A program made the position numbers and the translations under genes. A stretch of 64,000 nt of DNA from Spirochaetota bacterium (lineage in GTDB: Bacteria > Spirochaetota > UBA4802 > JAGODF01), in contig DAOSYC010000001.1 of NCBI GenBank assembly GCA_035380905.1, positions 30,207-94,206 on the forward strand, given 5' to 3'. The notes beneath the pieces are model-generated. The model worked only from the letters and a program-made list of their open reading frames with translations, had not been told where the DNA came from and ran no database searches. Below are positions 1-64,000 of this stretch, piece by piece. Position 1 is the first letter of the stretch. Each line of letters starts with the position of its first letter.

Positions 1-1063
1 CCCACCGCATTGTGCCGTCCTTACGGAAAATGCGATGTTCTATTGAGACCGTTGTTTTATTTTTGAAAATATGGTTGATAAAACTGGTCACATGGTCTTT
101 ATCTTTGTCATGAATCATTGAAAACCACAGCTCACGGTCAGTTCCCAGTTCCTCCTCTGTATAGCCTGTTACTTCCAGACATTTCGGACTGTGATATGTC
201 GATACCGCAATGCCATTCTCATAGGTTGCGCTGTAAATATATTCATTGATATTCTGGACTACTGTTCTGAACCGCTCTTCACTCTGACGTAATGCTTCCT
301 CCTCCTGCTTTTTTTGGGTTATATCACGGCTGATTGCAACGTAATGCGATATAATACCTTCAGTGTTTTTTATGGGCGATATTGAAGTACTTTCCCAGTA
401 CAGGTCACCGTTCTGCTTTCTGTTTTGGAATTCTCCGCTCCACTCTTTTTTCATCGCAATACATTCAGTCATTTTTTTGAACAATTCATTTTCAAAGCCA
501 TTACTGCAGTATTCATAAAGGCTTTCCGCTATAATATCATTCTTCCTGTATCCGGTTGTTTTCGTGAATTGCGAGTTAACATAATCGATTACACCTGACA
601 CGTCAATAATTACAATCGAAGCGGGAATCTGTTCTATTGTAAAAAGAAGTCTCCGTATCTGCTCCTTCTGCTTTTTTGTTTTTATTGCATACTGCACTAC
701 CCTGTCAACAATGCGGAATTCAAGTTCCATCCGGGTGATAATATCATCGGCACCTTCATCAATTACCTGTTTCACAGCGGAATCATTTCGACTTTCGGCA
801 AGTATCACAATTGGTATTTCCGGCATTGAATGGTGAAGAATACGATATACATCAACGAGAGATGCCGAGTGATCGCTCTGTGTTATAATTACTGTGTCAT
901 AATGATTTTCGGACAACTGATCAAGGGCATCAGGAAGATTATTGAAGTGAGTAAGTGAGTATTTTTTTTCAGGATATTTGTTGAAGACTTTTTCAAGGGC
1001 CTCAACGTCCTCATTCCCAGCATAAAGTGACATCACCGTTGTGGCACTCATAGCCTTTCGCAT
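1..1063 (-). CDS. Sensor/signalling protein, truncated by the window edge: receiver-like N-terminal domain followed by PAS domain(s)
   Basis: Reverse-strand reading frame, open from an ATG at 1061-1063 (plus an in-frame ATG at 1049-1051) to the window edge. It translates as MRKAMSATTVMSLYAGNEDVEALEKVF...DTVIITQSDHSASLVD...IPIVILAESRNDSAVKQVIDEGADDII, which has the CheY-like receiver fold pattern; the acidic pocket looks atypical (TQSD instead of DxD), so it may be a pseudo-receiver. This is followed by PAS-like segments (GYRKNDIIAESLYEY, NGDLYWESTSISPIKNTEGIISHYVAISRDITQKK) and a second PAS-like stretch near the window edge. It is absent from the ORF track only because its stop lies outside the window. 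Confidence 0.6.
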   Translation of the reverse strand, partial: MRKAMSATTVMSLYAGNEDVEALEKVFNKYPEKKYSLTHFNNLPDALDQLSENHYDTVIITQSDHSASLVDVYRILHHSMPEIPIVILAESRNDSAVKQVIDEGADDIITRMELEFRIVDRVVQYAIKTKKQKEQIRRLLFTIEQIPASIVIIDVSGVIDYVNSQFTKTTGYRKNDIIAESLYEYCSNGFENELFKKMTECIAMKKEWSGEFQNRKQNGDLYWESTSISPIKNTEGIISHYVAISRDITQKKQEEEALRQSEERFRTVVQNINEYIYSATYENGIAVSTYHSPKCLEVTGYTEEELGTDRELWFSMIHDKDKDHVTSFINHIFKNKTTVSIEHRIFRKDGTMRW

Positions 1064-1295
1064 CTCCTGAAAATATTATTGGAAGAGCATTGTGTATTAT
1101 TTTAATCTAACAACAATATATATGTGCCGTTACAGAAAGTCAACCCTGTACATCAATGTATTAATGAACAGATTTGCCGGGCTTTGCATCATGATTACAA
1201 TAAAATTACATTGACTTTTCTTTTTGTCATTTATGTCAATGTGAGTACTGTATTTCATTTACGAACATACAAGGAATACCACCATAAGGCTTTAT

Positions 1296-3200
1296 ATGAA
1301 AAAAATACTTTTTATTCAACTCCCACTCCCTGACCACAGCTTTTCATATATACATGGAAATGTTGAATATGCCCCCGGTGCAATTGCATCATTTCTGCGT
1401 TCGGGTAACATGACCGGCAGTGCTGCAGAAACTGAATATCTCCCCTCAGTGATATCGAACTTTGGTTCAAATAATACGATCATTTCATATATAAAAAATA
1501 TAAAGCCTGATATTATTGCATTTACATCATATCTCTGGAATATAGAACGCAATCTCATCATTGCCAAAAGGATAAAGGAAATACACCCTGAAACACAAAT
1601 AATCATCGGAGGGCCGGAAATTCACCGAACATCATGGGCCCTTTCCTCTCCTCATGAATATGTTGATCACTTTGTCATGGGTGAAGGAGAATGGTTTTTC
1701 CCTGCGTACCTTCGTGGTTCAGGCTTTGATGAAGCACAAATACTTCTAAACGGCAACAGCTACATACAGCAGCCTGAAACCGAACTGGTGTCTCCCAGCT
1801 GTATCGCAGAACCCTTTACAATGAATATGCTCAATACGATGGCTGACGGCAGTATATTTGTCGAACTCACCCGGGGATGCCCCTACCGGTGCAGTTACTG
1901 CTTCTATTCAAAAAATGCCTCCAGAGTACGGGAAATGCCTTTTGACATTCTCCTTCAAGCAATTTCCATGAGTGACCGGCGTACTATTTCTGAAATATAC
2001 ATTCTCTCACCAACCTTCGACAGGTCCCCTGACTTTATTGATAACCTCAAAAAGCTCGCTGACCTGAACCATGGAATTCGTCTCCACACCGAAGTCCGTG
2101 CGGAACATATTGATGCCACGACTGCATCACTTATGAAACAAGCCGGATTCACCAGCCTTGAAATAGGACTTCAGACACTTACGCCGGGGGCCCTCACCGC
2201 AGTGAGGCGAAACTCTAATCCAGAGAAAGAACTTGCGGGAATTAAGGCATTGCAGAATGCCGGCATTGATTTGAAAATCGGCATAATACCGGGACTTCCC
2301 GGTGACTCACCGGAACAATTCATTCAAACAGTTGACCGTCTTGTGGCGGAAGGCCTCGGGGAGTGCATTGAATTTTATCCACTGATGGTGCTTCCGGGTA
2401 CCAGGATACGGGAACAGGCCGAGAAAGAAGGTGCCGTGTTTCAGGGACTCCCCCCCTACTATCTCATTGACGGGTGGGGTTTTGACTACGACACCCTCTG
2501 CGGCATATCCGCCTATGTTGATGACCGTTCTGGAGCAGCATCATCTTTCAATTCACTTCCGGATTTTACATGTATCTCTTCCGGAGTGTTTACAGGGAGC
2601 ATTATGTTTGATGGCGATGTGTATGAAAACTGGAACGGCACGCGATATGCTGACTCGGTTGATACAAATGTATTTACTTTTTTTATTTCTCTCAGAAACC
2701 CCGCTGCCATGAACGCAGGTCTTCCATTACTCTTTGAAAAACTCCCTGAAACTGATCAGCTCTACAACATTGTTTTTTACTCTAATCAATTATTGTCTGA
2801 AAATCCCCTGCATACATTTACTGGATTGTACCAGAAAGACTCTCTTCACAGCAGAATACATATCTTCGAGGACTGGAACTCCAGCCTTCATCATCGATGG
2901 TTTCAGGTATTCGATACTGTTGAACTATACTGGAAAGCGCTTGATACATATACACTGATAACACCTGTTCTCCGTATCAACGAAGAAAACCGCAGCAGGA
3001 TAGAACAGGGACATTCTGTTCCGGAAAAAATACTTGTGGGAAAAGAAATGTTCAGTTCAGCCGCAAATTTTCTAATTGAAGAATATGGTGATGCGCTTGA
3101 AGATATCGCATTCGAGTTACAAGAGGAACAGAGGGCTTTTTTTACTGAGACCGGAAATGATTATATTGAACCTGCAGAATTCCGTGTAATACAGGCATGA
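1296..3200 (+). CDS. B12-binding (class B) radical SAM protein
   Basis: N-terminal cobalamin-binding-like Rossmann segment (ILFIQLPLPDHS...IIAFTSYLWN...IIIGGPE). Radical SAM CxxxCxxC motif in ELTRGCPYRCSYCFY. TIM-barrel-like remainder. Confidence 0.8.
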   Translation: MKKILFIQLPLPDHSFSYIHGNVEYAPGAIASFLRSGNMTGSAAETEYLPSVISNFGSNNTIISYIKNIKPDIIAFTSYLWNIERNLIIAKRIKEIHPETQIIIGGPEIHRTSWALSSPHEYVDHFVMGEGEWFFPAYLRGSGFDEAQILLNGNSYIQQPETELVSPSCIAEPFTMNMLNTMADGSIFVELTRGCPYRCSYCFYSKNASRVREMPFDILLQAISMSDRRTISEIYILSPTFDRSPDFIDNLKKLADLNHGIRLHTEVRAEHIDATTASLMKQAGFTSLEIGLQTLTPGALTAVRRNSNPEKELAGIKALQNAGIDLKIGIIPGLPGDSPEQFIQTVDRLVAEGLGECIEFYPLMVLPGTRIREQAEKEGAVFQGLPPYYLIDGWGFDYDTLCGISAYVDDRSGAASSFNSLPDFTCISSGVFTGSIMFDGDVYENWNGTRYADSVDTNVFTFFISLRNPAAMNAGLPLLFEKLPETDQLYNIVFYSNQLLSENPLHTFTGLYQKDSLHSRIHIFEDWNSSLHHRWFQVFDTVELYWKALDTYTLITPVLRINEENRSRIEQGHSVPEKILVGKEMFSSAANFLIEEYGDALEDIAFELQEEQRAFFTETGNDYIEPAEFRVIQA

Positions 3201-3215
3201 ATCAGGAAACTTCTT

Positions 3216-5372
3216 TTACGTAGAACCATCACGGTTCGCCATATTTTCAAGAAACCGGCCGGATGCGAAGGAAATTCCGAGATCTTTAACAACGTGAAAC
3301 TCTTCCTCGGATAAAATATTATCAGCCATAACAGATGTTCCGAGTTGATCCGCAAATATTTTCACTCCGTTCACAATCTTAATTCTTTCCCTGAACAGAT
3401 GAATATTCCGCATGCAGTGTTCTGAAAAACTCAGCAGCCGAAGATCAGCCATTGAGATAATATTCAGGATATCATTCCCGATAAAACAGTTGCTTAAACC
3501 AAGTGAAATGTTCCCCGGCAACGTGCCGCTTTGACCGCATACAGCATGAACTGCGTGGTCGCACCATTTTTCATTTATCATGATAACAAGTTCCCTGTCG
3601 GGGAAAAACCTTGCCCCATGATCAATACATACTTCAAACGGAACATTCCGGATCATCGGCAGCAATACGGGAATATCACTGTTTCCGCTGCATATTTCTG
3701 CCATGCATTCGAGAAACCGCTGCAGGGACTTTTCATCCTTCACCGTCTCATGGACAGCTATATCAAGAATGGAAGACTCATATGTTCCATCCTGTATGCT
3801 GACAAACTGAAAGGCCTTTTCCAGTGTTTTTAGATCATAGCAGAAATGCCGTGAAAACACTTTTTTGATATCACTGTTGTTTCCTGTCAGGACAGAACGG
3901 CATATATCCAACGCATCAACTGCATCAGATATCATAGATCTGCACTGCAGAGATTCCTCTCTTATTCTTTTTAATTCAGAGATAAGGTCCCTGGGTGATT
4001 CTTTTTCATAGTATACTACATCACTGGAAAAGCGAATATTGTAATAATTACCTGACATTGAAATTTCAATTTCCCCGGCAATTTCTTTACAAAGTTCATG
4101 AAACTTATCCACATTAAATGAAAAATCAACGAAACTCGGGAATAGTATAAAAAAGTCATATTCATAGAGATCTGCGAGGCATAAATACGTATCTGAAGGG
4201 AAGTGGTTCTCACAGGATGCCATAATGATTCTTGAAATATTTTCCATATCATAATGGTAATTCTTTATTCCCCGCACAGTGCTGATATTTTTTTTCGATG
4301 ACAATGAAATGCTCATTGTCCCTATACTTTTTATTTCAAAATCAAGGTTTGTGATTTCTTCAAGAACAGCAGGAAGATAGCCGGCCCCTGTTACCAGGTC
4401 ATGGCCGTTCGCATCAATATACACTTCTTTTCGTGTCTTCAGGTATTCCCAGAACCTGTCATTCCTCGCCATGACGGAACTGTACACCAGTGTCCGGTCC
4501 CTTCCCTCCTCCTTTGCAGCATAGAGTGCATGATCCGCCCTTGAAAGAAGGTGCGATAAATTATTACCCATTACCGGGTATTCCGCGATTCCGGCGCTGA
4601 AGGAAACCCGGAAAAGTTCCCTGTTCCCTGTTTTAAAATCAATCCCCTTCAGTTCATCACGTATTGTATCAATTTTTATTCTTGCCTCCGCAGCAGAAAG
4701 CCCGGGGAAAAGCATTACAAATTCTTCACCCCCGAAACGTGCCGGGAAAAAACGTTCCGTGCTGTGCCGTTTTAAAACATCCCCGAGAGTCATGAGAACA
4801 TTATCACCCATCTGGTGGCCATACTGATCATTCACCCGTTTGAAATGATCAATGTCTATTAGAGCCAGTGAGATAATACCTTTTTCTGATTCATAAATTT
4901 CATTATTAAACCGTTTCAGGAATTCCCGCCTGTTATACAGACGGGTGAGCTCGTCTGTCACTGAAAGGTGATAAAATTCATTGAGTTGTTTCAGCTTTGA
5001 TTGCGTAAGGGCTTTCAGTTCCTCGGGAACCACCGGTTTCACCAGGTACGCATCCGCACCGCCCTGATACGCTTCAATCCTGTCAAAGGTATCATGTGAT
5101 TCAGAAAGAAAGATGAACGGGATAAGCCTGGTTTTTATCCCGGTCCTTATTTTTCTCAACAGGTCCAGACCGTCAATCTCAGGCAGCTCAAGGTCGGAAA
5201 TAATTAAATTCGGCAGCTTGTAGGTAATATTACTGAGGGCCTCAACCACACTTTTTGCTGTTATATAATTATATTCACTCCCTGACAGGACATTAATAAT
5301 ATGATTAATATCCTGTTCATCCGGCGTAACGATAAGAACTGTATTTGAGAAGGAATCTTTCATCATTTCCAA
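3216..5372 (-). CDS. Response regulator: REC receiver + GGDEF diguanylate cyclase, with about 430 aa of uncharacterised C-terminal extension
   Basis: Receiver motifs (VLIVTPDE..., LIISDLELPEIDGLDLL, ADAYLVKP). GGDEF domain with an intact GGEEF active site (RFGGEEFVMLFP) and the upstream DIDHFKRVNDQYGHQMGD segment. The long C-terminal region has no motif I can name. Confidence 0.85.
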   Translation of the reverse strand: MEMMKDSFSNTVLIVTPDEQDINHIINVLSGSEYNYITAKSVVEALSNITYKLPNLIISDLELPEIDGLDLLRKIRTGIKTRLIPFIFLSESHDTFDRIEAYQGGADAYLVKPVVPEELKALTQSKLKQLNEFYHLSVTDELTRLYNRREFLKRFNNEIYESEKGIISLALIDIDHFKRVNDQYGHQMGDNVLMTLGDVLKRHSTERFFPARFGGEEFVMLFPGLSAAEARIKIDTIRDELKGIDFKTGNRELFRVSFSAGIAEYPVMGNNLSHLLSRADHALYAAKEEGRDRTLVYSSVMARNDRFWEYLKTRKEVYIDANGHDLVTGAGYLPAVLEEITNLDFEIKSIGTMSISLSSKKNISTVRGIKNYHYDMENISRIIMASCENHFPSDTYLCLADLYEYDFFILFPSFVDFSFNVDKFHELCKEIAGEIEISMSGNYYNIRFSSDVVYYEKESPRDLISELKRIREESLQCRSMISDAVDALDICRSVLTGNNSDIKKVFSRHFCYDLKTLEKAFQFVSIQDGTYESSILDIAVHETVKDEKSLQRFLECMAEICSGNSDIPVLLPMIRNVPFEVCIDHGARFFPDRELVIMINEKWCDHAVHAVCGQSGTLPGNISLGLSNCFIGNDILNIISMADLRLLSFSEHCMRNIHLFRERIKIVNGVKIFADQLGTSVMADNILSEEEFHVVKDLGISFASGRFLENMANRDGST

Positions 5373-6220
5373 ATGACATTGATTTCATTATTCAATTCAT
5401 CGAGGGCACGGACAGCTGCGTCATCAAAACGCATGTCAGTATATTTTTTATAAGCAAAATTAATGGCGCTGGAGGAATTGATTCTGTGAATCCCCGGGTC
5501 CCCGAATCGTTTCAGAATTGTCACCACATCTTCGACACTGCCCCCCTGTTTCCCCACTCCGGGGATCAGCAGCGGCACCTCTTTGCCGGATTCACTGAAA
5601 ATCCCGGAGATTTTTTCAAGTTCTTCGGGGTACGTTGCACCAACCACAGCACCCATACCTCCACGGTACCATTCAATAATTTTCTTTGAAACATGTAGAA
5701 ACAGGGGCATTTCACCGCAGGTAACATCCTGTATTTCCCCTGAACTTTTATTGGATGTTTTATTGAGGATATAATATCCTTTATCGGGATATCCTTCCGT
5801 GTAGGGGGCAATGGAATCATATCCAAGATACGGAGACAGGGTAACGGCATCTGCGTCAAAAAAATCAAATGCCTCCCGTGCATAGGCCTCCGCAGTCTTT
5901 CCGATATCGCCCCGCTTCACATCAAGAATAACCGGGAACCCTTCTTTTTTATAGAGGGATATTACATTGCAGAGGGCTTCGATACCCTCGAGACCATACT
6001 GCGCGTAAAATGCGTAATTTGGTTTCACTGCGGATGGATATATCTTTTTCTGCAGTATTTTGTCGAGAATCGCTTCATAAAATGCTTCAATGATTTTACC
6101 CGGAGTCCCAAGATCAAGGGGGATGTCCTCCAGAACCGGATCAAGACCGAGACATACGATGCTGTTAAATTTTTCTGATGATGATTTTAAAAATTCGAGA
6201 TAGTCCATTTGTATTGCCAT
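5363..6220 (-). CDS. pyrF: Orotidine 5'-phosphate decarboxylase (long, type-2 form)
   Basis: Length 285 aa. Has the LGLDP and ILDVKRGDIGKTAEAY segments (OMP decarboxylase lysine/aspartate signature) and C-terminal GVGKQGG. Confidence 0.85.
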   Translation of the reverse strand: MAIQMDYLEFLKSSSEKFNSIVCLGLDPVLEDIPLDLGTPGKIIEAFYEAILDKILQKKIYPSAVKPNYAFYAQYGLEGIEALCNVISLYKKEGFPVILDVKRGDIGKTAEAYAREAFDFFDADAVTLSPYLGYDSIAPYTEGYPDKGYYILNKTSNKSSGEIQDVTCGEMPLFLHVSKKIIEWYRGGMGAVVGATYPEELEKISGIFSESGKEVPLLIPGVGKQGGSVEDVVTILKRFGDPGIHRINSSSAINFAYKKYTDMRFDDAAVRALDELNNEINVIWK

Positions 6221-6230
6221 AATCCTTTTA

Positions 6231-6767
6231 TTATTGTTTTAAAGATGAAAGAAATGAAGTATATAGTTCAACACTCTCTTTGTCGAAAAGAACAAAATAC
6301 ACATCAATAGTAAAATTTTCATTCTTCATATAATCCAGCACTGTGGTGACCGCAACTTCACAGGCCTCCCCTTTCGGGTATCCGTATATTCCGGTTGAAA
6401 TTGCGGGGAATGAAATTGATGTAAGTGAGTTATCCTTTGCAAGGGACATCGAGTTATAATAGGAATTCCGGAGAATCTCCCGTTCCCCTTTATGACCCCC
6501 TTTATATACAGGTCCCGGTGTGTGGATGACATGCCGCGCTTTTAGATTGTGACCTGCGGTTATTCTGGCCTCGCCATGTAAACATCCTCCCAGCGTCCGG
6601 CACTCCTGCAGCAGTCCCGGGCCTGCAGCGCGGTGAATAGCGCCGTCAACACCGCCGCCCCCGAGAAGACTCGGATTTGCGGCATTGACAATAGCATCAA
6701 CATCCTCACTGGTGATGTCTCCCTGCTTTATTACTATCCGGTCAATCAACGCTGCTGGATATTTCAT
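6231..6767 (-). CDS. Macro-domain protein (O-acetyl-ADP-ribose deacetylase / ADP-ribose binding, YmdB-like)
   Basis: IVIKQGDITSEDVDAIVNAANPSLLGGGGVDGAIHRAAG...ISFPAISTGIYGYP carries the canonical macro-domain motifs. Confidence 0.85.
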   Translation of the reverse strand: MKYPAALIDRIVIKQGDITSEDVDAIVNAANPSLLGGGGVDGAIHRAAGPGLLQECRTLGGCLHGEARITAGHNLKARHVIHTPGPVYKGGHKGEREILRNSYYNSMSLAKDNSLTSISFPAISTGIYGYPKGEACEVAVTTVLDYMKNENFTIDVYFVLFDKESVELYTSFLSSLKQ

Positions 6768-6946
6768 TGGTATTTCTCCAGAAAATATTCACACCACATT
6801 GTAACTACTTTGCGTCCGGTTACAGCTGCCGTATTTATCATACTCAATAATTATCCACTGAACCGGATGATGATAACATGATACAGAAAGATGATAAAAG
6901 CAACTTATTTTTATATATACGAAAATGCTGCATCATAGTATTACAG

Positions 6947-6985
6947 CACAAGGCCCGGAACAATTTTATTATTCCGGGCCTTGTG
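6947..6985. repeat. Perfect 14-bp-stem GC-rich hairpin (cacaaggcccggaa ... ttccgggccttgtg) downstream of the PEPCK gene, with no U tract on either strand
   Basis: Inverted repeat read directly from the sequence. It lies about 75 nt past the pckG stop on the reverse strand. It could be a U-tract-independent terminator or a REP-like element. Confidence 0.4.
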
Positions 6986-7058
6986 TGTGTACTTTAGTAT
7001 ATAACAATCAATACGGTGCAGCATTAAAAAATATTTCTATATCGTACAGCAATCCTGA

Positions 7059-8921
7059 TTATTCGAAATCCGCCGGAGGAATAACATCCTTCCCTGTTTT
7101 TTTCTGCGCATCAAGAAGCCGCTGACGGAGGCGGTTCAGGTTGTCAAAAAACTCCTGCGGAACCTCATCCTCCTCCTTGTATATTTTTTCTATCCTTTCA
7201 AGCTTTTCAAGGAAACTCTTCACGCGGATAGAGAACTGAGTGGTATACTCCGCCATGGTATACTCGCGGTCAAATATATCCTTAAAAAGATCTTTAATGT
7301 CACTGTATTTCGGGATTAACCCGATTGGCGTCTCAATAGCATCATACTCGTTGTGGATACGCCCTTCCATCCACATGACCCATACTTTCTTGTCCACTTT
7401 TTCGTTCAGAAACTTTCCGTTTTCTTTGAGAAAGTAATTCGTTGAAAACACAAGGGGAGTCTTTTTCAGCTTCCTTCCAAACTCAAGGTGGTTCTTAATA
7501 TATCGTCCCAGGGGCACCACAAGAAAGTCAAGATTCGCCATGGGGCTGAAATTCCTCACGCCGCTTTTCCCGATGGTCGCGGCAGTTGTTTCAGACTCCA
7601 GACTTGCGCCGATAAACACCCCATGCCCCCAGTCCAGACTCTGGAACACCGGTACGGAGGTATCGGAATCACGGCCGCCGTAAATGACGCCGCTGAACTG
7701 CACGCCGTCGGGGTCGTCCAGTTTCGGATCAACATTTTCAAGCTCACTGAGGCGGATGGTATACCGTGCGTTTTTATGTGCAGGCAGTATCTCCTTGCCG
7801 TCCTTGTCAGTATTTCCTTTTTTCCATTCACCGGAAAAGTTATACCCCTCATCGGGAATATCACTCCCCATTCCGAGCCAGTAGGGTTTACCGTCATTAA
7901 TAAGGATATTGGAAAAAATCAGCTCCCGCGGTGACGCGAGGACATCAAAGATAAGGGGATCGTCCACAGGGTTTACATCTTCAATGATGCCGAAAATGCC
8001 CTGTTCAATATTGACCGCATAGGCCATCCCGTCATCTCCCATACGCAGGTAGGCAATATCGTCCCCCACAATTGTCTGTCCGGGAATCATTGCCGTGGAG
8101 GTCTTGCCGCATGCGCTGGGGAAGGCGCCGGTAAAATACGTGATCCTGTTCTTGCCCTTCGGTTTGGCCCCCATGATAAACATATGTTCAGTAAGCCAGT
8201 CCTCTTTGTTCGCCTTGCTGATAGCGAGACGCAACGCAAGCTTCTTTAATCCAAGGCTGTTCCCTGCGTACTGATTGTTCATTGTGAATACACGGTTTTC
8301 TTTCAGGTCGATATACACCCTTCTCTTATCAACATTTTTGCTGTTGCCCCGTTCGTCAAGCTCACCAGCTGAATGGATGAAATAAAAGAAATCCTCTGAC
8401 CCTTTAAGGGTCTTGAAAAACTCATATCCCGTACGATAGAGAAGGTCTTCACTGTGCGCAACATAGGAGGAGTCCGTTATCTGCAGCGCGGCAATTGAGA
8501 ATTTCGAATGTAACGGGCCCAGGCAGAAAAACCGTACCAGGGCCTCCTTCCCTTTCATTACACCATCCATGATACCGTACACTTCTTCCAGAGCCTCTTC
8601 CCTCGGTTTGGTATTAATAACCTTGCTCATTTTCATATCAGGGGTTACCAGGACACTTGTGTTTGCCTTGTCCCTGGCCTGGTCAGAATATCCGTCATAA
8701 TGGACAGTATGCCCCTTCATTGACAATGCACGCTCCTCTCCGGTCTCAAGAGCCAGCTGACGGACATAATTAATATCATCTTTGCTGTCGGTAATGACCG
8801 TCACCTTTGACGGTTTGCAGAGCGTAACATACTCTTCAACTATTTTCATAACATGGGCATTATTGAGAGCCTCAAGTTTTTTAAGGTTCGCTTCATCCAG
8901 TACATTTCGATCAATGTTCAC
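7059..8921 (-). CDS. pckG: Phosphoenolpyruvate carboxykinase (GTP-dependent)
   Basis: Length 620 aa. Kinase-1a P-loop of GTP-PEPCK (FPSACGKTSTAM) and the conserved YNFSGEW / GVIYGGRDSD segments. Confidence 0.9.
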   Translation of the reverse strand: MNIDRNVLDEANLKKLEALNNAHVMKIVEEYVTLCKPSKVTVITDSKDDINYVRQLALETGEERALSMKGHTVHYDGYSDQARDKANTSVLVTPDMKMSKVINTKPREEALEEVYGIMDGVMKGKEALVRFFCLGPLHSKFSIAALQITDSSYVAHSEDLLYRTGYEFFKTLKGSEDFFYFIHSAGELDERGNSKNVDKRRVYIDLKENRVFTMNNQYAGNSLGLKKLALRLAISKANKEDWLTEHMFIMGAKPKGKNRITYFTGAFPSACGKTSTAMIPGQTIVGDDIAYLRMGDDGMAYAVNIEQGIFGIIEDVNPVDDPLIFDVLASPRELIFSNILINDGKPYWLGMGSDIPDEGYNFSGEWKKGNTDKDGKEILPAHKNARYTIRLSELENVDPKLDDPDGVQFSGVIYGGRDSDTSVPVFQSLDWGHGVFIGASLESETTAATIGKSGVRNFSPMANLDFLVVPLGRYIKNHLEFGRKLKKTPLVFSTNYFLKENGKFLNEKVDKKVWVMWMEGRIHNEYDAIETPIGLIPKYSDIKDLFKDIFDREYTMAEYTTQFSIRVKSFLEKLERIEKIYKEEDEVPQEFFDNLNRLRQRLLDAQKKTGKDVIPPADFE

Positions 8922-9175
8922 AGTGGTCCTCCCTTCATTTCAATATGTTTCATCAATAATTTAATTTTAAGAACTATGGCAATCTGATTTAAGACGTGAG
9001 CGGAAAAAGCCGGGAAATCCCTGACTTGTATCAGGCTGTACTATACAACAATACCGTCGGATATTCGTCAAATCAAAATTGGCTTTTAAAACAACCGGCA
9101 GGGTTTTGAATATTTTAGACATGTTTCAGGAGGGCAGCTGCGTATCCTCCTGTGCGGTTAAAATGAAAGATTTAT

Positions 9176-9334
9176 TTAGAAGTGTTTTCTCGGGCAGCTG
9201 AGAATATATATATCACCGTCATGATGGCTGAAGCCGACTCCTCTTCTCGACTTTTCTCCCCAGTACCGGCACACCACCGTATCACCGGCAAATCCTTTAA
9301 AATGATAGCAGCGTTTGCACTGATCCAGTTTCAT
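9176..9334 (-). CDS. Small (52 aa) Cys/His-containing hypothetical protein, not in the ORF track because it is under 60 aa
   Basis: Reverse-strand ORF: ATG at 9332-9334, preceded by GGAGGA with a 6-nt spacer, ending at TAA 9176-9178. Translates as MKLDQCKRCYHFKGFAGDTVVCRYWGEKSRRGVGFSHHDGDIYILSCPRKHF (CxxC plus two distal Cys and several His). It sits in the 520-bp gap between pckG and cysK. Confidence 0.25.
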   Translation of the reverse strand: MKLDQCKRCYHFKGFAGDTVVCRYWGEKSRRGVGFSHHDGDIYILSCPRKHF

Positions 9335-9441
9335 TGCAGTTCCTCCATGGCAGGTATATCATCTCTATCGACAAAATCAGGTATCCCCTTAATCGAAGGA
9401 TGTAGAAAAATTATACCTGCCGGAAAAACATTATCACAGAA

Positions 9442-10338
9442 TTAAAGAAGTGCTGTACTGAAATACCGTTCAGCGCGGTCAGGCAGTATTGTCACCACAC
9501 GGTTCCTGCCGTTATCCAGATGGAGCGCCGCAAACACATTCGCTCCTGAGGATGTCCCCACAAGAAGCCCTTCCTCTCTTGAAAGCCTGCGTGTCACCTC
9601 AATTGCCTCATCGTCGGAAACAGTCAGGACGCCGTCAACCATGCTCACGTCAAGGACATCAGGTATAAACCCGTCTCCTATTCCCTGGATCTGATGCAGT
9701 CCCGGCTCTCCGCCCAAAAGCGCAGCGCTGTTTTTCGGCTCAACAGCATATACTTTTACTGAAGGATTTTTCTCTTTCAGGAACTTTCCTATTCCCTGCA
9801 GGGTCCCTCCGCTTCCCACGCCGGCGACGAACACATCGATATCTCCGTTCATATCGTTCCATATTTCCGGCGCTGTCTGTGAGTAATGGATATGGGGGTT
9901 GTGGGGATTCACAAACTGGTTCGCGATAAAAAATTTTTCAGGATCGGAGGATGTAATGGACCGCAGCCTGTCAAGGCACCCGTTCAGGCTCTCCCCTGCG
10001 GGAGTCAGTTCAATATCACCCCCGAATGCGTGAATTATTTTTTTTCTCTCTTCACTCATATTTTCCGGCATAATACAGATGACCCGGTACCCCTTCTGCA
10101 CGCCCACAAGGGTAAGGCCGATACCGGTGTTTCCTGAAGTGGCTTCGATAATTGTCATCCCCGGCTTCAGGGTACCCTCTTCTTCCGCCTTCTCGATTAT
10201 ATTTACAGCAACCCGGTCCTTCACACTCCCGCCGGGATTGAGGAATTCAGCTTTCGCAAAAACCTTTCCGGACGACAGTTTTCCAAGTTTGATCATCGGG
10301 GTGTTCCCGACGCTTTCAAGAATTGATGATATCAGCAT
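9442..10338 (-). CDS. cysK: Cysteine synthase A (O-acetylserine sulfhydrylase, PLP-dependent)
   Basis: GNTPMIKL...KAEFLNPGGSVKDRVA...ATSGNTGIGLT...GVGSGGTLQG are the PALP-family signatures. Confidence 0.9.
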   Translation of the reverse strand: MLISSILESVGNTPMIKLGKLSSGKVFAKAEFLNPGGSVKDRVAVNIIEKAEEEGTLKPGMTIIEATSGNTGIGLTLVGVQKGYRVICIMPENMSEERKKIIHAFGGDIELTPAGESLNGCLDRLRSITSSDPEKFFIANQFVNPHNPHIHYSQTAPEIWNDMNGDIDVFVAGVGSGGTLQGIGKFLKEKNPSVKVYAVEPKNSAALLGGEPGLHQIQGIGDGFIPDVLDVSMVDGVLTVSDDEAIEVTRRLSREEGLLVGTSSGANVFAALHLDNGRNRVVTILPDRAERYFSTALL

Positions 10339-10871
10339 TTCTGTTCTCCGTAGAATAAATCATGAAACGATACAGTACCGTCACTTGAAAAAGTCAAGGT
10401 AAAAAAGCCAATACCTGTTGGCGGCTTCTCTAACTTCCAGGATGAATTGCGGGAAACAAAGCGGCCTCAGTTACATACTACCCTGTGCATTCCCGGCGGA
10501 GCCGTATCACGAATGGTTCTCAAGTAATTCGCCGAATATCCCGAGTTGGTAATATCCGGTTTTTTTAAGTGCCCCGTATACACTGGTTCTCCATGTACAA
10601 ATGGACGCTCCAATACTGTTTCCGTCCCCGGGGATTACGATTACAATATATATAAATTTGTATATGCTTATTGCTATCTGCGTTATCACGAAGCACTGTA
10701 AGGAATAATTGAATTGTTGCTGATTAAATGGTACACTATTGATTGCCCGCATTTTTTATTTGAATTCTTACGGGTCATGTACTGCTATTGCATATACCGC
10801 ATGACACAGATCATGCACCGCTCCGGCGACATCATACCGCAGCGTATTTTATTCAGGAACACGGACACGAC

Positions 10872-12740
10872 ATGAGACGGGAATATGACGTAATAGTAAT
10901 CGGCGCAGGACATGCCGGCGCTGAAGCAGCACTTGCCGCCGCGAGGATGGGACACCCCACACTGATGCTTACCGGCAACCTTGATACAATATGCCAGATG
11001 AGCTGCAACCCCGCAATTGGCGGCCTTGCCAAGGGACATCTCGTAAGGGAGATTGACGCCATGGGAGGCGAGATGGGAAAAACCATCGACGCCACTGGCA
11101 TCCATTTCAAGATGCTTAACATGAGCAAGGGACCCGCGGTCTGGGCCCCCAGGGCGCAGGCGGACAAGAAGGCATACCAGTTCCGGATGAAGGAGGTCAT
11201 GGAGAAACAGAAAAACCTCACTATCATTCAGGACATTGCGGCATCCCTCATTTCGGAACACAATACAATGCAGGGTGTTATTACGGTACGTCAGCAGGAG
11301 CATCGGGCAAAGGCTGTTATCCTCTGCACCGGGACCTTCCTCAAGGGACTTATTCACATCGGGGAATACAACGAACGCTGCGGAAGGCTCGGCGACTTTT
11401 CCGCGGAACATCTCTCAGATTCACTCCGCACCCTGGGTTTCCCGGTACTCCGTCTCAAGACCGGCACACCCCAGCGGGTCAACGGCGACACGATTGACTT
11501 TTCCCGGTGCGAGATTCAGCATCCCGACGAGACCCCGCATCCTTTTTCCTATACCACGGAACGCATCGACCGCCCCCAGATACCCTGCTGGATAACTTAC
11601 ACCTCCGCGGAGACACATGAAATTATCAACAGGAACATCCACCGCTCTCCGCTGTACGGGGGGAAGATAAAAGGGACCGGCCCGCGATACTGTCCGTCAA
11701 TAGAGGACAAGGTGGTGCGTTTCTCGGACAAGCCCCGCCACCAGCTTTTTCTGGAACCGGAGGGCCTTGAAACCAACGAATACTATATCAACGGGTTTTC
11801 GAGCTCCCTCCCGGAGGACGTGCAGCTTGAGATGGTACGGACCATACGCGGCCTTGAGAACGTGGAGGTAATGCGGCCAGCCTATGCCGTAGAATACGAC
11901 TTTGTGCCCCCCACGGAACTGAAAGCAACACTTGAAACCAAACGCATTGAAGGCCTTTACCATGCCGGCCAGATAAACGGCACCTCGGGATACGAGGAGG
12001 CCGCTGCCCAGGGATTTATTGCGGCGGTGAACGCGGTACGGAAAATCAGGGGCGACGAACCGCTGATAATAACCCGCTCCGAGGCATACACGGGGGTCCT
12101 CATTGACGACCTTATAACAAAAGGCGCAGAGGAACCCTACCGCCTGTTTACGTCCCGGGCGGAACACCGCCTCCTCCTCCGCCAGGACAACGCGGACCAG
12201 CGCCTTATGAAATACGGGCACGAACTTGGACTTATTCCCGATGACCGCATGGAAGCAATGAAGGAGAAATACAGCCGTGCGGATGCGCTCATTGATTCAT
12301 TTTCAAAGACAATGATCACCGTGGACGAAGCCCTCGCCTCTATCATTGAACAACGCGGTTCCACGGCACGTCCCGGCGAGAAGCTCCCCGCGAGCAAGCT
12401 CCTGAAACGGCCGGAAATTAAAATTGCCGACCTGACCCCCTACTTCAGCGGTGAAATTGCCGGGGACATTGCCCCGGTCGTTGAAATGGTAATCAAATAT
12501 GAAGGATACATCAAAAAGGACATGGACCGGATCAAAAAGTTTGAAAAGATCGAAACCATGAAAATCCCGGATGACCTTAACTATAGCGAAATAAAAGGGC
12601 TCAAGAATGAAGCCCGCGAGAAACTGGCACGCATCAGGCCCCAGACCGCAGGTCAGGCCATGAGAATATCCGGGGTCGACCCTTCCGATATCTCAATACT
12701 GATCGTCCATCTCGAATCAATCCTAAGGAAGAAGAGGTAG
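10872..12740 (+). CDS. mnmG: tRNA uridine-5-carboxymethylaminomethyl modification enzyme MnmG (GidA)
   Basis: [30 protein letters not shown]-binding N-terminus with MnmG-typical conservation throughout. I chose the ATG at 10872 over the ORF-track start at 10788, because the upstream 28 codons are His/Pro-rich with no counterpart in MnmG. This gene is about 55% GC, against about 38% for the window. Confidence 0.9.
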
Positions 12741-12747
12741 TTTCCAC

Positions 12748-13488
12748 GTGGAACACACAACACTAACAGCACTTGCCGGAGACAGAGGACTGTCTCTGGA
12801 TATTGGAAATGCGGATAAACTTATCCGGTACGGAACAATGATCCATGCATCAAACTCCCTGTTTAACCTCACGGGAATGAAATCCCCCGAGGACATCATC
12901 ACGACACTGCTCCTGGAAAGCATAACCCCCCTATGCGACATAAATGTTCCACGTGGAACATCTGTTGCCGACATCGGGACCGGCTCGGGGATCCCCGGCA
13001 TTCCCCTTGCGATCATGTTCAGCGGGCTCTATTTTACTTTATTTGACTCAAACGGAAAGAAGTGCAGATTTATTAACGAAGCAGCACAGTCTCTCGGCCT
13101 CGGTAACGTTACTGTCGTTGAGGGCCGCGCGGAAGAGCTGCTGCAGAAACCGGAATACCGGGAGCGTTTCGGGCTGTCTGTTTCCCGGGCCCTTGCCCAC
13201 CCATACGCCGCTGCCGAACTTTGTATTCCCGCAGTACGGCCCGGGGGGTTGATATATATCTACTCTCATCTTACAACCCTGGACCTTCCGGTGGAAATAA
13301 CGGGCCACATACAGGAGCTCGGCGCATCTCCGGTACCTTTTGATTCATATTTCAGTTATGGAATCAACCCCGGCGGTATTCTCATGAAAAAGACGACGGC
13401 AACCCCTTCCCGCTTTCCGCGGCGCTTTGCGGCAATCAAAAGAGACGCCGGGAAGATAATAGTGGAGGCGTCTCCGGCTGAAGTATAA
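12748..13488 (+). CDS. rsmG: 16S rRNA (guanine527-N7)-methyltransferase RsmG (GidB)
   Basis: GTG start 8 nt after the mnmG stop. Has the DIGTGSGIPGIPLAI SAM-binding motif and FTLFDSNGKKCRFI. The mnmG-rsmG pairing is classical. Confidence 0.85.
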   Translation: MEHTTLTALAGDRGLSLDIGNADKLIRYGTMIHASNSLFNLTGMKSPEDIITTLLLESITPLCDINVPRGTSVADIGTGSGIPGIPLAIMFSGLYFTLFDSNGKKCRFINEAAQSLGLGNVTVVEGRAEELLQKPEYRERFGLSVSRALAHPYAAAELCIPAVRPGGLIYIYSHLTTLDLPVEITGHIQELGASPVPFDSYFSYGINPGGILMKKTTATPSRFPRRFAAIKRDAGKIIVEASPAEV

Positions 13489-13514
13489 AGCGTATTACAC
13501 AAAGTACCTTTGCC

Positions 13515-13547
13515 GGCCCGCCGGGATTTACCAAATCCCGGCGGGCC
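13515..13547. repeat. Perfect 12-bp GC hairpin (ggcccgccggga / tcccggcgggcc, 9-nt loop) 27 nt downstream of rsmG, lacking a U tract
   Basis: Read directly from the sequence. Candidate terminator or REP-like element at the start of a roughly 1.1-kb ORF-free region. Confidence 0.4.
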
Positions 13548-14589
13548 CATGCCCTAACCACCGCACTAAAATTACACCACATTCTGTATTTCCCCTCAGC
13601 CCGGTCGATGTGTTGCAACAGCAGGTAGTACACGATAACGGTGCACAGCACATTGATACAGCATCCTCCATCACCTCTACATCATCCGGAAATACCAGAT
13701 GCGTGTCCTGCCGCCCGCTACTATGTTGACCCGAACTTTAAAAGATATTTCCCCCAAGGAGACAACCCGAAACACGCGCATTCCATAACATCCGCTATGT
13801 TTATGGTGCCCCCGCAATACTTTCGTTTTGAAAATCCTTTTCTCTGTTCACATCATTATTGCATCTCCGATAATCACCCGCCTCCCGTACACGGGCACCA
13901 TCGCTTCTGGTACATCTGCAATCATAATGATTACAGGTTGTATTTATGTTTCCCTTCGATTATCCCGTGAAATGATACCATAGAAAAGGAAGTTGCTTCT
14001 TTCTATTTTCAATACTCTGCACACTGCTATAACGAATTTACCTGAAACAACAGTTACACATGATTGGCATGATTACCCAAACAGCAATCTCATGAATCCT
14101 GTATTCAGAGTATCCCTGTGTCTCCGGCTTCCCTCTGTAGAGATTTTTTTATTACATGTATCTTACGGAAGAAGGGAATGCGCCATTATACGTTTCAATA
14201 TTTCCAGCATATCTCTTGTTTACTTAAAGCTCTTTCCAAAATATAAAACGATTCACCCCGGCATCGCGCCAACCCTTCCCGTTGCAGTTCATTATATAGA
14301 ATACATGAGCGATACATCATCACGACTGACCCCACCATGACATGCATCTTCATCAGCATATCATCATCGACCTTCACCCCATCCTGGCTTCCCGGTTCAC
14401 TGTATAGATGCGTCTCAAATAATACATAAATACAGTTGCATCACAGGTATTGCATGAAGGGATGTCCGGCATTATAAGCCAATTGCCCCGCCCCTGCTCT
14501 TCCGCTCCCTGTATACACTTGACATCCTCCTGCATCCATAGTATCGATTATTATATTGATTGTCACTTTCCCTGTAATGGAGTCATAGT

Positions 14590-15168
14590 ATGAAAGTCCT
14601 TATACGCGGGGGCAGCATTGCCGCAGGGGTCCTGGCCGGTGTGTGTTATTCGCATTTACTGAAAGAAGCTTTTTCTGAGTCCGGGATTGAGATAATAAAC
14701 CACTCCCGTGAGAAAGACTCCTCCTTCGAGGGAGTATGGAGCTTTTACGATGACATTGATCCCGTAAAGCCGGATATCCTGATACTCCACTTCGGCCTTG
14801 ATGACATGTACAGACCGGTGTACCGGTCCGAGTTCAAGGAAAACCTCGTTCAGATTGTACGCCTTGCGCGGCAGCGGTGTAATCCGGAGATTGCCCTCCT
14901 CACCTCTCAGCCTTTCGAGGACAACGGAGAAATGGACACCGCACAGATATATTACCGCACCATCCGTGAAGTGGCTCTTGATCTGCAATGCACATATGTT
15001 CCAGTACATCTTCTCTGGGCGGGCTATCTTTCAGAAACCGGACAACGCCACCGGGACCTGGTCAATACCGATTATCGCTATCCCAATGATGCAGGGCACC
15101 GGCTCTTTTTCGATATCCTTTACGAAAGAATAGTATCAAAGATACAGGGAGCCCAACGGGAAGAATAA
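14590..15168 (+). CDS. Putative SGNH/GDSL-like hydrolase
   Basis: RBS GGAG 7 nt upstream. Has VLIRGGSIAAG (block-I-like Ser), ILILHFGLDDM, and a C-terminal NDAGHRLF (DxxH block V). The assignment is moderate because block III GxND is not evident. Confidence 0.45.
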   Translation: MKVLIRGGSIAAGVLAGVCYSHLLKEAFSESGIEIINHSREKDSSFEGVWSFYDDIDPVKPDILILHFGLDDMYRPVYRSEFKENLVQIVRLARQRCNPEIALLTSQPFEDNGEMDTAQIYYRTIREVALDLQCTYVPVHLLWAGYLSETGQRHRDLVNTDYRYPNDAGHRLFFDILYERIVSKIQGAQREE

Positions 15169-15292
15169 TTTTTCTGCAGTGATTTTTTTTTGTTTGCATC
15201 ATCATTGTTGATTTAATTAAGTATTGGAAACAACAGCATAATAAATCCAGCGCCCTGTGGAAACAGGGCATGTAAAATTAAAGGGAAGGAAT

Positions 15293-15574
15293 ATGAGCGT
15301 AATAATCAAAGACATCCAGAAAAATTCAAAAGAGATAATACGTGTCGAAGTTTCTGAATTCAAGGGAAGGGAGCTGATCAATCTCCGCATATGGTTTCAG
15401 GCAATCGATCCGGGCGGTGACTATGTGTACAAACCCTCACAAAAAGGAGTGACGCTCAACGTGTCCCAATTCGAGGAGCTGAAGGACGCTGTTGAAAAAA
15501 TAGGCAACTACCTGAAGGACAAGGAAGCCGGGCTTGTAGTATCAGAAGACTCCGGAGAAACACCGGAAGAATAA
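15293..15574 (+). CDS. PC4/YdbC-like ssDNA-binding protein family (bacterial transcriptional coactivator p15-like fold)
   Basis: RBS AAGGGAAGGA. Translates as MSVIIKDIQKNSKEIIRVEVSEFKGRELINLRIWFQAIDPGGDYVYKPSQKGVTLNVSQFEELKDAVEKI, which matches the YdbC/PC4 pattern (EFKG...D.R.W...G...PTKKGI.L...QF..L). I chose the internal ATG at 15293 over the ORF-track start at 15257. Confidence 0.55.
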   Translation: MSVIIKDIQKNSKEIIRVEVSEFKGRELINLRIWFQAIDPGGDYVYKPSQKGVTLNVSQFEELKDAVEKIGNYLKDKEAGLVVSEDSGETPEE

Positions 15575-15613
15575 ATATCGTAATGACATTTTTATCGTCC
15601 TTGTATCTCATGA

Positions 15614-15646
15614 AAAGCGCACCACGTGGTGCGCTTTTCTTTTTCC
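15614..15646 (+). terminator. Rho-independent terminator after the PC4-like gene
   Basis: aaaagcgcaccacgtggtgcgctttt is a perfect stem, followed by ttctttttcc. Confidence 0.8.
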
Positions 15647-15792
15647 ATTATCATACGATACAGCAGGCGAATCAATATCATCCCGGTAAAATTTACAATA
15701 TATCTTGAAAAAATGATTCTCTTTCTCAACGAATATTATTACAGTATCCCGGTCATTATAGTATACGAATTATTATATTTTTCAGGAGGCAC

Positions 15793-15964
15793 CATGAGAG
15801 AAATCCGCGCAAAACTTATGACCATCAACAGGGAGCACCATGACCCGGAGATCCTTCAACTTCTTGACTTGATCGCCTGGAAGCTTGAGGAATACGAAAA
15901 CAGAATCATCAATCTTGACAGGGTAATGCGTGACATTCTCACAGACAGAAGACCGTCGATGTAA
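15793..15964 (+). CDS. Small (57 aa) hypothetical helical protein immediately upstream of lexA
   Basis: Strong RBS (caGGAGGcacc ATG). Translates as MREIRAKLMTINREHHDPEILQLLDLIAWKLEEYENRIINLDRVMRDILTDRRPSM. The stop lies 70 nt before the lexA start, in the same orientation. No recognisable domain. Confidence 0.4.
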
Positions 15965-15974
15965 AAAAAAATGC

Positions 15975-16003
15975 TTGACACCATACGCATTATTGCTAAT
16001 CAT
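15975..16003 (+). promoter_or_regulatory. Candidate sigma70-type promoter for lexA (-35 TTGACA, 17-nt spacer, -10-like AATCAT)
   Basis: Perfect TTGACA at 15975-15980. The -10 is weak and alternatives exist (TATGTA further downstream). No recognisable LexA palindrome was found by eye. Confidence 0.3.
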
Positions 16004-16034
16004 ATGTATATATTTCAATCCGGGGGAATCGGCA

Positions 16035-16643
16035 ATGGCAAAGGAACTTACACTGAAGCAGGAAGCAATATTTAATTTTATCAAGGACACAATCAGTGAG
16101 TCCGGATATCCTCCGACAGTGAGGGAAATCGGTGAGAACTTTCAAATAACGGTGAAAGGCGCATACGATCACCTCAAGGCGATAGAAAAAAAAGGCTTCA
16201 TTAAATGCACGCAAAACAAGTCCCGAGCCATTGAACTTCTTGTTGACCGTGAAGTACAGATACCCTCTGATACAGTATTGATTCCTCTCGTGGGAAGAAT
16301 TGCAGCCGGCGCCCCCCTCCTCGCTGAGGAATGTATTGATGAATACCTCAGCTTCCCGAAAGCAATGTTCAAGGGAGGAGAGTTTTTTGCCCTTACAGTG
16401 AAAGGCGACTCGATGATTGAAAAGGGAATCAATGATGGTGATATCGCGGTTATTAGAAAACAGAATACCGCCAATAACGGAGAGATCGTCGCCGCACTTC
16501 TTGATGATGAAGCAACATTGAAGGTGTTCAAAAAATCCGGAAATAAAATACAGCTCATTCCCGCAAATCCCTCATACACGCCAATCATCACTGACGGCGT
16601 CGAGATACTTGGAAAACTGTTTTCAATATTCAGACGATACTGA
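16035..16643 (+). CDS. lexA: LexA repressor (SOS regulator, S24 peptidase)
   Basis: MAKELTLKQEAIFNFIKDTISESGYPPTVREIGE is the winged-HTH region. The autocleavage region is VGRIAAGAP with Ala-Gly and Ser/Lys dyad context (VKGDSMIEKGINDGDIAV...ATLKVF). I chose the ATG at 16035 over the ORF-track start at 15930. Confidence 0.9.
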   Translation: MAKELTLKQEAIFNFIKDTISESGYPPTVREIGENFQITVKGAYDHLKAIEKKGFIKCTQNKSRAIELLVDREVQIPSDTVLIPLVGRIAAGAPLLAEECIDEYLSFPKAMFKGGEFFALTVKGDSMIEKGINDGDIAVIRKQNTANNGEIVAALLDDEATLKVFKKSGNKIQLIPANPSYTPIITDGVEILGKLFSIFRRY

Positions 16644-16749
16644 CAGCTCCGGAACCATATCATTTTTTTATTTTTTTCACTGAAAATATTGTTTACCGCA
16701 TTCCGCATCACCCCTATTGTACATGCATACCTCAATTACAGTAGTATCT

Positions 16750-18045
16750 ATGAACGAAAATATATATACAATAACCGAACTAACACGCCTGCTAAAGGCA
16801 TATATCGAAAAGGCTCCTGCGTTTAACGGTGTATGGGTTTCAGGAGAAATTTCAAATGTGACCTATCACTCTTCCGGTCATATATATCTTACCCTGAAAG
16901 ATGAAAATGCTGTTCTCTCTTCTGTTTTTTTCAAGTATGCGAACAGAAACCTTACCTTCAGGCTGGAAGAAGGTATGAGTGTGTTTGCACAGGGTAATCT
17001 CACAGTTTTTGAGAAACGGGGAAGTTATCAGTTCATTATATCGCAGCTCAAACTTGAAGGGATTGGTGAACTGCAGAAACAGATTGAACAGCTGAAGAAA
17101 AAACTCCTTGAAGAAGGTATTTTTGATCCTGCCCGGAAACGGCCCCTTCCCTTTCTTCCGAAACGGATAGGTATCGTTACATCCCCCACCGGCGCTGCGG
17201 TGCGTGATATCATAAAAGTCGCAAAACGCCGGTATCCCGACATTGAAATACTCATAGCTCCGGCAAAGGTTCAGGGGGCGGATGCCGGTATATCTATTGT
17301 AAATGCCATCGAGGAGCTGAACCGTCCGGAATGGAACATTGACATAATAATTGCAGGGAGGGGGGGCGGTTCCTTTGAAGACCTCATGGCGTTCAATGAA
17401 GAGGCCGTTGTGCGTGCTTTTTTCAATTCCCGTGTACCAATTATTTCAGCCGTGGGACACCAGGTGGACCATCCCCTTTCAGACGATTCAGCTGATGTCT
17501 GTGCACCAACACCCTCTGCCGCAGCTGAAATAGCAATCCCTGTGAAGGATGAACTTATCGATTATCTTTTTAACTTAAGGGGACGTTCATACACAGCCCT
17601 TCTTTCACGAATACGTGAACTTAATTTTCATGTCGACGGGTTTACCCGTCAGAGGGTGTTTAGAAATCCCCTTGAAATAGTCAGTAACAGAAATTTATTA
17701 CTGGATGACACTGAAAAAAGATTGATCTTCGCGATGCGGGATATTATCAACACAGGAAGAAACAATGTCCTTGTGCTTCCGGATCTCGTAAGGATGATGC
17801 ACAATGTAATAAAAGACAAAACGCATGGATACCTTGTCGCAGTCAACAGCCTGGAAAAACTATCTCCTCTTTCCGTAATGAAACGGGGTTTTGCGATTGC
17901 GGCAGACAGTGGAAGGAATATTGTCAGAAGCATCCGGGACATAGAGCGTGGTGAAGATATAAATGTCTTTCTCTCTGACGGGTCCCTGGAATGCACTGTG
18001 AATTCAAAGACAGGTGAACAGTTTCATGGAAAAGAAAAAAACTAA
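16750..18045 (+). CDS. xseA: Exodeoxyribonuclease VII large subunit
   Basis: YTITELTRLLKAYIE...VWVSGEISNVTYHSSGHIYLTLKD is the OB-fold N-terminus, followed by the catalytic GIVTSPTGAAVRDI...RGGGS region. Confidence 0.9.
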   Translation: MNENIYTITELTRLLKAYIEKAPAFNGVWVSGEISNVTYHSSGHIYLTLKDENAVLSSVFFKYANRNLTFRLEEGMSVFAQGNLTVFEKRGSYQFIISQLKLEGIGELQKQIEQLKKKLLEEGIFDPARKRPLPFLPKRIGIVTSPTGAAVRDIIKVAKRRYPDIEILIAPAKVQGADAGISIVNAIEELNRPEWNIDIIIAGRGGGSFEDLMAFNEEAVVRAFFNSRVPIISAVGHQVDHPLSDDSADVCAPTPSAAAEIAIPVKDELIDYLFNLRGRSYTALLSRIRELNFHVDGFTRQRVFRNPLEIVSNRNLLLDDTEKRLIFAMRDIINTGRNNVLVLPDLVRMMHNVIKDKTHGYLVAVNSLEKLSPLSVMKRGFAIAADSGRNIVRSIRDIERGEDINVFLSDGSLECTVNSKTGEQFHGKEKN

Positions 18046-18322
18046 ACCTACATTAACATTTGAACATGCCCTGAAACAGCTTGAAGAAATAACAGATAAT
18101 CTTGAGCGCGGCGCTCTTGGTCTTGATGAGTCAATTGCGGAGTTCGAGAAGGGTATTAAGCTTGCCAGGTTCTGTCATGGCAAACTTGAAGAAGCTGAAA
18201 AGAAAATTGAAATTCTCCAAAAGGGTGATGACGGGAAGATTGCTGCAAAGGAAGTGAAGGTAAAAAATGAAAGTGGCGAAATAGATGATGACGACGTTGA
18301 CCTTCAGGGAACCCTTTTGTAA
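18026..18322 (+). CDS. xseB: Exodeoxyribonuclease VII small subunit
   Basis: MEKKKTKPTLTFEHALKQLEEITDNLERGALGLDESIAEFEKGIKLARFCHGKLEEAEKKIEIL is the XseB helical signature. It overlaps the xseA 3' end by 20 nt. Confidence 0.8.
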   Translation: MEKKKTKPTLTFEHALKQLEEITDNLERGALGLDESIAEFEKGIKLARFCHGKLEEAEKKIEILQKGDDGKIAAKEVKVKNESGEIDDDDVDLQGTLL

Positions 18323-18374
18323 GAATTACTGATTTGCTTGGAACCGAAAATATATTCTCCGGGAGCGACACACA

Positions 18375-18770
18375 ATGAATGGAATCCGCTGTTTATTTAT
18401 TCCAATACTTTTCTGCTGTTGTATTAATATTTCCGGCTGTACCAAACATGAAGCGCTTTCCTTCTGTGAAGGTGTAAATCCTAAGGGGGAAGGTGTCCGG
18501 TGCGGTACAAAGTTTACAACCGGCGATCTCACTGCAGTTGTTGCGTTACAAGAAACTGCCGACATAGATGGATTGAAACTTGTGGTCCTTAAAAAGACAC
18601 AGTTTAAAAGTGAAGCAATTTCAACCTTGAAGCTTCAGACCGGAGCAGAAAAAAAGGCGGCCACAGCCACCCTTTCTCTTTACAATGAAGGGACCTATAC
18701 GGTCCGTGTTATAGGGAAAAACAATTCCGTCATCGCGGAAAAGTCCCTTACGATCATCGACACTTACTGA
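18375..18770 (+). CDS. Hypothetical lipoprotein
   Basis: Signal peptide with lipobox (ILFCCCINISGC-T). No other recognisable domain. Confidence 0.5.
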   Translation: MNGIRCLFIPILFCCCINISGCTKHEALSFCEGVNPKGEGVRCGTKFTTGDLTAVVALQETADIDGLKLVVLKKTQFKSEAISTLKLQTGAEKKAATATLSLYNEGTYTVRVIGKNNSVIAEKSLTIIDTY

Positions 18771-19258
18771 TTTTCATTTTCCGTGACACGTCTCTTTTTT
18801 TCCTGTCGTATAAATTCTATTAAAAGAATTACCGCTCCAATGACAATGACCGAATCCGCAACATTAAACGCCGGCCATCGGAACACGTTATCGTTACCGA
18901 TATACACAAAATCAACGACACCGGGACGCCCGGAAATTCTGTCAAAAATATTTCCCAGTGCTCCTGACACAATAAGCGCCATTGAGTAACAGAAAAGCGG
19001 CTGCTTCTCTTTTTCCAGTACATAGAAGAGCACTAACAGAGCCAGTACCACAATTGATATAATAAGAAAATATGTCTGGTATCCCTGAAGAATACCGAAG
19101 AGCCCGCCCCTGTTATAAATCAGTGTAATTTGAACAAAACTTCCAAAGAGATTTATCCTCTCATGAAGTGCTACATTTGAAACAACAAGGTACTTGGTAA
19201 AAAGATCCAGCGCAAGGGTGGCGACAAGCAGTATTCCCGCAATAATGTGTTTTCTCAT
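18764..19258 (-). CDS. lspA: Lipoprotein signal peptidase (signal peptidase II)
   Basis: MRKHIIAGILL...FGSFVQITLIYNRGGLFGIL...ALGNIFDR...FNVADS are the LspA signatures. It lies downstream of ileS in the classical ileS-lspA arrangement. The ATG at 19258 avoids overlap with ileS. Confidence 0.85.
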   Translation of the reverse strand: MRKHIIAGILLVATLALDLFTKYLVVSNVALHERINLFGSFVQITLIYNRGGLFGILQGYQTYFLIISIVVLALLVLFYVLEKEKQPLFCYSMALIVSGALGNIFDRISGRPGVVDFVYIGNDNVFRWPAFNVADSVIVIGAVILLIEFIRQEKKRRVTENENQ

Positions 19259-19278
19259 AGGTTCTCCTGTATTTTTCG

Positions 19279-22050
19279 TTACTGTTTCTTCTGTATTTTC
19301 TGTATTATCCCTGTACAGCGCGGACATAGTTCAGGGTGCTGAGAATCGGTTCCAATAGCATCAGTATAGTTCCAGCATCGGACACATTTTACACCTGATG
19401 ATTTTGCTACAGCTATTGCCGAATTATCATACTCGGTGCACTCCCCGGTCATAGCATCAAGGAGCGTAACCTTCGATACCTGAAAAAACCGTGCAGCCTC
19501 ATCACCCATTTCCGAAACCAGGGATTTTACACCTGCACTCTTCATATATAGAGCGATATCAGCCTCAACTGACGTTCCGATCACCTTGTTTTTCCTTTCA
19601 TTTTCAAGTGCTTTCAGGACATCTTTTTTCAGATCAACCAGGTGTTCCATTTTCTTTTCAATATCAGTATTCATATACGCTTCGTCAAGCTGGTAATACC
19701 GCTGCATGTGAATTGAATCAGTGTTACCCATAAACCACCAGATTTCCTCCGCAGTAAACGCGAGTACCGGCGCTATGAGCCGCACCAGGGTTTCATACAA
19801 TTCTTTCAATACAGTCTGTGCAGCTTTCCTTCTTTTACTGTCTTTCATTTCGATATACAGAATATCTTTCGATACATCAAAATAAATTGAAGACAGTTCA
19901 ACAGCGCAGAAGTTCACAATTCTCCTGTATACCAGATGGAATTCGAACTTTTCATATGACTCAATCACCTGCTGTGACAGTACTGAAAGTTTATGAAGGA
20001 TCCACTTGTCAATGTCAGGAAGTTCATTATATGGTATTTTCTGGTCATCAGTGAAGTCTGAAATATTACCGATGATAAACTTCATGGTGTTCCGGATCTT
20101 TCTGTATGAATCGGCATTCTGCTTCATCATGTCAAAACCTATCCGCACATCGTTTCTGTAATCCTCTGAAGAAACCCATAGCCGGATGATATCGCTCCCG
20201 AACTTCTTTATGAGTTCATTCGGGTGGATCACATTTCCTTCAGATTTACTCATGGCCTTTCCCTGGTCATCCAGCACAAAACCGTGTGTCAGCACCGTAT
20301 TGTACGGAGCACGCTGACGCAACGCGAGTGCAGGCCAGAGAGACGACTGGAACCATCCACGGTGCTGGTCGCTGCCTTCAAGATACAGGTCTGCCGGCCA
20401 CCGGTGGTCCTGCCATTTCTCCAATACCGCGAAATGCGATACGCCGGAGTCAAACCATACATCAAGAATATCATACTCCTGAACAAACTCAGTGCTGCCG
20501 CATGTGCAGACAGTCCCTTCCGGTATCAGGTTGTTGATATCCTCCGTGTACCATGAATCCAGGCCCTTTTCCCGGGATATCTGTGCGAAATGAAGAATTG
20601 ATTCCGCAGACATCATATTCTTATCACACGATTTACATCTGAATGATGGAATCGGCACACCCCATGACCTCTGACGGGAAAGGCACCAGTCCGGTCTTGT
20701 TTCAACCATTCCCCTGAACCTCATTTCACCCCATTTCGGGATCCATCGGGTACTGTCTACCGCTTTCAACGCATGTTCACGAATATTCTTATGATCCATC
20801 ACAAAAAACCACTGCTCAGTTGCCCTGAAAATAAGGGGCTTTTTACAGCGCCAGCAGTGAGGATATGAGTGTTCAATTTCAAAGGAGTGAATCAGTGTGT
20901 TATTCTGCTTCATAAGGTCGATAATCTTCTGGTTGGCATCAAACACAAAGGTCCCTTTCATGGGTGCAAATTCATCGGTAAAACGGCCTTCATCATCGAC
21001 GGGAGAAAGTGTGTCAATCCCGTACTCAAGACCCACCATATAGTCCTCCTGGCCGTGTCCGGGTGCTATATGAACAATTCCGGACCCCTGCTCCAGTGTG
21101 ACAAAATTTCCGAACACCACCTTCGATTCCCGTTCAATAAATGGGTGAGTAACTTTTAACGATTCAATATCTTCTTTGGAAATTGCAGTCATACCTTCAT
21201 TTTTCAATTCTGTAATTGATTCAAAACCTTCAACGAGATCATCCGCAAGGATATAGAATTCATTACCGAATTTACACAGGGAATATTTAAACTGTGGATG
21301 AAAACACACCGCGAGGTTTGCCGGCAGAGTCCATGGTGTTGTTGTCCAGATAATTACATAGGTATTATCCTTATCAATTCCCTGAATATTTAGAGAAGAA
21401 GGATCAATTTTAAATTTTACAAAAATTGAAGGTGATTTGTGATCTCCATATTCAACTTCCGCTTCCGCGAGAGCGGTTACACAGGTCGGGCACCAGTAAA
21501 TAGGTTTTTTATTGCGGGTGATATAACCCTCTTCATAAATCTTTCCGAACACCTCAACAATCTTTGCTTCGTAGTCTGATGACATGGTGAGATACGGGTC
21601 TTCATAGTCTCCAAGTATGCCAAGACGCTTAAATTCCTCCATCTGGACCGATACAAACTTTCCCGCGTATTCCCTGCATTTACTGCGAATCTGGCTCTTC
21701 GGCATTTCCCGTGCCTTCTCACCAAGCTGCCGTGTAACCTGCAGTTCTATCGGCAGTCCGTGACAGTCCCATCCTGGTACATACGGAGCCCGGTATCCTA
21801 TCATTGTTTTATGTTTTACAATAATGTCTTTAAGGATTTTATTCAGGGCGTGACCAAGATGGATATTCCCGTTCGCGTAGGGAGGTCCGTCGTGGAGAAT
21901 ATACAGTTCATCATCTTTTCTGGACTCAAGAATTGTTTTATACAGGTTCTGCTCATCCCATTTTTTCAGTGTCTCCGGCTCCCTCTGCGGAAGATTTGCC
22001 CGCATGGGAAAATCAGTTTCCGGAAGATTTACAGTTTTGGAGTAATCCAT
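19279..22050 (-). CDS. ileS: Isoleucyl-tRNA synthetase
   Basis: Length 923 aa. HLGH (class I) at PYANGNIHLGHALNK, a KMSKS motif (KMSKSEGN), and a C-terminal zinc-binding CxxC...CPRC. Confidence 0.95.
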   Translation of the reverse strand: MDYSKTVNLPETDFPMRANLPQREPETLKKWDEQNLYKTILESRKDDELYILHDGPPYANGNIHLGHALNKILKDIIVKHKTMIGYRAPYVPGWDCHGLPIELQVTRQLGEKAREMPKSQIRSKCREYAGKFVSVQMEEFKRLGILGDYEDPYLTMSSDYEAKIVEVFGKIYEEGYITRNKKPIYWCPTCVTALAEAEVEYGDHKSPSIFVKFKIDPSSLNIQGIDKDNTYVIIWTTTPWTLPANLAVCFHPQFKYSLCKFGNEFYILADDLVEGFESITELKNEGMTAISKEDIESLKVTHPFIERESKVVFGNFVTLEQGSGIVHIAPGHGQEDYMVGLEYGIDTLSPVDDEGRFTDEFAPMKGTFVFDANQKIIDLMKQNNTLIHSFEIEHSYPHCWRCKKPLIFRATEQWFFVMDHKNIREHALKAVDSTRWIPKWGEMRFRGMVETRPDWCLSRQRSWGVPIPSFRCKSCDKNMMSAESILHFAQISREKGLDSWYTEDINNLIPEGTVCTCGSTEFVQEYDILDVWFDSGVSHFAVLEKWQDHRWPADLYLEGSDQHRGWFQSSLWPALALRQRAPYNTVLTHGFVLDDQGKAMSKSEGNVIHPNELIKKFGSDIIRLWVSSEDYRNDVRIGFDMMKQNADSYRKIRNTMKFIIGNISDFTDDQKIPYNELPDIDKWILHKLSVLSQQVIESYEKFEFHLVYRRIVNFCAVELSSIYFDVSKDILYIEMKDSKRRKAAQTVLKELYETLVRLIAPVLAFTAEEIWWFMGNTDSIHMQRYYQLDEAYMNTDIEKKMEHLVDLKKDVLKALENERKNKVIGTSVEADIALYMKSAGVKSLVSEMGDEAARFFQVSKVTLLDAMTGECTEYDNSAIAVAKSSGVKCVRCWNYTDAIGTDSQHPELCPRCTGIIQKIQKKQ

Positions 22051-22536
22051 GTGGTCCTCTCATTATCACATTTTATTTCTTACTATATCGGCAATGCCTT
22101 ACAGGTATAATTCCCAATCTTTGGAGTAATATATTATCGATAGTAACGTCTCTCTTGTAATACACCTGCGGATGTGGGGGGATTATCATTGCCGGTACTA
22201 TGTACTAACGGCCGCCATCCTTCCTGAAAGAAAGACTGCGCCGTGCTCACGTTCTTCATATTTCATTCAAGAGACACAACCATCAGACACTTTTGTCAAT
22301 ATATTTTTCATCAAAATCCATTCACGTATATTGACCGGTAATTAATTGACGCAGCACGTGATAAGTATCGGAAACATATATTGAAGTCATCACTTCATTT
22401 ACCACTCCAGATTAATCAGCAGATAATATACAATTGTACCGCGATTTTTTTATTCAACAAGATTTGCGGTTCAACAATACTTCTGCAGATATGTATCCGT
22501 AAAAAAATATCTTGCACTGTTTAATATTGATGCCAC

Positions 22537-23235
22537 ATGTTGCCTATGGATTGTACCAGTGAAATATTGTTATGCCAGCCCGATTCAGGAAAAGGGTGCT
22601 CTGTGTGCTGCGGACTTTTTAATTTTAAGGATATTTCCCGTGAGTCACTCACTTCATTTTTACAGAAACCCATCCCTTCACCGGCAGAGACGGAAGATGA
22701 CCAGTATGGAACTTCGTATCTGTACCGTAATGACATCCGGGATGTGACATCGCATATTTGCCCTTATCAGGGTTTTTTATCGGAAGGCAAACCGGGCTGC
22801 AGAATTCATCCCGCGGTATGCGGAAAGGACAACAGGGACCACTCTCTTTTCGGAAAAACAATCTGCGACCGGTTTTTGTGTCCGGCACACAGAATACTTG
22901 ATAACAGGGAAAAAATATATCTGACAAAATATGTTCGTGACTGGTATTGCTATTCGATTGCCATTATTGATCCCGGAACGTTTTCATGGATTATACAGGA
23001 AATTACACGGAAGTATTCTATAAAAGACTGTGATGATTATTTGATTACAGATGTTCTTGAAAATGCCCTGTCACTGCATGCGAAATATATGAATTCTACG
23101 GAACAGGCCCTCTTTTATTATTCTGTACCTGAATACATATCTCATAGAGAGTTATTCTGGGCAGGTGCAGAAACAACCTCCGCAGAGAATGAACAAAAAG
23201 AAATACGCCGTATTGTGAGTATTTTATTTGAGTGA
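22537..23235 (+). CDS. Cysteine-rich hypothetical protein (possible YkgJ-like Zn/Fe-chelating CxxCC module)
   Basis: GKGCSVCCGLFNF then HICPYQGF...GCRIHPAVCG...ICDRFLCPAH gives eight Cys in the first 120 aa. No catalytic motif identified. Its 3' end overlaps the convergent manC by 12 nt. Confidence 0.45.
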   Translation: MLPMDCTSEILLCQPDSGKGCSVCCGLFNFKDISRESLTSFLQKPIPSPAETEDDQYGTSYLYRNDIRDVTSHICPYQGFLSEGKPGCRIHPAVCGKDNRDHSLFGKTICDRFLCPAHRILDNREKIYLTKYVRDWYCYSIAIIDPGTFSWIIQEITRKYSIKDCDDYLITDVLENALSLHAKYMNSTEQALFYYSVPEYISHRELFWAGAETTSAENEQKEIRRIVSILFE

Positions 23236-24300
23236 ATCCCTTTCTTTCACAATTTCAACCACGCGTCGTACCTTCTGAGAGGAATTCTTATCCATTACCA
23301 GAATATCATTTCCTGATTCGATTACAACAATATTTGACAATCCGATCAGTGTTATGCGCTTCCCTTCTGGAAACGCTGAACAGTCACTTGAATCAAGAAA
23401 TATTACTTTGTCCTTTTCGGGGGTTCTGTTGTTGTTGCCGTTTGCCGGCAGTATACCATCAATTGAATACCAGCTTCCAAGATCAGCCCACCCGAAGTCA
23501 CCGGGAATAACAAGCCTGTTTTCTGCTTTTTCCATTATACCGAAATCAATTGATTCTTTTTTCAATTCTTCAAATATGGTTTTCTTAATGTTCCATGTAG
23601 TGTCATCGTTGGAACGTATTACATCATGTTCCATCGACCGCATGGGTTCAAAAGCCATATATAAATCCGGCATCAGTTTTTTAAAATTTTTCAAAATCTG
23701 TGAAGTCTTCCACACAAAGATGCCGCTGTTCCAGAAAAAATTCCCTTCATCAAGATACTGCTGCGCCCTGGCAAGATCAGGTTTTTCCACAAATTGTTCA
23801 ACATTCCGTACTTTTCCATCAGATTCAACAGATTGTATGTATCCATACCCTGTTTCCGGATATGTCGGAGTAATACCAATTGATACCAGCTTATCAGATT
23901 GTGCATGATCAACAGCAGTTCGAAGAATATCAAGAAAACCCTCTGGATCACCAATGTAATGATCTGCAGGAAGCATTATCATTATCGAATCATCGCCTGT
24001 TTTTTCAAGATAGGTTGCTGCGTATAACACAGCAGCAGCTGTATTTCTTGGATACGGTTCTGCAAGTATAACGCCTTCGACACCGCATTTATCAAGCTCC
24101 TGCAGTGAAGCAGACTCGTATTGTAATGAAGTTACTATTACGTAATTTTCCGGATTCAGGGGAAACAGCCGTTTAATTGTTTCTTCTAATAGAGTACCAT
24201 CTCCTGAAAGGTTATGAAACTGCTTGGGCTTGTCCTCTCTGCTGAGCGGCCATAATCGGGTACCGGCTCCGCCGGCAAGAATTACAGGTATAATTTTCAT
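23224..24300 (-). CDS. manC: Mannose-1-phosphate guanylyltransferase (GDP-mannose pyrophosphorylase, nucleotidyltransferase-only form)
   Basis: MKIIPVILAGGAGTRLWPLSR sugar-nucleotidyltransferase signature. No fused PMI/cupin domain. Confidence 0.8.
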   Translation of the reverse strand: MKIIPVILAGGAGTRLWPLSREDKPKQFHNLSGDGTLLEETIKRLFPLNPENYVIVTSLQYESASLQELDKCGVEGVILAEPYPRNTAAAVLYAATYLEKTGDDSIMIMLPADHYIGDPEGFLDILRTAVDHAQSDKLVSIGITPTYPETGYGYIQSVESDGKVRNVEQFVEKPDLARAQQYLDEGNFFWNSGIFVWKTSQILKNFKKLMPDLYMAFEPMRSMEHDVIRSNDDTTWNIKKTIFEELKKESIDFGIMEKAENRLVIPGDFGWADLGSWYSIDGILPANGNNNRTPEKDKVIFLDSSDCSAFPEGKRITLIGLSNIVVIESGNDILVMDKNSSQKVRRVVEIVKERDSLK

Positions 24301-24609
24301 TGTTATCCAACCATCGTATTGTCAGTATCTTTAATAGTCACTGTCTTATAAATATTACATTGCATGAATACCAGTCACAGTTTTTTCATGACAGAATTTG
24401 CTGTCAATTAATAATTTACACAGTTTAACCTATCTTGTAATACACTGGCAATCGTAGATATGATTATATTCACAATGTATCATGGGTAAATGTCATTTTG
24501 AGGAAGGGATGTATGAATGTGGTTTATTCAGAACAGCAAATAAAGTAATTACTGGATATTTTATTAGAAGAAACCCTTGTTCGATCATGGGTATTTAATT
24601 TTGCCAGGA

Positions 24610-27609
24610 TTAGTCTTTCATTTTCTTAGCTTCTTCGTCGGTAATTCTCCATTCGTATGCTGATTTATTAACAGGAAGCGGAATTCTTTCCCCGGATTCC
24701 TCTTCATTTTGATTTTCAGGGTCTTTCTGACGCCATCGGTTTCTTTCATCTTCGATTTTTTTGTTTATCCTCTCAAGACTCAATTGAATATCGCTGTCAT
24801 TTGGATCTTTCAGAATTGCTTTCTCGTAGCTGCTTTTTGCCTCAAGAATTCTCCCGGTTTCTTCATATGTTAATCCCAGATAAAAATAAACCTGGGCTGA
24901 ATCATTATTTAAATCTATTGAATGCTGAAAATACGGCATGGCTTCTTTAGCCTTACCGCTTGAAAAAAGGAGTACACCCATCTGATATTGTACCCGTGGA
25001 TCATCTTTTTTCAGCCTCATCGCCTGCTGCATATATTCAAATGATTCATTGACCTGTTGAAGCGTAAGACACAGAAGTCCCACACGGTAATTTGCATCAA
25101 AATTATTTTTGTTTATTGTCAGGATAGCCTGATATAGATTCTTTGCCTGTTCCCAGTTTTTATCTTTTTCAAGCTGCACCGCGGTATCATAATAAAATCG
25201 TTCCTTAAATTCCAGGATTTTACCCAGATACTTCCGTAGATCAGGCCTGTATGCACTGTAGACATACAGCTTCATCAATATTTCTGATTCTTTTTTAAAC
25301 TCCTTTTGTATTACATATAACTCTGCCTCTTTCAGCATTGAGAAAATTGCACTATTTCTCTGGAGGGAATTCTTCATGTTTCGTTTAAAGTACACATTTT
25401 CCCGGATATCAGGTATAAGCTCTATAATTCTGTCATTATGCTGAAAATATGATTCTTCAATTGAAGCCGGCAGAATAATATTTGCCCCTCTTTTCATAAA
25501 ATAAAAGAAATCAGGTGATGTTACTTTTATATCAGGGAAAAACCCTTCATATCCGGTAAAAAACAGATGGGAAACCATATGCTCTTCATTGAAAAAAAGA
25601 TATACTGATTCAGGCATATCGAGGAACAAATCACTGACTGTTTTAACATGGGCGGGAGTAATACTGAAAGCCTCAGGACTTTCCGATGCCATGACAAGAA
25701 GTATATTTGAGAACAGATACCCCACAGTGGAAGGAAACACTTTCTTCAAATTCTGTCGTGATACAGCAATTGTATGTCTTGAAAAATAATTTAAATCAAA
25801 AATCTGTGCAAAAATTCCTCTCCCCAGAAGCCGATTTTTTGCGATAGTATAGTATTTTTCAGAATATTTCATGGTGTTCATATTCTGATCATAAAGATTC
25901 GGTATATCAACAATGATAGAATAAGAATCACTGTTTTTAGTAAGAAATTTTACCGCATCACGTGAATCGACAAGATATGATTTTCTTCCTGATAAAGGAA
26001 GAGTGTTGTAGTCTACTGTTTCTTCAGGAACATAATCAATTACTTTATACTTTTTAAAATATCCAATTACCGGGTTCTGAAAAAATTTCTGATACCCGTC
26101 AATAAAGAGCACATTTTTTTTATCATCTTCATTCGATGCATACATATACACAGGCACAAGGGCCCTTTTCAGATTCCGAAGAGTACTGTCGGTATTGTCA
26201 AAAATCAAATAATTATGCAGTGACACGTCAACGGGATTCTGTATGTACATTGAGTTGTAATTTTTATTATATATCTGGTTAAACCCCTCAATGTGCCGTA
26301 TAAAAACATTATCATCTATGGGTATTTTATAATATGCATGAACAAACACAATTGCCGGAATAAAAAACATTGAAAAAACAAAATACAATATTTTTTTAAA
26401 CGGCTGAATATCCCTCTGCAGTAAATGAATTCCCGGCAACACAACATTCAGTACCATTACAATATACAGGAAAACGTAAAACCAAAGGTTCGTGAAACGC
26501 AGATACAGCAACGACACAAAGATTGGCACAGGAAGAATAAATAGGGACAAGTCTATTATGTTGAACCGTTTATTATGGTCGTATTGCAGCAATATGTTAT
26601 TGATTGTCTTATACGCCGAAAAACCAAACATAACTGAAGGAACCATAAAAAAGAGGATACTGTAATACTGAAGTGTCTCTCCATACAACGTAACGAGGAC
26701 CATAAAAGATAAAAATAAAACCGGAAAAATCATTTCGCTGTAAATATACCAGAAAGCACTGCGCAAAAAACGGGCAATACCGAATCCTATAAGCACCGAT
26801 ACCACCAGAGATACAAGAAACATCATCTGAACGTGAAGAAAATTTCCCAAATTCTTTATTATAATTTCATATCCAAGAAAGACATAAATTAGAACATACG
26901 TAAAGTTCAGGAATGTAAAATATATATCATCCCGAACCCCCGTCTGTGTTTCTTTCACATCGTCTGAATCCTCTGTATCCTGAGCATATTGCGTTGAAGA
27001 ATTGTACATGAGGCGGATAACAAAAATTGTGGAAAAAACAGGAAGCAGCAGAACAGCGGCATAAGAGATGCCATCAATGAAAAAATGCAGTATATAGTAT
27101 AATGCGATACCTGTGAGAAATCCTGTAAGAACAGATGACAAAAAAGCCAGTGTCCCCTTTTTATCATCAATAAAGTTGCCGCAGGTTATTTTGAGAAAAT
27201 AGTTTAATTTAATACCTGCAAAAAATGGAAGGATACCCAGGAACAATGGCAGCCAATGCAGATTATTGAAAATAAATTCCCGCAGCGCCTGTTCCTGTAT
27301 AAAATAAAAATACTGCTGTAAAAAATATCCAAGGGCAATCAGAAAGAAGAAGAGTTCAGAAATTATATAGATAATTCTGAATTGTGTCATGCGGAATAAT
27401 AATTTTCCAGTCAGGTTTCCTAAGAAGATACCGATCGCAACAGACAGAATCAGCTCCCTGAAAACATGACGGTAGAGAAAATAAAAATTGTATGATACAG
27501 CAATATCAGTATAAATTATGCAGAGCACGGAAAAAGTCAGGAATGTATTAAAAAATATTATCCGCCGTTGAAAAATATCAGTATAGCTGAATTCTTTTAG
27601 TAGTTTCAT
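24610..27609 (-). CDS. Large polytopic membrane protein with a degenerate spermidine-synthase-like (PABS-fold) middle domain and C-terminal TPR repeats
   Basis: Length 999 aa. About 12 predicted TM helices in the N-terminal 520 aa. The middle region VLFIDGYQKF...DSRDAVKFLTKNSDSYSIIVDIPNL...YSEKYYTIAKNRLLGRGIFAQ aligns by eye to the spermidine synthase core but lacks the GGGDGG SAM loop. The C-terminal 250 aa are TPR-like (AKNLYQAIL..., YFYLGLTYEETGRILEAKSSYEKAILKDPND). Confidence 0.65.
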   Translation of the reverse strand: MKLLKEFSYTDIFQRRIIFFNTFLTFSVLCIIYTDIAVSYNFYFLYRHVFRELILSVAIGIFLGNLTGKLLFRMTQFRIIYIISELFFFLIALGYFLQQYFYFIQEQALREFIFNNLHWLPLFLGILPFFAGIKLNYFLKITCGNFIDDKKGTLAFLSSVLTGFLTGIALYYILHFFIDGISYAAVLLLPVFSTIFVIRLMYNSSTQYAQDTEDSDDVKETQTGVRDDIYFTFLNFTYVLIYVFLGYEIIIKNLGNFLHVQMMFLVSLVVSVLIGFGIARFLRSAFWYIYSEMIFPVLFLSFMVLVTLYGETLQYYSILFFMVPSVMFGFSAYKTINNILLQYDHNKRFNIIDLSLFILPVPIFVSLLYLRFTNLWFYVFLYIVMVLNVVLPGIHLLQRDIQPFKKILYFVFSMFFIPAIVFVHAYYKIPIDDNVFIRHIEGFNQIYNKNYNSMYIQNPVDVSLHNYLIFDNTDSTLRNLKRALVPVYMYASNEDDKKNVLFIDGYQKFFQNPVIGYFKKYKVIDYVPEETVDYNTLPLSGRKSYLVDSRDAVKFLTKNSDSYSIIVDIPNLYDQNMNTMKYSEKYYTIAKNRLLGRGIFAQIFDLNYFSRHTIAVSRQNLKKVFPSTVGYLFSNILLVMASESPEAFSITPAHVKTVSDLFLDMPESVYLFFNEEHMVSHLFFTGYEGFFPDIKVTSPDFFYFMKRGANIILPASIEESYFQHNDRIIELIPDIRENVYFKRNMKNSLQRNSAIFSMLKEAELYVIQKEFKKESEILMKLYVYSAYRPDLRKYLGKILEFKERFYYDTAVQLEKDKNWEQAKNLYQAILTINKNNFDANYRVGLLCLTLQQVNESFEYMQQAMRLKKDDPRVQYQMGVLLFSSGKAKEAMPYFQHSIDLNNDSAQVYFYLGLTYEETGRILEAKSSYEKAILKDPNDSDIQLSLERINKKIEDERNRWRQKDPENQNEEESGERIPLPVNKSAYEWRITDEEAKKMKD

Positions 27610-28030
27610 TATGCAGTTTCACGTATAACATTTATTTACTAAATTACAGTACACACTATGTATCTTATTCTTTTTTACATTGCACGTAATAACAGGTAAT
27701 AAACTAAATTACAACAAATTTTTAATATTTGTAATATTCACATGATCAGGAACCATTATAAATTAATATCTGTTTCAATAAAATAAACAGTGTTCTGAAA
27801 TCTTTTTTTTGTGGTACAGGTCATAAATATTATTGCTGTTTTACTGAAAAAATAGTAAGCAAAACGAGTAAAAAATCCGTAAATTAAAAAGAGAGATGAA
27901 GTTCTGAAAACCTAACGCATGCGTTATAAAGCATGTGGGATGTTTCAGATAATTCATTGAATAAGATCCTTTTCACAGGCAATGATTTTTTGATAATTGT
28001 TTATAAAATGTATATATTATTGGTAGGCAT

Positions 28031-28339
28031 ATGAAGGCTGAATACATACCGGAAAACAATCTTGTGGTTCTTTTTCTCCTTTTTCTGCTGACCGGAGGAG
28101 TGTATTACTTCTGGTGGCTGGCCCGTACGAGTGAGATTTTCAATGATAATCCAGTATCAAACATTTTGCTCGTAGTTCTTACTCTCGGTTTCTGGGGACT
28201 ATATATAAATGTCAAATACATTCAGAAGTCCGAGGAAATAAACGGGAGGGAAATGAAATGGTATCTTGTTTTTTTCCTCGTTATTGCGCCTTTAATTATT
28301 CAGCACAATGTTAATGAAAAGTATTATCCGGGCAGGTAG
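28031..28339 (+). CDS. Small two-TM membrane protein (DUF4234-like)
   Basis: LVVLFLLFLLTGGVYYFWWL and LVVLTLGFWGLYINV are hydrophobic helices. The gene lies 17 nt upstream of the next ORF. Confidence 0.5.
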   Translation: MKAEYIPENNLVVLFLLFLLTGGVYYFWWLARTSEIFNDNPVSNILLVVLTLGFWGLYINVKYIQKSEEINGREMKWYLVFFLVIAPLIIQHNVNEKYYPGR

Positions 28340-28356
28340 GCGATCAGGAGAGCAAA

Positions 28357-30549
28357 ATGATTGTAAAATGTACTGAATGTAACGCATCATATTCGGTTGA
28401 TGACGAAAAGGTCGAGAATAAAAAGTTCGGTTTTTCCTGCCCGAAATGCGGCACAAATGTTATTATTGATAACAGAATCAAGGAGTCCGTAGATTTCTCA
28501 GATCATGAAATTGCCGAGCCGTCTTTCGAATCCCCCGAAGAACAGTTACCGCATGATGATTTCAGTGATACCCCGATTACTTCAGAATCAGAACCAACTG
28601 TATCTGATGATATGGGAGACCTCATCGTTGACGGCACTGAATTCGATATGGATTCTGCAGCAGAACAACCTGCAGAAGACGTATCTGTCCCGGATACTGC
28701 TTCAGATCTTGATGATTTTGATTTAGATGGAATTGAAGATATCAGCAACACCGGTATTGAAGAACCCGTCCAGCCTGCAACATCTGATGGGGCCCCACTT
28801 GATGTTTCAGGAGATGATGAATCCATTACAATTGATGATTTTGATTCAGCCGAAGACCTCAGTATAGAGGTCCCCGAAGAAGCAGCGGGGTCTGAATATG
28901 ATTTTGCCGATGATGAATTGCCTCCGAAAGAAGAGGGGGTCCGTATTGATTTTTCTGATGAGGATCTCCTTGACGACAAGGAAATTGATGACCTTAATAA
29001 CCTCGATATAACCGATGATGATTTCAAGCCCCTGGAAGAAGATATAACACAGAAGTCTCGCGCCGGGAGTTCAATTTCCGATGAACCTTCCTTTGATGAC
29101 GCCTTACTCGAAACCGGTGACGCCGACATAACTGAACTTGATCTTGATCTTGATGCAGGCGCCACACCCTCTGAAAGCGCATCAGCTGACGGGGACGCGG
29201 AAATTGACGTTGACGAAAGTATTACAATTGATCTCGATACCCTTGATATTCAACTCGAGGAAGCGCCTCCCGCAGAGGAAGCTGATGCTTCCATTGGCAG
29301 AGATTTCGATTTTGACGCAGAAATGCCACCGGTCGAAGTTGAGAATGAATTACCTGCGGAAACAGAATTCAGTGACATCGATTTTGAAACAGGCGCTGAA
29401 CCCTCTGAAGACCTTGCAGCGGAAGCTGATGATGACCTTACCCTCGACCTGGATTCACTGGATATCACTCTCGATGAAATAGAAGAATTCAAAGAGGGTG
29501 TTCAGGTTGATGAAGATGAACGGCTCACGATAGAAGATGCCGGGCTCACCATTGATGAACTTGAATCAGTAAAAAACGAAATGCCGGATGAGATTATAGA
29601 TTCCTCACATGCGTTTGAAGAGGAAGAGGACCTTAAACTCAGCATTGATGAAATTGATCCGGACCTGCGTGTAGAAGATCTTGCACCGGAAATGAGTGAA
29701 GAGGATCAGCAGCCTATTATTGAAAATATTACAGAAGACCAGCTGCCTGAAATAGACTTTGATAAGCTGCATGATGAAGATTCTATATCAGAACATGATG
29801 ACATTATACCTGCTTATTCCGGTTCTGCGACCACCGGAAGGGCATTACCCTCTGCAGAAATATCTGCTGAAGAAGACTATCTTGATATTGAGACAAGGGA
29901 ACAATACGGCTCTTTTTCTGGATCGGATGAAATCCAGGGTGATACAGTTCCCAAGGGTACGGTGAATTTTTCAATAGATTATTCTCTGAGATATTCAAGA
30001 ATTGGTGCGTTATTGAGGCTTCTTGGTATATACCAGATTGCACTTATTCCGCATTTTCTAATTCTGCTAATTTATTCTGTTCTTTCAAATATTGTCGGTG
30101 TTTTTAACTGGCTTATTGTATTGTTCACCGGTCAGCAGGTTGAAGACTTTTCAGGCATCCAGGAAAAAACACTGCGGTATATGCTAGCCACTCACGCATG
30201 CATGACAAATACCGTAGAAGAACCACCGCAATTTACAGGCCAAAAAGATATTGACCACTCACTTCAGCTGAATGTCATTTATCCGGCAAAACCGTCGAAA
30301 ACAATGTCTTTTCTCAGGCTTACGGGTATAGGAATTATTATCGTCGCCCTGCCCCACCTTGTATTGTTCATGCTCCTGACACTGGGGAGTACAATCATCA
30401 CCCTCGGCGGTATCATATCCGTTCTCGCCACAGGGAGCTGGCCGAATATTCTCTTTGATTTTATGGTACGGTACTACCGGTATGCAGCAAATGTTCTGGC
30501 CTTTATGATTGGTCTTGTGGAAAAGTATCCGTCTTTCAGATTTGAATAA
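28357..30549 (+). CDS. Zinc-ribbon (MJ0042-type) / hyper-acidic disordered linker / DUF4389-like membrane domain protein
   Basis: N-terminus IVKCTECNASYSVDDEKV...FSCPKCGTNVIID is a CxxC...CxxC ribbon. Residues about 40-520 are about 35% Asp/Glu with reiterated [ST]IT[IL]D[DL]D..LDI.L[DE]E motifs. The C-terminal 180 aa contain two hydrophobic helices and RY-rich segments (RYSRIGALLRLLGIYQIALIPHF..., MVRYYRYAANVLAFMIGL) typical of DUF4389. Confidence 0.7.
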   Translation: MIVKCTECNASYSVDDEKVENKKFGFSCPKCGTNVIIDNRIKESVDFSDHEIAEPSFESPEEQLPHDDFSDTPITSESEPTVSDDMGDLIVDGTEFDMDSAAEQPAEDVSVPDTASDLDDFDLDGIEDISNTGIEEPVQPATSDGAPLDVSGDDESITIDDFDSAEDLSIEVPEEAAGSEYDFADDELPPKEEGVRIDFSDEDLLDDKEIDDLNNLDITDDDFKPLEEDITQKSRAGSSISDEPSFDDALLETGDADITELDLDLDAGATPSESASADGDAEIDVDESITIDLDTLDIQLEEAPPAEEADASIGRDFDFDAEMPPVEVENELPAETEFSDIDFETGAEPSEDLAAEADDDLTLDLDSLDITLDEIEEFKEGVQVDEDERLTIEDAGLTIDELESVKNEMPDEIIDSSHAFEEEEDLKLSIDEIDPDLRVEDLAPEMSEEDQQPIIENITEDQLPEIDFDKLHDEDSISEHDDIIPAYSGSATTGRALPSAEISAEEDYLDIETREQYGSFSGSDEIQGDTVPKGTVNFSIDYSLRYSRIGALLRLLGIYQIALIPHFLILLIYSVLSNIVGVFNWLIVLFTGQQVEDFSGIQEKTLRYMLATHACMTNTVEEPPQFTGQKDIDHSLQLNVIYPAKPSKTMSFLRLTGIGIIIVALPHLVLFMLLTLGSTIITLGGIISVLATGSWPNILFDFMVRYYRYAANVLAFMIGLVEKYPSFRFE

Positions 30550-30564
30550 ATCATTATCCCCCAT

Positions 30565-30608
30565 ATAAAAAAACGGCTGCCTTTAAAGACAGCCGTTTTT
30601 TTTATTGC
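30565..30608. terminator. Bidirectional rho-independent terminator between convergent genes
   Basis: ataaaaaaacggctg-cctttaaaga-cagccgtttttttttatt has an A-run, a 9-bp stem and a T-run, so it serves both strands. Confidence 0.8.
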
Positions 30609-30622
30609 AGTTTTTTTCTCTT

Positions 30623-31816
30623 CTAATTCATTTTTATTATAATTTCAACACGTCTGTTTTTCTGTCTCCCCTCAGGTGTACTGTTATTATCAATGGGCCT
30701 TTCCTCTCCCAGGCCCCGGTATGATATTTTATCATGATCTGCTTTTGATTTAAGATACTGCGCCACAGAATGTGCCCTGTTTTCTGAAAGCTTTTTGTTG
30801 TATATCCTGTCTCCGATAGTGTCTGTATGACCTTCTATTATAAGTTCCCTGTCCGGATATTTTTTCTTCAGTATTGAAGACACTTTATTCAGTGTATCAA
30901 TTGTGGTATCTTTTAGCCTGAAAGAATCAAAATCAAAAAATACTTCACCCAGCCTCAGCACAATCCCCCTTTTATCTGTTTCAACAGTAACGTCACCGGG
31001 CAATTCTTTTCTCAGCTCATCCCTATGCTTATCCCTTTCCTTTTTTGAAATTTTTAGAAACATTTTATTTTTTGTCGTAATACGCATGCGGAATTCATGT
31101 GTCATAACCCCGGAAGTACTATTGTTAAAGAGGAATATTATTCTATACCGGTCAACACTGTCCAGGGGTTTCCTGTCGGTAACATTCCATGTAATTTCAC
31201 CAATATTCTGTCCAACAATTCTTAAAGGAAAATCCTCAGGATATGGCCTTTCTATTAGTTTTTTATCTATGACATATGAATAATTGATAGTTGCAATATC
31301 CTTACCCTCCTTTTTCTCCATTTTACGCAACGTGTATTTTGCAACAAATGATAGTTTCAGCGGTCTGGAAAATGTGTTAAGTATCATTTCAGCAGGAGAT
31401 TCCCATGTTTCATCAACAGCGACCTCCTTTACCGGAAATGTGGGAACATGCCTGAAATTAGGCATGTACATTGTATCGGGAACAATATATTGTCCGTTTT
31501 CTTTGATAGCAAATTCTGATGTGTACTGTTCCCGAAGCGCATATACATCTTTTTCGCGTTCCTTCTGGTAGACAGAAAAAAGTCCCTTAACCATACTGGT
31601 ATTGACTTTTTTTTGGAAGCATGAAAGATTTATAATATTCCGTTCATCATACACTTTCATTGTCGTGCTGTTAATAAGATATTCAATCCTGGCATTTCTC
31701 ATTATTTCCAGCCGTTCATCTTTCGGTATGTCCCATTTCATTGTTACTGCATATAATGTCGTAACTGCGGCAAAACTGCTGATAACGGCACATAGTATTA
31801 CTGCCAATTTTTTCAT
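30623..31816 (-). CDS. OmpA-family peptidoglycan-associated protein with an uncharacterised N-terminal domain
   Basis: Signal peptide MKKLAVILCAVISSFAAVTTLYA. The C-terminus LIIEGHTDTIGDRIYNKKLSENRAHSVAQYL...GLGEERPIDNNSTPEGRQKNRRVEIII is the OmpA/MotB signature. I chose the ATG at 31816 over the ORF-track start at 31861. Confidence 0.8.
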   Translation of the reverse strand: MKKLAVILCAVISSFAAVTTLYAVTMKWDIPKDERLEIMRNARIEYLINSTTMKVYDERNIINLSCFQKKVNTSMVKGLFSVYQKEREKDVYALREQYTSEFAIKENGQYIVPDTMYMPNFRHVPTFPVKEVAVDETWESPAEMILNTFSRPLKLSFVAKYTLRKMEKKEGKDIATINYSYVIDKKLIERPYPEDFPLRIVGQNIGEITWNVTDRKPLDSVDRYRIIFLFNNSTSGVMTHEFRMRITTKNKMFLKISKKERDKHRDELRKELPGDVTVETDKRGIVLRLGEVFFDFDSFRLKDTTIDTLNKVSSILKKKYPDRELIIEGHTDTIGDRIYNKKLSENRAHSVAQYLKSKADHDKISYRGLGEERPIDNNSTPEGRQKNRRVEIIIKMN

Positions 31817-32055
31817 GACATCCTCACGGGCATAATATCCCTGCTCTAACAGTATCGTCATATATCATTGGATTTTAAAGTAATAAAATTTTACGTATAT
31901 GTCACAAGGTTTTACACAGTATACAGAAAGCAGTATCAGAACAGCCGTACATGACATTCTTAATACAATCATTCAAACATAAAAATGAGTTGCTTAAAAC
32001 AGGTAACTGCACAAGTGGTATGGATTGAAACCTGTATTGCAGGAACAGCTATATA

Positions 32056-33978
32056 ATGAAAAAAATATTTGACACAGAGGGGCTCCTGAAAGACGCTATT
32101 TCCTCCTATGAATTCAGGGAGGAGCAGTTAATTATGGCTGAATTCATTGCCAGCCGTCTTATTGAAACAGGAAACGCTATTATTGAGGCCGGTACAGGAA
32201 TCGGTAAAACAATGGCATACCTTATTCCTGTCATACTTCACGCTGTTGAACATAATAAACGAATTGCCATAAGTACAGAAACCAAAGCGCTTCAGAAACA
32301 GCTCATTGACAAGGATATACCGATTGCAAAAAAGGTCCTTAATGACTGCGGTATAGATTTTTCCTTCTCAATCTGTCTCGGCAGCGCAAACTATCCATGC
32401 CGCAGAAGGTTTGAAATCGCCAAGAGCCTTGGTTCATTTAAAAAGAAGGATATTCCTGCAGTAGAAAATTTCCAGGAACGATTCAGGAAGGGAGTACCTT
32501 TTTCAAGATTTGACGTTCGGGTTGATAATACCTTCTGGAACTCAATTTCCCGTGAACCTGATTCCTGCGGGTCGTTCAACTGCCCCTACTTTAACACCTG
32601 CCTTTTCCAGAAAGCAAAACGGGAATGGTCCCAGTCACAGGTACTGGTAATGAATCATTATCTTTTTTTTACCAATATTGCCTCTTCGAAAACATATCTT
32701 CCCCAGTGCGATATTGTAATATTTGACGAAGCCCACTCCCTGGAATCTATCGGATGTGCACAGCTCGGCTTTCGTGAAACGTACAACACGCTCATTGACA
32801 CCATTTCGCGTTTTGGAAGACGATCAAGAAAGAAACACCTTTTATCTGCCATAAAAGATAATACTGTTATGAACCGTGCAGTATCTCTGCTCCGTGACAT
32901 TGAAAGTGAATGCAGCAGATTTTTTGAATCCCTTCGTTCGCTTTGTGCAGGGAAACAGCATTACAGGTATGGTGAAACTCTTGGTATTGGTGAGCGCCTT
33001 GTGCTTCTTTTACGTGATTTTATCACCCCCCTGAACGCTGTAATTGACGACATTGAACACGAATCCGACAGAATTGAATTTGAAATTGCCCTCGGGAAGC
33101 TTTTCACCGCATACAAAAATATTGAAAGCGGAGTGTACCTTCACCGGGAGGAATTTGTGTACTGGATTGAAGGAAGCGGGAAAGATATGTTTGGTGATAT
33201 CGGCCTATACGGAAAACCGGTTGATATTTCTGAAACCATGGAAGCCGAGGTTAATTCTTTTTACGATACTGTTCTGTATATTTCAGCTACACTTTCGATT
33301 AAAGGCAGCTTTGATTATATTATTAAGCAGCTGGGGATACAGAACTTTTCGACACAGCTCCTTAAATCACCTTTTGATTACCGTAACCAGGTAACACTTC
33401 TGCTTGAAAAAGAAAACATTCTTCCTGACAGCAGCGAATATATATCAAGAATCGCCCGGACATCATCGGAAATAATTATACGTATGTCCGGAAACTGCCT
33501 CATTCTTTTTACATCATATGCAATGCTTCAGCGCGTAAAAGAAGAACTTTCTAATCTCATTGAATATCCTATTTTCGCCCAGGGTGACTACAATGCCGCG
33601 GATGTCATTGATAACTATTGCGAGACTGATGGTTCAGTACTCCTTGGAACCCATTCTTTCTGGCAGGGCATTGATCTTCCCGGAGATCTACTGAGGGGGG
33701 TTATTATTACGAGGCTTCCCTTTAGTGTTCCGGACCATCCACATTATCAGGCAAAAGTTGACCGGGAGGTATCCCTTGGTAAAAATCCTTTTTACACCCT
33801 CCAGGTTCCTGAAGCGATCATACGTTTTAAGCAGGGCTTCGGAAGACTAATACGCAGCAGAACCGACTATGGAATTGTGGCTGTTCTTGATCCCCGGATA
33901 ATTAATAAAAATTATGGATCACTTTTTTTACAATCTATACCTGAATGCAAAAAAATATTCAATATTTCCGAATTATGA
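32056..33978 (+). CDS. dinG: DinG/Rad3-family ATP-dependent DNA helicase (Fe-S helicase, DEAD_2)
   Basis: Walker A (IIEAGTGIGKTMAYLIP). A four-Cys Fe-S insertion (ICLGSANYPCRRRF...CGSFNCPYFNTC). A DEAH box (IVIFDEAHSLES). C-terminal helicase motifs V-VI (FTSYAMLQ..., VLLGTHSFWQGIDLPGD..., QGFGRLIRSRTDYG). Confidence 0.85.
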   Translation: MKKIFDTEGLLKDAISSYEFREEQLIMAEFIASRLIETGNAIIEAGTGIGKTMAYLIPVILHAVEHNKRIAISTETKALQKQLIDKDIPIAKKVLNDCGIDFSFSICLGSANYPCRRRFEIAKSLGSFKKKDIPAVENFQERFRKGVPFSRFDVRVDNTFWNSISREPDSCGSFNCPYFNTCLFQKAKREWSQSQVLVMNHYLFFTNIASSKTYLPQCDIVIFDEAHSLESIGCAQLGFRETYNTLIDTISRFGRRSRKKHLLSAIKDNTVMNRAVSLLRDIESECSRFFESLRSLCAGKQHYRYGETLGIGERLVLLLRDFITPLNAVIDDIEHESDRIEFEIALGKLFTAYKNIESGVYLHREEFVYWIEGSGKDMFGDIGLYGKPVDISETMEAEVNSFYDTVLYISATLSIKGSFDYIIKQLGIQNFSTQLLKSPFDYRNQVTLLLEKENILPDSSEYISRIARTSSEIIIRMSGNCLILFTSYAMLQRVKEELSNLIEYPIFAQGDYNAADVIDNYCETDGSVLLGTHSFWQGIDLPGDLLRGVIITRLPFSVPDHPHYQAKVDREVSLGKNPFYTLQVPEAIIRFKQGFGRLIRSRTDYGIVAVLDPRIINKNYGSLFLQSIPECKKIFNISEL

Positions 33979-34459
33979 CCTATTGAATTCCTGAATATTT
34001 AATTATTTTATTTAAAAAATATTTAGCAACATCATACTCCCAGACTATACACAAATTTACAACAATTATCAACAGGCAAACCACCCCTGCTAACAGGTAA
34101 TCCCCAGCCTGCTAACAAATTTAAAAATTTTTTTTATTTCATTTTGCGGTTCAATTAATTTCTTGCAAAAATTCCATGATTTAATCTATGCTATAGGGGA
34201 ATCGGGGAAAGGCCTGACTCCTTCAGGGCCACTTCTTGTGAATATTATCACTTTTTATGTCGTGTAACAGGTCTACTTTTCGTTATCACAAACTTTATTA
34301 AAAAAATTAAGCACAATATTACATTTTCAGCATTGCATTTACTCACTTTTTCTCCACATCCTGAAATAATATATAAACATGGATGAACAAAAAGTGTGTT
34401 TATATGTAGATTTATAAACAAAGATATCAACATTTGTTAATAACTTTCGGGATATACCT
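33979..34459. promoter_or_regulatory. AT-rich dnaA upstream region, part of a putative bipartite oriC with the dnaA promoter
   Basis: Non-coding stretch of 480 bp with DnaA-box-like 9-mers: TTATCAACA at 34066-34074 and TTCTCCACA at 34350-34358 (one mismatch each to TTATCCACA). It also has long A/T tracts at about 34000-34025 and 34110-34150 that could act as the unwinding element. Confidence 0.5.
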
Positions 34460-35821
34460 ATGATTCTTTCTAAACATGAAATATGGGACAAGGCATTATA
34501 TAATATTCAGTCTATTATAAATAAGCAGTCCTTTGATATGTGGCTCAAAGATACTGAGCCAATTTCCTATAATGAAAATAAAATGACTATTCGTGTTGCT
34601 GATGAGGTTGCACAGCGTCATATTTCTGATAACTACTCCAGCACTATTTCGTCAATTGTGAGTGATATCGCACATGCGACTATCATGTGCGAGTTTACTA
34701 CAGATGAAACGAAATCTGATCCTGATAACGATAGTACTACTTCTGATTCTCAGCCGGAGAAGAATATAATGATGTTCAGTAAGGAGCCTGAATCAGGTAA
34801 TCCTATGCTGAAACCTGAATATACCTTTGAGAATTTTGTTGTCGGTCCAAACAATCAGCTTCCCCATGCTGCAGCGGTTTCAGTTTCCAAAGCTCCTGCA
34901 ACACAATATAATCCGCTTTTTATTTACGGTGGTACCGGTCTTGGGAAAACCCATCTGATGCAGGCAATCGGCCACAGCATAATGAAAGAAAAGCCGTATA
35001 TGAAAGTTCTGTATATAACAACGGAACAATTCCTAAATGAATTTATTCACGCTATCAGTACAAATACTCTTCCAAGTTTTAAAATGAAATACCGGGATGT
35101 GGATATCCTGTTGATAGATGACATTCAGTTCATTGAGAAGAAGGAGCAGACGCAGGAGGAATTTTTTCACACTTTTAATACCCTCCATAACAATAAAAAA
35201 CAGATTATTATTTCAAGTGACAGGCCTCCAAAAGATCTTTCAACCCTTGAGGTTCGTCTCAGGACACGTTTTGAATGGGGACTTATTACTGATATTCAGC
35301 CTCCAAATGTTGAAACACGTGAAGCAATTCTCCGTAACAAGGCGGAGCGCCTTAATATTGATATTCCTGATGAAATTCTCAACTTCATCGCCAGGAGAAT
35401 AAAATCAAGTATTCGTGCTCTTGAAGCAGCGCTGATCCGTCTGAATGCTGTTTCATCTTTATCGAGTGAACCAATATCAATTTATCATGCAAAAAACCAT
35501 CTAAAGGATCTTTTTGATGAAGATACCAGTAAGAAAATAACCATTACTGATATAATACAGCGCGTGTCAGAAAAATATAATATTTCCGTTGAAGATCTTA
35601 AATCCAAGAGCAGACACAGCAGAGTGGTACATCCACGGTTTATTGCGATGTATATATCACGTAAACTCACTGATATGACAACGGTTGATATAGGGAGAGA
35701 ATTTGGTGACAGGGATCATTCCACGGTCCTCAATGCAATGAACAATGTTGAAAAAATGATGGCTGACGATGAAGATTTTCAGGAAACTGTAGAGGATCTT
35801 ATATCTGAAATCCGCAGTTAA
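34460..35821 (+). CDS. dnaA: Chromosomal replication initiator protein DnaA
   Basis: AAA+ Walker A (IYGGTGLGKTHLMQAIGH), box VII, and the C-terminal DNA-binding signature (IAMYISRKLTDMTTVDIGREFGDRDHSTV). Confidence 0.95.
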   Translation: MILSKHEIWDKALYNIQSIINKQSFDMWLKDTEPISYNENKMTIRVADEVAQRHISDNYSSTISSIVSDIAHATIMCEFTTDETKSDPDNDSTTSDSQPEKNIMMFSKEPESGNPMLKPEYTFENFVVGPNNQLPHAAAVSVSKAPATQYNPLFIYGGTGLGKTHLMQAIGHSIMKEKPYMKVLYITTEQFLNEFIHAISTNTLPSFKMKYRDVDILLIDDIQFIEKKEQTQEEFFHTFNTLHNNKKQIIISSDRPPKDLSTLEVRLRTRFEWGLITDIQPPNVETREAILRNKAERLNIDIPDEILNFIARRIKSSIRALEAALIRLNAVSSLSSEPISIYHAKNHLKDLFDEDTSKKITITDIIQRVSEKYNISVEDLKSKSRHSRVVHPRFIAMYISRKLTDMTTVDIGREFGDRDHSTVLNAMNNVEKMMADDEDFQETVEDLISEIRS

Positions 35822-36082
35822 TATACTGTTAATGCACTGTGTATTACTGTTGAAGTGTTGTGAATAAAATTCTTGTTCTTTTTGTTTTTTCATCGTATAT
35901 AATACTATAAAGACTTTTTCTAATAAATAACATTATTTAAAATATTTATCAACATGTTGCATTTTTTATAAGTCCTGAAGGGTTCAGTGGTTTTCGTGTT
36001 ATCCACATATTTTTTAACCCTACTATTGCTATTATAAAAACTAAATCTATATGTTAATATTAATTATAGTAAGGGATCAAAT
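35822..36082. promoter_or_regulatory. dnaA-dnaN intergenic DnaA-box cluster, the second part of the putative oriC
   Basis: Perfect TTATCCACA at 35999-36007. One-mismatch boxes TGTGAATAA (reverse complement TTATTCACA) at 35859-35867 and TTATCAACA at 35946-35954. About 75% AT. Confidence 0.6.
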
Positions 36083-37210
36083 ATGAAAATAGAAGTTGAT
36101 AGGGAAATGCTCCTCCGTGGAATTACTATTGCAGATTCCATTATTTCATCAAGGACCATTAGTACTATTTTATCCAACTGTCTTTTAAATATTTCAGAGT
36201 ATGGTATAGAAATAATTTCCACTGATAATGAAATCGGTATAAAAACTCAGGTCCCTGCTAAATCCGATAAATCCGGATCTTTTACGGTAAACGGAAAAAA
36301 ATTCGCCAGTATTCTGAAAGAGATGCCTAAGGGTGATGTTATTCTTGATATTGATGATTCCTTTCTCGTTCATGTCAGAAGTAAAGGAGTAAAAGGAAAT
36401 TATAAATTGTTCGGAACTTCACGTGGTGATTTTCCTGATGTTCCCGGATTTGATGATGACAAGTCCATTGAAGTAGATCAGCAGATGTTTAAGGATGTGA
36501 TACGAAAGGTTATTTACGCCGCGGCAACGGATCTTATAAAACCAGCGTTTAACGGCGTGTATTTCGTTTCAGAGGAACATGGTACGCTCTCAGCTGTTGC
36601 GACAGATTCAAAGCGTCTTGCATTGTACACATTGCCGATTAATCCGGAAGTAAAAATTGAAGAGGGCATCATTATTCCGCTTAAAACAATACATGAAATT
36701 TCACGTCTTTTGACGTCAACGGGCAATTGCAGATTTTACCTGGGACAGACACAATGTTTTTTCAGAATTGGAGATACTATGGTGGTGTCCCGTGTTGTTG
36801 ACGGCCAGTTTCCGAATTATAAACAGGTTATACCCAAAGAACAAAAAATGAATGCACTGGTTGATACCGGGAAGCTTATTGAATCTCTGCGCAGGGTAAT
36901 GATTTTCACTCGTGAGCCTTCGTACAAGGTAATTTTAAAGTTTTCATCAGATAATCTGAAAATTGAAGCACGGACACAGGATATCGGGGAAGCTGAAGAG
37001 GAATTATCAATTGCACTGAACTGTGAAGAAGAAATAACTATAGGTATAAGCGGCCAGTACCTTTTTGACGCGGTAAAGGAAATTGATTCAGATCAGGTTG
37101 TTCTCGGTATTACTTCTCAAATAAGTCCTGTTGTTGTCCGGCCTGAAGGAGAGGAGAAGCATATATCAGTAATTATGCCTATTCAGATCCGTTCTGATTC
37201 CTCTGAGTAA
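36083..37210 (+). CDS. dnaN: DNA polymerase III beta sliding clamp
   Basis: Length 375 aa. MKIEVDREMLLRGITIADSII...LSNCLLNIS with a three-domain clamp pattern and a C-terminal MPIQI. Confidence 0.95.
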   Translation: MKIEVDREMLLRGITIADSIISSRTISTILSNCLLNISEYGIEIISTDNEIGIKTQVPAKSDKSGSFTVNGKKFASILKEMPKGDVILDIDDSFLVHVRSKGVKGNYKLFGTSRGDFPDVPGFDDDKSIEVDQQMFKDVIRKVIYAAATDLIKPAFNGVYFVSEEHGTLSAVATDSKRLALYTLPINPEVKIEEGIIIPLKTIHEISRLLTSTGNCRFYLGQTQCFFRIGDTMVVSRVVDGQFPNYKQVIPKEQKMNALVDTGKLIESLRRVMIFTREPSYKVILKFSSDNLKIEARTQDIGEAEEELSIALNCEEEITIGISGQYLFDAVKEIDSDQVVLGITSQISPVVVRPEGEEKHISVIMPIQIRSDSSE

Positions 37211-37235
37211 TTGTGTGTGCATTGGCTAAACTGAA

Positions 37236-38344
37236 ATGTATGTTGAAAAGCTTGTATTAAAAAATTTCCGGAATTATGAATCACAGCATTTTAGTTTTTC
37301 CAGTGGAATGAATTTTATTGAGGGCAAAAACGGTGTAGGCAAGACTAATATTCTTGAGGCAATTTCTGTTATTTCAAATTTACGCTCTTTCAGGAATACT
37401 GTTGACAGAGAACTCATACAATGGGGAAATACGGCATATTTCTGTTCTGCTTCTGTTCTTGATAATGAAGATGCGTTATTTGAAGTTGGTTATTCTTTAA
37501 ATAATGAAAAATCAAAAAAACGCGTTAAAATTGATAATGTAGAGCTTCATAAGGCTCTTGACTATTTTGGAAGGCTTCTTACAGTAGTAATTTCTCCAGA
37601 TGACCTGAGTATTATAACCGGCAGTCCTGATATCCGCAGAAGATATTTTGATTCAGTTATTTCAAAGGCTGACAGTGGGTATTTTCAAACATTACTTGAG
37701 TTTAGAAAAATTCTATCTTCACGAAATACTGTGTTGAAAGGTCTGCGTGACGGAGCAGGCAGACGGGACAGGCAATTAGACGTCTGGGATGAAATGTTTT
37801 CTGAAACTGCTTCTTTTCTTGTGAAAAAAAGGGAGGAGTTTATTGCTGAATTTGCATCCTGGTTTTCAAATATATATATGGATATTTCAGGAGAGGGGCA
37901 CTCTCCACTTTTTACATATGCGTACTTCCCCGCATCATCCGGTAAAGATGATATATTTCGGGAACTTCAAAAAAGAAAAGAAAGAGATATACTGCTTGGT
38001 TCAACGTCAATTGGGCCTCAGCGTGATGATTATATACTGAAAAACAGAGAAGGTCATTTATTTCAAAATTATTCTTCTCAGGGTCAAAAGAGGACCGCGG
38101 CGGTATCGTTAAAGTTTTCTGAAATACTGTATATTGAAAAAAAAAGAAAAAAAAAACTATAATTTTAGTGGATGATATTTTTTCGGAGCTGGATTCATCC
38201 AGAAGGAAAAGTCTGCTTAATATTTTACAACGGGGCAACCAGGTGATATTCACCATGATTGACGACACACTTCAGGGATGTAATGTTGGTAGGGATTGTG
38301 TGGTGTACCGTATTAAAGAGGCAGGAGTAGTAGAAAAACTGTGA
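37236..38344 (+). pseudogene. recF: recF (DNA replication and repair protein RecF) with an interrupted reading frame. Codons 1-308 end at TAA 38160-38162; the conserved RecF C-terminus continues in the -1 frame to TGA 38342-38344.
   Basis: The N-terminus MYVEKLVLKNFRNYESQHFSF...IEGKNGVGKTNILEAI is the RecF Walker A. After the A9-G-A10 tract at 38137-38156, the -1 frame reads ...IILVDDIFSELDSSRRKSLLNILQRGNQVIFTMID..., which is the RecF signature / D-loop C-terminus. The two pieces together total about 369 aa, the normal RecF length. This could be a homopolymer sequencing error, a genuine frameshift, or slippage-dependent expression. Confidence 0.75.
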
Positions 38345-38682
38345 AGTTCAAGTTTAAAGAACTGCGTCAAAATAAAGTAGTAACATTAAATAATCTGTTC
38401 CCGTCAATTCTTTCTGAGTTTAATTTAACGGAAACCTTTGTTATTGATATCCTTAAAAAAGAGTGGAGCAGTATTGTTGATACCCTTATTGCTTCACATA
38501 GTGAGCCTGATAGAATATTTAAGGACACTCTGTATATTATTGCTGATCACCCGGTCTATTCCAATGAGATCCTGCTCATGAAAACCATGATTATCAACAG
38601 TATCTCTGAAAAGACAGGGATGGGATTCATCAGAGAGATAAGAGTTGAAGTAAAAAAAAATAATGATAAAAAGCGACGGTAG
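38341..38682 (+). CDS. DUF721 / DciA-like protein (candidate replicative-helicase operator/loader in DnaC-less bacteria)
   Basis: GTG start overlapping the recF C-terminal stop. The translation ...VIDILKKEWSSIVDTLIASHSEPDRIFKDTLYIIADHPVYSNEILLMKTMIINSI matches the DUF721 pattern (W..ivG..la.hs.P..i..g.L.i.v.s..w..eL). Its position between recF and gyrB is the canonical DUF721 locus, for example Rv0004 in M. tuberculosis. Confidence 0.65.
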   Translation: MKFKFKELRQNKVVTLNNLFPSILSEFNLTETFVIDILKKEWSSIVDTLIASHSEPDRIFKDTLYIIADHPVYSNEILLMKTMIINSISEKTGMGFIREIRVEVKKNNDKKRR

Positions 38683-38715
38683 GTTTGTACCCACATTTTA
38701 AAGAATACCGGATTA

Positions 38716-38973
38716 TTGAACATGTTTATTCATATAGGAAATAGAATAACAATTTCTGATACGCGTCTTGTAGGGATATTTAATGTTGAAACCCTCAAAT
38801 TTTCAGAGGATAATATTTTCTATTATTCAAAGTCCGGAAATGATGACAAGACAGTTGTTATTGATATTGATAATAATGTATATACGAGCGGTGTGAGCTC
38901 CTTTACGCTTATTAAGAGAAATATTTTAAAAGAAGGAATTATCTGGAGTAGGAACCATGGCGAAAGAATATAG
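38716..38973 (+). CDS. DUF370 / RemA-like small protein
   Basis: Length 85 aa. [26 protein letters not shown]...[25 protein letters not shown] resembles the RemA-family pattern (I.IGfgN.V...RIiaIv.pes...kr...ea.......DaT.GR.trsvIi.dS.hvilSav.peTl..R). It overlaps the gyrB start by 17 nt. Confidence 0.5.
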
Positions 38974-40855
38974 TGCTGATAATATTCAGGTGCTTGAGGG
39001 CCTTGAAGCTGTACGCAAAAGACCCGCAATGTATATAGGGTCGACGGATGTAAACGGACTGCACCATTGTGTGTATGAGATTGTTGATAACTCTATAGAT
39101 GAAGCACTCGGGGGATATTGCGATACAATTATTGTTACCATCCACAGTGATAATACCATTGAGGTGGTTGATAACGGAAGGGGTATTCCAGTTGAAAAAC
39201 ACCCGGTATATAAGGAATCTGCACTGGAGATTGTACTGACGAAACTTCATGCAGGGGGTAAATTCGATAATGAAAGTTATAAAGTATCAGGTGGACTTCA
39301 TGGTGTCGGTGTTTCTGTTGTAAATGCCCTTTCAAGCGAAATGAAAGTTGAAGTGTATAGAAATGAAAAAATTTATACCCAGAGCTATAAGAAAGGTATT
39401 CCTACGGGTAAAGTAAAAACAACTGGTGAAACAAAAAAAAGAGGTACCCGCACAGTATTCAGACCCGACAGTGAAATTTTTGAAACATTGGATTTTAATT
39501 TTGAGACCCTTTCCAAGCGCCTGAGAGAGCTTGCCTTTCTTAATGCCGGAGTTAAAATAATACTCCGTGATGACAGGGGAAAGGGTAAGGAACATGTATT
39601 TCAGTTCAAAGGCGGAATAGTGTCCTTTGTTCAGTATATCAATGAAAATAAAACTTCTGTCAGCAAAAAGGTTATATATTTTCATACTGAGCGGAACAAA
39701 GTTGATATAGAAATTGCTCTGGAATATATCGATACATACAATGAAACAGTGTATACCTATGCCAACAATATTAACACAAAGGAAGGCGGAACACACCTCA
39801 TCGGATTTAAATCTGCACTGACGAGGGTATTGAATGATTTTCTGAAAAAAGAAGGGTATGATAAAAAAATGTCACAGCTCACAGGAGATGATGTCCGTGA
39901 AGGTCTTGTGGCTATTGTAAGTGTCAAGCTTCCCAATCCACAGTTTGAAGGGCAGACGAAAATGAAGCTTGGCAATAACGATACCAAGGGTATTGTTGAA
40001 TCCGCTACAAATGAAAACCTGAGCCAGTTCTTTTATGAAAATCCGCAAATTGTGCGTAAGATTCTTGAAAAATGTATCCAAAGCGCGCAGTCACGTCTTG
40101 CTGCAAAAAAAGCGCGCGATCTTACGAGAAGGAAAAGCGCTCTTGAAAATGATACCCTTCCCGGGAAGCTTTCAGACTGTTCTGAAAGGGACCCTTCCCT
40201 CTGTGAAGTGTATATAGTAGAGGGGGATTCCGCAGGCGGTTCTGCAAAACAGGGACGGGATAGAAAGTTCCAGGCCATTTTGCCGATTAAAGGAAAAATT
40301 CTCAATGTTGAAAAAGCCCGTCTCCATAAAATCCTCTCAAACGAGGAAATTAAAACAATAATTACGGCAATTGGTACCGGCATTGGTGATGAAGAGTTTG
40401 ATGTTTCAAAAGCACGGTATCATAAAATAATAATAATGACTGACGCGGATGTTGATGGTGCCCATATCAGGACGCTGCTTCTTACGTTCTTTTTCAGGTA
40501 TATGCCGGAAATAATACGGAATGGATTTCTTTATATCGCCCAGCCTCCTCTGTACAGTATACGCACAGGGAAGGAACTTCACTATGCATACAGCGAAGAT
40601 GAACGTGAAAAAATAATTAAACCAATAGAAAATCAGAATTACACGCTTCAGAGATATAAAGGACTTGGCGAAATGAATCCTGATCAGCTCTGGGAAACCA
40701 CGATGAATCCGGATAACCGTACATTGTTAAAGGTTTCCATGGAAGATGAAATAGAAGCAGAGGAAGTGTTTTCAGTCCTTATGGGTGATGCTGTTGAGCC
40801 CAGAAGAAAATTCATTGAAGATAATGCCCGAAACGTAAGCAACCTTGACCTGTAA
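38957..40855 (+). CDS. gyrB: DNA gyrase subunit B
   Basis: Length 632 aa. GHKL ATPase motifs ([35 protein letters not shown]). TOPRIM ([36 protein letters not shown]). PLRGKILN-type motifs. Confidence 0.95.
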
Positions 40856-40875
40856 TTGTAAAAAGGAGCAAAATA

Positions 40876-43332
40876 GTGTCAAAGAAGAATGTAAACGATA
40901 ACGAACCAAACGAAAGAATTGTAAATATAGAGATTGAAGATCAGATGCGGACCTCCTATCTCGATTACGCGATGAGCGTAATTGTAGGGAGGGCTCTTCC
41001 TGATGTCCGGGACGGGCTGAAGCCTGTACACCGCAGGATTCTCCACGCAATGAATGTACGGGCGTGGAGGAATGACAGGCCATACGTGAAATCAGCGAAA
41101 ATTGTCGGGGAGGTAATAGGTAATTATCACCCCCATGGCGATGCCGCGGTGTACGATACCATTGTTCGTCTGGTGCAGAATTTTTCCATGCGGTTTCCGC
41201 TTATTGACGGTCAGGGTAATTACGGCTCTGTTGACGGTGACCCCGCAGCTGCATACCGGTATACCGAAGCACGACTGACAAAGATTTCCGATGAGATGCT
41301 CCGTGATATCGACAAGGAAACGGTTGATTTTATATCCAACTTTGATGATACCAGGAAAGAGCCGACAGTTCTTCCCGCAGCGTATCCTAATCTCCTGGTA
41401 AACGGTTCCTCCGGTATAGCTGTGGGTATGGCGACCAATATCCCTCCGCACAACCTAGCTGAAGTAATTGACGGCACAATCGCGCTTATCGAAAACCCTG
41501 ATCTTACCGTTAAACAGATGATGAAATATATCAAGGGCCCCGATTTTCCCACAGGTGCCATTATAATGGGGGCTGACGGTATTTATAAGGCATATACTAC
41601 GGGCCGCGGCAGTGTTGTTGTGCGCGGCAGAGTGGATATCGAAGAGGACAAGAAGGGTAAGGAGTATATCATTATTTCTGAAATTCCATATCAGGTGAAT
41701 AAGGCGTCACTTGTTACACGAATAGCTGAGCTGGTGAATAATAAAGTAATTGAAGGTATTACTGAACTGAGAGACGAATCGGACAGGTCGGGGATGAGGG
41801 TCGTTATCGGACTGAAAAAAACTGCCAACAGCGCCATTATTATAAACCAGCTTTATAAGAACACACCACTCCAGAGTTCATTCGGGATTAATATGCTTGC
41901 TCTGGTTAATAATGAACCGAAGACCCTTGATATAAAAGGGGTTCTTTCAAATTATATCCTTCACAGAAAAAATGTAATAACACGAAGGACACAATACCAG
42001 CTTAAGAAAGCTGAAGAGCGGGCCCATATCCTGCAGGGCCTGAAAATTGCCCTTGATAATATTGATGAAGTAATCCGTATAATCCGTGCTTCGAAGACCG
42101 TTGATGACGCCCAGAACCGGCTCATGAAGACATTTAAACTGTCCGAGATTCAGGCAAAAGCAATTCTGGACATGCGGCTGCAGAAGCTTACCAGCCTGGA
42201 AGTGAAGAAGATTGTTGATGAACTGAATGAGCTTTTAAAGCTTATCAAGGAACTCCAGGCAATTTTAAAAAGCGATAAAAAAATCCTTGGAATTGTCAGG
42301 GATGAGATGGTTGAAATAAAGGAAAAGTATTCCGACAAGCGGAGAACTGAGATCCAGATTGGCGGCGAGACCTCCACAAGTTTTGATGTGGAAGACCTTA
42401 TCGCTGAAGAGGACATGGTTATCACGATAACCAATGACGGTTTTCTCCGGCGCCTGTCCATTGATACGTTTAAAAAGCAGCGTAGGGGCGGCAAGGGAGT
42501 TAGCGGCATCACAATTAAAAAAGAAGATTTTATAAAGATGATGAGTATATCATCTACTCACGATAATATCTTTCTTTTTTCAAATAAGGGAAAGGTATTC
42601 GGGCTGAAAACCCACGAAATTCCCCTTGCCACAAAAGCGGGACGGGGGAAATCCGTGAAGGGGATTATTAATCTCGCGAAGGGGGAGGATATTACCGCGA
42701 TATGCTCTGTCCCTGATTTCGAAGAAGAAAAGTACCTCTGCATGGCTACAAAAGGGGGAATACTGAAAAAAATTGATGTGAATGATTTTACCAATGCCAA
42801 AAAAGGTGGAATCATTGCAATAAATCTTAAAAAAGACGACGAACTGGTAGATGTAAAACTGGTGGGAAAAAATGATGATGTGGTGATCGCGTCAAAAGAA
42901 GGGCTGATTCTCAGGACAAATCTTGGTAAAATGCGGGCCATGGGAAGAAATGCCGGCGGTATTATTGGAATGAGAATCGGTAGCAGTGATGAAGTCATCG
43001 GGCTTGATGTGGTAAAAGATAATTCCAGCCTTTTTGTTATTACTTCAAAGGGTTTCGGGAAAAATATTCACTTTAAGAATTTTACCAACAAGGGCCGTGG
43101 CGGAAAAGGGATGACATATCTCAAGGTCACTGAAAAAGTCGGCCATGCAATTGAAATACGCTCGGTTTTTCCCGATGATGAAATAATAATTGCGTCGAAA
43201 AGCGGTATGACCATCAGGCTACTCGCAAAGGATGTATCTGTGCAGGGACGTACTGCAAGCGGAGTTCGGCTCCTGAATATCGGTGATGATGATATGGTTT
43301 CTGATGTCGCAGCTATAACCGAGGAAAAGTAG
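40876..43332 (+). CDS. gyrA: DNA gyrase subunit A
   Basis: Length 818 aa, GTG start. Active-site Tyr region (AAAYRYTEARL). A QRDR-like segment (HPHGDAAVYDTIVRL). C-terminal beta-pinwheel repeats. Confidence 0.95.
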   Translation: MSKKNVNDNEPNERIVNIEIEDQMRTSYLDYAMSVIVGRALPDVRDGLKPVHRRILHAMNVRAWRNDRPYVKSAKIVGEVIGNYHPHGDAAVYDTIVRLVQNFSMRFPLIDGQGNYGSVDGDPAAAYRYTEARLTKISDEMLRDIDKETVDFISNFDDTRKEPTVLPAAYPNLLVNGSSGIAVGMATNIPPHNLAEVIDGTIALIENPDLTVKQMMKYIKGPDFPTGAIIMGADGIYKAYTTGRGSVVVRGRVDIEEDKKGKEYIIISEIPYQVNKASLVTRIAELVNNKVIEGITELRDESDRSGMRVVIGLKKTANSAIIINQLYKNTPLQSSFGINMLALVNNEPKTLDIKGVLSNYILHRKNVITRRTQYQLKKAEERAHILQGLKIALDNIDEVIRIIRASKTVDDAQNRLMKTFKLSEIQAKAILDMRLQKLTSLEVKKIVDELNELLKLIKELQAILKSDKKILGIVRDEMVEIKEKYSDKRRTEIQIGGETSTSFDVEDLIAEEDMVITITNDGFLRRLSIDTFKKQRRGGKGVSGITIKKEDFIKMMSISSTHDNIFLFSNKGKVFGLKTHEIPLATKAGRGKSVKGIINLAKGEDITAICSVPDFEEEKYLCMATKGGILKKIDVNDFTNAKKGGIIAINLKKDDELVDVKLVGKNDDVVIASKEGLILRTNLGKMRAMGRNAGGIIGMRIGSSDEVIGLDVVKDNSSLFVITSKGFGKNIHFKNFTNKGRGGKGMTYLKVTEKVGHAIEIRSVFPDDEIIIASKSGMTIRLLAKDVSVQGRTASGVRLLNIGDDDMVSDVAAITEEK

Positions 43333-43333
43333 G

Positions 43334-43939
43334 ATGATCACTGCTCCGGCAAAAACTGTCGAAGCTATGAAGAACGGTTCACCGGTACGCATTGTTGCGA
43401 TTGGTGATTCCCTGACCCAGGGGTGGCTTGTACCGAAGGGGTATGTTGATTTTGTAGAGGAAATGCTCAGGGATAAATATGCAAACCCCGGGATTTCTAT
43501 TATAAACAGGGGCATTCCGGGGGATACAGCGGAAGGAGGTCTTCTCCGCCTGCGTCACGATGTTACCGATCTTGATCCTGATTGTGTCTTTATCCAGTTT
43601 GCGCTGAATGACGCGTTTATGGGTGTTCCCGTACAAGTTTATCAGAATTATGTACAGGGAATGATTGATGCTATCCGTAACGATACAGAGGCGGATATTG
43701 TACTTATTACCTCTGTGTTTCTTGATAATGAAAGGGAATATGAACAGGCAATGAAATTTTATTCCGCCCTTGAATTCCTTGCAGAAAAAAACAGTATCCC
43801 CGTGGCAAAGGTACACTCCTACTGGGAGAAAAAAGTACAGGGAGGGACCGAATTCCGTTCCCTGGTTCAGTGGGATCTTGTCCACCCCCGTGTTGAAGGG
43901 TATCGTCTGATGGCTGAGGCTGTCATGGAACTCTTCTGA
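43334..43939 (+). CDS. SGNH/GDSL-family hydrolase (lipase/esterase/acylhydrolase-like)
   Basis: All four SGNH blocks are present: VRIVAIGDSLTQG (I), INRGIPGDTA (II), FALNDA (III), DLVHP (V). The ATG lies 1 nt after the gyrA stop, so it is probably co-transcribed. An alternative start exists at M13 (43370). Confidence 0.8.
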   Translation: MITAPAKTVEAMKNGSPVRIVAIGDSLTQGWLVPKGYVDFVEEMLRDKYANPGISIINRGIPGDTAEGGLLRLRHDVTDLDPDCVFIQFALNDAFMGVPVQVYQNYVQGMIDAIRNDTEADIVLITSVFLDNEREYEQAMKFYSALEFLAEKNSIPVAKVHSYWEKKVQGGTEFRSLVQWDLVHPRVEGYRLMAEAVMELF

Positions 43940-43975
43940 TTTTCTCGCCATACAAAAGAATGATGATATAATGCT

Positions 43976-44536
43976 ATGAGCAGTACACTTCACAAACTAT
44001 CCTTTGATGAACTGAAATCATCACGGCCCTCTCTGGAAGAACTTCAAACCAGAAAACGCTTTCCCGTTACGGTGCTTCTCGAAAACGTCCGGAGCCTTTA
44101 TAATGTAGGTTCAATATTCCGTACATCGGACGGGGCCTTTGTTGAACGTGTGTTTTTGTGCGGCTATACAGGATATCCTCCCAGAAAGGAAATCGATAAA
44201 ACCGCCCTGGGCAGCACGGAAAGTGTTCCCTGGGTCCATGAACCTGATACCATGAAAGCGCTGAAGTCGATAAAAGATGACGGGTATCAGCTTGTTGCCC
44301 TTGAGCATACAGACAGAAGTGTTTCATACCTGGAAGCCTCCTTTTCATATCCGGTGTGTCTTGTGCTGGGTAATGAAGTTGAGGGGATTACAGAAGAAAC
44401 AGTTTCACAGTGTGATTTGGCCGTTGATATACCTATGCATGGTATAAAGCAGTCCCTTAATGTTTCTGTGGCGTATGGAATAGCAGTGTACCATATTATT
44501 GAACAATATGGAAAGATCAGTAATAATGAAGGGTAA
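43976..44536 (+). CDS. SpoU/TrmH-family (SPOUT) RNA 2'-O-methyltransferase
   Basis: VLLENVRSLYNVGSIFRTSDGAFV...LVLGNEVEGI...IPMHGIKQSLNVSVAYGIAVY are SPOUT motifs 1-3. Confidence 0.8.
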   Translation: MSSTLHKLSFDELKSSRPSLEELQTRKRFPVTVLLENVRSLYNVGSIFRTSDGAFVERVFLCGYTGYPPRKEIDKTALGSTESVPWVHEPDTMKALKSIKDDGYQLVALEHTDRSVSYLEASFSYPVCLVLGNEVEGITEETVSQCDLAVDIPMHGIKQSLNVSVAYGIAVYHIIEQYGKISNNEG

Positions 44537-44646
44537 CCCTTTTTTATCTTGCTTTTTCAGCGTGATGTTACTACTATACTGCGCATCTTGTGTATGTGCA
44601 GGAGAATGTTAAATTTTACTCTCTGTTAAATTGATGGAGGATTTTT

Positions 44647-46713
44647 ATGATGCGGAAATATTCCGTTGGTGTCCGTTGTATCAGTCTTGCCGCAGTTCTT
44701 TTTATTTCGATTGCTGTCAGTTCATGCCAGTTATTGAACATTCGGCAGGGAGATTCCGGACAGAAAAACCGGTATCTTAAAATTGGGGAAACAAGAACCG
44801 CCACAGTACCCGCGAATGGAGCACATATATATTTCGTAGTTGTAGAGTCGTCACGAAACCTTGTGTTTGATGTGAGGGCTTCACAGGGTTCCACCGTTGA
44901 TCCGATTGTTGTATTGTTGAACAGCGAAGGGCAGAAAGTAGGAATGGATGATGACAGCGGCGGCGGTAAAAATGCACGACTTGCCGTAAGCGTAAATACA
45001 GGAGAATATACCGCGGTTGTGAGCGGCTATGGCAATACTTCCGGCGAATACAGTATTGCAGTCACAGATGGAGGTGCAGCTCAGGCTGTGCCGGGACAAC
45101 AGGGGACTTCTGTTTCACCTCAGATGACTCAGAGTGGTGAAATTAGTCCCGGTGAGTCCAAAACAGGTGTCCTGAACCAGGGTGACACACATACCTATAC
45201 TATGAATGTACCATCCAAGCTGATGATAACGATTGACCTTGAAAAGGCCGGCAATTCAGCACTTGATCCGATCCTTGAACTTCAGAACAGTACCGGTGCC
45301 GTTATTGCGAAAGATGATGACGGGGGCGGAGGAAGGAATGCGAGGATAACAAAGTTTCTGGATCCGGGAACGTATGCTCTTAAGGCTACAGGATACCGTA
45401 ATTCATCAGGGCAGTATCAGTTAAGAGTTGCCGGATCAGAGGGAAGAGAACTTCCTCTCGGACAGGGTATGAGCGGAGTTATAAATTCCGGTGAGCGAAA
45501 GGTATATTTACTCACAGTAGTACGGGAAGGGCTGTATACTGTTTCCCTTAACAGAACGGGGAATTCCGCACTGGACCCGGCATTGTTGCTCCAGAATGAA
45601 CAGGGACAGAATCTTTCACAGGATGATGACAGCGGTGAAGGGTTAAATGCAAAAATTGAAACATTTCTTTCTCCGGGTACGTATCTCCTTTTTGGGTATG
45701 GAAGTGATGTTGGAAGCGGTGCGTTCACAATTCAGGCATCGAGAAAAAATGTTACTCCGCAGCAGCAGACAACACTTGGCGTTAATACTGCGGCAGAGGG
45801 ATGGATATTCCAAAATACACGGCATTCCTATACCATATCACTTCAGCGGGAGGGATTATATTCGTTTGACTGCGTGAAGGCTGATTCCGGAAATCTTGAC
45901 CCGATGATCAATCTTGAAAACGAAAATCATATACAGATTGACAGTGATGATGACAGCGGCGGAGGACGTGACGCACGAATAATGCGTATGATGACCCCCG
46001 GGAAATATACTCTAAATGTCACAAGTGTTGGAACATCGTCAGGAAAATACAGACTCTCTGCAAAAGTAATTGGACTTAGAACTATTGCTCTTGGGAAGAG
46101 CGTAACCAGCACATTGGGAGAAGGTGAAATTCACGCCTACAGGTTTGTACTGAAAAAAAAGGCGAATGTAACTATTGATAATGAACAAACGGGACAGGGG
46201 AATCTGGATCCCTATCTGGTTATGTTTGATAAAAACGGCGGTAAAATTACAGATGATGATAGCGGTGAGAACAGGAATGCAAGGATAAACAGGGAACTTA
46301 CTGCAGGTGATTATATTATTGTAGCAAAGGGACTTGGTTCAACAAGCGGTGGATATAAACTTGCAGTCAACCGTTTCAGGGCCGCACCTGATGTCCAGGC
46401 ATCAATTTCCGTTGGTGAGACCAGGACAGGAACACTGCAGTCGGGAGGTCAGCGTATTTCTTATTCTTTAACTGTATCCGCTGCGGGAACAGTAATTATA
46501 CGCGCAAAAAAAACATCAGGGTCCAATGTTGATACATTAGTTGAGCTGTATAATGCAAACGGGGTGATGGTGGCGAGTGATGATGACAGCGGTGGAAACA
46601 GAAATGCGCTTCTTATTCAGCAGTTAAACCCGGGAAGCTACCGGGTTGTTGTTAGAAGTTACGGCAACAGCACCGGTGAATATCTCCTGAGTATTGTATC
46701 AGGCGGAAATTAA
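44647..46713 (+). CDS. Secreted lipoprotein with six tandem PPC-like (pre-peptidase C-terminal / Ca-binding beta-sandwich-like) repeats
   Basis: Lipobox IAVSSC. Six modules of about 105 aa share D[PT]x[LI]xL.N..G..[VI]..DDDSGGG.NA[RK]I...L.PG.Y.L.V.GY..[ST]SG.Y.L. Confidence 0.65.
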   Translation: MMRKYSVGVRCISLAAVLFISIAVSSCQLLNIRQGDSGQKNRYLKIGETRTATVPANGAHIYFVVVESSRNLVFDVRASQGSTVDPIVVLLNSEGQKVGMDDDSGGGKNARLAVSVNTGEYTAVVSGYGNTSGEYSIAVTDGGAAQAVPGQQGTSVSPQMTQSGEISPGESKTGVLNQGDTHTYTMNVPSKLMITIDLEKAGNSALDPILELQNSTGAVIAKDDDGGGGRNARITKFLDPGTYALKATGYRNSSGQYQLRVAGSEGRELPLGQGMSGVINSGERKVYLLTVVREGLYTVSLNRTGNSALDPALLLQNEQGQNLSQDDDSGEGLNAKIETFLSPGTYLLFGYGSDVGSGAFTIQASRKNVTPQQQTTLGVNTAAEGWIFQNTRHSYTISLQREGLYSFDCVKADSGNLDPMINLENENHIQIDSDDDSGGGRDARIMRMMTPGKYTLNVTSVGTSSGKYRLSAKVIGLRTIALGKSVTSTLGEGEIHAYRFVLKKKANVTIDNEQTGQGNLDPYLVMFDKNGGKITDDDSGENRNARINRELTAGDYIIVAKGLGSTSGGYKLAVNRFRAAPDVQASISVGETRTGTLQSGGQRISYSLTVSAAGTVIIRAKKTSGSNVDTLVELYNANGVMVASDDDSGGNRNALLIQQLNPGSYRVVVRSYGNSTGEYLLSIVSGGN

Positions 46714-46735
46714 CAGAAAATACAAGTAACCGGTA

Positions 46736-46771
46736 AAAGCCCCCGTTTGAATAAAGCGGGGGCTTTTTTTA
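46736..46771 (+). terminator. Rho-independent terminator after the PPC-repeat lipoprotein gene
   Basis: aaagcccccg-tttgaataaag-cgggggctttttttatt. Confidence 0.8.
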
Positions 46772-46949
46772 TTCAGTATATTTTCCTTGAATTATTTATC
46801 ATGATGCATTACTAATAGTAATACATGGAGTCTTGTGAAATTCTTTCCCGGTCTGTGGTATAAAAGGGGGGATTTGTTCTCTATAAGAACGACGGAGTAT
46901 ACGGCATTAGAAATTACTTGATTCAAAAACAACGTACAGGAGTATCGCA

Positions 46950-48569
46950 GTGAAAAAAAGTGATCTGTTACAGTGGATACTTTCCTTTGGAACATTCCTT
47001 ACCGGATATACTATTACCTTTCATTCACCATGTGCATCAGGGTCAATTGGTGTATTTATTATTTTTGCTGCTTCAGCGCTTCTGTTTTCACCAATATTAA
47101 ACAGCTATATTCCTGGAATTAAAAGAAGTTCAACTGGTGTGACTCTTCAGATAACAGCGGGAGTTCTTTCCTTCATACTTGCGTTATTTATAACCTATCC
47201 CCACTGCAGAGGAATACATATTCCATTAATACAGGAAAATGCAAGAATTTCCTACTATGAACAGGGCGGTTCCGGAGGATATGGTAATAATGCAGGAATT
47301 GAAGACCGTGCGGGAGTTATTGAGGAGGACAATGAAGCAGGCGAAAGTACGGGAGTTGAATCATCACAGATTGAAACGGTGAGAGATGATGAAGTGTCAT
47401 CCGAAAGAACAGCTGCAGAAGAAGGAACAGGTCGAAGCAGTGAACCAGTATCAGGACGTACCATGGAGAGGACATCCTCAGGGTCTTCAGTATTGGAAAG
47501 GATTGCATATAATGGGGATGCCGCACGGACTGTTGGAGGAAGAAATATATCATCCAATATAACAAAAGAAGTCGCCGGGACTGGAGCCGGGTCAACAGGT
47601 ACGGCATTGAATAAAGGAACAGCAGCACATGATATGAAACAAGCTTCCGGACGGGAATATGCAGTTTCCGCACAACAAAGGACTAACGCGGGTTCCGTAA
47701 GAACAGATCTGAAAAAAGAAACCAGAGAGTTGCCGAACGGCAGCCGGTATTCCGGAACTACATTTCGAAGTGCACCGGAAGGTTCCGGTGTGATGAAATG
47801 GCCTGACGGCAGTACATATTCAGGTGAGTGGAAAAATGGAAAAAGAAATGGTACCGGAACAATGAAATGGTCAGGTATCAGCAGTCAACGGGTAACGGGT
47901 GATGGCGGCACAATGCCTTTGATGAGTCTGTGGGGTTATGACCGCCGGGGAGATGCGGCATCTGCCGTTGTCGCATATTCCGGAACCTGGAAAGATGATA
48001 AGCCTTTCAGAAAGGGGGCATTCCGCTGGAGCAACAACGATTATTACCGGGGTTCATTTTCTAATGCACAGCGTCATGGATATGGCGTGTATCACTATAG
48101 TCACGGAACGGAATACCGCGGACAGTGGCGAAATAATAAGGCACACGGACAAGGGTCAATTGCGTGGAAAAATGGTGACAGGTATTCAGGTGGATGGAGC
48201 AATGACCGGAGAGAGGGAACGGGAACCTATATATGGAGTCGTGGTATACGCTACAACGGTTCCTGGCATAACGATATGATGCATGGAACAGGTGTTATTA
48301 CATGGAAAAACGGCAACAGGTATGCAGGCCAGTGGAAGAATAACCATCGGGAAGGAAAAGGTGTATATACCTGGAAAAAAGGTGATAGATATGAAGGCGT
48401 ATTCGTGGACGATAAACGGAACGGTTCAGGGGTTTATGTCTGGGCTGATGGTAGAGAGTATACGGGGCAGTGGAAAAACGGCCTCATGGAAGGTTCGGGA
48501 CAATTAAAATATCCTGACGGGAAAGTACTTCAGGGAACATTCAGAAATAATAATTATATCGGGAAATAG
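46950..48569 (+). CDS. Membrane-anchored MORN-repeat protein
   Basis: GTG start with RBS AGGAG. N-terminal hydrophobic helices, then a Ser/Gly/Glu/Thr-rich linker, then about 10 MORN repeats (YSGEWKNGKRNGTGTMKW, YRGQWRNNKAHGQGSIAW, YSGGWSNDRREGTGTYIW, YAGQWKNNHREGKGVYTW, YTGQWKNGLMEGSGQLKY ...). Confidence 0.75.
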   Translation: MKKSDLLQWILSFGTFLTGYTITFHSPCASGSIGVFIIFAASALLFSPILNSYIPGIKRSSTGVTLQITAGVLSFILALFITYPHCRGIHIPLIQENARISYYEQGGSGGYGNNAGIEDRAGVIEEDNEAGESTGVESSQIETVRDDEVSSERTAAEEGTGRSSEPVSGRTMERTSSGSSVLERIAYNGDAARTVGGRNISSNITKEVAGTGAGSTGTALNKGTAAHDMKQASGREYAVSAQQRTNAGSVRTDLKKETRELPNGSRYSGTTFRSAPEGSGVMKWPDGSTYSGEWKNGKRNGTGTMKWSGISSQRVTGDGGTMPLMSLWGYDRRGDAASAVVAYSGTWKDDKPFRKGAFRWSNNDYYRGSFSNAQRHGYGVYHYSHGTEYRGQWRNNKAHGQGSIAWKNGDRYSGGWSNDRREGTGTYIWSRGIRYNGSWHNDMMHGTGVITWKNGNRYAGQWKNNHREGKGVYTWKKGDRYEGVFVDDKRNGSGVYVWADGREYTGQWKNGLMEGSGQLKYPDGKVLQGTFRNNNYIGK

Positions 48570-48615
48570 AAGGGTCATATTGTAAGAGCGGAAAAAGAAT
48601 ATGGTCTGAAACGTG

Positions 48616-49890
48616 TTACGCGGTATAGACAATTTTTCCCTTACAGATAGTGCAGAGGACCTTTCCGTAGAGTTCTTTCCCGATGAAGGGTGTATTCTTA
48701 CATTTTGAAATAAGAAAGCTGTTATCAATGAGGATTTTTTCATCAGGATTGATAATGGTTATATCTGCAGGTTTTCCTTCTTTTATTTCCCCTCTGTCCA
48801 GTTTCATTATTCTTGATGGATTAGAAGTTACTTTTGCAAATGCTTCAATATAGGAAAAACCATTGTTTCTCACCAGTTCGGTAATAATAAGGGGAACCGC
48901 TGTTTCAAGTCCGATTATTCCGAATGGAGCATATTCAATTTCCTGCATTTTATCATATTCAAGGTGCGGTGCGTGGTCTGTAGCAATTACGTCAATTGTG
49001 CCGTTTTTAAGACCTTCAATTATTTTCAGCCTGTCCTCCTCCGTGCGAAGGGGAGGATTCATTTTTGCCATTGAAAGATGTTCTTCAACAGCATCATCTG
49101 TGAGTGAAAAATAATGGGGTGCTGTTTCGCAGGTTACGTGTATGCCTGCGTTTTTTGCCTGAGCAATTATATCGACGGAACCGCCTGATGATACATGTGC
49201 AATGTGCAGTTTTCCTTTTGTGAGACGGGCGAGAACAATGTCACGGTATATCATTATCTCTTCCGCTTCCCGGGGGATACCCTTGAGACCGAGAAGGATA
49301 GATTTTTTACCTTCATTCATTATTCCGTCATCAGAAAGAACTGAATCCTCCGCGTGGGATATCATCGGCACATCAAAAAGCCTTCCGTATTCAAGGGCCC
49401 TGCGCATAAGCACAGAACTCATTACCGGCAGGCCGTCGTCGGAAAAACCAACAGCACCGCCTTGAACAAGCTCTCCCATTTCGGAAATTTCTTCACCTTT
49501 TGCACCTTTGGATATCGTGGCGATTGGAAAAACATTTATGGGGCCCCTTTCGGCTTCAAGTTTTATAAAGCGCACAAGGGCCTGATTGTCAATTACCGGT
49601 GACGTGTTGGGCATGGTGCATACAGAGGTGAAACCGCTTTTCGCCGCTACGATTGAACCCCCAAGAATTGTTTCCTTGTCCTCCCTGCCGGGTTCGCGGA
49701 AATGAACATGAATGTCAATGAGTCCCGGTAGAACCAGAGAACCGGCTGCATCAATTACCTCGACATCTGCTGATGGCGGTATCTCAGAAGCTATGGTTGA
49801 TATTATTCCATTCTCAACAAGAATGTCTTTCCTGTCATCAGTGCCGGATGCGGGATCAATCATTCTTCCGTTTTTTATAAGAATTTTCAT
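48616..49890 (-). CDS. pyrC: Dihydroorotase
   Basis: MKILIKNGRMIDPASG...LVLPGLIDIHVHFREPG is the metal-binding signature of cyclic amidohydrolases. Length 424 aa. Confidence 0.9.
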   Translation of the reverse strand: MKILIKNGRMIDPASGTDDRKDILVENGIISTIASEIPPSADVEVIDAAGSLVLPGLIDIHVHFREPGREDKETILGGSIVAAKSGFTSVCTMPNTSPVIDNQALVRFIKLEAERGPINVFPIATISKGAKGEEISEMGELVQGGAVGFSDDGLPVMSSVLMRRALEYGRLFDVPMISHAEDSVLSDDGIMNEGKKSILLGLKGIPREAEEIMIYRDIVLARLTKGKLHIAHVSSGGSVDIIAQAKNAGIHVTCETAPHYFSLTDDAVEEHLSMAKMNPPLRTEEDRLKIIEGLKNGTIDVIATDHAPHLEYDKMQEIEYAPFGIIGLETAVPLIITELVRNNGFSYIEAFAKVTSNPSRIMKLDRGEIKEGKPADITIINPDEKILIDNSFLISKCKNTPFIGKELYGKVLCTICKGKIVYTA

Positions 49891-49902
49891 TATATGCGTT
49901 AC

Positions 49903-50850
49903 CTAATCGTCAATTCCTTCAAGAGATGCTCCCCCCGCGAGGAGATAAAAAATAGACATTCGTACCGCGACACCGTTTGTAACCTGCTCAAGAATTACAG
50001 AGTTTTCACAGTCTGCAACGTAATCGTCAATTTCAACCCCACGGTTTATAGGGCCGGGATGCATAATGATGATATCGCTTTTACACTGCTTTTTCATGCG
50101 TTCACGTGTCAGAGAGAAGAGCCGGTGATATTCCCTGATTGAAGGAAAGTGTGACCCTTTCTGCCGTTCACGCTGTATGCGCAGCATCTGTACCGCGTCC
50201 AGCCTGGGAAGCAGTTCGTCAAAATCATAATATATATCAACATCATATACACTGAAGTCATCTGGAATGAGTGTCGGTGGACCGCACAGTGAAACTTTTG
50301 CACCAAGTTTTTTAAATACTTCAATATCAGAGCGGGCCACACGTGAATGCTTAATATCACCAACTATTCCTATATGCATACCCTCAAGGCTGCCGCGTTT
50401 TTCAAGGAGTGTATAGGCGTCAAGAAGTGCCTGTGTGGGATGGGCGTGATAGCCGTCTCCCGCGTTTATTACTGATGCTTCAATATTTTTTGACAGGAAA
50501 TGCGGCGACATTGAAACACCGTGACGCATGACAATGTAATCTGCTTTCATTGCCTCGAATGTGTGTACCGTATCGATAAGAGACTCACCCTTTACAACGC
50601 TTGATGTCGCAACAGAAACATTGATAAGGTTTGCTGAAAGCTGTTTCGCGGCAAGTTCAAAACTTACACGGGTCCTTGTGGAAGGTTCATAAAAAAGGGA
50701 TAAAACTGTTTTGCCCCTGAGAATAGGGACAGTCTTGATTGTTCTGGTAAACAGGTCCTTGAAATACTGCGCTGATTCACAGATAAGTTTTATTTCTTCA
50801 ACGTCAAGGGACTGAATATCCAGAAGGTCTTTTCGCTTTAATTCATTCAT
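49903..50850 (-). CDS. pyrB: Aspartate carbamoyltransferase catalytic subunit
   Basis: FYEPSTRTRVSFELAAKQL carbamoyl-phosphate-binding STRTR motif, plus HPTQALLD and HPGPINRGVEI. Confidence 0.9.
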   Translation of the reverse strand: MNELKRKDLLDIQSLDVEEIKLICESAQYFKDLFTRTIKTVPILRGKTVLSLFYEPSTRTRVSFELAAKQLSANLINVSVATSSVVKGESLIDTVHTFEAMKADYIVMRHGVSMSPHFLSKNIEASVINAGDGYHAHPTQALLDAYTLLEKRGSLEGMHIGIVGDIKHSRVARSDIEVFKKLGAKVSLCGPPTLIPDDFSVYDVDIYYDFDELLPRLDAVQMLRIQRERQKGSHFPSIREYHRLFSLTRERMKKQCKSDIIIMHPGPINRGVEIDDYVADCENSVILEQVTNGVAVRMSIFYLLAGGASLEGIDD

Positions 50851-50892
50851 CTTAAATTGGAGTTAATAAAGGCGATTTGCCTGTTTGTCAAA

Positions 50893-50937
50893 TCAAATAT
50901 TTGATTGAACAGGTTTTTTTTACAAATAGATTCTGTT
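50893..50937 (+). terminator. Inverted repeat plus T8 run in the pyrB 5' region. As read on the plus strand it is a terminator-like hairpin (cctgtttgtcaaatcaaat / atttgattgaacagg then tttttttt).
   Basis: Read directly from the sequence. On the minus strand, which is the pyrB mRNA sense, the A-run precedes the hairpin, so it is not a terminator for pyrB. It could instead insulate against antisense read-through or be a regulatory leader structure. Confidence 0.35.
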
Positions 50938-50996
50938 TGTTGTACTATATCCGGGACAACGGTATGCGTGTCGTACCGGGAGTGCAGACATCAGCC

Positions 50997-52001
50997 TTAT
51001 TTTTCCCTGCGGGCTTCGATAATAAGCATTACTGCAACGATCAATGATCCCGCAACAAAGGCGGCAACAGTCAGTATTTCATTCGCAGAAAATTGCGCGG
51101 GGATCATATTGGAAAGGTATACTGTTTCATCTCCAACGAGGGCAGTTGTTTTAAAGGGCCATATCATCCATAATGATCCAATTACAAGACCTACAAGAAA
51201 TCCCATTGTCTGATCGTACCATTTTTTAAGAAGAAAATCGAGAAGCCTCGTGAAAAGAAGAATACCCACAATACATCCAAGGGCGAATGCTCCGAGAACA
51301 GGTATGTTTCGTGTAGTAATGGCTTCAAGTATTTCAAAATATCCTCCTAAAAGGAGGAGCAGGAATGAACCGCTCACACCGGGGAGGATCATTGCTGATA
51401 TGCTGACAGCTCCAAGGAAAAAAAGATAGAGATACTTTAAAACTTTTACTCTTTGATTGGAGACCGCTGGCTGTGCGATGGAACTTTGAGATGTCTTCAA
51501 CGTGAGTTCGTGTTTCTTTTGAGCCTTGTGAAGCATCGTATCCCCGGAGACTGCGTATGATATTGCAAATACTGAGGAAATGGCAATAATAACAGCCAGA
51601 AATACAGGAACCGTTTTTTTCTTAATGAGCTGAAACGGCGCGATAACTGAAAGGAGAACAAGACCGAAGAAAAATCCATACGTCGGGTCATGCTGATGTT
51701 TCAGAAGATATGTCATAAGCTTTGCAAGGGCGATAATTGCTGAAAGCGCACCGGTTCCGAGAATCAGGAGAAACAATGCATCAATCCGTTTCATTTCAGT
51801 CTTGAATGATTCGAAGCTTTCTTTTTTAAAAAGGAACAGTCTCAGTGTTGATACAATTGTTTCAGAAGAAATATTATGGATTGCGTCAATGAGACGTTCA
51901 TATATTCCAAGAACCAGGGCCATGGTACCGCCGGAAACTCCCGGAATAATGTTTGCAATGCCGATAACAGCACCCTTAAAAAGATCCTTTATTGCGTTCA
52001 T
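50997..52001 (-). CDS. DUF368-family integral membrane protein
   Basis: The IIPGVSGGTMALVLG and MILPGVSGSFLLLLLGGY motifs are each repeated in one half, which is the internal duplication typical of DUF368. Confidence 0.75.
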   Translation of the reverse strand: MNAIKDLFKGAVIGIANIIPGVSGGTMALVLGIYERLIDAIHNISSETIVSTLRLFLFKKESFESFKTEMKRIDALFLLILGTGALSAIIALAKLMTYLLKHQHDPTYGFFFGLVLLSVIAPFQLIKKKTVPVFLAVIIAISSVFAISYAVSGDTMLHKAQKKHELTLKTSQSSIAQPAVSNQRVKVLKYLYLFFLGAVSISAMILPGVSGSFLLLLLGGYFEILEAITTRNIPVLGAFALGCIVGILLFTRLLDFLLKKWYDQTMGFLVGLVIGSLWMIWPFKTTALVGDETVYLSNMIPAQFSANEILTVAAFVAGSLIVAVMLIIEARREK

Positions 52002-52096
52002 ATGTACCTCTTAGAAATATAGAAAACACTACAGAGGGGGATAATTACCGGCATGTCAACATCATTATAATGTGATGCAATAGAATATAGTGAAAA

Positions 52097-53290
52097 TCAA
52101 TGCATGTCGTAAAGCTTGCTTTTTCCCTGCATGAGAAACCGGATGCCGTCATCAAGGCCTTCAAGAGTCAGCTCGAACATGGGAAAAATACTCCGTATCA
52201 GCCGAATTGAATGAACATAATTCCATGATCGCATGGGAAGCGGATTCAGCCAGATTGAGTCTTTGAACTTGTCCCGTATGCGCTGAAGCCAGACCTGACC
52301 AGGAATATCATTGTAATACCAGTAATCAATGGCGCCGTTGACCCATGTAAGTTCCGAAGGAGCCATTTCTCCATCTCCCACAATAATTACTTTATAATCG
52401 TCATCTTCATTTTTCAGTAATTCTGCGGTGGAAATTGATGAGTTCCTTTCCATGTCGGTCCAGAGGTCCTGATATATACAGTTGTGGAAATGATAATGCT
52501 TGAACCTGCTTATTTGTGAGGAAGACGCAGAAAAAAGGCGCTCCACGAGGGTGGAATAGGGGTCCATAGATCCCCCGCTGTCCATAAGGAGAATAACCTT
52601 TGACGCTTTCTTTTCTTTGGTTTCCCACACAAATTCTATTTCACCGGCATTCTTACATGTTGCATCGATGGTTCGGTCAAGGTTCAATTTTTCTTCAGGG
52701 GATATAGGCAGCAGTGACCGAAGGTGGGAAAGGGCTACCCGCATCTGCCGGGTGTCCAGGGTAATATCGCTTGAGTAATTGCGGAAAGAGCGCTTTTCAG
52801 CGATCTGAACGGCCCTCTTGTGCCGTGATACACCCTGTCCTATCCGCACCCCTGCCGGATTATAACCCCAGGCGCCCTGAGTAGAACGCCCTCCGGTACC
52901 TATAGCTTTATTGCCGCCGACATGGCCTTTGTAATGACCCTCCCGCAGCTGTTGTTCAAAGTTCCTGAGCACTTCATCGAGGTCAAGCTGCTGAATCTGT
53001 TTTTTCTCTTCTTCCGTGAGTTTCAGTTCTTTTACCTTCTTGAGGCCCTCAAGGATTTTATCCAGCATTTCATCTGTGGTTTCTACATCCTTGAAGGTAT
53101 CGAGAAAGGCGATATCGTACCTGTCGTAGTGAATTTCGTTTTTCACAAGAATCGACCGGGCAATATGATAGAACCGGGTAAGGCTGCAGTCGTTGAGGTT
53201 CTGCGCAAGAGCATGGTGGAGGGTAATCCACTCATGAAGCGAAACCGGAACCCCTGCAGCTTTAAGATTGAAGAAGAAATTAATAAACAT
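52097..53290 (-). CDS. VWA-domain protein of the CoxE-like family (partner of MoxR ATPases)
   Basis: GHVGGNKAIGTGGRSTQGAWGYNPAGVRIGQG is the CoxE-family signature. The VWA-like C-terminus (KVILLMDSGGSMDPY, VIIVGDGEMAPSEL) has a MIDAS-like DSGGS. It overlaps the upstream MoxR gene by 11 nt. Confidence 0.7.
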   Translation of the reverse strand: MFINFFFNLKAAGVPVSLHEWITLHHALAQNLNDCSLTRFYHIARSILVKNEIHYDRYDIAFLDTFKDVETTDEMLDKILEGLKKVKELKLTEEEKKQIQQLDLDEVLRNFEQQLREGHYKGHVGGNKAIGTGGRSTQGAWGYNPAGVRIGQGVSRHKRAVQIAEKRSFRNYSSDITLDTRQMRVALSHLRSLLPISPEEKLNLDRTIDATCKNAGEIEFVWETKEKKASKVILLMDSGGSMDPYSTLVERLFSASSSQISRFKHYHFHNCIYQDLWTDMERNSSISTAELLKNEDDDYKVIIVGDGEMAPSELTWVNGAIDYWYYNDIPGQVWLQRIRDKFKDSIWLNPLPMRSWNYVHSIRLIRSIFPMFELTLEGLDDGIRFLMQGKSKLYDMH

Positions 53291-54134
53291 TTCTTGTCCT
53301 CATGCTGGAATTGTAGGCATAGTGATTTTTCCCGGCGTTCGCAACAAGTTCGACATCTTCCTGTTTTTTAAGAAGTGTTCCGAGAAACGGCATTTCTTTT
53401 TCGATATTTTTTGCAGGTATTCCCCCTATGGTGAGGGCCTGGATCCAGTCAATAAGCTCACTTGTTGAGGGCTTTTTCCTGAGCATGTCAAATTCACGTA
53501 TCCAGTAGAATTTTTTCATGCATTCCTTCACAAGCTTTTTGTCGATATCGGGGAAATGGACCTTCACAATATCTTCCATCAGTGCCTCAGCGGGGAAATC
53601 AATATAGTGAAATACGCACCGGCGGAGAAACGGATCGGGAAGTTCCTTTTCGCTGTTTGATGTAATAATCACGATTGGCCTGTTTATTGCCTTGATCAGC
53701 TCGCTGGTTTCAGGAATGTAGAAACTCATTTCATCGAGCTCGTTCAGGAGGTCATTTGGGAATTCGATATCAGCCTTGTCGATTTCGTCAATAAGAAGAA
53801 TAGCCTGTTCCGGTGCACTGAAAGCAACACCGAGTTTACCGAGGTTGATATACTGTTTAATGTCGGAAACGTCCCTGTCACCGAAACGGGAATCATTAAG
53901 GCGCTGAACGGTATCGTACACATAGAGACCTTCACGGGCCTTTGTTGTTGATTTGATATTCCAGATAATCAGTTCTTTCCCGAGGCTCTTTGCAATAGAA
54001 TGCGCCAGAAGAGTTTTTCCTGTACCAGGCTCACCCTTAATGAGGAGCGGACGACCGAGAGCTATTGATACATTGACACTGTCCTTTAATTCAGGAGAGA
54101 GGACATAGTCCTCGGTTCCCTTAAAATAATTCAT
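53280..54134 (-). CDS. MoxR-family AAA+ ATPase (CoxD-like short form)
   Basis: Walker A (LLIKGEPGTGKTLLAHSIA), Walker B (ILLIDEIDKAD), sensor/Arg finger (IVIITSNSEKELPDPFLRRC). Length 284 aa. Confidence 0.85.
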   Translation of the reverse strand: MNYFKGTEDYVLSPELKDSVNVSIALGRPLLIKGEPGTGKTLLAHSIAKSLGKELIIWNIKSTTKAREGLYVYDTVQRLNDSRFGDRDVSDIKQYINLGKLGVAFSAPEQAILLIDEIDKADIEFPNDLLNELDEMSFYIPETSELIKAINRPIVIITSNSEKELPDPFLRRCVFHYIDFPAEALMEDIVKVHFPDIDKKLVKECMKKFYWIREFDMLRKKPSTSELIDWIQALTIGGIPAKNIEKEMPFLGTLLKKQEDVELVANAGKNHYAYNSSMRTRNVY

Positions 54135-54138
54135 GAAA

Positions 54139-54933
54139 TTAACCCTTTTCTTTTATTGTGATAATATCCAGGTCCTGGGGGAAAATCACCCGTTCAGAGA
54201 AATCGCCAAGGATCTCCCTGTTTTTTTTAACCTGAAATTCATACGTAGACCCGGAGGGAATATACATGTGATTAATATATACCGTCCCGGGAAATATTCC
54301 TAATTTAATTAGTTTTGCAAAATCACTGGAGGAGAGATGACCGGGATAGCTTGCGTAATCAGATATACTCCACTCAATAATTGCAGAATCTGCTTTTTTA
54401 ATAAGCTCAATAAGATTGTCGCAGTATCCCGTATCACCGGTATAGGCCAGACATTTGCCGCTAAAATCGAAAAGATATCCTGTTGAAAACTCCCCGTGTT
54501 CCAGATGATGAGACGTTGCGGTAAAGAATGAACCGCTGAAGGTTTCACCGTGGGAAAGTTCTATAAGCTGTATTTCAAAGGGGAGCGGATAATCACCCAT
54601 AAATGGCAGGAGACGTTCGTTGTAGAAATTCCGGAGCCCGTGGGGTCCCGCTATGATAAGGGGGTTTTCCCTCCGCCCTGTGCTGTCCCACATTTCGCCC
54701 CACAGTAAATCCGGCAGACCGGAGATATGGTCAACATGAAAGTGGGAGATAAAAATTGTTGAGATATTCTTGTAGTTGAACGCGGGACTTTCAAGCCGCG
54801 AAAGCTGATGATACGCTCCGCCCCCCGCGTCAAGGAGCACTACCTCACTTCCGTTGGAAAGAGCGAAGGAAGCAGGGTTTCTCCCTGATGAATTACAGGT
54901 TCCTGTTCCTAAAAATGCAAGTTCAATATTCAT
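54139..54933 (-). CDS. Metallo-beta-lactamase-fold hydrolase
   Basis: HxHxDH motif (FISHFHVDHISGL) plus downstream His/Asp ligands (TGDTGYCD, INHMY). Its stop is 5 nt before the MoxR start, so it is the first gene of a three-gene operon. Confidence 0.8.
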   Translation of the reverse strand: MNIELAFLGTGTCNSSGRNPASFALSNGSEVVLLDAGGGAYHQLSRLESPAFNYKNISTIFISHFHVDHISGLPDLLWGEMWDSTGRRENPLIIAGPHGLRNFYNERLLPFMGDYPLPFEIQLIELSHGETFSGSFFTATSHHLEHGEFSTGYLFDFSGKCLAYTGDTGYCDNLIELIKKADSAIIEWSISDYASYPGHLSSSDFAKLIKLGIFPGTVYINHMYIPSGSTYEFQVKKNREILGDFSERVIFPQDLDIITIKEKG

Positions 54934-55113
54934 GGTAACTGTTTATCAGCAAAATAAAGAATCATAATACATACTGCTGGTATTCTTTTTATTGCTGAAA
55001 TCCTGTAAATTATTTTTTTATCTAAAATAATAATCCGGAAGATGTCCCGCGGTTAATGTGGTATATAGAAGTATCTTTATAGCAGATTACAGATACTCTG
55101 TCAAGATTTATGA

Positions 55114-55141
55114 TGAAAAAACCCCGCATAACGCGGGGTTT
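55114..55141 (-). terminator. Rho-independent terminator for the FecR-domain lipoprotein gene
   Basis: The minus strand reads aaaccccgcgttatgcggggttttttcatc, a hairpin plus a U-run. Confidence 0.75.
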
Positions 55142-55196
55142 AATTATAACGGAAGTTATGTGTTTTTATATACAGAGTCAGGATTTACTACAGATT

Positions 55197-56171
55197 TTAC
55201 TGATTCTGTTGTAAAGGATTTTGTACTGTGGGACGTTTCCGAAGCGCATCAATCTGGCTTTTCGCTCCCTGCTTGACTGAATCACTGCTGGCGGCGTCTT
55301 TTGCCTGATTCATCATTGACTGCGCTGCTTCGGTCGATTCTTTTTGCCGTGCCGTTGTGTCTCCTTTGACCGCGTCAATATTGGCTCTGTCCCGGGCCTT
55401 CTGGTCTTCAACCCGCTGCCGGTCACCTTCTCTCTGATTTTCAACCATTGTACGGTCCCTTTGGCGCTGGTCTTCAACATATTTTCGCATCTCTTCTTTC
55501 TGCTGCAGATATTTACGGCGGATATCCTCACGGAGTTCAGTTATCCGGAGTTTAATATTCAGCATATTCATTCGGTCCTGACTTATCTGCTTTTTGACCA
55601 TATCCTCGCCTCTGACAACATCAACTTCTTCTCTGTCAGCAATGATAACAGCATCGGCATCAGGATTTGTATTGTTCTGGCATTCGACTTTTCCTTCAAG
55701 ACAGGCAACATTTGCTTTTCCGTCTTTTTCTTCAACAAGAAAGTCCGTTCCCCTTACACCGGCAGTGGCGGTTGGAGATTTTATGCGGTAATCATCATTT
55801 TTAGACAGCTTTTTTACACTGGAAAAAAGGGCTCCGTTGTTAACGAAAAGAACTGTCTGTTCTGAATTTTTTGTTATATTCATTACCAGGGTTTTCACTT
55901 CAACCGAGGTATTCCCCAGAATCTTTATGGCGTTCTCACCAAAATAAACATCTGCAACTGATTTGTCGCCTGAAGTGATTACCGACATTCCCTCTGTAAT
56001 TGAATCGCCGATTTTCGCGTCAGCTTTCGCACCCTGGGCATTGACAATTTTTACGTTTCCAGTTACGAAGTTAATGAGACCCTGCCGGGCAACAGTCCTG
56101 TCCTCCTTTTTGCAGTTAAAGGAAACGGCAATAAAAAATAATATTACTACAGCACATATATTGCGTTTCAT
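55197..56171 (-). CDS. FecR-domain lipoprotein with a charged coiled-coil C-terminus
   Basis: Lipobox (AVSFNC). The FecR-like beta region is NFVTGNVKIVNAQGAKADAKIGDSITEGMSVITSGD...ATAGVRGTDFLV. The C-terminal 120 aa are R/Q/E/D-rich helical repeats (EDQRQRDRTMVENQREGDRQRVEDQKARDR). Confidence 0.65.
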   Translation of the reverse strand: MKRNICAVVILFFIAVSFNCKKEDRTVARQGLINFVTGNVKIVNAQGAKADAKIGDSITEGMSVITSGDKSVADVYFGENAIKILGNTSVEVKTLVMNITKNSEQTVLFVNNGALFSSVKKLSKNDDYRIKSPTATAGVRGTDFLVEEKDGKANVACLEGKVECQNNTNPDADAVIIADREEVDVVRGEDMVKKQISQDRMNMLNIKLRITELREDIRRKYLQQKEEMRKYVEDQRQRDRTMVENQREGDRQRVEDQKARDRANIDAVKGDTTARQKESTEAAQSMMNQAKDAASSDSVKQGAKSQIDALRKRPTVQNPLQQNQ

Positions 56172-56511
56172 TACTTCCTCCTGATATAGTACAGCAATTT
56201 ACCATTTATACGCTACAATAGTAACAAAAACCTGCAACGTCAAGCACTATTTGATGTCCAATATTCTAATGGAATCACTAATTGGGGGTTGTGGAGCGTA
56301 AGCAAAAATGGTGTATAGCGTTTGTGTCAATAATACTACGAAAAACAACATGTAAATAACTGCAAAATTTTTTTGATATATTTTATGTTTTAATGAAATA
56401 TTCTTGCATGTTTCGTGAAGTTTTGTAATAATATAAAACTCGTCTTCTATGATAATCTGATAAATATATAATGATTTCCTTTCGCATCATCTTACTAATG
56501 GAGACCGGCAC

Positions 56512-57456
56512 ATGGGTAAAACCGCATACCTCTATGATGAAATCTATCTGGAACATGACACGGGATGGGGCCATCCTGAATGTCCCGAGCGTCTGGTAGC
56601 AATTGACAGCCGTTTGAAAAAGTGTTCATTTTATTCAGACCTTGTGCGGGTGAAAGCGGTAAAAGCAGATCTGAAATATATCGAGATGATTCACAGCAGG
56701 AACTATATCGATGAAGTAAAGAGAAATGTTGAGCGGGGGATGCACGCGCTTGATCCGGATACAACCGTTGGGGACAAGTCATATGATGTGGCACTCTATG
56801 CGGTAGGCGGGTGTCTTAATATGTGTGACGCAATTGTAAAAGGGAAGGCTGTGAACGGTTTTTGTGCGATAAGGCCTCCGGGACATCACGCAGAATGGGA
56901 CTATGCGGCAGGTTTCTGCCTGTTCAATAATATTGCAATAGCAGCACGTTATCTTCAGGATAAACACGGACTGAAGAAAATAGCGATTGTTGACTGGGAT
57001 GTACATCACGGGAACGGAACACAGCATTCTTTCGAGTCCGATAATTCTGTGTACTATATCAGTCTTCATCAGTATCCTCATTACCCTGGAACGGGATCAA
57101 AAAATGAACGGGGTACAGGTGAAGGTGAGGGTTATACCCTGAATTTTCCAATGGTACACGGAAGCGGGGATGATGAATATTTAACCGCTTTTCAAAACAC
57201 AATTATTCCGACTCTCGAGGAGTTTCAACCTGAGATTATTCTAATTTCCGCGGGGTTTGACGCGCATTTCACCGATTCACTTTCTTCAATAAAACTATCA
57301 ACAGAGGCATACCAGAAATTCACTGTTATGTTAAAAGAAGTTGCAGTAAAATACTCCAGGGGTCGTGTTATCGGGTTTCTTGAAGGGGGGTATAATCTTG
57401 ATACACTGTCTCTTTGTGTCAAGAAAGTGATGGAAACCTTTGTTCATGAAACGTGA
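56512..57456 (+). CDS. Histone deacetylase-family protein (acetoin utilisation AcuC / acetylpolyamine amidohydrolase-like)
   Basis: PPGHHAE...GFCLFNNIAIAA...IAIVDWDVHHGNGTQ are the HDAC catalytic Zn-site signatures. Length 314 aa. Confidence 0.85.
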   Translation: MGKTAYLYDEIYLEHDTGWGHPECPERLVAIDSRLKKCSFYSDLVRVKAVKADLKYIEMIHSRNYIDEVKRNVERGMHALDPDTTVGDKSYDVALYAVGGCLNMCDAIVKGKAVNGFCAIRPPGHHAEWDYAAGFCLFNNIAIAARYLQDKHGLKKIAIVDWDVHHGNGTQHSFESDNSVYYISLHQYPHYPGTGSKNERGTGEGEGYTLNFPMVHGSGDDEYLTAFQNTIIPTLEEFQPEIILISAGFDAHFTDSLSSIKLSTEAYQKFTVMLKEVAVKYSRGRVIGFLEGGYNLDTLSLCVKKVMETFVHET

Positions 57457-57638
57457 TTATTTGTATCTTTTATTCTTAAGAGAAAAGAGCTGGAAATATT
57501 TTCTGTCATTCCTGTAATGTGGCTAAGGATATGAATTTGTTTGAGCGGGAAATGAGTGTTATCATTTTTCTTCAGATACAGCAGCCTTGCGGTTTACCTT
57601 CTTTTGTATAATTTTCAGACAACGAGGTCCTTTTATCA

Positions 57639-58091
57639 ATGGCATTTTCACCTTTTATCTGGCTTGCAGTGGGAATACTTATCATGGGAATGGAAATTCT
57701 GGTTCCCGGATTTGTTCTTTTCTGGTTCGGGATTGGCGGTGTTGTGACATCGCTTCTGGTTTTCATTAAAATTATTCCCGAACAAAATGCTGTTGCCCAA
57801 TGGGTTTCTTTTTTTCTTACTTCGTTACTTTGTCTTTCTTTGTGGCATTTCTATGCCGGAAAATATTTCAAAAAAAGCCTCACTGATGAAACAGGGGATC
57901 CCACATTACAAAATCTTACCGGCCGTGTGGTAAAACCTGTAATGCCCGGTGTCCCCGGAGAAGTTGAACTATACAGCGGGTTTCACGGGATAAAAAAATG
58001 GCAGGCTGAAGCGAAGGAGGTCCTCGAAGAAGGTGAAGAGGTCAGGGTTCTGGAAGCCAGGGGCATTAAGCTTGTTGTTGAAAAAAAGTAA
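57639..58091 (+). CDS. NfeD-like membrane protein (partner of SPFH/stomatin proteins)
   Basis: Two N-terminal TM helices plus a C-terminal OB-fold-like soluble domain (GRVVKPVMPGVPGEVELYSGFHG...VRVLEARGIKLVV). The SPFH gene lies immediately downstream. Confidence 0.65.
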   Translation: MAFSPFIWLAVGILIMGMEILVPGFVLFWFGIGGVVTSLLVFIKIIPEQNAVAQWVSFFLTSLLCLSLWHFYAGKYFKKSLTDETGDPTLQNLTGRVVKPVMPGVPGEVELYSGFHGIKKWQAEAKEVLEEGEEVRVLEARGIKLVVEKK

Positions 58092-58267
58092 TATCAATTT
58101 ATTGTTCATTTTTGTTGAAAATATATCGTTACATTTTTAAGATATTTGTTGGACCTGACTTTTGGCGGGGGAAAACGGATATCTTAATTTTTTTTTTATA
58201 TTATTTGATGTATAAGGGAGTTTCTACATCTTAAGAGTAAAAAAAATGCGTGAACCAGGAGGATCAA

Positions 58268-59146
58268 ATGATTTATCTTGTATTTGCAATTGCGGTTATT
58301 GCGGTGCTGTTGGTTGTGAAAGGTATCAAGATCGTACCGCAGGCTGAAAACTGGATTATTGAGCGTTTTGGAAAATATGCGACAACCTTAAATCCGGGAC
58401 TTAATCTTATAAATCCGATTTTTTCAAGGGTTTCCCATAAGGTCGATATTCGTGAGACTGTTCTTGATATGCCGAAACAGGGTACCATTACAAGTGATAA
58501 CGCGTCAATTGAAGTAGACGGTATTGTGTACTATAAAATTATGGATCCCTATAAATCTTATTACGGCATAAGCAGCCTGCGATATGCTATACAGAACCTT
58601 GCCCAGACAACACTACGGTCGATTATGGGAAAAATGACCCTTGATGAATCATTGTCTTCACGTGAAAAGATTAACGCGGAACTTCTGGAAATTCTTGATG
58701 AGGCTACTGATTCATGGGGTACAAAAATAACCCGTGTCGAGATACGGGATATTGAACCGCCTGCTGATATTGTCAGTGCCATGACACTGCAGATGAAAGC
58801 TGAAAGGGAGAAACGTGCCCGGATACTCGAGGCAGAAGCAAAAAAGGAAGCCGCGGAGCGTGAAGCGGAAGGTATGAAGCGCGCACAGATTCTTCAGGCT
58901 GAAGCACGGAAAGAATCAGCAGACCGTGACGCAGAGGCACGTGAACGCCTTGCAAGGGCGGAAGCGCAGGCTATTTCATCAGTAGCTGATTCCCTCAATG
59001 CAAGCGGCGGAGACCCTCTCGTGTATCTTTTGGGACAGGAATATGTCCGTGGTATGATAAAGCTTGGGGAATCACCCAACGGGAAAATTGTTGTGCTTCC
59101 TGCGGATGTAATGGAATCAGTGAAGACAATTTTCAAAAAACAGTAG
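58268..59146 (+). CDS. SPFH/band-7 (stomatin-like) protein
   Basis: The AGGAGG RBS 5 nt upstream supports the ATG at 58268; the ORF-track start at 58250 lacks an RBS. N-terminal TM, an SPFH core (IVPQAENWIIERFGKY...IRETVLDMPKQGTITSDNASIEVDGIVYYKI), and a C-terminal Ala/Glu/Arg coiled coil. Confidence 0.85.
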   Translation: MIYLVFAIAVIAVLLVVKGIKIVPQAENWIIERFGKYATTLNPGLNLINPIFSRVSHKVDIRETVLDMPKQGTITSDNASIEVDGIVYYKIMDPYKSYYGISSLRYAIQNLAQTTLRSIMGKMTLDESLSSREKINAELLEILDEATDSWGTKITRVEIRDIEPPADIVSAMTLQMKAEREKRARILEAEAKKEAAEREAEGMKRAQILQAEARKESADRDAEARERLARAEAQAISSVADSLNASGGDPLVYLLGQEYVRGMIKLGESPNGKIVVLPADVMESVKTIFKKQ

Positions 59147-59195
59147 TAAATGACAATAATAACAGAACTGGAAGTGGAACGGTAATATTACAGCG

Positions 59196-61418
59196 ATGAA
59201 CTCTGGACAGCAGCTCATTCTAACATTCGGTGGCGCGGTGTTTTTCGGGATTCTCTTTTTTGCCATTGCGAGAAGACTCCGTGTTACACCGATTGTGGTG
59301 CTGCTGATGGGGGGGATATTTCTGGGGCCCAGCAGTTTCGGGATCGGAATTATCAATCCTCATATTCTGGGTGACGGGCTCAAGGTTATTGTGCAGCTTG
59401 CGGTAGCCCTTATTCTTTTTGAGGGGGGTATGACCCTTGACGCGAATGGATACCGGCAGGTATCAGCGGAAATACGTCATGTTCTGACCCGGGGTGTTGT
59501 CATTACATGGATTGGCTCGGCAGTTGCGGTGAAGTTCATCTTTGATTTGCCATGGGCGCTCTCAGTTCTTGCCGGAAGTCTGATTATTGTTACAGGTCCC
59601 ACTGTAATAGGGCCCCTTCTTAAACGTATACGGGTTAAGAGCCGCCTTTTTCATTTCCTTCACTGGGAAAGCGTGCTGATTGATCCAATCGGGGTGTTTA
59701 TCGCCCTGCTCTGTTTTGAGTGGATAATCGGGCACGACGCCATTGAGCTGTTTATAATGCGACTTCTCCTTGGACTGGTAGTGGGTTTTGGTGGCGGGCT
59801 TATCCTTGCGTTTATTATCCGCCGGCAATGGCTGCCGGATGAGAGCATCAATGTGTTTGTTCTCGCCTGTGCTCTCGGGCTGTATGCGCTTTCAGATGTG
59901 GTAATTCCGGAAAGCGGCCTTCTCAGTGTTACCGTGGCGGGATTTGTAGTTGGATATACAGATACTCCGCAGATTGACAGGCTTAAAAGTTATAAAGCAC
60001 AGCTTGTTGATCTGCTTATCGGCCTCCTTTTTGTTCTTCTGGCAGCTAACCTCGATATTGATTCAATTACCAGTAATTACGGGTTTAATATGGTGCTGGC
60101 AGTTGTTATTGTAATGCTGGTAGTCAGGCCATTGAATATTCTGATTTCCACAATGGGTAAAAAAACTTTTATTTTCAGGGAAAAATTATTTCTGGGGTGG
60201 ATAGCGCCAAGGGGGATTGTCGCTGCGTCCATGGCGTCAATTTTCGCGTTAGCTCTCAAAGAGCGTGGTGGCGGGGATGCAGCAAGCGGAAAGTTCATTG
60301 AAGCGTTCACATATTCTGTTATTATCGGAACCGTTGTGTTTCAGGGTTTTACCGCGGGTTGGATTGGTAAATTGTTAAAAGTTGTTGAACCGAAACCGAC
60401 CGGGTGGCTCCTTATCGGTGCCCACAGGCTTGCGCAGCAGGTAGCGGAGTTTATTGAATCCCATCGGGTAGCGGTTACGCTACTGGATACAAATTTGAAA
60501 TGTGTTTCAATGGCAAGAAAGCGGGGGGTTAATGCGGTTTTTGCAAATGCCGTTACAATGAATCCTGATGAATTTCCGGAACTCTATGGTATCGGAAATG
60601 TTCTTGCTATTACCACGAATGAGGATTTAAACGAGCTGGCGTGTCAGAGGCTTTCTCAGAGTATCGGAAAAGCTGAGATGTATAAATGGAGTTCAACACC
60701 CATTGCAGAAGGAACCATGAAAAAAAATTCTCTTTCCTGTGGAAGTCCCGTTTGGACAGACGTGAGGCTTTCAAGAATGGTTGCGATGAGCATGGAGGGG
60801 ACCGACCTGACCTTTTCCATTGTGAAGTACGATGTTGAGAAAGGGGATATACCTGAAAATGTACTAATGTGTTATTCTGATGGAGATTTTCATCTATCCG
60901 TACCGGGAAGCCTTTCCGGTGATACAGAATTTCTTATTTTTAATCCAATTGATGTGAGGCTGGATATCCAGCTTGATCCTGACTGGGTTATTGTTTCTGA
61001 CGCAGAGAGCCTTGCAGATGTACTTGGTGAACTGCTGAACAGGCTTCACCAGGATATTCCAGCGCTTGATACGGAGTGGCTTCTTCATCATCTTATCACC
61101 ATTGAGCGGGAGTATTCAAGCGTAATTGGACACGGTGTTGCATTGCCTCATACCTATATCGAAGGCATTGAACGATCCCTTGTAATGGTGGCCAAGATGA
61201 GGAAACCGGTGATCTGCCAGCATGGTACTGATGAGATCATTTATGTTGTGCTGCTGCTCAGTCCGAAAGACCAGCCGGAGGTGCATATTAAAGCATTGTC
61301 GGAAATATCAAAATTTATAGTGAATGATGATAACAGAAAAAAACTCGCTTCAGCACAAACTAAAAGCGACCTTATTGCTATACTTTTTCCGGACCGTGAA
61401 AAAAAACATACATCGTGA
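59196..61418 (+). CDS. CPA1-type cation/proton antiporter (NhaP-like) fused to TrkA-N (RCK) and a C-terminal PTS EIIA-2-type regulatory domain
   Basis: N-terminal 400 aa with about 12 TM helices and the Na+/H+ exchanger pattern (LLMGGIFLGPS, LILFEGGMTLD). Then the Rossmann-like WLLIGAHRLAQQVAEFIESHRVAVTLLDTN. The C-terminal 150 aa carry the EIIA-2 (fructose/mannitol family) His-loop context (VIGHGVALPHTYIEG). Confidence 0.7.
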   Translation: MNSGQQLILTFGGAVFFGILFFAIARRLRVTPIVVLLMGGIFLGPSSFGIGIINPHILGDGLKVIVQLAVALILFEGGMTLDANGYRQVSAEIRHVLTRGVVITWIGSAVAVKFIFDLPWALSVLAGSLIIVTGPTVIGPLLKRIRVKSRLFHFLHWESVLIDPIGVFIALLCFEWIIGHDAIELFIMRLLLGLVVGFGGGLILAFIIRRQWLPDESINVFVLACALGLYALSDVVIPESGLLSVTVAGFVVGYTDTPQIDRLKSYKAQLVDLLIGLLFVLLAANLDIDSITSNYGFNMVLAVVIVMLVVRPLNILISTMGKKTFIFREKLFLGWIAPRGIVAASMASIFALALKERGGGDAASGKFIEAFTYSVIIGTVVFQGFTAGWIGKLLKVVEPKPTGWLLIGAHRLAQQVAEFIESHRVAVTLLDTNLKCVSMARKRGVNAVFANAVTMNPDEFPELYGIGNVLAITTNEDLNELACQRLSQSIGKAEMYKWSSTPIAEGTMKKNSLSCGSPVWTDVRLSRMVAMSMEGTDLTFSIVKYDVEKGDIPENVLMCYSDGDFHLSVPGSLSGDTEFLIFNPIDVRLDIQLDPDWVIVSDAESLADVLGELLNRLHQDIPALDTEWLLHHLITIEREYSSVIGHGVALPHTYIEGIERSLVMVAKMRKPVICQHGTDEIIYVVLLLSPKDQPEVHIKALSEISKFIVNDDNRKKLASAQTKSDLIAILFPDREKKHTS

Positions 61419-61433
61419 GCAGATGCAGCACCG

Positions 61434-62477
61434 CTATTTTATGACGACACGTTCGCCCTGAACAGCATCTGTATGTACAACTTCTCCGATTATACAGGGA
61501 TGCTCACCGGCTTTTGTAAGGGTATCTATTAATCTGGTACTGTTGTCTGTATCTGAAAAAAGCATCATACCGGTACCCATATTAAAAGTGGTAAACATCT
61601 CCCGTTCCGCAACATTACCCTCTTTCTGAATGACCTGAAAAACAGGCAGTATATCAAGGGAAGCTTTTTCAATTATTACTGATGTATTTTCGGGAAGAAT
61701 GCGGGGGATATTTTCATAAAAACCACCACCGGTAATGTGTACCATTCCCTTGATCTTGATTCCTTCAGAAAGAGCACGGGTAACTGCCCTGCAGTATATA
61801 CGGGTCGGGGTAAGAAGAGTTTCACCCAGTGTACCTGGAAGGTCGGAAATTTTTTTCTCTACAGTATACTTTTTCATGTCAAAGAAGAGTTTTCGTACCA
61901 GAGAATATCCGTTAGAGTGAATACCGGATGAAGGAAGGCCGATAATAATATCTCCATCTTGTATGTTTTTTCCGGTGATAATATTGTCCCTGTCAACAAC
62001 ACCCACCGCAAATCCCGCAATATCATAGTCCGTTTGTTCCATGACATTCGGGTGTTCAGCAGTTTCACCTCCAATCAGGCTGCATCCGGCCATGTTGCAT
62101 CCTTCCGCAATTCCTTTTACCACTTCAACAAGGATGTCCTCGTCAAGTTTGCCGCACGAAATATAATCGAGAAAAAAAAGCGGTGCGGCACCGGATGTAA
62201 GGATATCATTTACACACATGGCGACAGCATCTATTCCGATAGTATTGTGAATATTCATCATTCGGGCTATTGTAATTTTTGTGCCCACGCCGTCAGTTCC
62301 TGAAACAAGGACTGGTTCTTTCATTTCAGGGAATGCGCCGGAATATAGTGCCCCGAATCCTCCGATTCCGGTAAGGACTCTTTCGGTAAAGGTTGATTTC
62401 ACTGAAGGAATAATTCTTTTAACAAAGTTATTTCCTTTTTCAATATCGACGCCGGAATCTTTATATGTGAGTCCCAT
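61434..62477 (-). CDS. purM: Phosphoribosylformylglycinamidine cyclo-ligase (AIR synthetase)
   Basis: MGLTYKDSGVDIEKGN N-terminus typical of PurM, plus VSGTDGVGTKI. I chose the ATG at 62477 with RBS GAGG; the 67-codon upstream extension in the ORF track (to 62678) is Cys/Ile-rich and has no homology-like pattern. Confidence 0.9.
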   Translation of the reverse strand: MGLTYKDSGVDIEKGNNFVKRIIPSVKSTFTERVLTGIGGFGALYSGAFPEMKEPVLVSGTDGVGTKITIARMMNIHNTIGIDAVAMCVNDILTSGAAPLFFLDYISCGKLDEDILVEVVKGIAEGCNMAGCSLIGGETAEHPNVMEQTDYDIAGFAVGVVDRDNIITGKNIQDGDIIIGLPSSGIHSNGYSLVRKLFFDMKKYTVEKKISDLPGTLGETLLTPTRIYCRAVTRALSEGIKIKGMVHITGGGFYENIPRILPENTSVIIEKASLDILPVFQVIQKEGNVAEREMFTTFNMGTGMMLFSDTDNSTRLIDTLTKAGEHPCIIGEVVHTDAVQGERVVIK

Positions 62478-62765
62478 GATTTCCTCGCTATGAATAATGA
62501 GATGAATTTTTCTACAAACTCTGTTACACCGAATGAAAACCTGACAGGTACGCTTCTTCCATGAAACAATCCACTGAAGTTGATAATCCCTTATCAGGAA
62601 CAATAACGCAGCATTGTTTACAGTACAGCAGAGTAGTAACTTTCTTTTTATTGTAATGTAAATACAAGCAATTTTCAATTAGTTCTTGATTTTTACAGAG
62701 GACTGTGGCTGATTCAATGGACAGGACATACTATTACGGTTACGTTCTCTGGTACAGGAGACATT

Positions 62766-63584
62766 ATGGCATTATCACAGAAGGAGTTGGAAATACTCCT
62801 GGAAAAATTACGCCGAAAATATAATGAGTATGGTGAGAAATACAGCAGGAAGTTTTTTGATATCGGTTCCTTAGAAGATCGTCTTCAGATAACTCTCAGG
62901 AACAGGCTGAATCTTGAGGGATTTATCCTCGCAGAAATTGCCGCGTTTGAAAAGTTAAAGGAAAAGTACGAGAAGAAAAAAAAGAGTAATTCTTTTGCCC
63001 TGAAAGTTGATAGAATTATTGAAGAAAATATTGCACGCATAAAGAAATATCCCCCTGTTATGTTTCATAAAAAAGCAGGAGTAGAGATTACGCACTTTTA
63101 CGGCGCGGTATCAGAATTTTCCGAATACCTGTTTCCTGTGATCTGGCTTGTGGTCCGGGATGATGCGCATAAAAGAAAGCTTCAGAAATTAGATGACTCA
63201 CTGAATTTTCTTGCTGTCCCGAGAGGGTCCAAACCGTCGAAACGGGTTGAAGACCATATACTGCTGCTTTCACGAACAGGTGTCAGGGAAATCGATATTG
63301 AAAAGGATAAAAACAGATATCTCACGGAAACCGCAGGTGTGCTTTTTGAAATTGATGATTTTTGCAGCGAACTGATGGAATTACGGGACCCTGAATGGGA
63401 GAAGCCGCTCCGTTTCGACAGATTGTATTATGAAGGGAAAAAGAAAAAAAAGATAATTGAAAATTTTACTAATTTTTCATCATACGGTGCACTGTTAAAA
63501 ATCAGAGAGTATGCTGCAGAAGTAATAGAAGATTTCCGTCTTTCTGCTTTCAGGGATTTACACAAAGAAAAAACAATTCGTTGA
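62766..63584 (+). CDS. Hypothetical protein, no recognisable domain
   Basis: ORF of 272 aa, lysine-rich and predicted helical. Codon usage is consistent with its neighbours. Confidence 0.4.
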   Translation: MALSQKELEILLEKLRRKYNEYGEKYSRKFFDIGSLEDRLQITLRNRLNLEGFILAEIAAFEKLKEKYEKKKKSNSFALKVDRIIEENIARIKKYPPVMFHKKAGVEITHFYGAVSEFSEYLFPVIWLVVRDDAHKRKLQKLDDSLNFLAVPRGSKPSKRVEDHILLLSRTGVREIDIEKDKNRYLTETAGVLFEIDDFCSELMELRDPEWEKPLRFDRLYYEGKKKKKIIENFTNFSSYGALLKIREYAAEVIEDFRLSAFRDLHKEKTIR

Positions 63585-63594
63585 AAGGTGCTTC

Positions 63595-64000
63595 TCAGGA
63601 ACTGTGCGCGCGTATTCTATTTTTCTCATAGAAGACCCACGAGACCTCTGCCCCAATAACAAAGAGAAAACAGGTGTACCATATCCAGATCATGAGTATA
63701 ACCACGACTGAAAGGGAGCCGAATATTGAAGTATAGTCGTTGATTTCGGTTATGTAATACGAGAATATAAGTTTAATGATTTCATAACTGAGAGATGCAA
63801 AGAGGGCACCTTTAAACATTGAAACGTTATCAAGCTTTTTCGGCGGCACAAAGCGGTACATTGTAAAAATCATGAGGGTATTGATTGAAAGTGTTACTAC
63901 TGATGAAACAAGAAACGGCGCCTGAATAAGGGTAAGTATATTAGTGCCGAAAACGTTGAATGTTTTAAGATACTTTTCTATGAGGTTTGTGAAGAATTCG
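63595..64000 (-). CDS. YihY/BrkB-family (formerly RNase BN) integral membrane protein; C-terminal part, with the gene continuing beyond the window
   Basis: C-terminus FGSLSVVVILMIWIWYTCFLFVIGAEVSW matches the YihY signature (YGSlgsvivlLlWlYlsa.ilLlGAElna). The frame stays open to position 64000. Confidence 0.65.
   Translation of the reverse strand, partial: EFFTNLIEKYLKTFNVFGTNILTLIQAPFLVSSVVTLSINTLMIFTMYRFVPPKKLDNVSMFKGALFASLSYEIIKLIFSYYITEINDYTSIFGSLSVVVILMIWIWYTCFLFVIGAEVSWVFYEKNRIRAHSS

What the first reader, a model, noticed from the sequence alone, without database searches (positions are those of the whole stretch)
13489..14589. A 1.1-kb ORF-free, compositionally unusual gap between rsmG and the SGNH gene
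The rest of the window is densely coding with short intergenic regions, yet this stretch has only short, non-credible ORFs that lack an RBS and are His/Pro/Cys-rich in every frame. It begins with a perfect 12-bp GC hairpin (13515-13547) and has local GC well above the window average. It contains a TTGACA at about 14519 upstream of the SGNH gene. It could hold a non-coding RNA, the decayed remnant of a gene, or the edge of the higher-GC block that includes mnmG and rsmG.
Basis: seen in the sequence. Interest (0 to 1): 0.5.

Follow-up and report, generated by a model that had tools for sequence, protein, structure and literature searches.

The report
Species-specific non-coding spacer after rsmG
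The 1.1-kb stretch between rsmG and the SGNH hydrolase gene is a real gene-free spacer that has grown only in this uncultured spirochaete; I found a hairpin at one end and a conserved promoter block at the other, and no gene or structured RNA in between, so it is probably ordinary.

Summary
The gap is real: 1,101 bp from the rsmG stop to the SGNH ATG, with identical length in nine independent assemblies of the same Spirochaetota species.

- **No gene or known RNA found.** There is no Rfam or tRNA hit and no Pfam or NCBIfam hit in six frames (PHROGs gave one non-significant match). There are no repeats, and coding potential is negative in all six frames. RNA folding is no better than shuffles except at the hairpin at 13515-13547.
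- **The expansion is lineage-specific.** Synteny (mnmG-rsmG-SGNH-PC4-lexA-xseAB) is conserved, but the same spacer is -4, 74, 363 and 374 bp in relatives.
- **Only one block is conserved.**
- **Composition.** The GC claim is only partly right: 0.446 against a window mean of 0.424. The real oddity is a C>G skew of -0.275, the most negative in the window. The spacer lies on the replichore where the + strand is C-rich, but the skew is about 2.5 times the local third-codon-position value.

Best reading: a non-coding expanded spacer, functional only at its ends. Its C-rich, G-poor, unstructured, untranslated + strand transcript would be a good Rho substrate, but that step is inferred. A fully eroded gene cannot be excluded, because the blastx-like searches failed their internal control. 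Interest is low.

The parts
13489..14589 (.). Whole rsmG-SGNH intergenic spacer, 1,101 bp; a species-specific expansion.
   Evidence: The flanking ORFs were identified by Pfam. Length is identical in nine independent contigs. The same spacer is -4, 74, 363 and 374 bp in relatives.
13515..13547 (+). Perfect 15-bp stem / 3-nt loop hairpin, 27 nt after the rsmG stop. It is terminator-like or a 3'-end stabilising structure, but has no U-tract on either strand.
   Evidence: See (90-nt context -37.1 kcal/mol, z = -5.9). Canonical U-tract terminators exist elsewhere in the window (15612-15639, 30567-30602), so this one is non-canonical.
13548..14515 (+). Body of the spacer: C-rich, G-poor, unstructured, with no credible ORF, no repeats and no homologue. 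Probably eroded DNA. Its + strand transcript has rut-like composition.
   Evidence: Whole-gap counts are C 313 and G 178. Of 78-nt windows, 72% have C/G > 1.5, against 14-18% elsewhere. Fold z is about 0 and coding potential is negative. There are no significant family, Rfam, plasmid or phage matches. It does not align to relatives.
14516..14565 (+). Promoter/operator-like block, the only part conserved in relatives. It contains TTGACA (14519-14524), TAGTAT (14539-14544) and the motif TAGTATCGATTATTATA (14539-14555).
   Evidence: The local alignments to L013 and L012 cover only this block. The motif recurs at 15759-15777, upstream of the small ORF that precedes lexA, with a chance expectation of 0.00.
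14579..14582 (+). GGAG ribosome-binding site, 7 nt before the SGNH ATG (14590).
   Evidence: Read directly from the sequence.
12748..13488 (+). rsmG (upstream flank). It contains a conserved parS-like palindrome at 12945-12960.
   Evidence: Pfam PF02527; parS-like site.
14590..15168 (+). SGNH/GDSL hydrolase gene (downstream flank), the first gene of the SGNH-PC4 unit that precedes lexA-xseAB.
   Evidence: Pfam PF13472; conserved gene order.

Best explanation
The stretch is a non-coding intergenic spacer that has expanded to 1.1 kb only in this Spirochaetota species. Function sits at its two ends.

- **rsmG side.** A very stable hairpin 27 nt after the stop marks and protects the 3' end of the mnmG-rsmG transcript. 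It lacks a U-tract, so it is not a canonical intrinsic terminator.
- **SGNH side.** A roughly 50-bp promoter/operator block (TTGACA ... TAGTATCGATTATTATA), followed by a GGAG RBS, drives the SGNH-PC4 unit.
- **Middle (about 970 bp).** This is most likely eroded DNA with no product of its own. [quoted passage not shown] That makes it a good substrate for Rho, so the spacer would in effect insulate the downstream DNA-damage gene cluster from the housekeeping operon.

**Shown:** the anatomy, the absence of coding and structure signals, the lineage-specific length, and conservation of the promoter block alone.

**Inferred:** that the hairpin is the 3' end, that the block is the active promoter, that Rho acts here, and that the middle has no function.
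For: - **Real and stable.** Nine independent contigs carry the gap with no indels.
- **No gene.** The longest ORFs are 109 and 115 aa without an RBS. Coding potential is negative in six frames. Pfam and NCBIfam give nothing in six frames, and PHROGs gives only one non-significant match (E = 0.022). The longest - strand open stretch (81 aa) has no relative among 1.84 billion representative proteins. Recoding a single stop type opens no frame.
- **No RNA element.** Rfam, tRNA and fold z-scores near 0 apart from the hairpin all point the same way.
- **Not repetitive or mobile by any test available.** There is no second copy in the 64 kb, no tandem or significant inverted repeats, and no plasmid or phage match.
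- **Lineage-specific expansion.** The gene order is the same in relatives, but the spacer is -4 bp (RsmG 50% identical), 74 bp (49%), 363 bp (75%) and 374 bp (81%). Only 14516-14565 aligns.
- **Rut-like composition.** C/G is 1.76 overall, and 72% of 78-nt windows exceed 1.5 against 14-18% elsewhere. This meets the composition criterion used by RhoTermPredict (PMC6407284). Rho-associated 3' ends in the spirochaete Borrelia show a raised C:G ratio (PMC10319736).
- **Direction of the skew.** It fits the replichore. Third-codon-position GC skew is negative in 19 of 22 genes left of dnaA and positive in 22 of 22 genes to its right.
Against: - The spacer does not look like equilibrated junk of this genome. 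GC of 0.446 is the highest of all intergenic regions (0.24-0.43). The skew of -0.275 is about 2.5 times the mean third-position skew of its replichore (-0.105) and more extreme than any gene or other spacer there. It is therefore either young or under some constraint I have not identified.
- Rho needs only about 80 nt, so 1 kb is not explained by that role.
- The -10 element is ambiguous. TAGTAT lies 14 bp after TTGACA, and the hexamer at 17 bp is TATCGA.
- There are no expression data.
- The blastx-like searches missed an exact 53-aa control sequence that is in the collection. A remnant of a poorly known or short protein cannot be ruled out.
Confidence: 0.6

Rival explanations
1. The spacer is the remnant of a gene (or a piece of foreign DNA carrying one) that was inserted or inactivated here, most likely on the - strand, and has since decayed beyond recognition.
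For: GC is coding-like (0.446) where other spacers are 0.24-0.43. The + strand C>G skew equals a purine/G-rich - strand, of the same magnitude as the most skewed real gene in the window (46950-48569, +0.27). The roughly 730 extra bp relative to the closest relatives indicate gain of DNA.
Against: There are 17-20 stops per - strand frame and no patch of positive coding potential. No significant family hit appears in any frame, and the longest open stretch has no homologue. No relative has a gene at this position. A sequence decayed this far would be expected to have lost its compositional signature too.
Confidence: 0.2
2. The G-depleted composition is itself selected. The spacer would be a dedicated Rho-dependent termination or insulation zone that uncouples the SGNH-PC4-lexA-xseAB cluster from mnmG-rsmG, with which it was once co-transcribed.
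For: In the most distant relatives SGNH overlaps rsmG by 4 bp or follows it after 74 bp. In the clade that has its own conserved promoter block, the spacer is long. Spacers of relatives that no longer align are also pyrimidine-rich on the + strand (L012 skew -0.26, L011 -0.13, L013 -0.085). The composition is rut-like and unstructured. The hairpin lacks a U-tract, so another termination mode is needed.
Against: Rho loading needs about 80 nt, not 1 kb (PMC6407284). C>G runs of similar length occur on the antisense strands of ordinary genes. Part of the skew is explained by the replichore. No rho gene or transcript data are available.
Confidence: 0.15
3. The spacer encodes a non-coding RNA. One candidate is a roughly 1-kb G-rich - strand transcript running from a divergent promoter (ATTACA-17-TATAAT, 14578 to 14550) to the hairpin at 13547-13515. 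Another is a long 3' UTR of rsmG with a sponge-like role.
For: The - strand promoter-like site scores 10/12 with a perfect TATAAT, and that TATAAT is kept in L013. The hairpin could close such a transcript.
Against: There is no Rfam match and no structure beyond shuffles. The body is not conserved in relatives. The - strand TATAAT is lost in L012. Promoter-like hits are consensus matches only (7 found against 2.9 expected).
Confidence: 0.07
4. The extra 730 bp or so is a non-autonomous mobile element (MITE-like or an IS remnant).
For: It is present in this species and absent from the two closest relatives. One relative's contig (L011) ends 171 bp after rsmG.
Against: There is no second copy in 64 kb, even with 7-nt words. 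There are no significant terminal inverted repeats, no transposase signal and no plasmid or phage match. The only ORF that gene callers place in it (P0107) is a one-member cluster seen on 3 contigs.
Confidence: 0.05
5. The spacer contains one or more unannotated small protein genes.
For: Some gene callers call a 53-aa - strand ORF (14535-14374). A 60-aa - strand ORF (14377-14195) has a weak AGGA upstream.
Against: Coding potential is negative. Neither ORF is conserved in relatives at the protein level. P0107 is a singleton cluster. The 81-aa stretch holding the 60-aa ORF has no homologue among 1.84 billion representatives. RBS-like strings are expected by chance on a G-rich strand.
Confidence: 0.03

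Closest known systems
Rho-dependent terminator regions (rut sites)
   Same: [quoted passage not shown] C/G exceeds 1 in most 78-nt windows, which is the composition criterion of RhoTermPredict (PMC6407284). Rho-associated 3' ends in the spirochaete Borrelia also show a raised C:G ratio (PMC10319736).
   Different: It is about ten times longer than a rut site needs to be. Neither Rho dependence nor a termination point was shown. The composition is partly accounted for by replication-strand bias.
Intrinsic (Rho-independent) terminators and 3'-end stabilising hairpins
   Same: It is a GC-rich, perfect stem-loop a few tens of nt after the stop codon of the last gene of an operon.
   Different: There is no U-tract on either strand, whereas canonical terminators of the same genome (15612-15639, 30567-30602) have one.
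Sigma-70-type promoter with adjacent operator
   Same: It has a perfect TTGACA and an A/T-rich downstream block, conserved across species about 70 nt upstream of the ATG. The operator-like motif recurs upstream of the lexA-proximal small ORF.
   Different: No good -10 hexamer lies at 16-18 bp (TAGTAT at 14 bp, TATCGA at 17 bp). The transcription start and any binding protein are unknown.
Expanded spacers or eroded pseudogene remnants in bacterial genomes
   Same: It is lineage-specific extra DNA with no ORF, no homologue and no conservation.
   Different: Its composition (coding-like GC, extreme skew) is not that of the other spacers in this genome, and no ancestral gene can be named.

Membership tests
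Rfam non-coding RNA families | Covariance-model match at or near the family's gathering score | tested here: not met
   There were 0 hits at gathering scores for the window. In the local E-value scan, the best scores were 12-13 bits with E of 3 or more.
Structured non-coding RNA (any) | Folding energy clearly below dinucleotide shuffles, or covariation in relatives | tested here: not met
   z ranges from -1.8 to +1.1 (one window at -2.8) outside the hairpin. Relatives do not align, so covariation cannot be assessed.
Intrinsic terminator | GC-rich stem-loop shortly after the stop codon | tested here: met
   The hairpin at 13515-13547 has a perfect 15-bp stem, with z = -5.9.
Intrinsic terminator | U-tract immediately 3' of the stem | tested here: not met
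   The stem is followed by CAUGCCC on the + strand and GGCAAAGG on the - strand. The consensus scan does not list it.
Rho-dependent terminator | C>G, G-poor stretch of about 78 nt or more | tested here: met
   Median C/G is 1.86, and 72% of windows exceed 1.5. The criterion comes from PMC6407284.
Rho-dependent terminator | Unstructured and untranslated RNA | tested here: met
   The + strand MFE is only -14 to -36 kcal/mol per 150 nt with z about 0. No + strand ORF has an RBS.
Rho-dependent terminator | Termination that depends on Rho (bicyclomycin-sensitive 3' ends); rho gene present | not testable with these tools
   No transcript data are available.
Sigma-70-type promoter | -35 hexamer close to TTGACA | tested here: met
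   TTGACA is at 14519-14524, identical in L012 and L013.
Sigma-70-type promoter | -10 hexamer close to TATAAT at 16-18 bp | tested here: inconclusive
   TATCGA lies at 17 bp (3/6) and TAGTAT at 14 bp (4/6). The scan does not report this pair.
Pseudogene | Residual similarity to a protein family, possibly across frames | tested here: inconclusive
   Pfam and NCBIfam six-frame scans were negative. The PHROGs scan gave only one non-significant match (phrog_22454, E = 0.022). The large-database searches were negative but failed their internal control. One 81-aa stretch was searched exhaustively with a negative result.
Pseudogene | Intact gene at the same position in relatives | tested here: not met
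   Relatives have -4 to 374 bp with no conserved gene.
IS or MITE-type mobile element | Terminal inverted repeats with target duplication; several copies | tested here: not met
   There are no significant inverted repeats and no other copy in the window. Whole-genome copy number could not be tested.
Chromosomal replication origin (oriC next to gidA/gidB) | Cluster of DnaA boxes and an AT-rich unwinding element | tested here: not met
   No DnaA box with 1 mismatch or fewer lies in 13489-14589. Boxes and the skew switch lie at dnaA, around 34-36 kb.

The most novel reading that the evidence does not exclude
The G-depleted, unstructured 1-kb body is maintained by selection. It could be an unusually long Rho-loading 'insulator', or a C-rich untranslated RNA tail of the mnmG-rsmG transcript with a function of its own. 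In either case it would have arisen when the DNA-damage cluster (SGNH-PC4-lexA-xseAB) became transcriptionally independent of rsmG in this spirochaete lineage.
Probability: 0.1. Interest if true: 0.4.

Novelty: already known. Interest (0 to 1): 0.15.

Why it matters
There is little at stake. The result removes a candidate: no hidden gene, known RNA family or mobile element was found, and the region behaves like a lineage-specific spacer with ordinary signals at its ends.

Three things have modest value:
- a clean example of stepwise spacer growth (-4, 74, about 370, then 1,101 bp) between two genes that were once translationally coupled;
- a conserved promoter/operator motif shared by two units of a lexA-linked gene cluster in an uncultured spirochaete;
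- an unexplained compositional signature (coding-like GC and extreme C>G skew), which would be interesting only if transcript data showed it to be functional.

Tried and rejected
- **oriC next to gidA/gidB: rejected.** There are no DnaA boxes in the gap. The boxes and the GC3-skew switch lie at dnaA, around 34 kb.
- **parS in the gap: rejected.** The parS-like site is inside rsmG instead.
- **Alternative genetic code or stop recoding: rejected.** Every frame has all three stop types.
- **G-quadruplex or i-motif: none in the gap**.
- **Over-represented short motifs: nothing beyond composition**.
- **Population constraint: no statistical power.** The nine contigs are 99.5-99.8% identical. The gap has 4 of 116 variable sites, about average for 13.5-19 kb.
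- **Genome-contig scans: found nothing.** I tried the RsmG peptides and then the promoter pattern, so the lineage appears to be absent from that collection.
- **Metagenome-contig scan with the promoter pattern: returned only the L012 contig again**.
- **Chimeric six-frame queries in the search for homologous proteins: no hits, but unreliable**. Neither returned the 53-aa ORF P0107, which is an exact substring of the query and is in the collection. phmmer does find it locally (E = 2.5e-27). The negatives are therefore unreliable, at least for short proteins.
- **Plasmid and phage DNA searches: no match**.

Full report
**What is there.** The window comes from an uncultured Spirochaetota bacterium. 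The RsmG protein is identical to one that NCBI names 'MAG TPA ... [Spirochaetota bacterium]', and the locus lies on contig DAONIY010000005.1 of GCA_035405385.1. rsmG (PF02527) ends at 13488, and an SGNH/GDSL hydrolase gene (PF13472) starts at 14590. The 1,101 bp between them are present, with identical length and no indels, in nine independent contigs from ENA, JGI and NCBI assemblies. Only four SNPs fall in the gap, all in one contig. The gap is therefore real and not an assembly artefact.

**Check of the observation.**
- The hairpin is at the stated coordinates and is stronger than described: a perfect 15-bp stem and 3-nt loop at 13515-13547. A 90-nt context folds at -37.1 kcal/mol, z = -5.9.
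- The ORF claims hold. The longest ORFs are 109 and 115 aa with GTG/TTG starts. No + strand ORF has an RBS-like motif.
- His and Pro are 3-fold enriched in the + frames, and Cys is enriched in all frames.
- The GC claim is only partly right. The gap as a whole is 0.446 against a window mean of 0.424 (72nd percentile). GC is high only in the first and last 300 bp or so, and is 0.37-0.40 in the centre.
- It is nevertheless the GC-richest intergenic region of the window (the others are 0.24-0.43).
- The higher-GC block (PALP, mnmG, rsmG, SGNH; 0.50-0.55) continues on both sides, so the gap is not its edge.

**Is anything encoded?**
- Rfam gives no hit at gathering scores, and only 12-13-bit noise in a sensitive local scan. 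There is no tRNA or tmRNA.
- Sliding 150-nt folds on both strands are indistinguishable from dinucleotide shuffles, except where they include the hairpin.
- A 3-periodic Markov model trained on the window's own genes is positive over rsmG and SGNH and negative in all six frames throughout the gap.
- Six-frame translations hit nothing in Pfam or NCBIfam, and only one non-significant PHROG (E = 0.022).
- No frame becomes open if one stop type is recoded.
- There are no tandem repeats, no significant inverted repeats apart from the hairpin, and no second copy in the window even with 7-nt words. There is no match in the plasmid or phage collections.
- The longest open stretch on the G-rich - strand (81 aa) has no relative among 1.84 billion representative proteins.
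- Two blastx-like searches with concatenated open stretches returned nothing. I do not trust these negatives. Both queries contained, verbatim, a 53-aa ORF (P0107) that is in the collection, and local phmmer finds it at E = 2.5e-27, yet it was not returned.

**Relatives.** The gene order mnmG-rsmG-SGNH-PC4-(small ORF)-lexA-xseA-xseB is conserved, but the rsmG-SGNH spacer is not.

| Relative | RsmG identity | Spacer |
|---|---|---|
| P0005 contig | 50% | genes overlap by 4 bp |
| L015 | 49% | 74 bp |
| L012 | 75% | 363 bp |
| L013/L016 | 81% | 374 bp |
| window species | 100% | 1,101 bp |

About 730 bp are therefore peculiar to the window species. Global and local alignments, and tblastx, find only one conserved block. 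The small - strand ORFs that gene callers place in the spacers of different species are unrelated to each other. No RsmG between 81% and 100% identity turned up in the protein search, so intermediate relatives were not available. The lineage did not turn up in my two scans of the species-representative genome collection.

**The two ends.** The hairpin sits 27 nt after the rsmG stop but has no U-tract on either strand. Canonical hairpin-plus-U terminators do exist in this genome, after the PC4-like gene at 15612-15639 and at 30567-30602. I read the hairpin as a 3'-end or pause structure rather than a classical intrinsic terminator (inference).

At the other end, the conserved block is followed by a GGAG 7 nt before the ATG. 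Its -10 is ambiguous: TAGTAT lies 14 bp after TTGACA, and TATCGA lies at 17 bp. The consensus scan does not list the pair. Part of the block, TAGTAT(A)CGA(A)TTATTATA, recurs at 15759-15777, upstream of the conserved 56-aa ORF that precedes lexA (chance expectation 0.00). This suggests a shared operator or promoter element (inference).

**The skew.** Third-codon-position GC skew, expressed on the + strand, is negative in 19 of 22 genes left of dnaA (mean -0.105) and positive in 22 of 22 genes to its right. DnaA boxes cluster around dnaA. The origin is therefore at about 34 kb, and the gap lies where the + strand is expected to be C-rich.

That explains the sign but not the size. The gap's skew of -0.275 (binomial s.e. 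about 0.04) exceeds every gene and every other spacer on that replichore. Three possibilities remain:
- the DNA is young and carries a foreign signature;
- it is the ghost of a - strand gene;
- G-depletion is selected.

The spacers of relatives, although no longer alignable, are also pyrimidine-rich on the + strand (skew -0.26, -0.13, -0.085). This gives weak support to a persistent force.

**Mechanism I commit to (confidence 0.6).** This is a non-coding, species-specific expanded spacer whose function is confined to its ends. The body has no product. Because a read-through transcript would be untranslated, C-rich, G-poor (72% of 78-nt windows have C/G > 1.5, against 14-18% elsewhere) and unstructured, it has the composition that defines Rho loading sites (PMC6407284). 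The same composition accompanies Rho-associated 3' ends in the spirochaete Borrelia (PMC10319736). Rho would be expected to stop any transcription that passes the hairpin, so that the SGNH unit depends on its own promoter. The Rho step, the 3' end and the promoter activity are inferred, not shown.

**Rivals.**

| Explanation | Confidence |
|---|---|
| Fully eroded gene or foreign fragment | 0.20 |
| Selected Rho insulator | 0.15 |
| Non-coding RNA on either strand, including a possible - strand transcript from ATTACA-17-TATAAT at 14578-14550 | 0.07 |
| MITE-like element | 0.05 |
| Small proteins | 0.03 |

**Verdict.** The interpretation options are mostly unsupported, and what remains is an ordinary, if compositionally odd, intergenic spacer. 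I file it as 'already known' and rate interest at 0.15. Only transcript data, or a proper blastx, could raise that.

Noticed in passing
window 12945-12960 (inside rsmG): There is a perfect palindrome, TGTTCCACGTGGAACA, matching the parS consensus with 2 mismatches. The core GTTNCACGTGNAAC is present inside rsmG in the same-species contigs that cover this part of rsmG and in relatives L011, L012, L013 and L016. L015 has two matches, one inside rsmG and one at its start. This is probably the origin-proximal centromere site.
   Followed up: partly
window 14539-14555 and 15759-15777: The motif TAGTAT(A)CGA(A)TTATTATA occurs twice on the + strand. One copy is upstream of the SGNH gene, and the other is upstream of the conserved 56-aa ORF (15795-15965) that precedes lexA. 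Chance expectation is 0.00. It could be a shared operator or promoter element of the DNA-damage gene cluster.
   Followed up: partly
window about 15976-16020 (just upstream of lexA, ATG 16035): The block GCTTGACACCATACGCATTATTGCTAATCATATGTATATATTTCA is identical in L012, whose RsmG is only 75% identical, and nearly so in L016 and L015. It is a strongly constrained lexA promoter/operator, and a candidate SOS box of this lineage.
   Followed up: no
window 15795-15965: A 56-aa ORF (MREIRAKLMTINREHHDPEILQLL...) with a good RBS lies between the PC4-like gene and lexA. It is conserved at the protein level in L012 and has no Pfam family on record.
   Followed up: no
window 33979-36082: The third-codon-position GC skew of genes changes sign exactly at dnaA (34460), and DnaA-box matches cluster at 34066-34358 and 35859-36007. 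The window is therefore centred on the replication origin.
   Followed up: partly
window 9442-15168: A block of four genes (PALP enzyme, mnmG, rsmG, SGNH) has GC 0.50-0.55, against about 0.35-0.47 for the other genes. The synteny is conserved in relatives, so it is not an obvious island.
   Followed up: no
window 46950-48569: A MORN-repeat protein gene has the strongest positive GC skew of the window (+0.23 over the gene, up to +0.27 in 1.1-kb windows), the mirror image of the gap's value.
   Followed up: no
L011 (Ga0498922_0010072), locus end at 8912: The contig of the 73%-identical relative ends 171 bp after rsmG, inside the equivalent spacer. This could reflect a repeat or a coverage break there.
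   Followed up: no

What the first reader, a model, noticed from the sequence alone, without database searches (positions are those of the whole stretch)
38120..38344. recF reading frame is broken inside an A9-G-A10 tract, and the conserved C-terminus continues in the -1 frame
The RecF N-terminal 308 codons terminate at TAA 38160-38162. The last 62 aa of a normal RecF, including the ILLVDDIFSELD Walker-B/D-loop region, are encoded directly downstream in the -1 frame through to TGA 38342-38344. The switch point sits inside GAAAAAAAAAGAAAAAAAAAAC (38136-38157). A single-base indel in the A10 run would restore the frame, so one explanation is a homopolymer sequencing or assembly error. A second is a true frameshift, which would leave a RecF pseudogene in an otherwise intact dnaA-dnaN-recF-gyrBA origin cluster. 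A third is expression rescued by RNA-polymerase transcriptional slippage or -1 ribosomal slippage on the A-run. Both slippage mechanisms are known for A runs of 9 or more and for A-AAA-AAG-type heptamers such as E. coli dnaX.
Basis: seen in the sequence. Interest (0 to 1): 0.6.

Follow-up and report, generated by a model that had tools for sequence, protein, structure and literature searches.

The report
Conserved poly-A frameshift inside recF
The DNA-repair gene recF of this uncultivated spirochaete is split by a one-base frameshift in a run of ten A's that is real, is shared by related species and still encodes a selected protein, so the cell most likely makes full-length RecF by slipping on the A run.

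Summary
recF (37236-38162) stops at TAA 38160-38162. The last 62 codons, with Walker B and the D-loop, continue in the -1 frame to TGA 38342-38344. The two frames overlap for only 22 nt (38138-38159), which is the A9-G-A10 tract.

It is not a sequencing error. The same A10 occurs in 11 distinct alleles from independent assemblies of three species-level lineages that are about 80% identical in DNA. A fourth lineage has A11 and is in frame.

It is not a pseudogene. The -1-frame segment has dN/dS of 0.05-0.07 between frameshifted lineages, although synonymous sites are saturated. It has no stops and no indels.

It is not a split gene, because no start codon is conserved for the C-terminal piece.

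The run itself is kept as pure A at synonymous sites (chance about 0.005). No conserved RNA structure or Shine-Dalgarno-like stimulator flanks it.

Best explanation: a long-maintained frameshift decoded by slippage on A10. The favoured step is RNA polymerase adding one A, possibly helped by -1 ribosomal slippage on A-AAA-AAA. DNA-level phase variation is not excluded.

This is a new member of a known kind (Blochmannia/Buchnera poly-A frameshifts, Shigella spa13, Thermus dnaX). No RNA or protein data were available to confirm it.

The parts
37236..38162 (+). recF zero-frame ORF: 308 codons plus TAA. It carries Walker A (GKNGVGKT) and the signature motif (SSQGQKRTAA) but not Walker B.
   Evidence: TIGR00611 271.9 bits against a cut-off of 172. 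Identical to the NCBI protein HON76894.1, annotated as a 308-aa RecF.
38137..38145 (+). Upstream A9 run (codons GAA AAA AAA A..), found only in the window's own lineage. It is a second possible slip site inside the overlap window.
   Evidence: Lineages X, Y and Z have ACTATA, AATATA and AAAGTA here.
38147..38156 (+). A10 run (AGA AAA AAA AAA C), the conserved slippery run and the inferred shift site. It is A10 in lineages W, X and Y and A11 (in frame) in lineage Z.
   Evidence: All-AAA and AGA codon conservation has a chance of about 0.005.
38138..38159 (+). The 22-nt stretch where the zero and -1 frames are both open. The shift must happen here. It is bounded by the -1-frame TGA 38135-38137 and the zero-frame TAA 38160-38162.
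   Evidence: The window is 22 nt in all 8 frameshifted DNA sequences.
38156..38344 (+). recF C-terminal segment in the -1 frame: 62 codons plus TGA. It encodes TIILVDD (Walker B), SELD (D-loop) and the GNQVIFT region.
   Evidence: dN/dS is 0.05-0.07 between frameshifted lineages with dS above 1.
38341..38682 (+). dciA/DUF721-like gene. Its GTG start overlaps the recF -1-frame stop (GTGA 38341-38344), so its translation may be coupled only to ribosomes that read full-length recF.
   Evidence: Pfam PF05258 E=1.3e-10. The same overlap is seen in L001, L003 and L004.

Best explanation
The A10 tract is a real frameshift that has been kept for a long time in a functional recF gene. As written in the DNA, translation ends 4 nt after the run and gives a 308-aa product without Walker B or the D-loop. 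Full-length 369-aa RecF (...RKKKTIILVDD...) is made from a fraction of expression events that slip by one base inside the 22-nt overlap window. The favoured step is RNA polymerase realigning on the A10 run (T10 in the template) and adding one A. That gives a mixed mRNA pool in which the A11 transcripts are in frame. Unstimulated -1 ribosomal slippage of tRNA-Lys on A-AAA-AAA may add to this. The likely net effect is a low, capped level of RecF, and perhaps of the dciA gene that overlaps its stop. Shown here: the frameshift is real, it is shared by diverged lineages, the downstream frame is under purifying selection, the run is conserved, and no stimulatory element is conserved. Inferred: the slippage itself, which polymerase or ribosome step performs it, and any benefit.
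For: (1) The frameshift is real. The window and two JGI contigs of the same species (L005, L006) are 99.5-99.7% identical, differ only by SNPs, have no indels, and all carry A9GA10. Lineage X (L001/L002) and lineage Y (L003, L007, L012, which differ by SNPs only) are about 80% identical in DNA to the window and also have AGA10C. The cluster members give 4 alleles for W, 1 for X and 6 for Y, and all end RKKK[L/Q]*. Lineage Z (L004, 92% identical to Y) has A11 and is in frame. No uniform miscounting error could therefore put all four lineages in frame. The other A8-A9, T8, C7 and G7 runs inside ORFs of the window break nothing, and the gene map shows no other split gene. (2) The downstream segment is translated. 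The 62-codon -1-frame segment has dN/dS of 0.067 (W-X), 0.070 (W-Y) and 0.050 (X-Y) with dS above 1. It has no stops or indels, whereas the other two frames are full of stops. (3) The shift site is pinned to a 22-nt window that holds the A10 run in every frameshifted sequence. (4) The run is preserved. All three Lys codons are AAA and the Arg codon is AGA in all four lineages. The background is 36.5% all-AAA among 126 conserved Lys columns and 10.5% all-AGA among 105 conserved Arg columns, which gives about 0.005. Only A10 and A11 are seen, never A9 or A12. (5) The restored product is colinear with solved RecF structures across the junction. (6) Precedent: A/T runs of 9 or more cause RNA-polymerase slippage in bacteria. 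Frameshifted genes with conserved poly-A tracts are rescued this way in Buchnera and Blochmannia, with about 30% full-length transcripts. Shigella spa13 (A10) and Thermus dnaX (A9) use the same mechanism (PMC3017870, PMC6260861, PMC3711429, PMC1088944). (7) No conserved hairpin, pseudoknot or Shine-Dalgarno-like element flanks the site. This fits slippage on a long run, which needs no stimulator, better than stimulated -1 ribosomal frameshifting.
Against: No transcript, read-level or protein data were available, so slippage is inferred and not observed. E. coli RNA polymerase slips less on A runs than on T runs in some reporters (PMC6260861), and nothing is known about the spirochaete enzyme. 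Assemblies report only the majority tract length, so minority A11 subpopulations (phase variation) cannot be excluded. The A10/A11 difference between the closely related lineages Y and Z shows that the DNA tract does change length. Lineage X rests on two identical contigs from sibling runs, and lineage Z rests on one contig. The test for conservation of the run (about 0.005) assumes that codons and lineages are independent. K-K just before [ST][IV]ILVDD is also common in in-frame relatives, so part of the A richness is due to coding constraint.
Confidence: 0.68

Rival explanations
1. The same recoding outcome arises mainly at the ribosome. This would be -1 frameshifting of tRNA-Lys on A-AAA-AAA within an unedited A10 mRNA, as at the E. 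coli dnaX A-AAA-AAG site.
For: The zero frame reads AG[A AAA AAA] AAA C, so a canonical X-XXY-YYZ heptamer lies in the required window. AAA-AAA alone promotes measurable -1 shifting in E. coli (PMC1851650). The protein product would be identical to that of transcriptional slippage.
Against: There is no conserved downstream structure. The consensus fold is only -2.85 kcal/mol, no pair covaries, and single-sequence z-scores run from -0.99 to +0.68. No Shine-Dalgarno-like stretch is visible upstream by reading, and the upstream region does not fold significantly either. No Rfam frameshift element matches. Selection seems to keep the whole 10-11 nt run, which is longer than a heptamer needs. Unstimulated -1 shifting is usually only a few percent efficient.
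Confidence: 0.18
2. The tract is a DNA-level phase-variable switch (contingency locus). Replication slippage toggles it between A10 (RecF off) and A11 (RecF on). Populations are mostly off, and selection on the C-terminus acts through the on cells.
For: A10-A11 runs are hypermutable in replication (PMC3711429, PMC1088944). The closely related lineages Y (A10) and Z (A11) differ in exactly this way. Assemblies show only the majority length.
Against: All 11 alleles within lineages W, X and Y have A10, including Y alleles up to 14 amino acids apart. No in-frame allele of W, X or Y appeared in a search of 5.8 billion protein clusters. A frequent switch should show both states among strains. recF is not a surface, restriction-modification or similar gene of the kind that is usually phase variable. 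An off majority is hard to square with dN/dS of 0.05-0.07 on the C-part. RNA-polymerase slippage on A10 would in any case blur the off state.
Confidence: 0.12
3. Homopolymer sequencing or assembly error: the true tract is A11 and the gene is ordinary.
For: Long homopolymers are the classic place for indel errors, and a single base restores the frame.
Against: The identical length is found in independent assemblies: JGI, ENA/SPAdes, NCBI TPA MAGs and Logan. They cover strains that differ by SNPs and three lineages about 20% apart in DNA, and there are no other indels. A11 was assembled correctly in lineage Z, and a uniform undercount would put Z out of frame instead. Other homopolymers in the window leave their genes intact.
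Confidence: 0.03
4. recF is a true pseudogene, or the truncated 308-aa product is the only product and the downstream segment is dead sequence.
For: As annotated, the gene ends at 308 aa without Walker B. recF evolves faster than its neighbours, with omega of 0.12-0.15 against 0.02-0.07.
Against: The C-terminal segment is intact and under strong purifying selection in its own frame in three frameshifted lineages that are saturated at synonymous sites. The N-part has omega of 0.14. There are no further disabling mutations. The frameshifted lineage Y and the in-frame lineage Z show the same omega.
Confidence: 0.02
5. A split RecF: the C-terminal 58-62 aa are translated as a separate polypeptide, by reinitiation after the TAA, and assemble with the 308-aa fragment.
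For: A GTG (38168) lies 6 nt after the zero-frame stop in lineages W and X. Gene callers called a 58-aa ORF there. Purifying selection on the C-part would be explained equally well.
Against: That codon is GTA in lineages Y and Z. In Y there is no ATG, GTG or TTG before the Met of TMIDD, which lies well past Walker B. No Shine-Dalgarno sequence precedes it. I know of no precedent for an ABC-type ATPase head cut between the signature motif and the Walker B strand. The conserved A run would be left unexplained.
Confidence: 0.04

Closest known systems
Poly(A)-tract frameshifts in the insect endosymbionts Buchnera and Blochmannia, rescued by transcriptional slippage (Tamas et al. 2008 and Wernegreen et al. 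2010, as summarised in PMC3017870)
   Same: There is a single-base indel inside an A run of 10 or more in an otherwise intact housekeeping gene, including replication genes such as dnaX and dnaG. The frameshift is shared between species, the gene shows no degradation, and one related lineage appears to have reverted. The inferred result is a mixed mRNA pool in which only a minority of transcripts is in frame.
   Different: The host here appears to be an uncultivated Spirochaetota organism recovered from wastewater-type metagenomes (one relative's contig is titled activated sludge), with about 42% GC in this window. It is not an AT-rich reduced endosymbiont genome with more than 100 such tracts. 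In the 64-kb window recF is the only coding run of 10 or more and the only broken gene. The gene affected, recF, has not been reported for this in the papers I searched. No transcript data exist here.
Programmed transcriptional realignment in chromosomal genes: Thermus thermophilus dnaX (A9), two-ORF dnaX with A10 in the GeneTack clusters, Shigella flexneri spa13 (A10) and mxiE (T9) (PMC3711429, PMC6260861, PMC5009743)
   Same: An A/T run of 9-10 lies at the junction of two overlapping frames, no RNA stimulator is required, and both a truncated and a full-length product are expected.
   Different: In those cases slippage was demonstrated experimentally, and the two products or the regulatory role are known. 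Here neither has been shown. One sister lineage manages with an in-frame A11, so the frameshift is not obligatory.
E. coli dnaX -1 programmed ribosomal frameshifting (A-AAA-AAG with an upstream Shine-Dalgarno sequence and a downstream hairpin)
   Same: A Lys-codon slippery heptamer is used, the shift is -1, and the gene belongs to the replication/repair set.
   Different: No Shine-Dalgarno-like element and no conserved downstream hairpin were found. The heptamer is A-AAA-AAA inside a much longer run. In dnaX the shift makes the short product, whereas here it would make the long, functional one.
Homopolymer phase-variable contingency genes (for example poly-A in Mycoplasma fermentans p78 and poly-G/C in type III methyltransferases; PMC3711429)
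   Same: A homopolymer inside the coding sequence sets the reading frame by its length. The length differs (A10 against A11) between two close lineages.
   Different: No length polymorphism was seen among 11 alleles within lineages. The gene is a cytoplasmic repair ATPase and not a surface or restriction-modification gene. The apparent off state is the fixed majority.

Membership tests
RecF (TIGR00611; ABC/SMC-type ATPase of the RecFOR pathway) | The whole-protein HMM score is above the curated cut-off | tested here: met
   The N-part alone scores 271.9 bits against a cut-off of 172. The C-part matches profile positions 299-338 of 339. The restored protein matches Pfam SMC_N over residues 2-343 in one stretch.
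RecF (TIGR00611; ABC/SMC-type ATPase of the RecFOR pathway) | Walker A, signature motif, Walker B and D-loop occur in order with family spacing | tested here: met
   GKNGVGKT and SSQGQKRTAA are in the zero frame, and IILVDD and SELD are in the -1 frame. After adding one A, the alignment to solved RecF 5z67 is gap-free across the junction. The motifs are not contiguous in the DNA as written.
RecF (TIGR00611; ABC/SMC-type ATPase of the RecFOR pathway) | Synteny dnaA-dnaN-recF-(dciA)-gyrB at the replication origin | tested here: met
Transcriptional-slippage (programmed or corrective realignment) sites | An uninterrupted A or T run of at least 9 lies exactly at the frame junction | tested here: met
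   The A10 run lies within a 22-nt overlap window in all 8 frameshifted DNA sequences. The threshold of 9 is taken from PMC1088944 and PMC6260861.
Transcriptional-slippage (programmed or corrective realignment) sites | The frameshift is conserved across species, with purifying selection on both sides | tested here: met
   Three lineages about 20% apart in DNA share it. omega is 0.14 for the N-part and 0.05-0.07 for the C-part.
Transcriptional-slippage (programmed or corrective realignment) sites | The run is preserved against synonymous interruption | tested here: met
   AGA AAA AAA AAA is found in all four lineages, with a chance of about 0.005 given background codon conservation. The independence assumptions are crude.
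Transcriptional-slippage (programmed or corrective realignment) sites | mRNA is heterogeneous in run length beyond the DNA and RT-PCR background | not testable with these tools
   No reads or transcriptomes were accessible.
Transcriptional-slippage (programmed or corrective realignment) sites | Full-length trans-frame protein is detected | not testable with these tools
   No proteomic data were available.
-1 programmed ribosomal frameshift sites (dnaX / IS3 type) | An X-XXY-YYZ slippery heptamer is in phase with the zero frame | tested here: met
   A-AAA-AAA is in phase (AG A AAA AAA AAA C).
-1 programmed ribosomal frameshift sites (dnaX / IS3 type) | A conserved downstream hairpin or pseudoknot, and/or an upstream Shine-Dalgarno-like stimulator | tested here: not met
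   RNAalifold gives -2.85 kcal/mol with 0 covarying pairs. Single folds have z-scores from -0.99 to +1.19. There is no Rfam hit, and no G-rich stretch upstream.
Phase-variable contingency loci (slipped-strand mispairing) | Tract length is polymorphic among closely related strains or within populations | tested here: inconclusive
   There is no variation among 11 alleles within lineages W, X and Y. Y (A10) and Z (A11), 92% identical in DNA, do differ. Within-sample read data were not available.
Pseudogene | Selection is relaxed (dN/dS near 1) and further lesions lie downstream of the frameshift | tested here: not met
   dN/dS is 0.05-0.07, with no stops or indels in 62 codons in any lineage.

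The most novel reading that the evidence does not exclude
The frameshift is not merely tolerated but is a selected expression device. In this reading the A10 state is held by selection because it caps RecF at a low level. It may also make RecF output, the amount of truncated RecF(1-308), and the translation of the overlapping helicase-loader-like gene dciA depend on RNA-polymerase fidelity, for example on nucleotide pools, stress or Gre factors. Alternatively the tract acts as a heritable A10/A11 switch that turns the RecFOR repair pathway on and off in a free-living bacterium. In the window's own lineage the tract also forms the spacer of a near-consensus promoter (TTGAAA, 18 nt, TATAAT), so tract length could in addition tune an internal promoter for dciA-gyrBA.
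Probability: 0.15. Interest if true: 0.65.

Novelty: new member of a known kind. Interest (0 to 1): 0.5.

Why it matters
First, annotation. Public records list this gene as a 308-aa "RecF" (for example HON76894.1, HPJ37850.1, HQO01146.1). Pipelines would otherwise call it a pseudogene or an error. The comparative evidence indicates that the organism keeps a functional full-length RecF that cannot be read directly from the DNA.

Second, biology. Conserved poly-A frameshifts that survive by polymerase slippage are documented mainly in AT-rich, drift-dominated insect endosymbionts. A case in a moderate-GC lineage that does not look like a reduced endosymbiont, maintained across lineages saturated at synonymous sites, would suggest that small population size is not a precondition. 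It sits in a core recombination-repair gene within the dnaA-dnaN-recF-gyrBA cluster, so it also links RecF dosage to transcription fidelity.

Third, it is directly testable with read pile-ups, cDNA amplicons and a simple two-frame reporter.

Tried and rejected
- **Sequencing error:** rejected by independent assemblies and strains that share A10, and by A11 in lineage Z.
- **Error-prone assembly in general:** rejected. All other homopolymers of 7-8 bases or more inside ORFs are in frame, and the gene map has no other split gene. The A9 at 15963, which looked like a second frameshift, is intergenic: it lies between a stop codon and a lexA-like gene.
- **Pseudogene:** rejected by dN/dS.
- **Independent translation of the C-part:** rejected because no start codon is conserved.
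- **Stimulatory RNA structure or a known frameshift element:** nothing found up- or downstream, and no Rfam hit.
- **Plasmid collection search with recF DNA:** no match.
- **Tracing the tract into outgroups:** relatives at 48-53% identity have GKK/KKK here but no long run (AAG AAA AAA or GGG AAG AAG). DNA for two of the closer outgroups could not be fetched.
- **Searching with the 62-aa C-part to find other split recF genes:** this returned only the window lineage's own 58-aa ORF, because short queries collect few candidates. How widespread the split is outside this clade remains unknown.
- **Genome and metagenome scans with the restored protein:** these added only one MAG and one ENA contig of lineage Y, plus distant in-frame relatives.
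- **Literature:** recF does not appear in the GeneTack study or in the Atkins 2016 review. The two papers that mention both recF and transcriptional slippage do not connect them. Wagner 1990 and Tamas 2008 are not held in the library.
Full report
**1. The observation**

Reading 37100-38500 and translating all three forward frames confirms the finding.
- The recF zero frame runs from ATG 37236 to TAA 38160-38162 (308 codons) and ends ...SLKFSEILYIEKKRKKKL*.
- The -1 frame is closed by TGA 38135-38137. It then reads KKKKKKTIILVDDIFSELDSSRRKSLLNILQRGNQVIFTMIDD... up to TGA 38342-38344.
- The tract is G-A9-G-A10-C at 38136-38157.
- The only inaccuracy in the finding is the quoted peptide, which is IILVDD and not ILLVDD.
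- The two frames are open together for only 22 nt (38138-38159), so any frame change must happen inside the A-rich tract.
- Adding one A gives a 369-aa protein. It aligns to the solved RecF 5z67 without a gap across the junction: KRKKKTIILVDDIFSELD against ETGEKPVLLLDDVMSELD.
- The N-part alone passes the RecF equivalog model (271.9 bits, cut-off 172). The C-part matches the last 40 profile positions.
- The surroundings are a normal origin cluster: a DinG/YoaA-like helicase, dnaA, dnaN, recF, a dciA/DUF721 gene, gyrB and gyrA, at the minimum of cumulative GC skew.

**2. Not a sequencing or assembly artefact**

A protein search with the restored RecF gave the key lead.
- Three of the four nearest clusters are truncated at the same residue: P0001 (99% identity, 308 aa), P0003 (78%, ...TIRKKKL*) and P0004 (74%, ...NIRKKKQ*).
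- The fourth, P0002 (76%), reads through (...VRKKKTVILVDD...).

I fetched the DNA and scanned the genome and metagenome collections. This defines four species-level lineages.

| Lineage | Sequences | Tract |
|---|---|---|
| W | window, L005, L006 | A9GA10 |
| X | L001 = L002 | AGA10C |
| Y | L003, L007 (a SPAdes MAG), L012 (an ENA activated-sludge contig) | AGA10C |
| Z | L004 | AGA11C, in frame |

- W, X and Y/Z are about 80% identical to each other in DNA. Y and Z are 92% identical.
- Within W and within Y the sequences differ by SNPs only, with not one indel in up to 5.9 kb. They are therefore different strains that agree on every homopolymer length.
- Cluster membership adds more alleles: 4 for W (the window's N-part is identical to NCBI HON76894.1), 1 for X and 6 for Y, the last up to 14 residues apart. 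All end RKKK[L/Q]*, which means A10.
- Z shows that A11 can be assembled. A uniform undercount would put Z out of frame instead.
- In the window itself, A8-A9, T8, C7 and G7 runs inside other ORFs cause no breaks. A greedy gene map shows no other split gene.
- An A9 at 15963 that abuts two ORFs turned out to be intergenic.

**3. Not a pseudogene and not a split gene**

All four lineages have 307 codons before and 62 codons after the run, with no indels and no stops. The table gives Nei-Gojobori dN/dS values.

| Region | Comparison | dN/dS |
|---|---|---|
| C-part, -1 frame | W-X | 0.067 |
| C-part, -1 frame | W-Y | 0.070 |
| C-part, -1 frame | X-Y | 0.050 |
| N-part | all pairs | about 0.14 |
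| Whole recF | all pairs | 0.12-0.15 |
| dnaA, dnaN, dciA, gyrB | most pairs | 0.02-0.07 |

- Synonymous sites in the C-part are saturated (pS 0.68-0.71, dS above 1), and the other two frames of that segment are full of stops.
- The segment after the frameshift has therefore been translated in its own frame throughout a divergence that saturated synonymous sites.
- recF evolves faster than its neighbours. The frameshifted lineage Y and the in-frame lineage Z give the same value (0.146), so the frameshift has not visibly relaxed selection.
- Independent translation of the C-part is unlikely. The GTG six bases after the stop in W and X is GTA in Y and Z. In Y no ATG, GTG or TTG occurs before the Met of TMIDD, which lies beyond Walker B. 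No Shine-Dalgarno sequence precedes it.

**4. The run itself looks selected**

- In all four lineages the codons are AGA AAA AAA AAA.
- Across dnaA, dnaN, recF, dciA and gyrB, only 36.5% of the 126 columns with Lys in all four lineages are AAA in all four. Only 10.5% of the 105 conserved Arg columns are AGA in all four.
- This gives roughly 0.365 cubed times 0.105, or about 0.005, for the uninterrupted run. It is a crude estimate that assumes independence.
- Only A10 and A11 are seen, never A9 or A12.
- Relatives at 48-53% identity keep K-K before [ST][IV]ILVDD but have no long run (AAG AAA AAA, or GGG AAG AAG). The long run and the frameshift therefore belong to this clade.
- Y and Z are sisters. 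One gain of an A in Z is more parsimonious than two or three independent losses, so the frameshifted state is probably ancestral. Parsimony is weak evidence for a hypermutable tract.

**5. Mechanism**

Shown here:
- The frameshift is real and conserved.
- Selection acts on both sides of it.
- The run is conserved.
- The shift window is 22 nt.

Inferred: expression crosses the frames by slippage on the A run. Two known mechanisms would give the same product, RKKK-TIILVDD.

- **Transcriptional slippage (favoured).** Runs of 9 or more A/T are established slip sites for bacterial RNA polymerase. Known examples are Thermus dnaX (A9), Shigella spa13 (A10) and mxiE (T9), and the Buchnera and Blochmannia poly-A genes, where about 30% of transcripts from frameshifted genes were full length (PMC1088944, PMC3711429, PMC6260861, PMC3017870). 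Insertions are reported to be favoured over deletions on A7-A11 (PMC6260861, discussion). That fits a state needing one added A being tolerated while A12 is not seen.
- **-1 ribosomal slippage on A-AAA-AAA.** This is possible and may contribute (PMC1851650). I found no stimulator:
  - The alignment folds are weak (-2.85 and -5.59 kcal/mol) with no covarying pairs.
  - Single-sequence z-scores run from -0.99 to +1.19.
  - No Shine-Dalgarno-like element is visible by reading.
  - No Rfam family matches.
- **DNA-level phase variation.** This cannot be excluded without reads. The uniform A10 within lineages argues against frequent switching.

Likely consequence (inference): RecF is made at a reduced level alongside a truncated 308-aa product. 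The recF stop overlaps the dciA start (GTGA 38341-38344, conserved in all lineages). Ribosomes that stop at 38162 are therefore 178 nt short of dciA, and dciA translation may partly depend on frame correction.

**6. Comparison with what is known**

- The closest match is the corrective or conserved poly-A frameshift of insect endosymbionts.
- It differs in its host: about 42% GC in this window, one such tract in 64 kb, and no sign of a reduced endosymbiont genome. It also differs in the gene affected.
- It resembles programmed transcriptional realignment in dnaX, spa13 and mxiE, but no slippage has been demonstrated here.
- It fails one defining feature of stimulated -1 ribosomal frameshift sites, because no stimulator was found.
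- Its membership among phase-variable loci is inconclusive.
- recF is not mentioned in the GeneTack survey or in the 2016 recoding review. The two papers that contain both terms do not connect them.
- I file it as a new member of a known kind.

**7. Verdict**

- The finding is real and well observed.
- Confidence that full-length RecF is produced by slippage on the run is about 0.7. RNA polymerase is favoured over the ribosome about 2 to 1 or more.
- Interest is moderate (0.5). It is a clean, testable new recoding candidate in a core repair gene of a lineage that does not look like an endosymbiont, and it corrects the public annotations, but the mechanism class is already known.

Noticed in passing
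window 38134-38163 (+): The best sigma-70-like match in 33900-39100 lies exactly over the recF tract: TTGAAA, an 18-nt A-rich spacer, then TATAAT (11 of 12). Tract length would set the spacer of this internal promoter upstream of dciA-gyrBA. The -10 element is not kept in the other lineages (TGTAAT, AGTAAT, GGTAAT), so it is probably a by-product of the I-E-K and T-I-I codons.
   Followed up: partly
window 38341-38344 (+); also L001 7127, L003 1795, L004 3763: The recF -1-frame stop overlaps the GTG start of the dciA/DUF721-like gene (GTGA) in all lineages, with an AGGAG or GGGAG about 13-14 nt upstream. This suggests translational coupling that only frame-corrected recF translation could provide.
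   Followed up: partly
window 38716-38973 (+); L001 7505-7756, L004 4142-4393, L006 1789-2040: A conserved ORF of 83-85 aa with no Pfam match lies between dciA and gyrB and overlaps the gyrB start. It was called as a gene in every related contig.
   Followed up: no
window 15963-15971: This A9 run abuts two + strand ORFs and looked like a second frameshift. It is intergenic, lying between a TAA stop (15962-15964) and a lexA-like gene (ATG 16036), with a TTGACA-type promoter-like site nearby.
   Followed up: yes
window 38652-38660 (+) and L008 about 3881-3889: Other A9 runs stay in frame: one near the end of dciA in the window, and one in a distant in-frame recF (TCT GAA AAA AAA ATT). A9 runs are therefore tolerated in coding sequence in these genomes.
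   Followed up: no
window 1-64000: ARAGORN found no tRNA or tmRNA gene, and no Rfam family reached its gathering score anywhere in the 64-kb window.
   Followed up: no
window 34460-43332 compared with L001, L004 and L007: RecF is the fastest-evolving protein of the origin cluster. It is 74-78% identical between lineages, against 92-94% for DnaA, 87-91% for DnaN, 94% for GyrB and about 95% for GyrA. Its omega is 0.12-0.15, against 0.02-0.07 for dnaA, dnaN, dciA and gyrB.
   Followed up: partly
L004 2657-2729: The JGI gene call for the in-frame relative (P0002, 345 aa) starts at an internal Met. The ORF is open from ATG 2657, which gives the usual 369 aa.
   Followed up: yes
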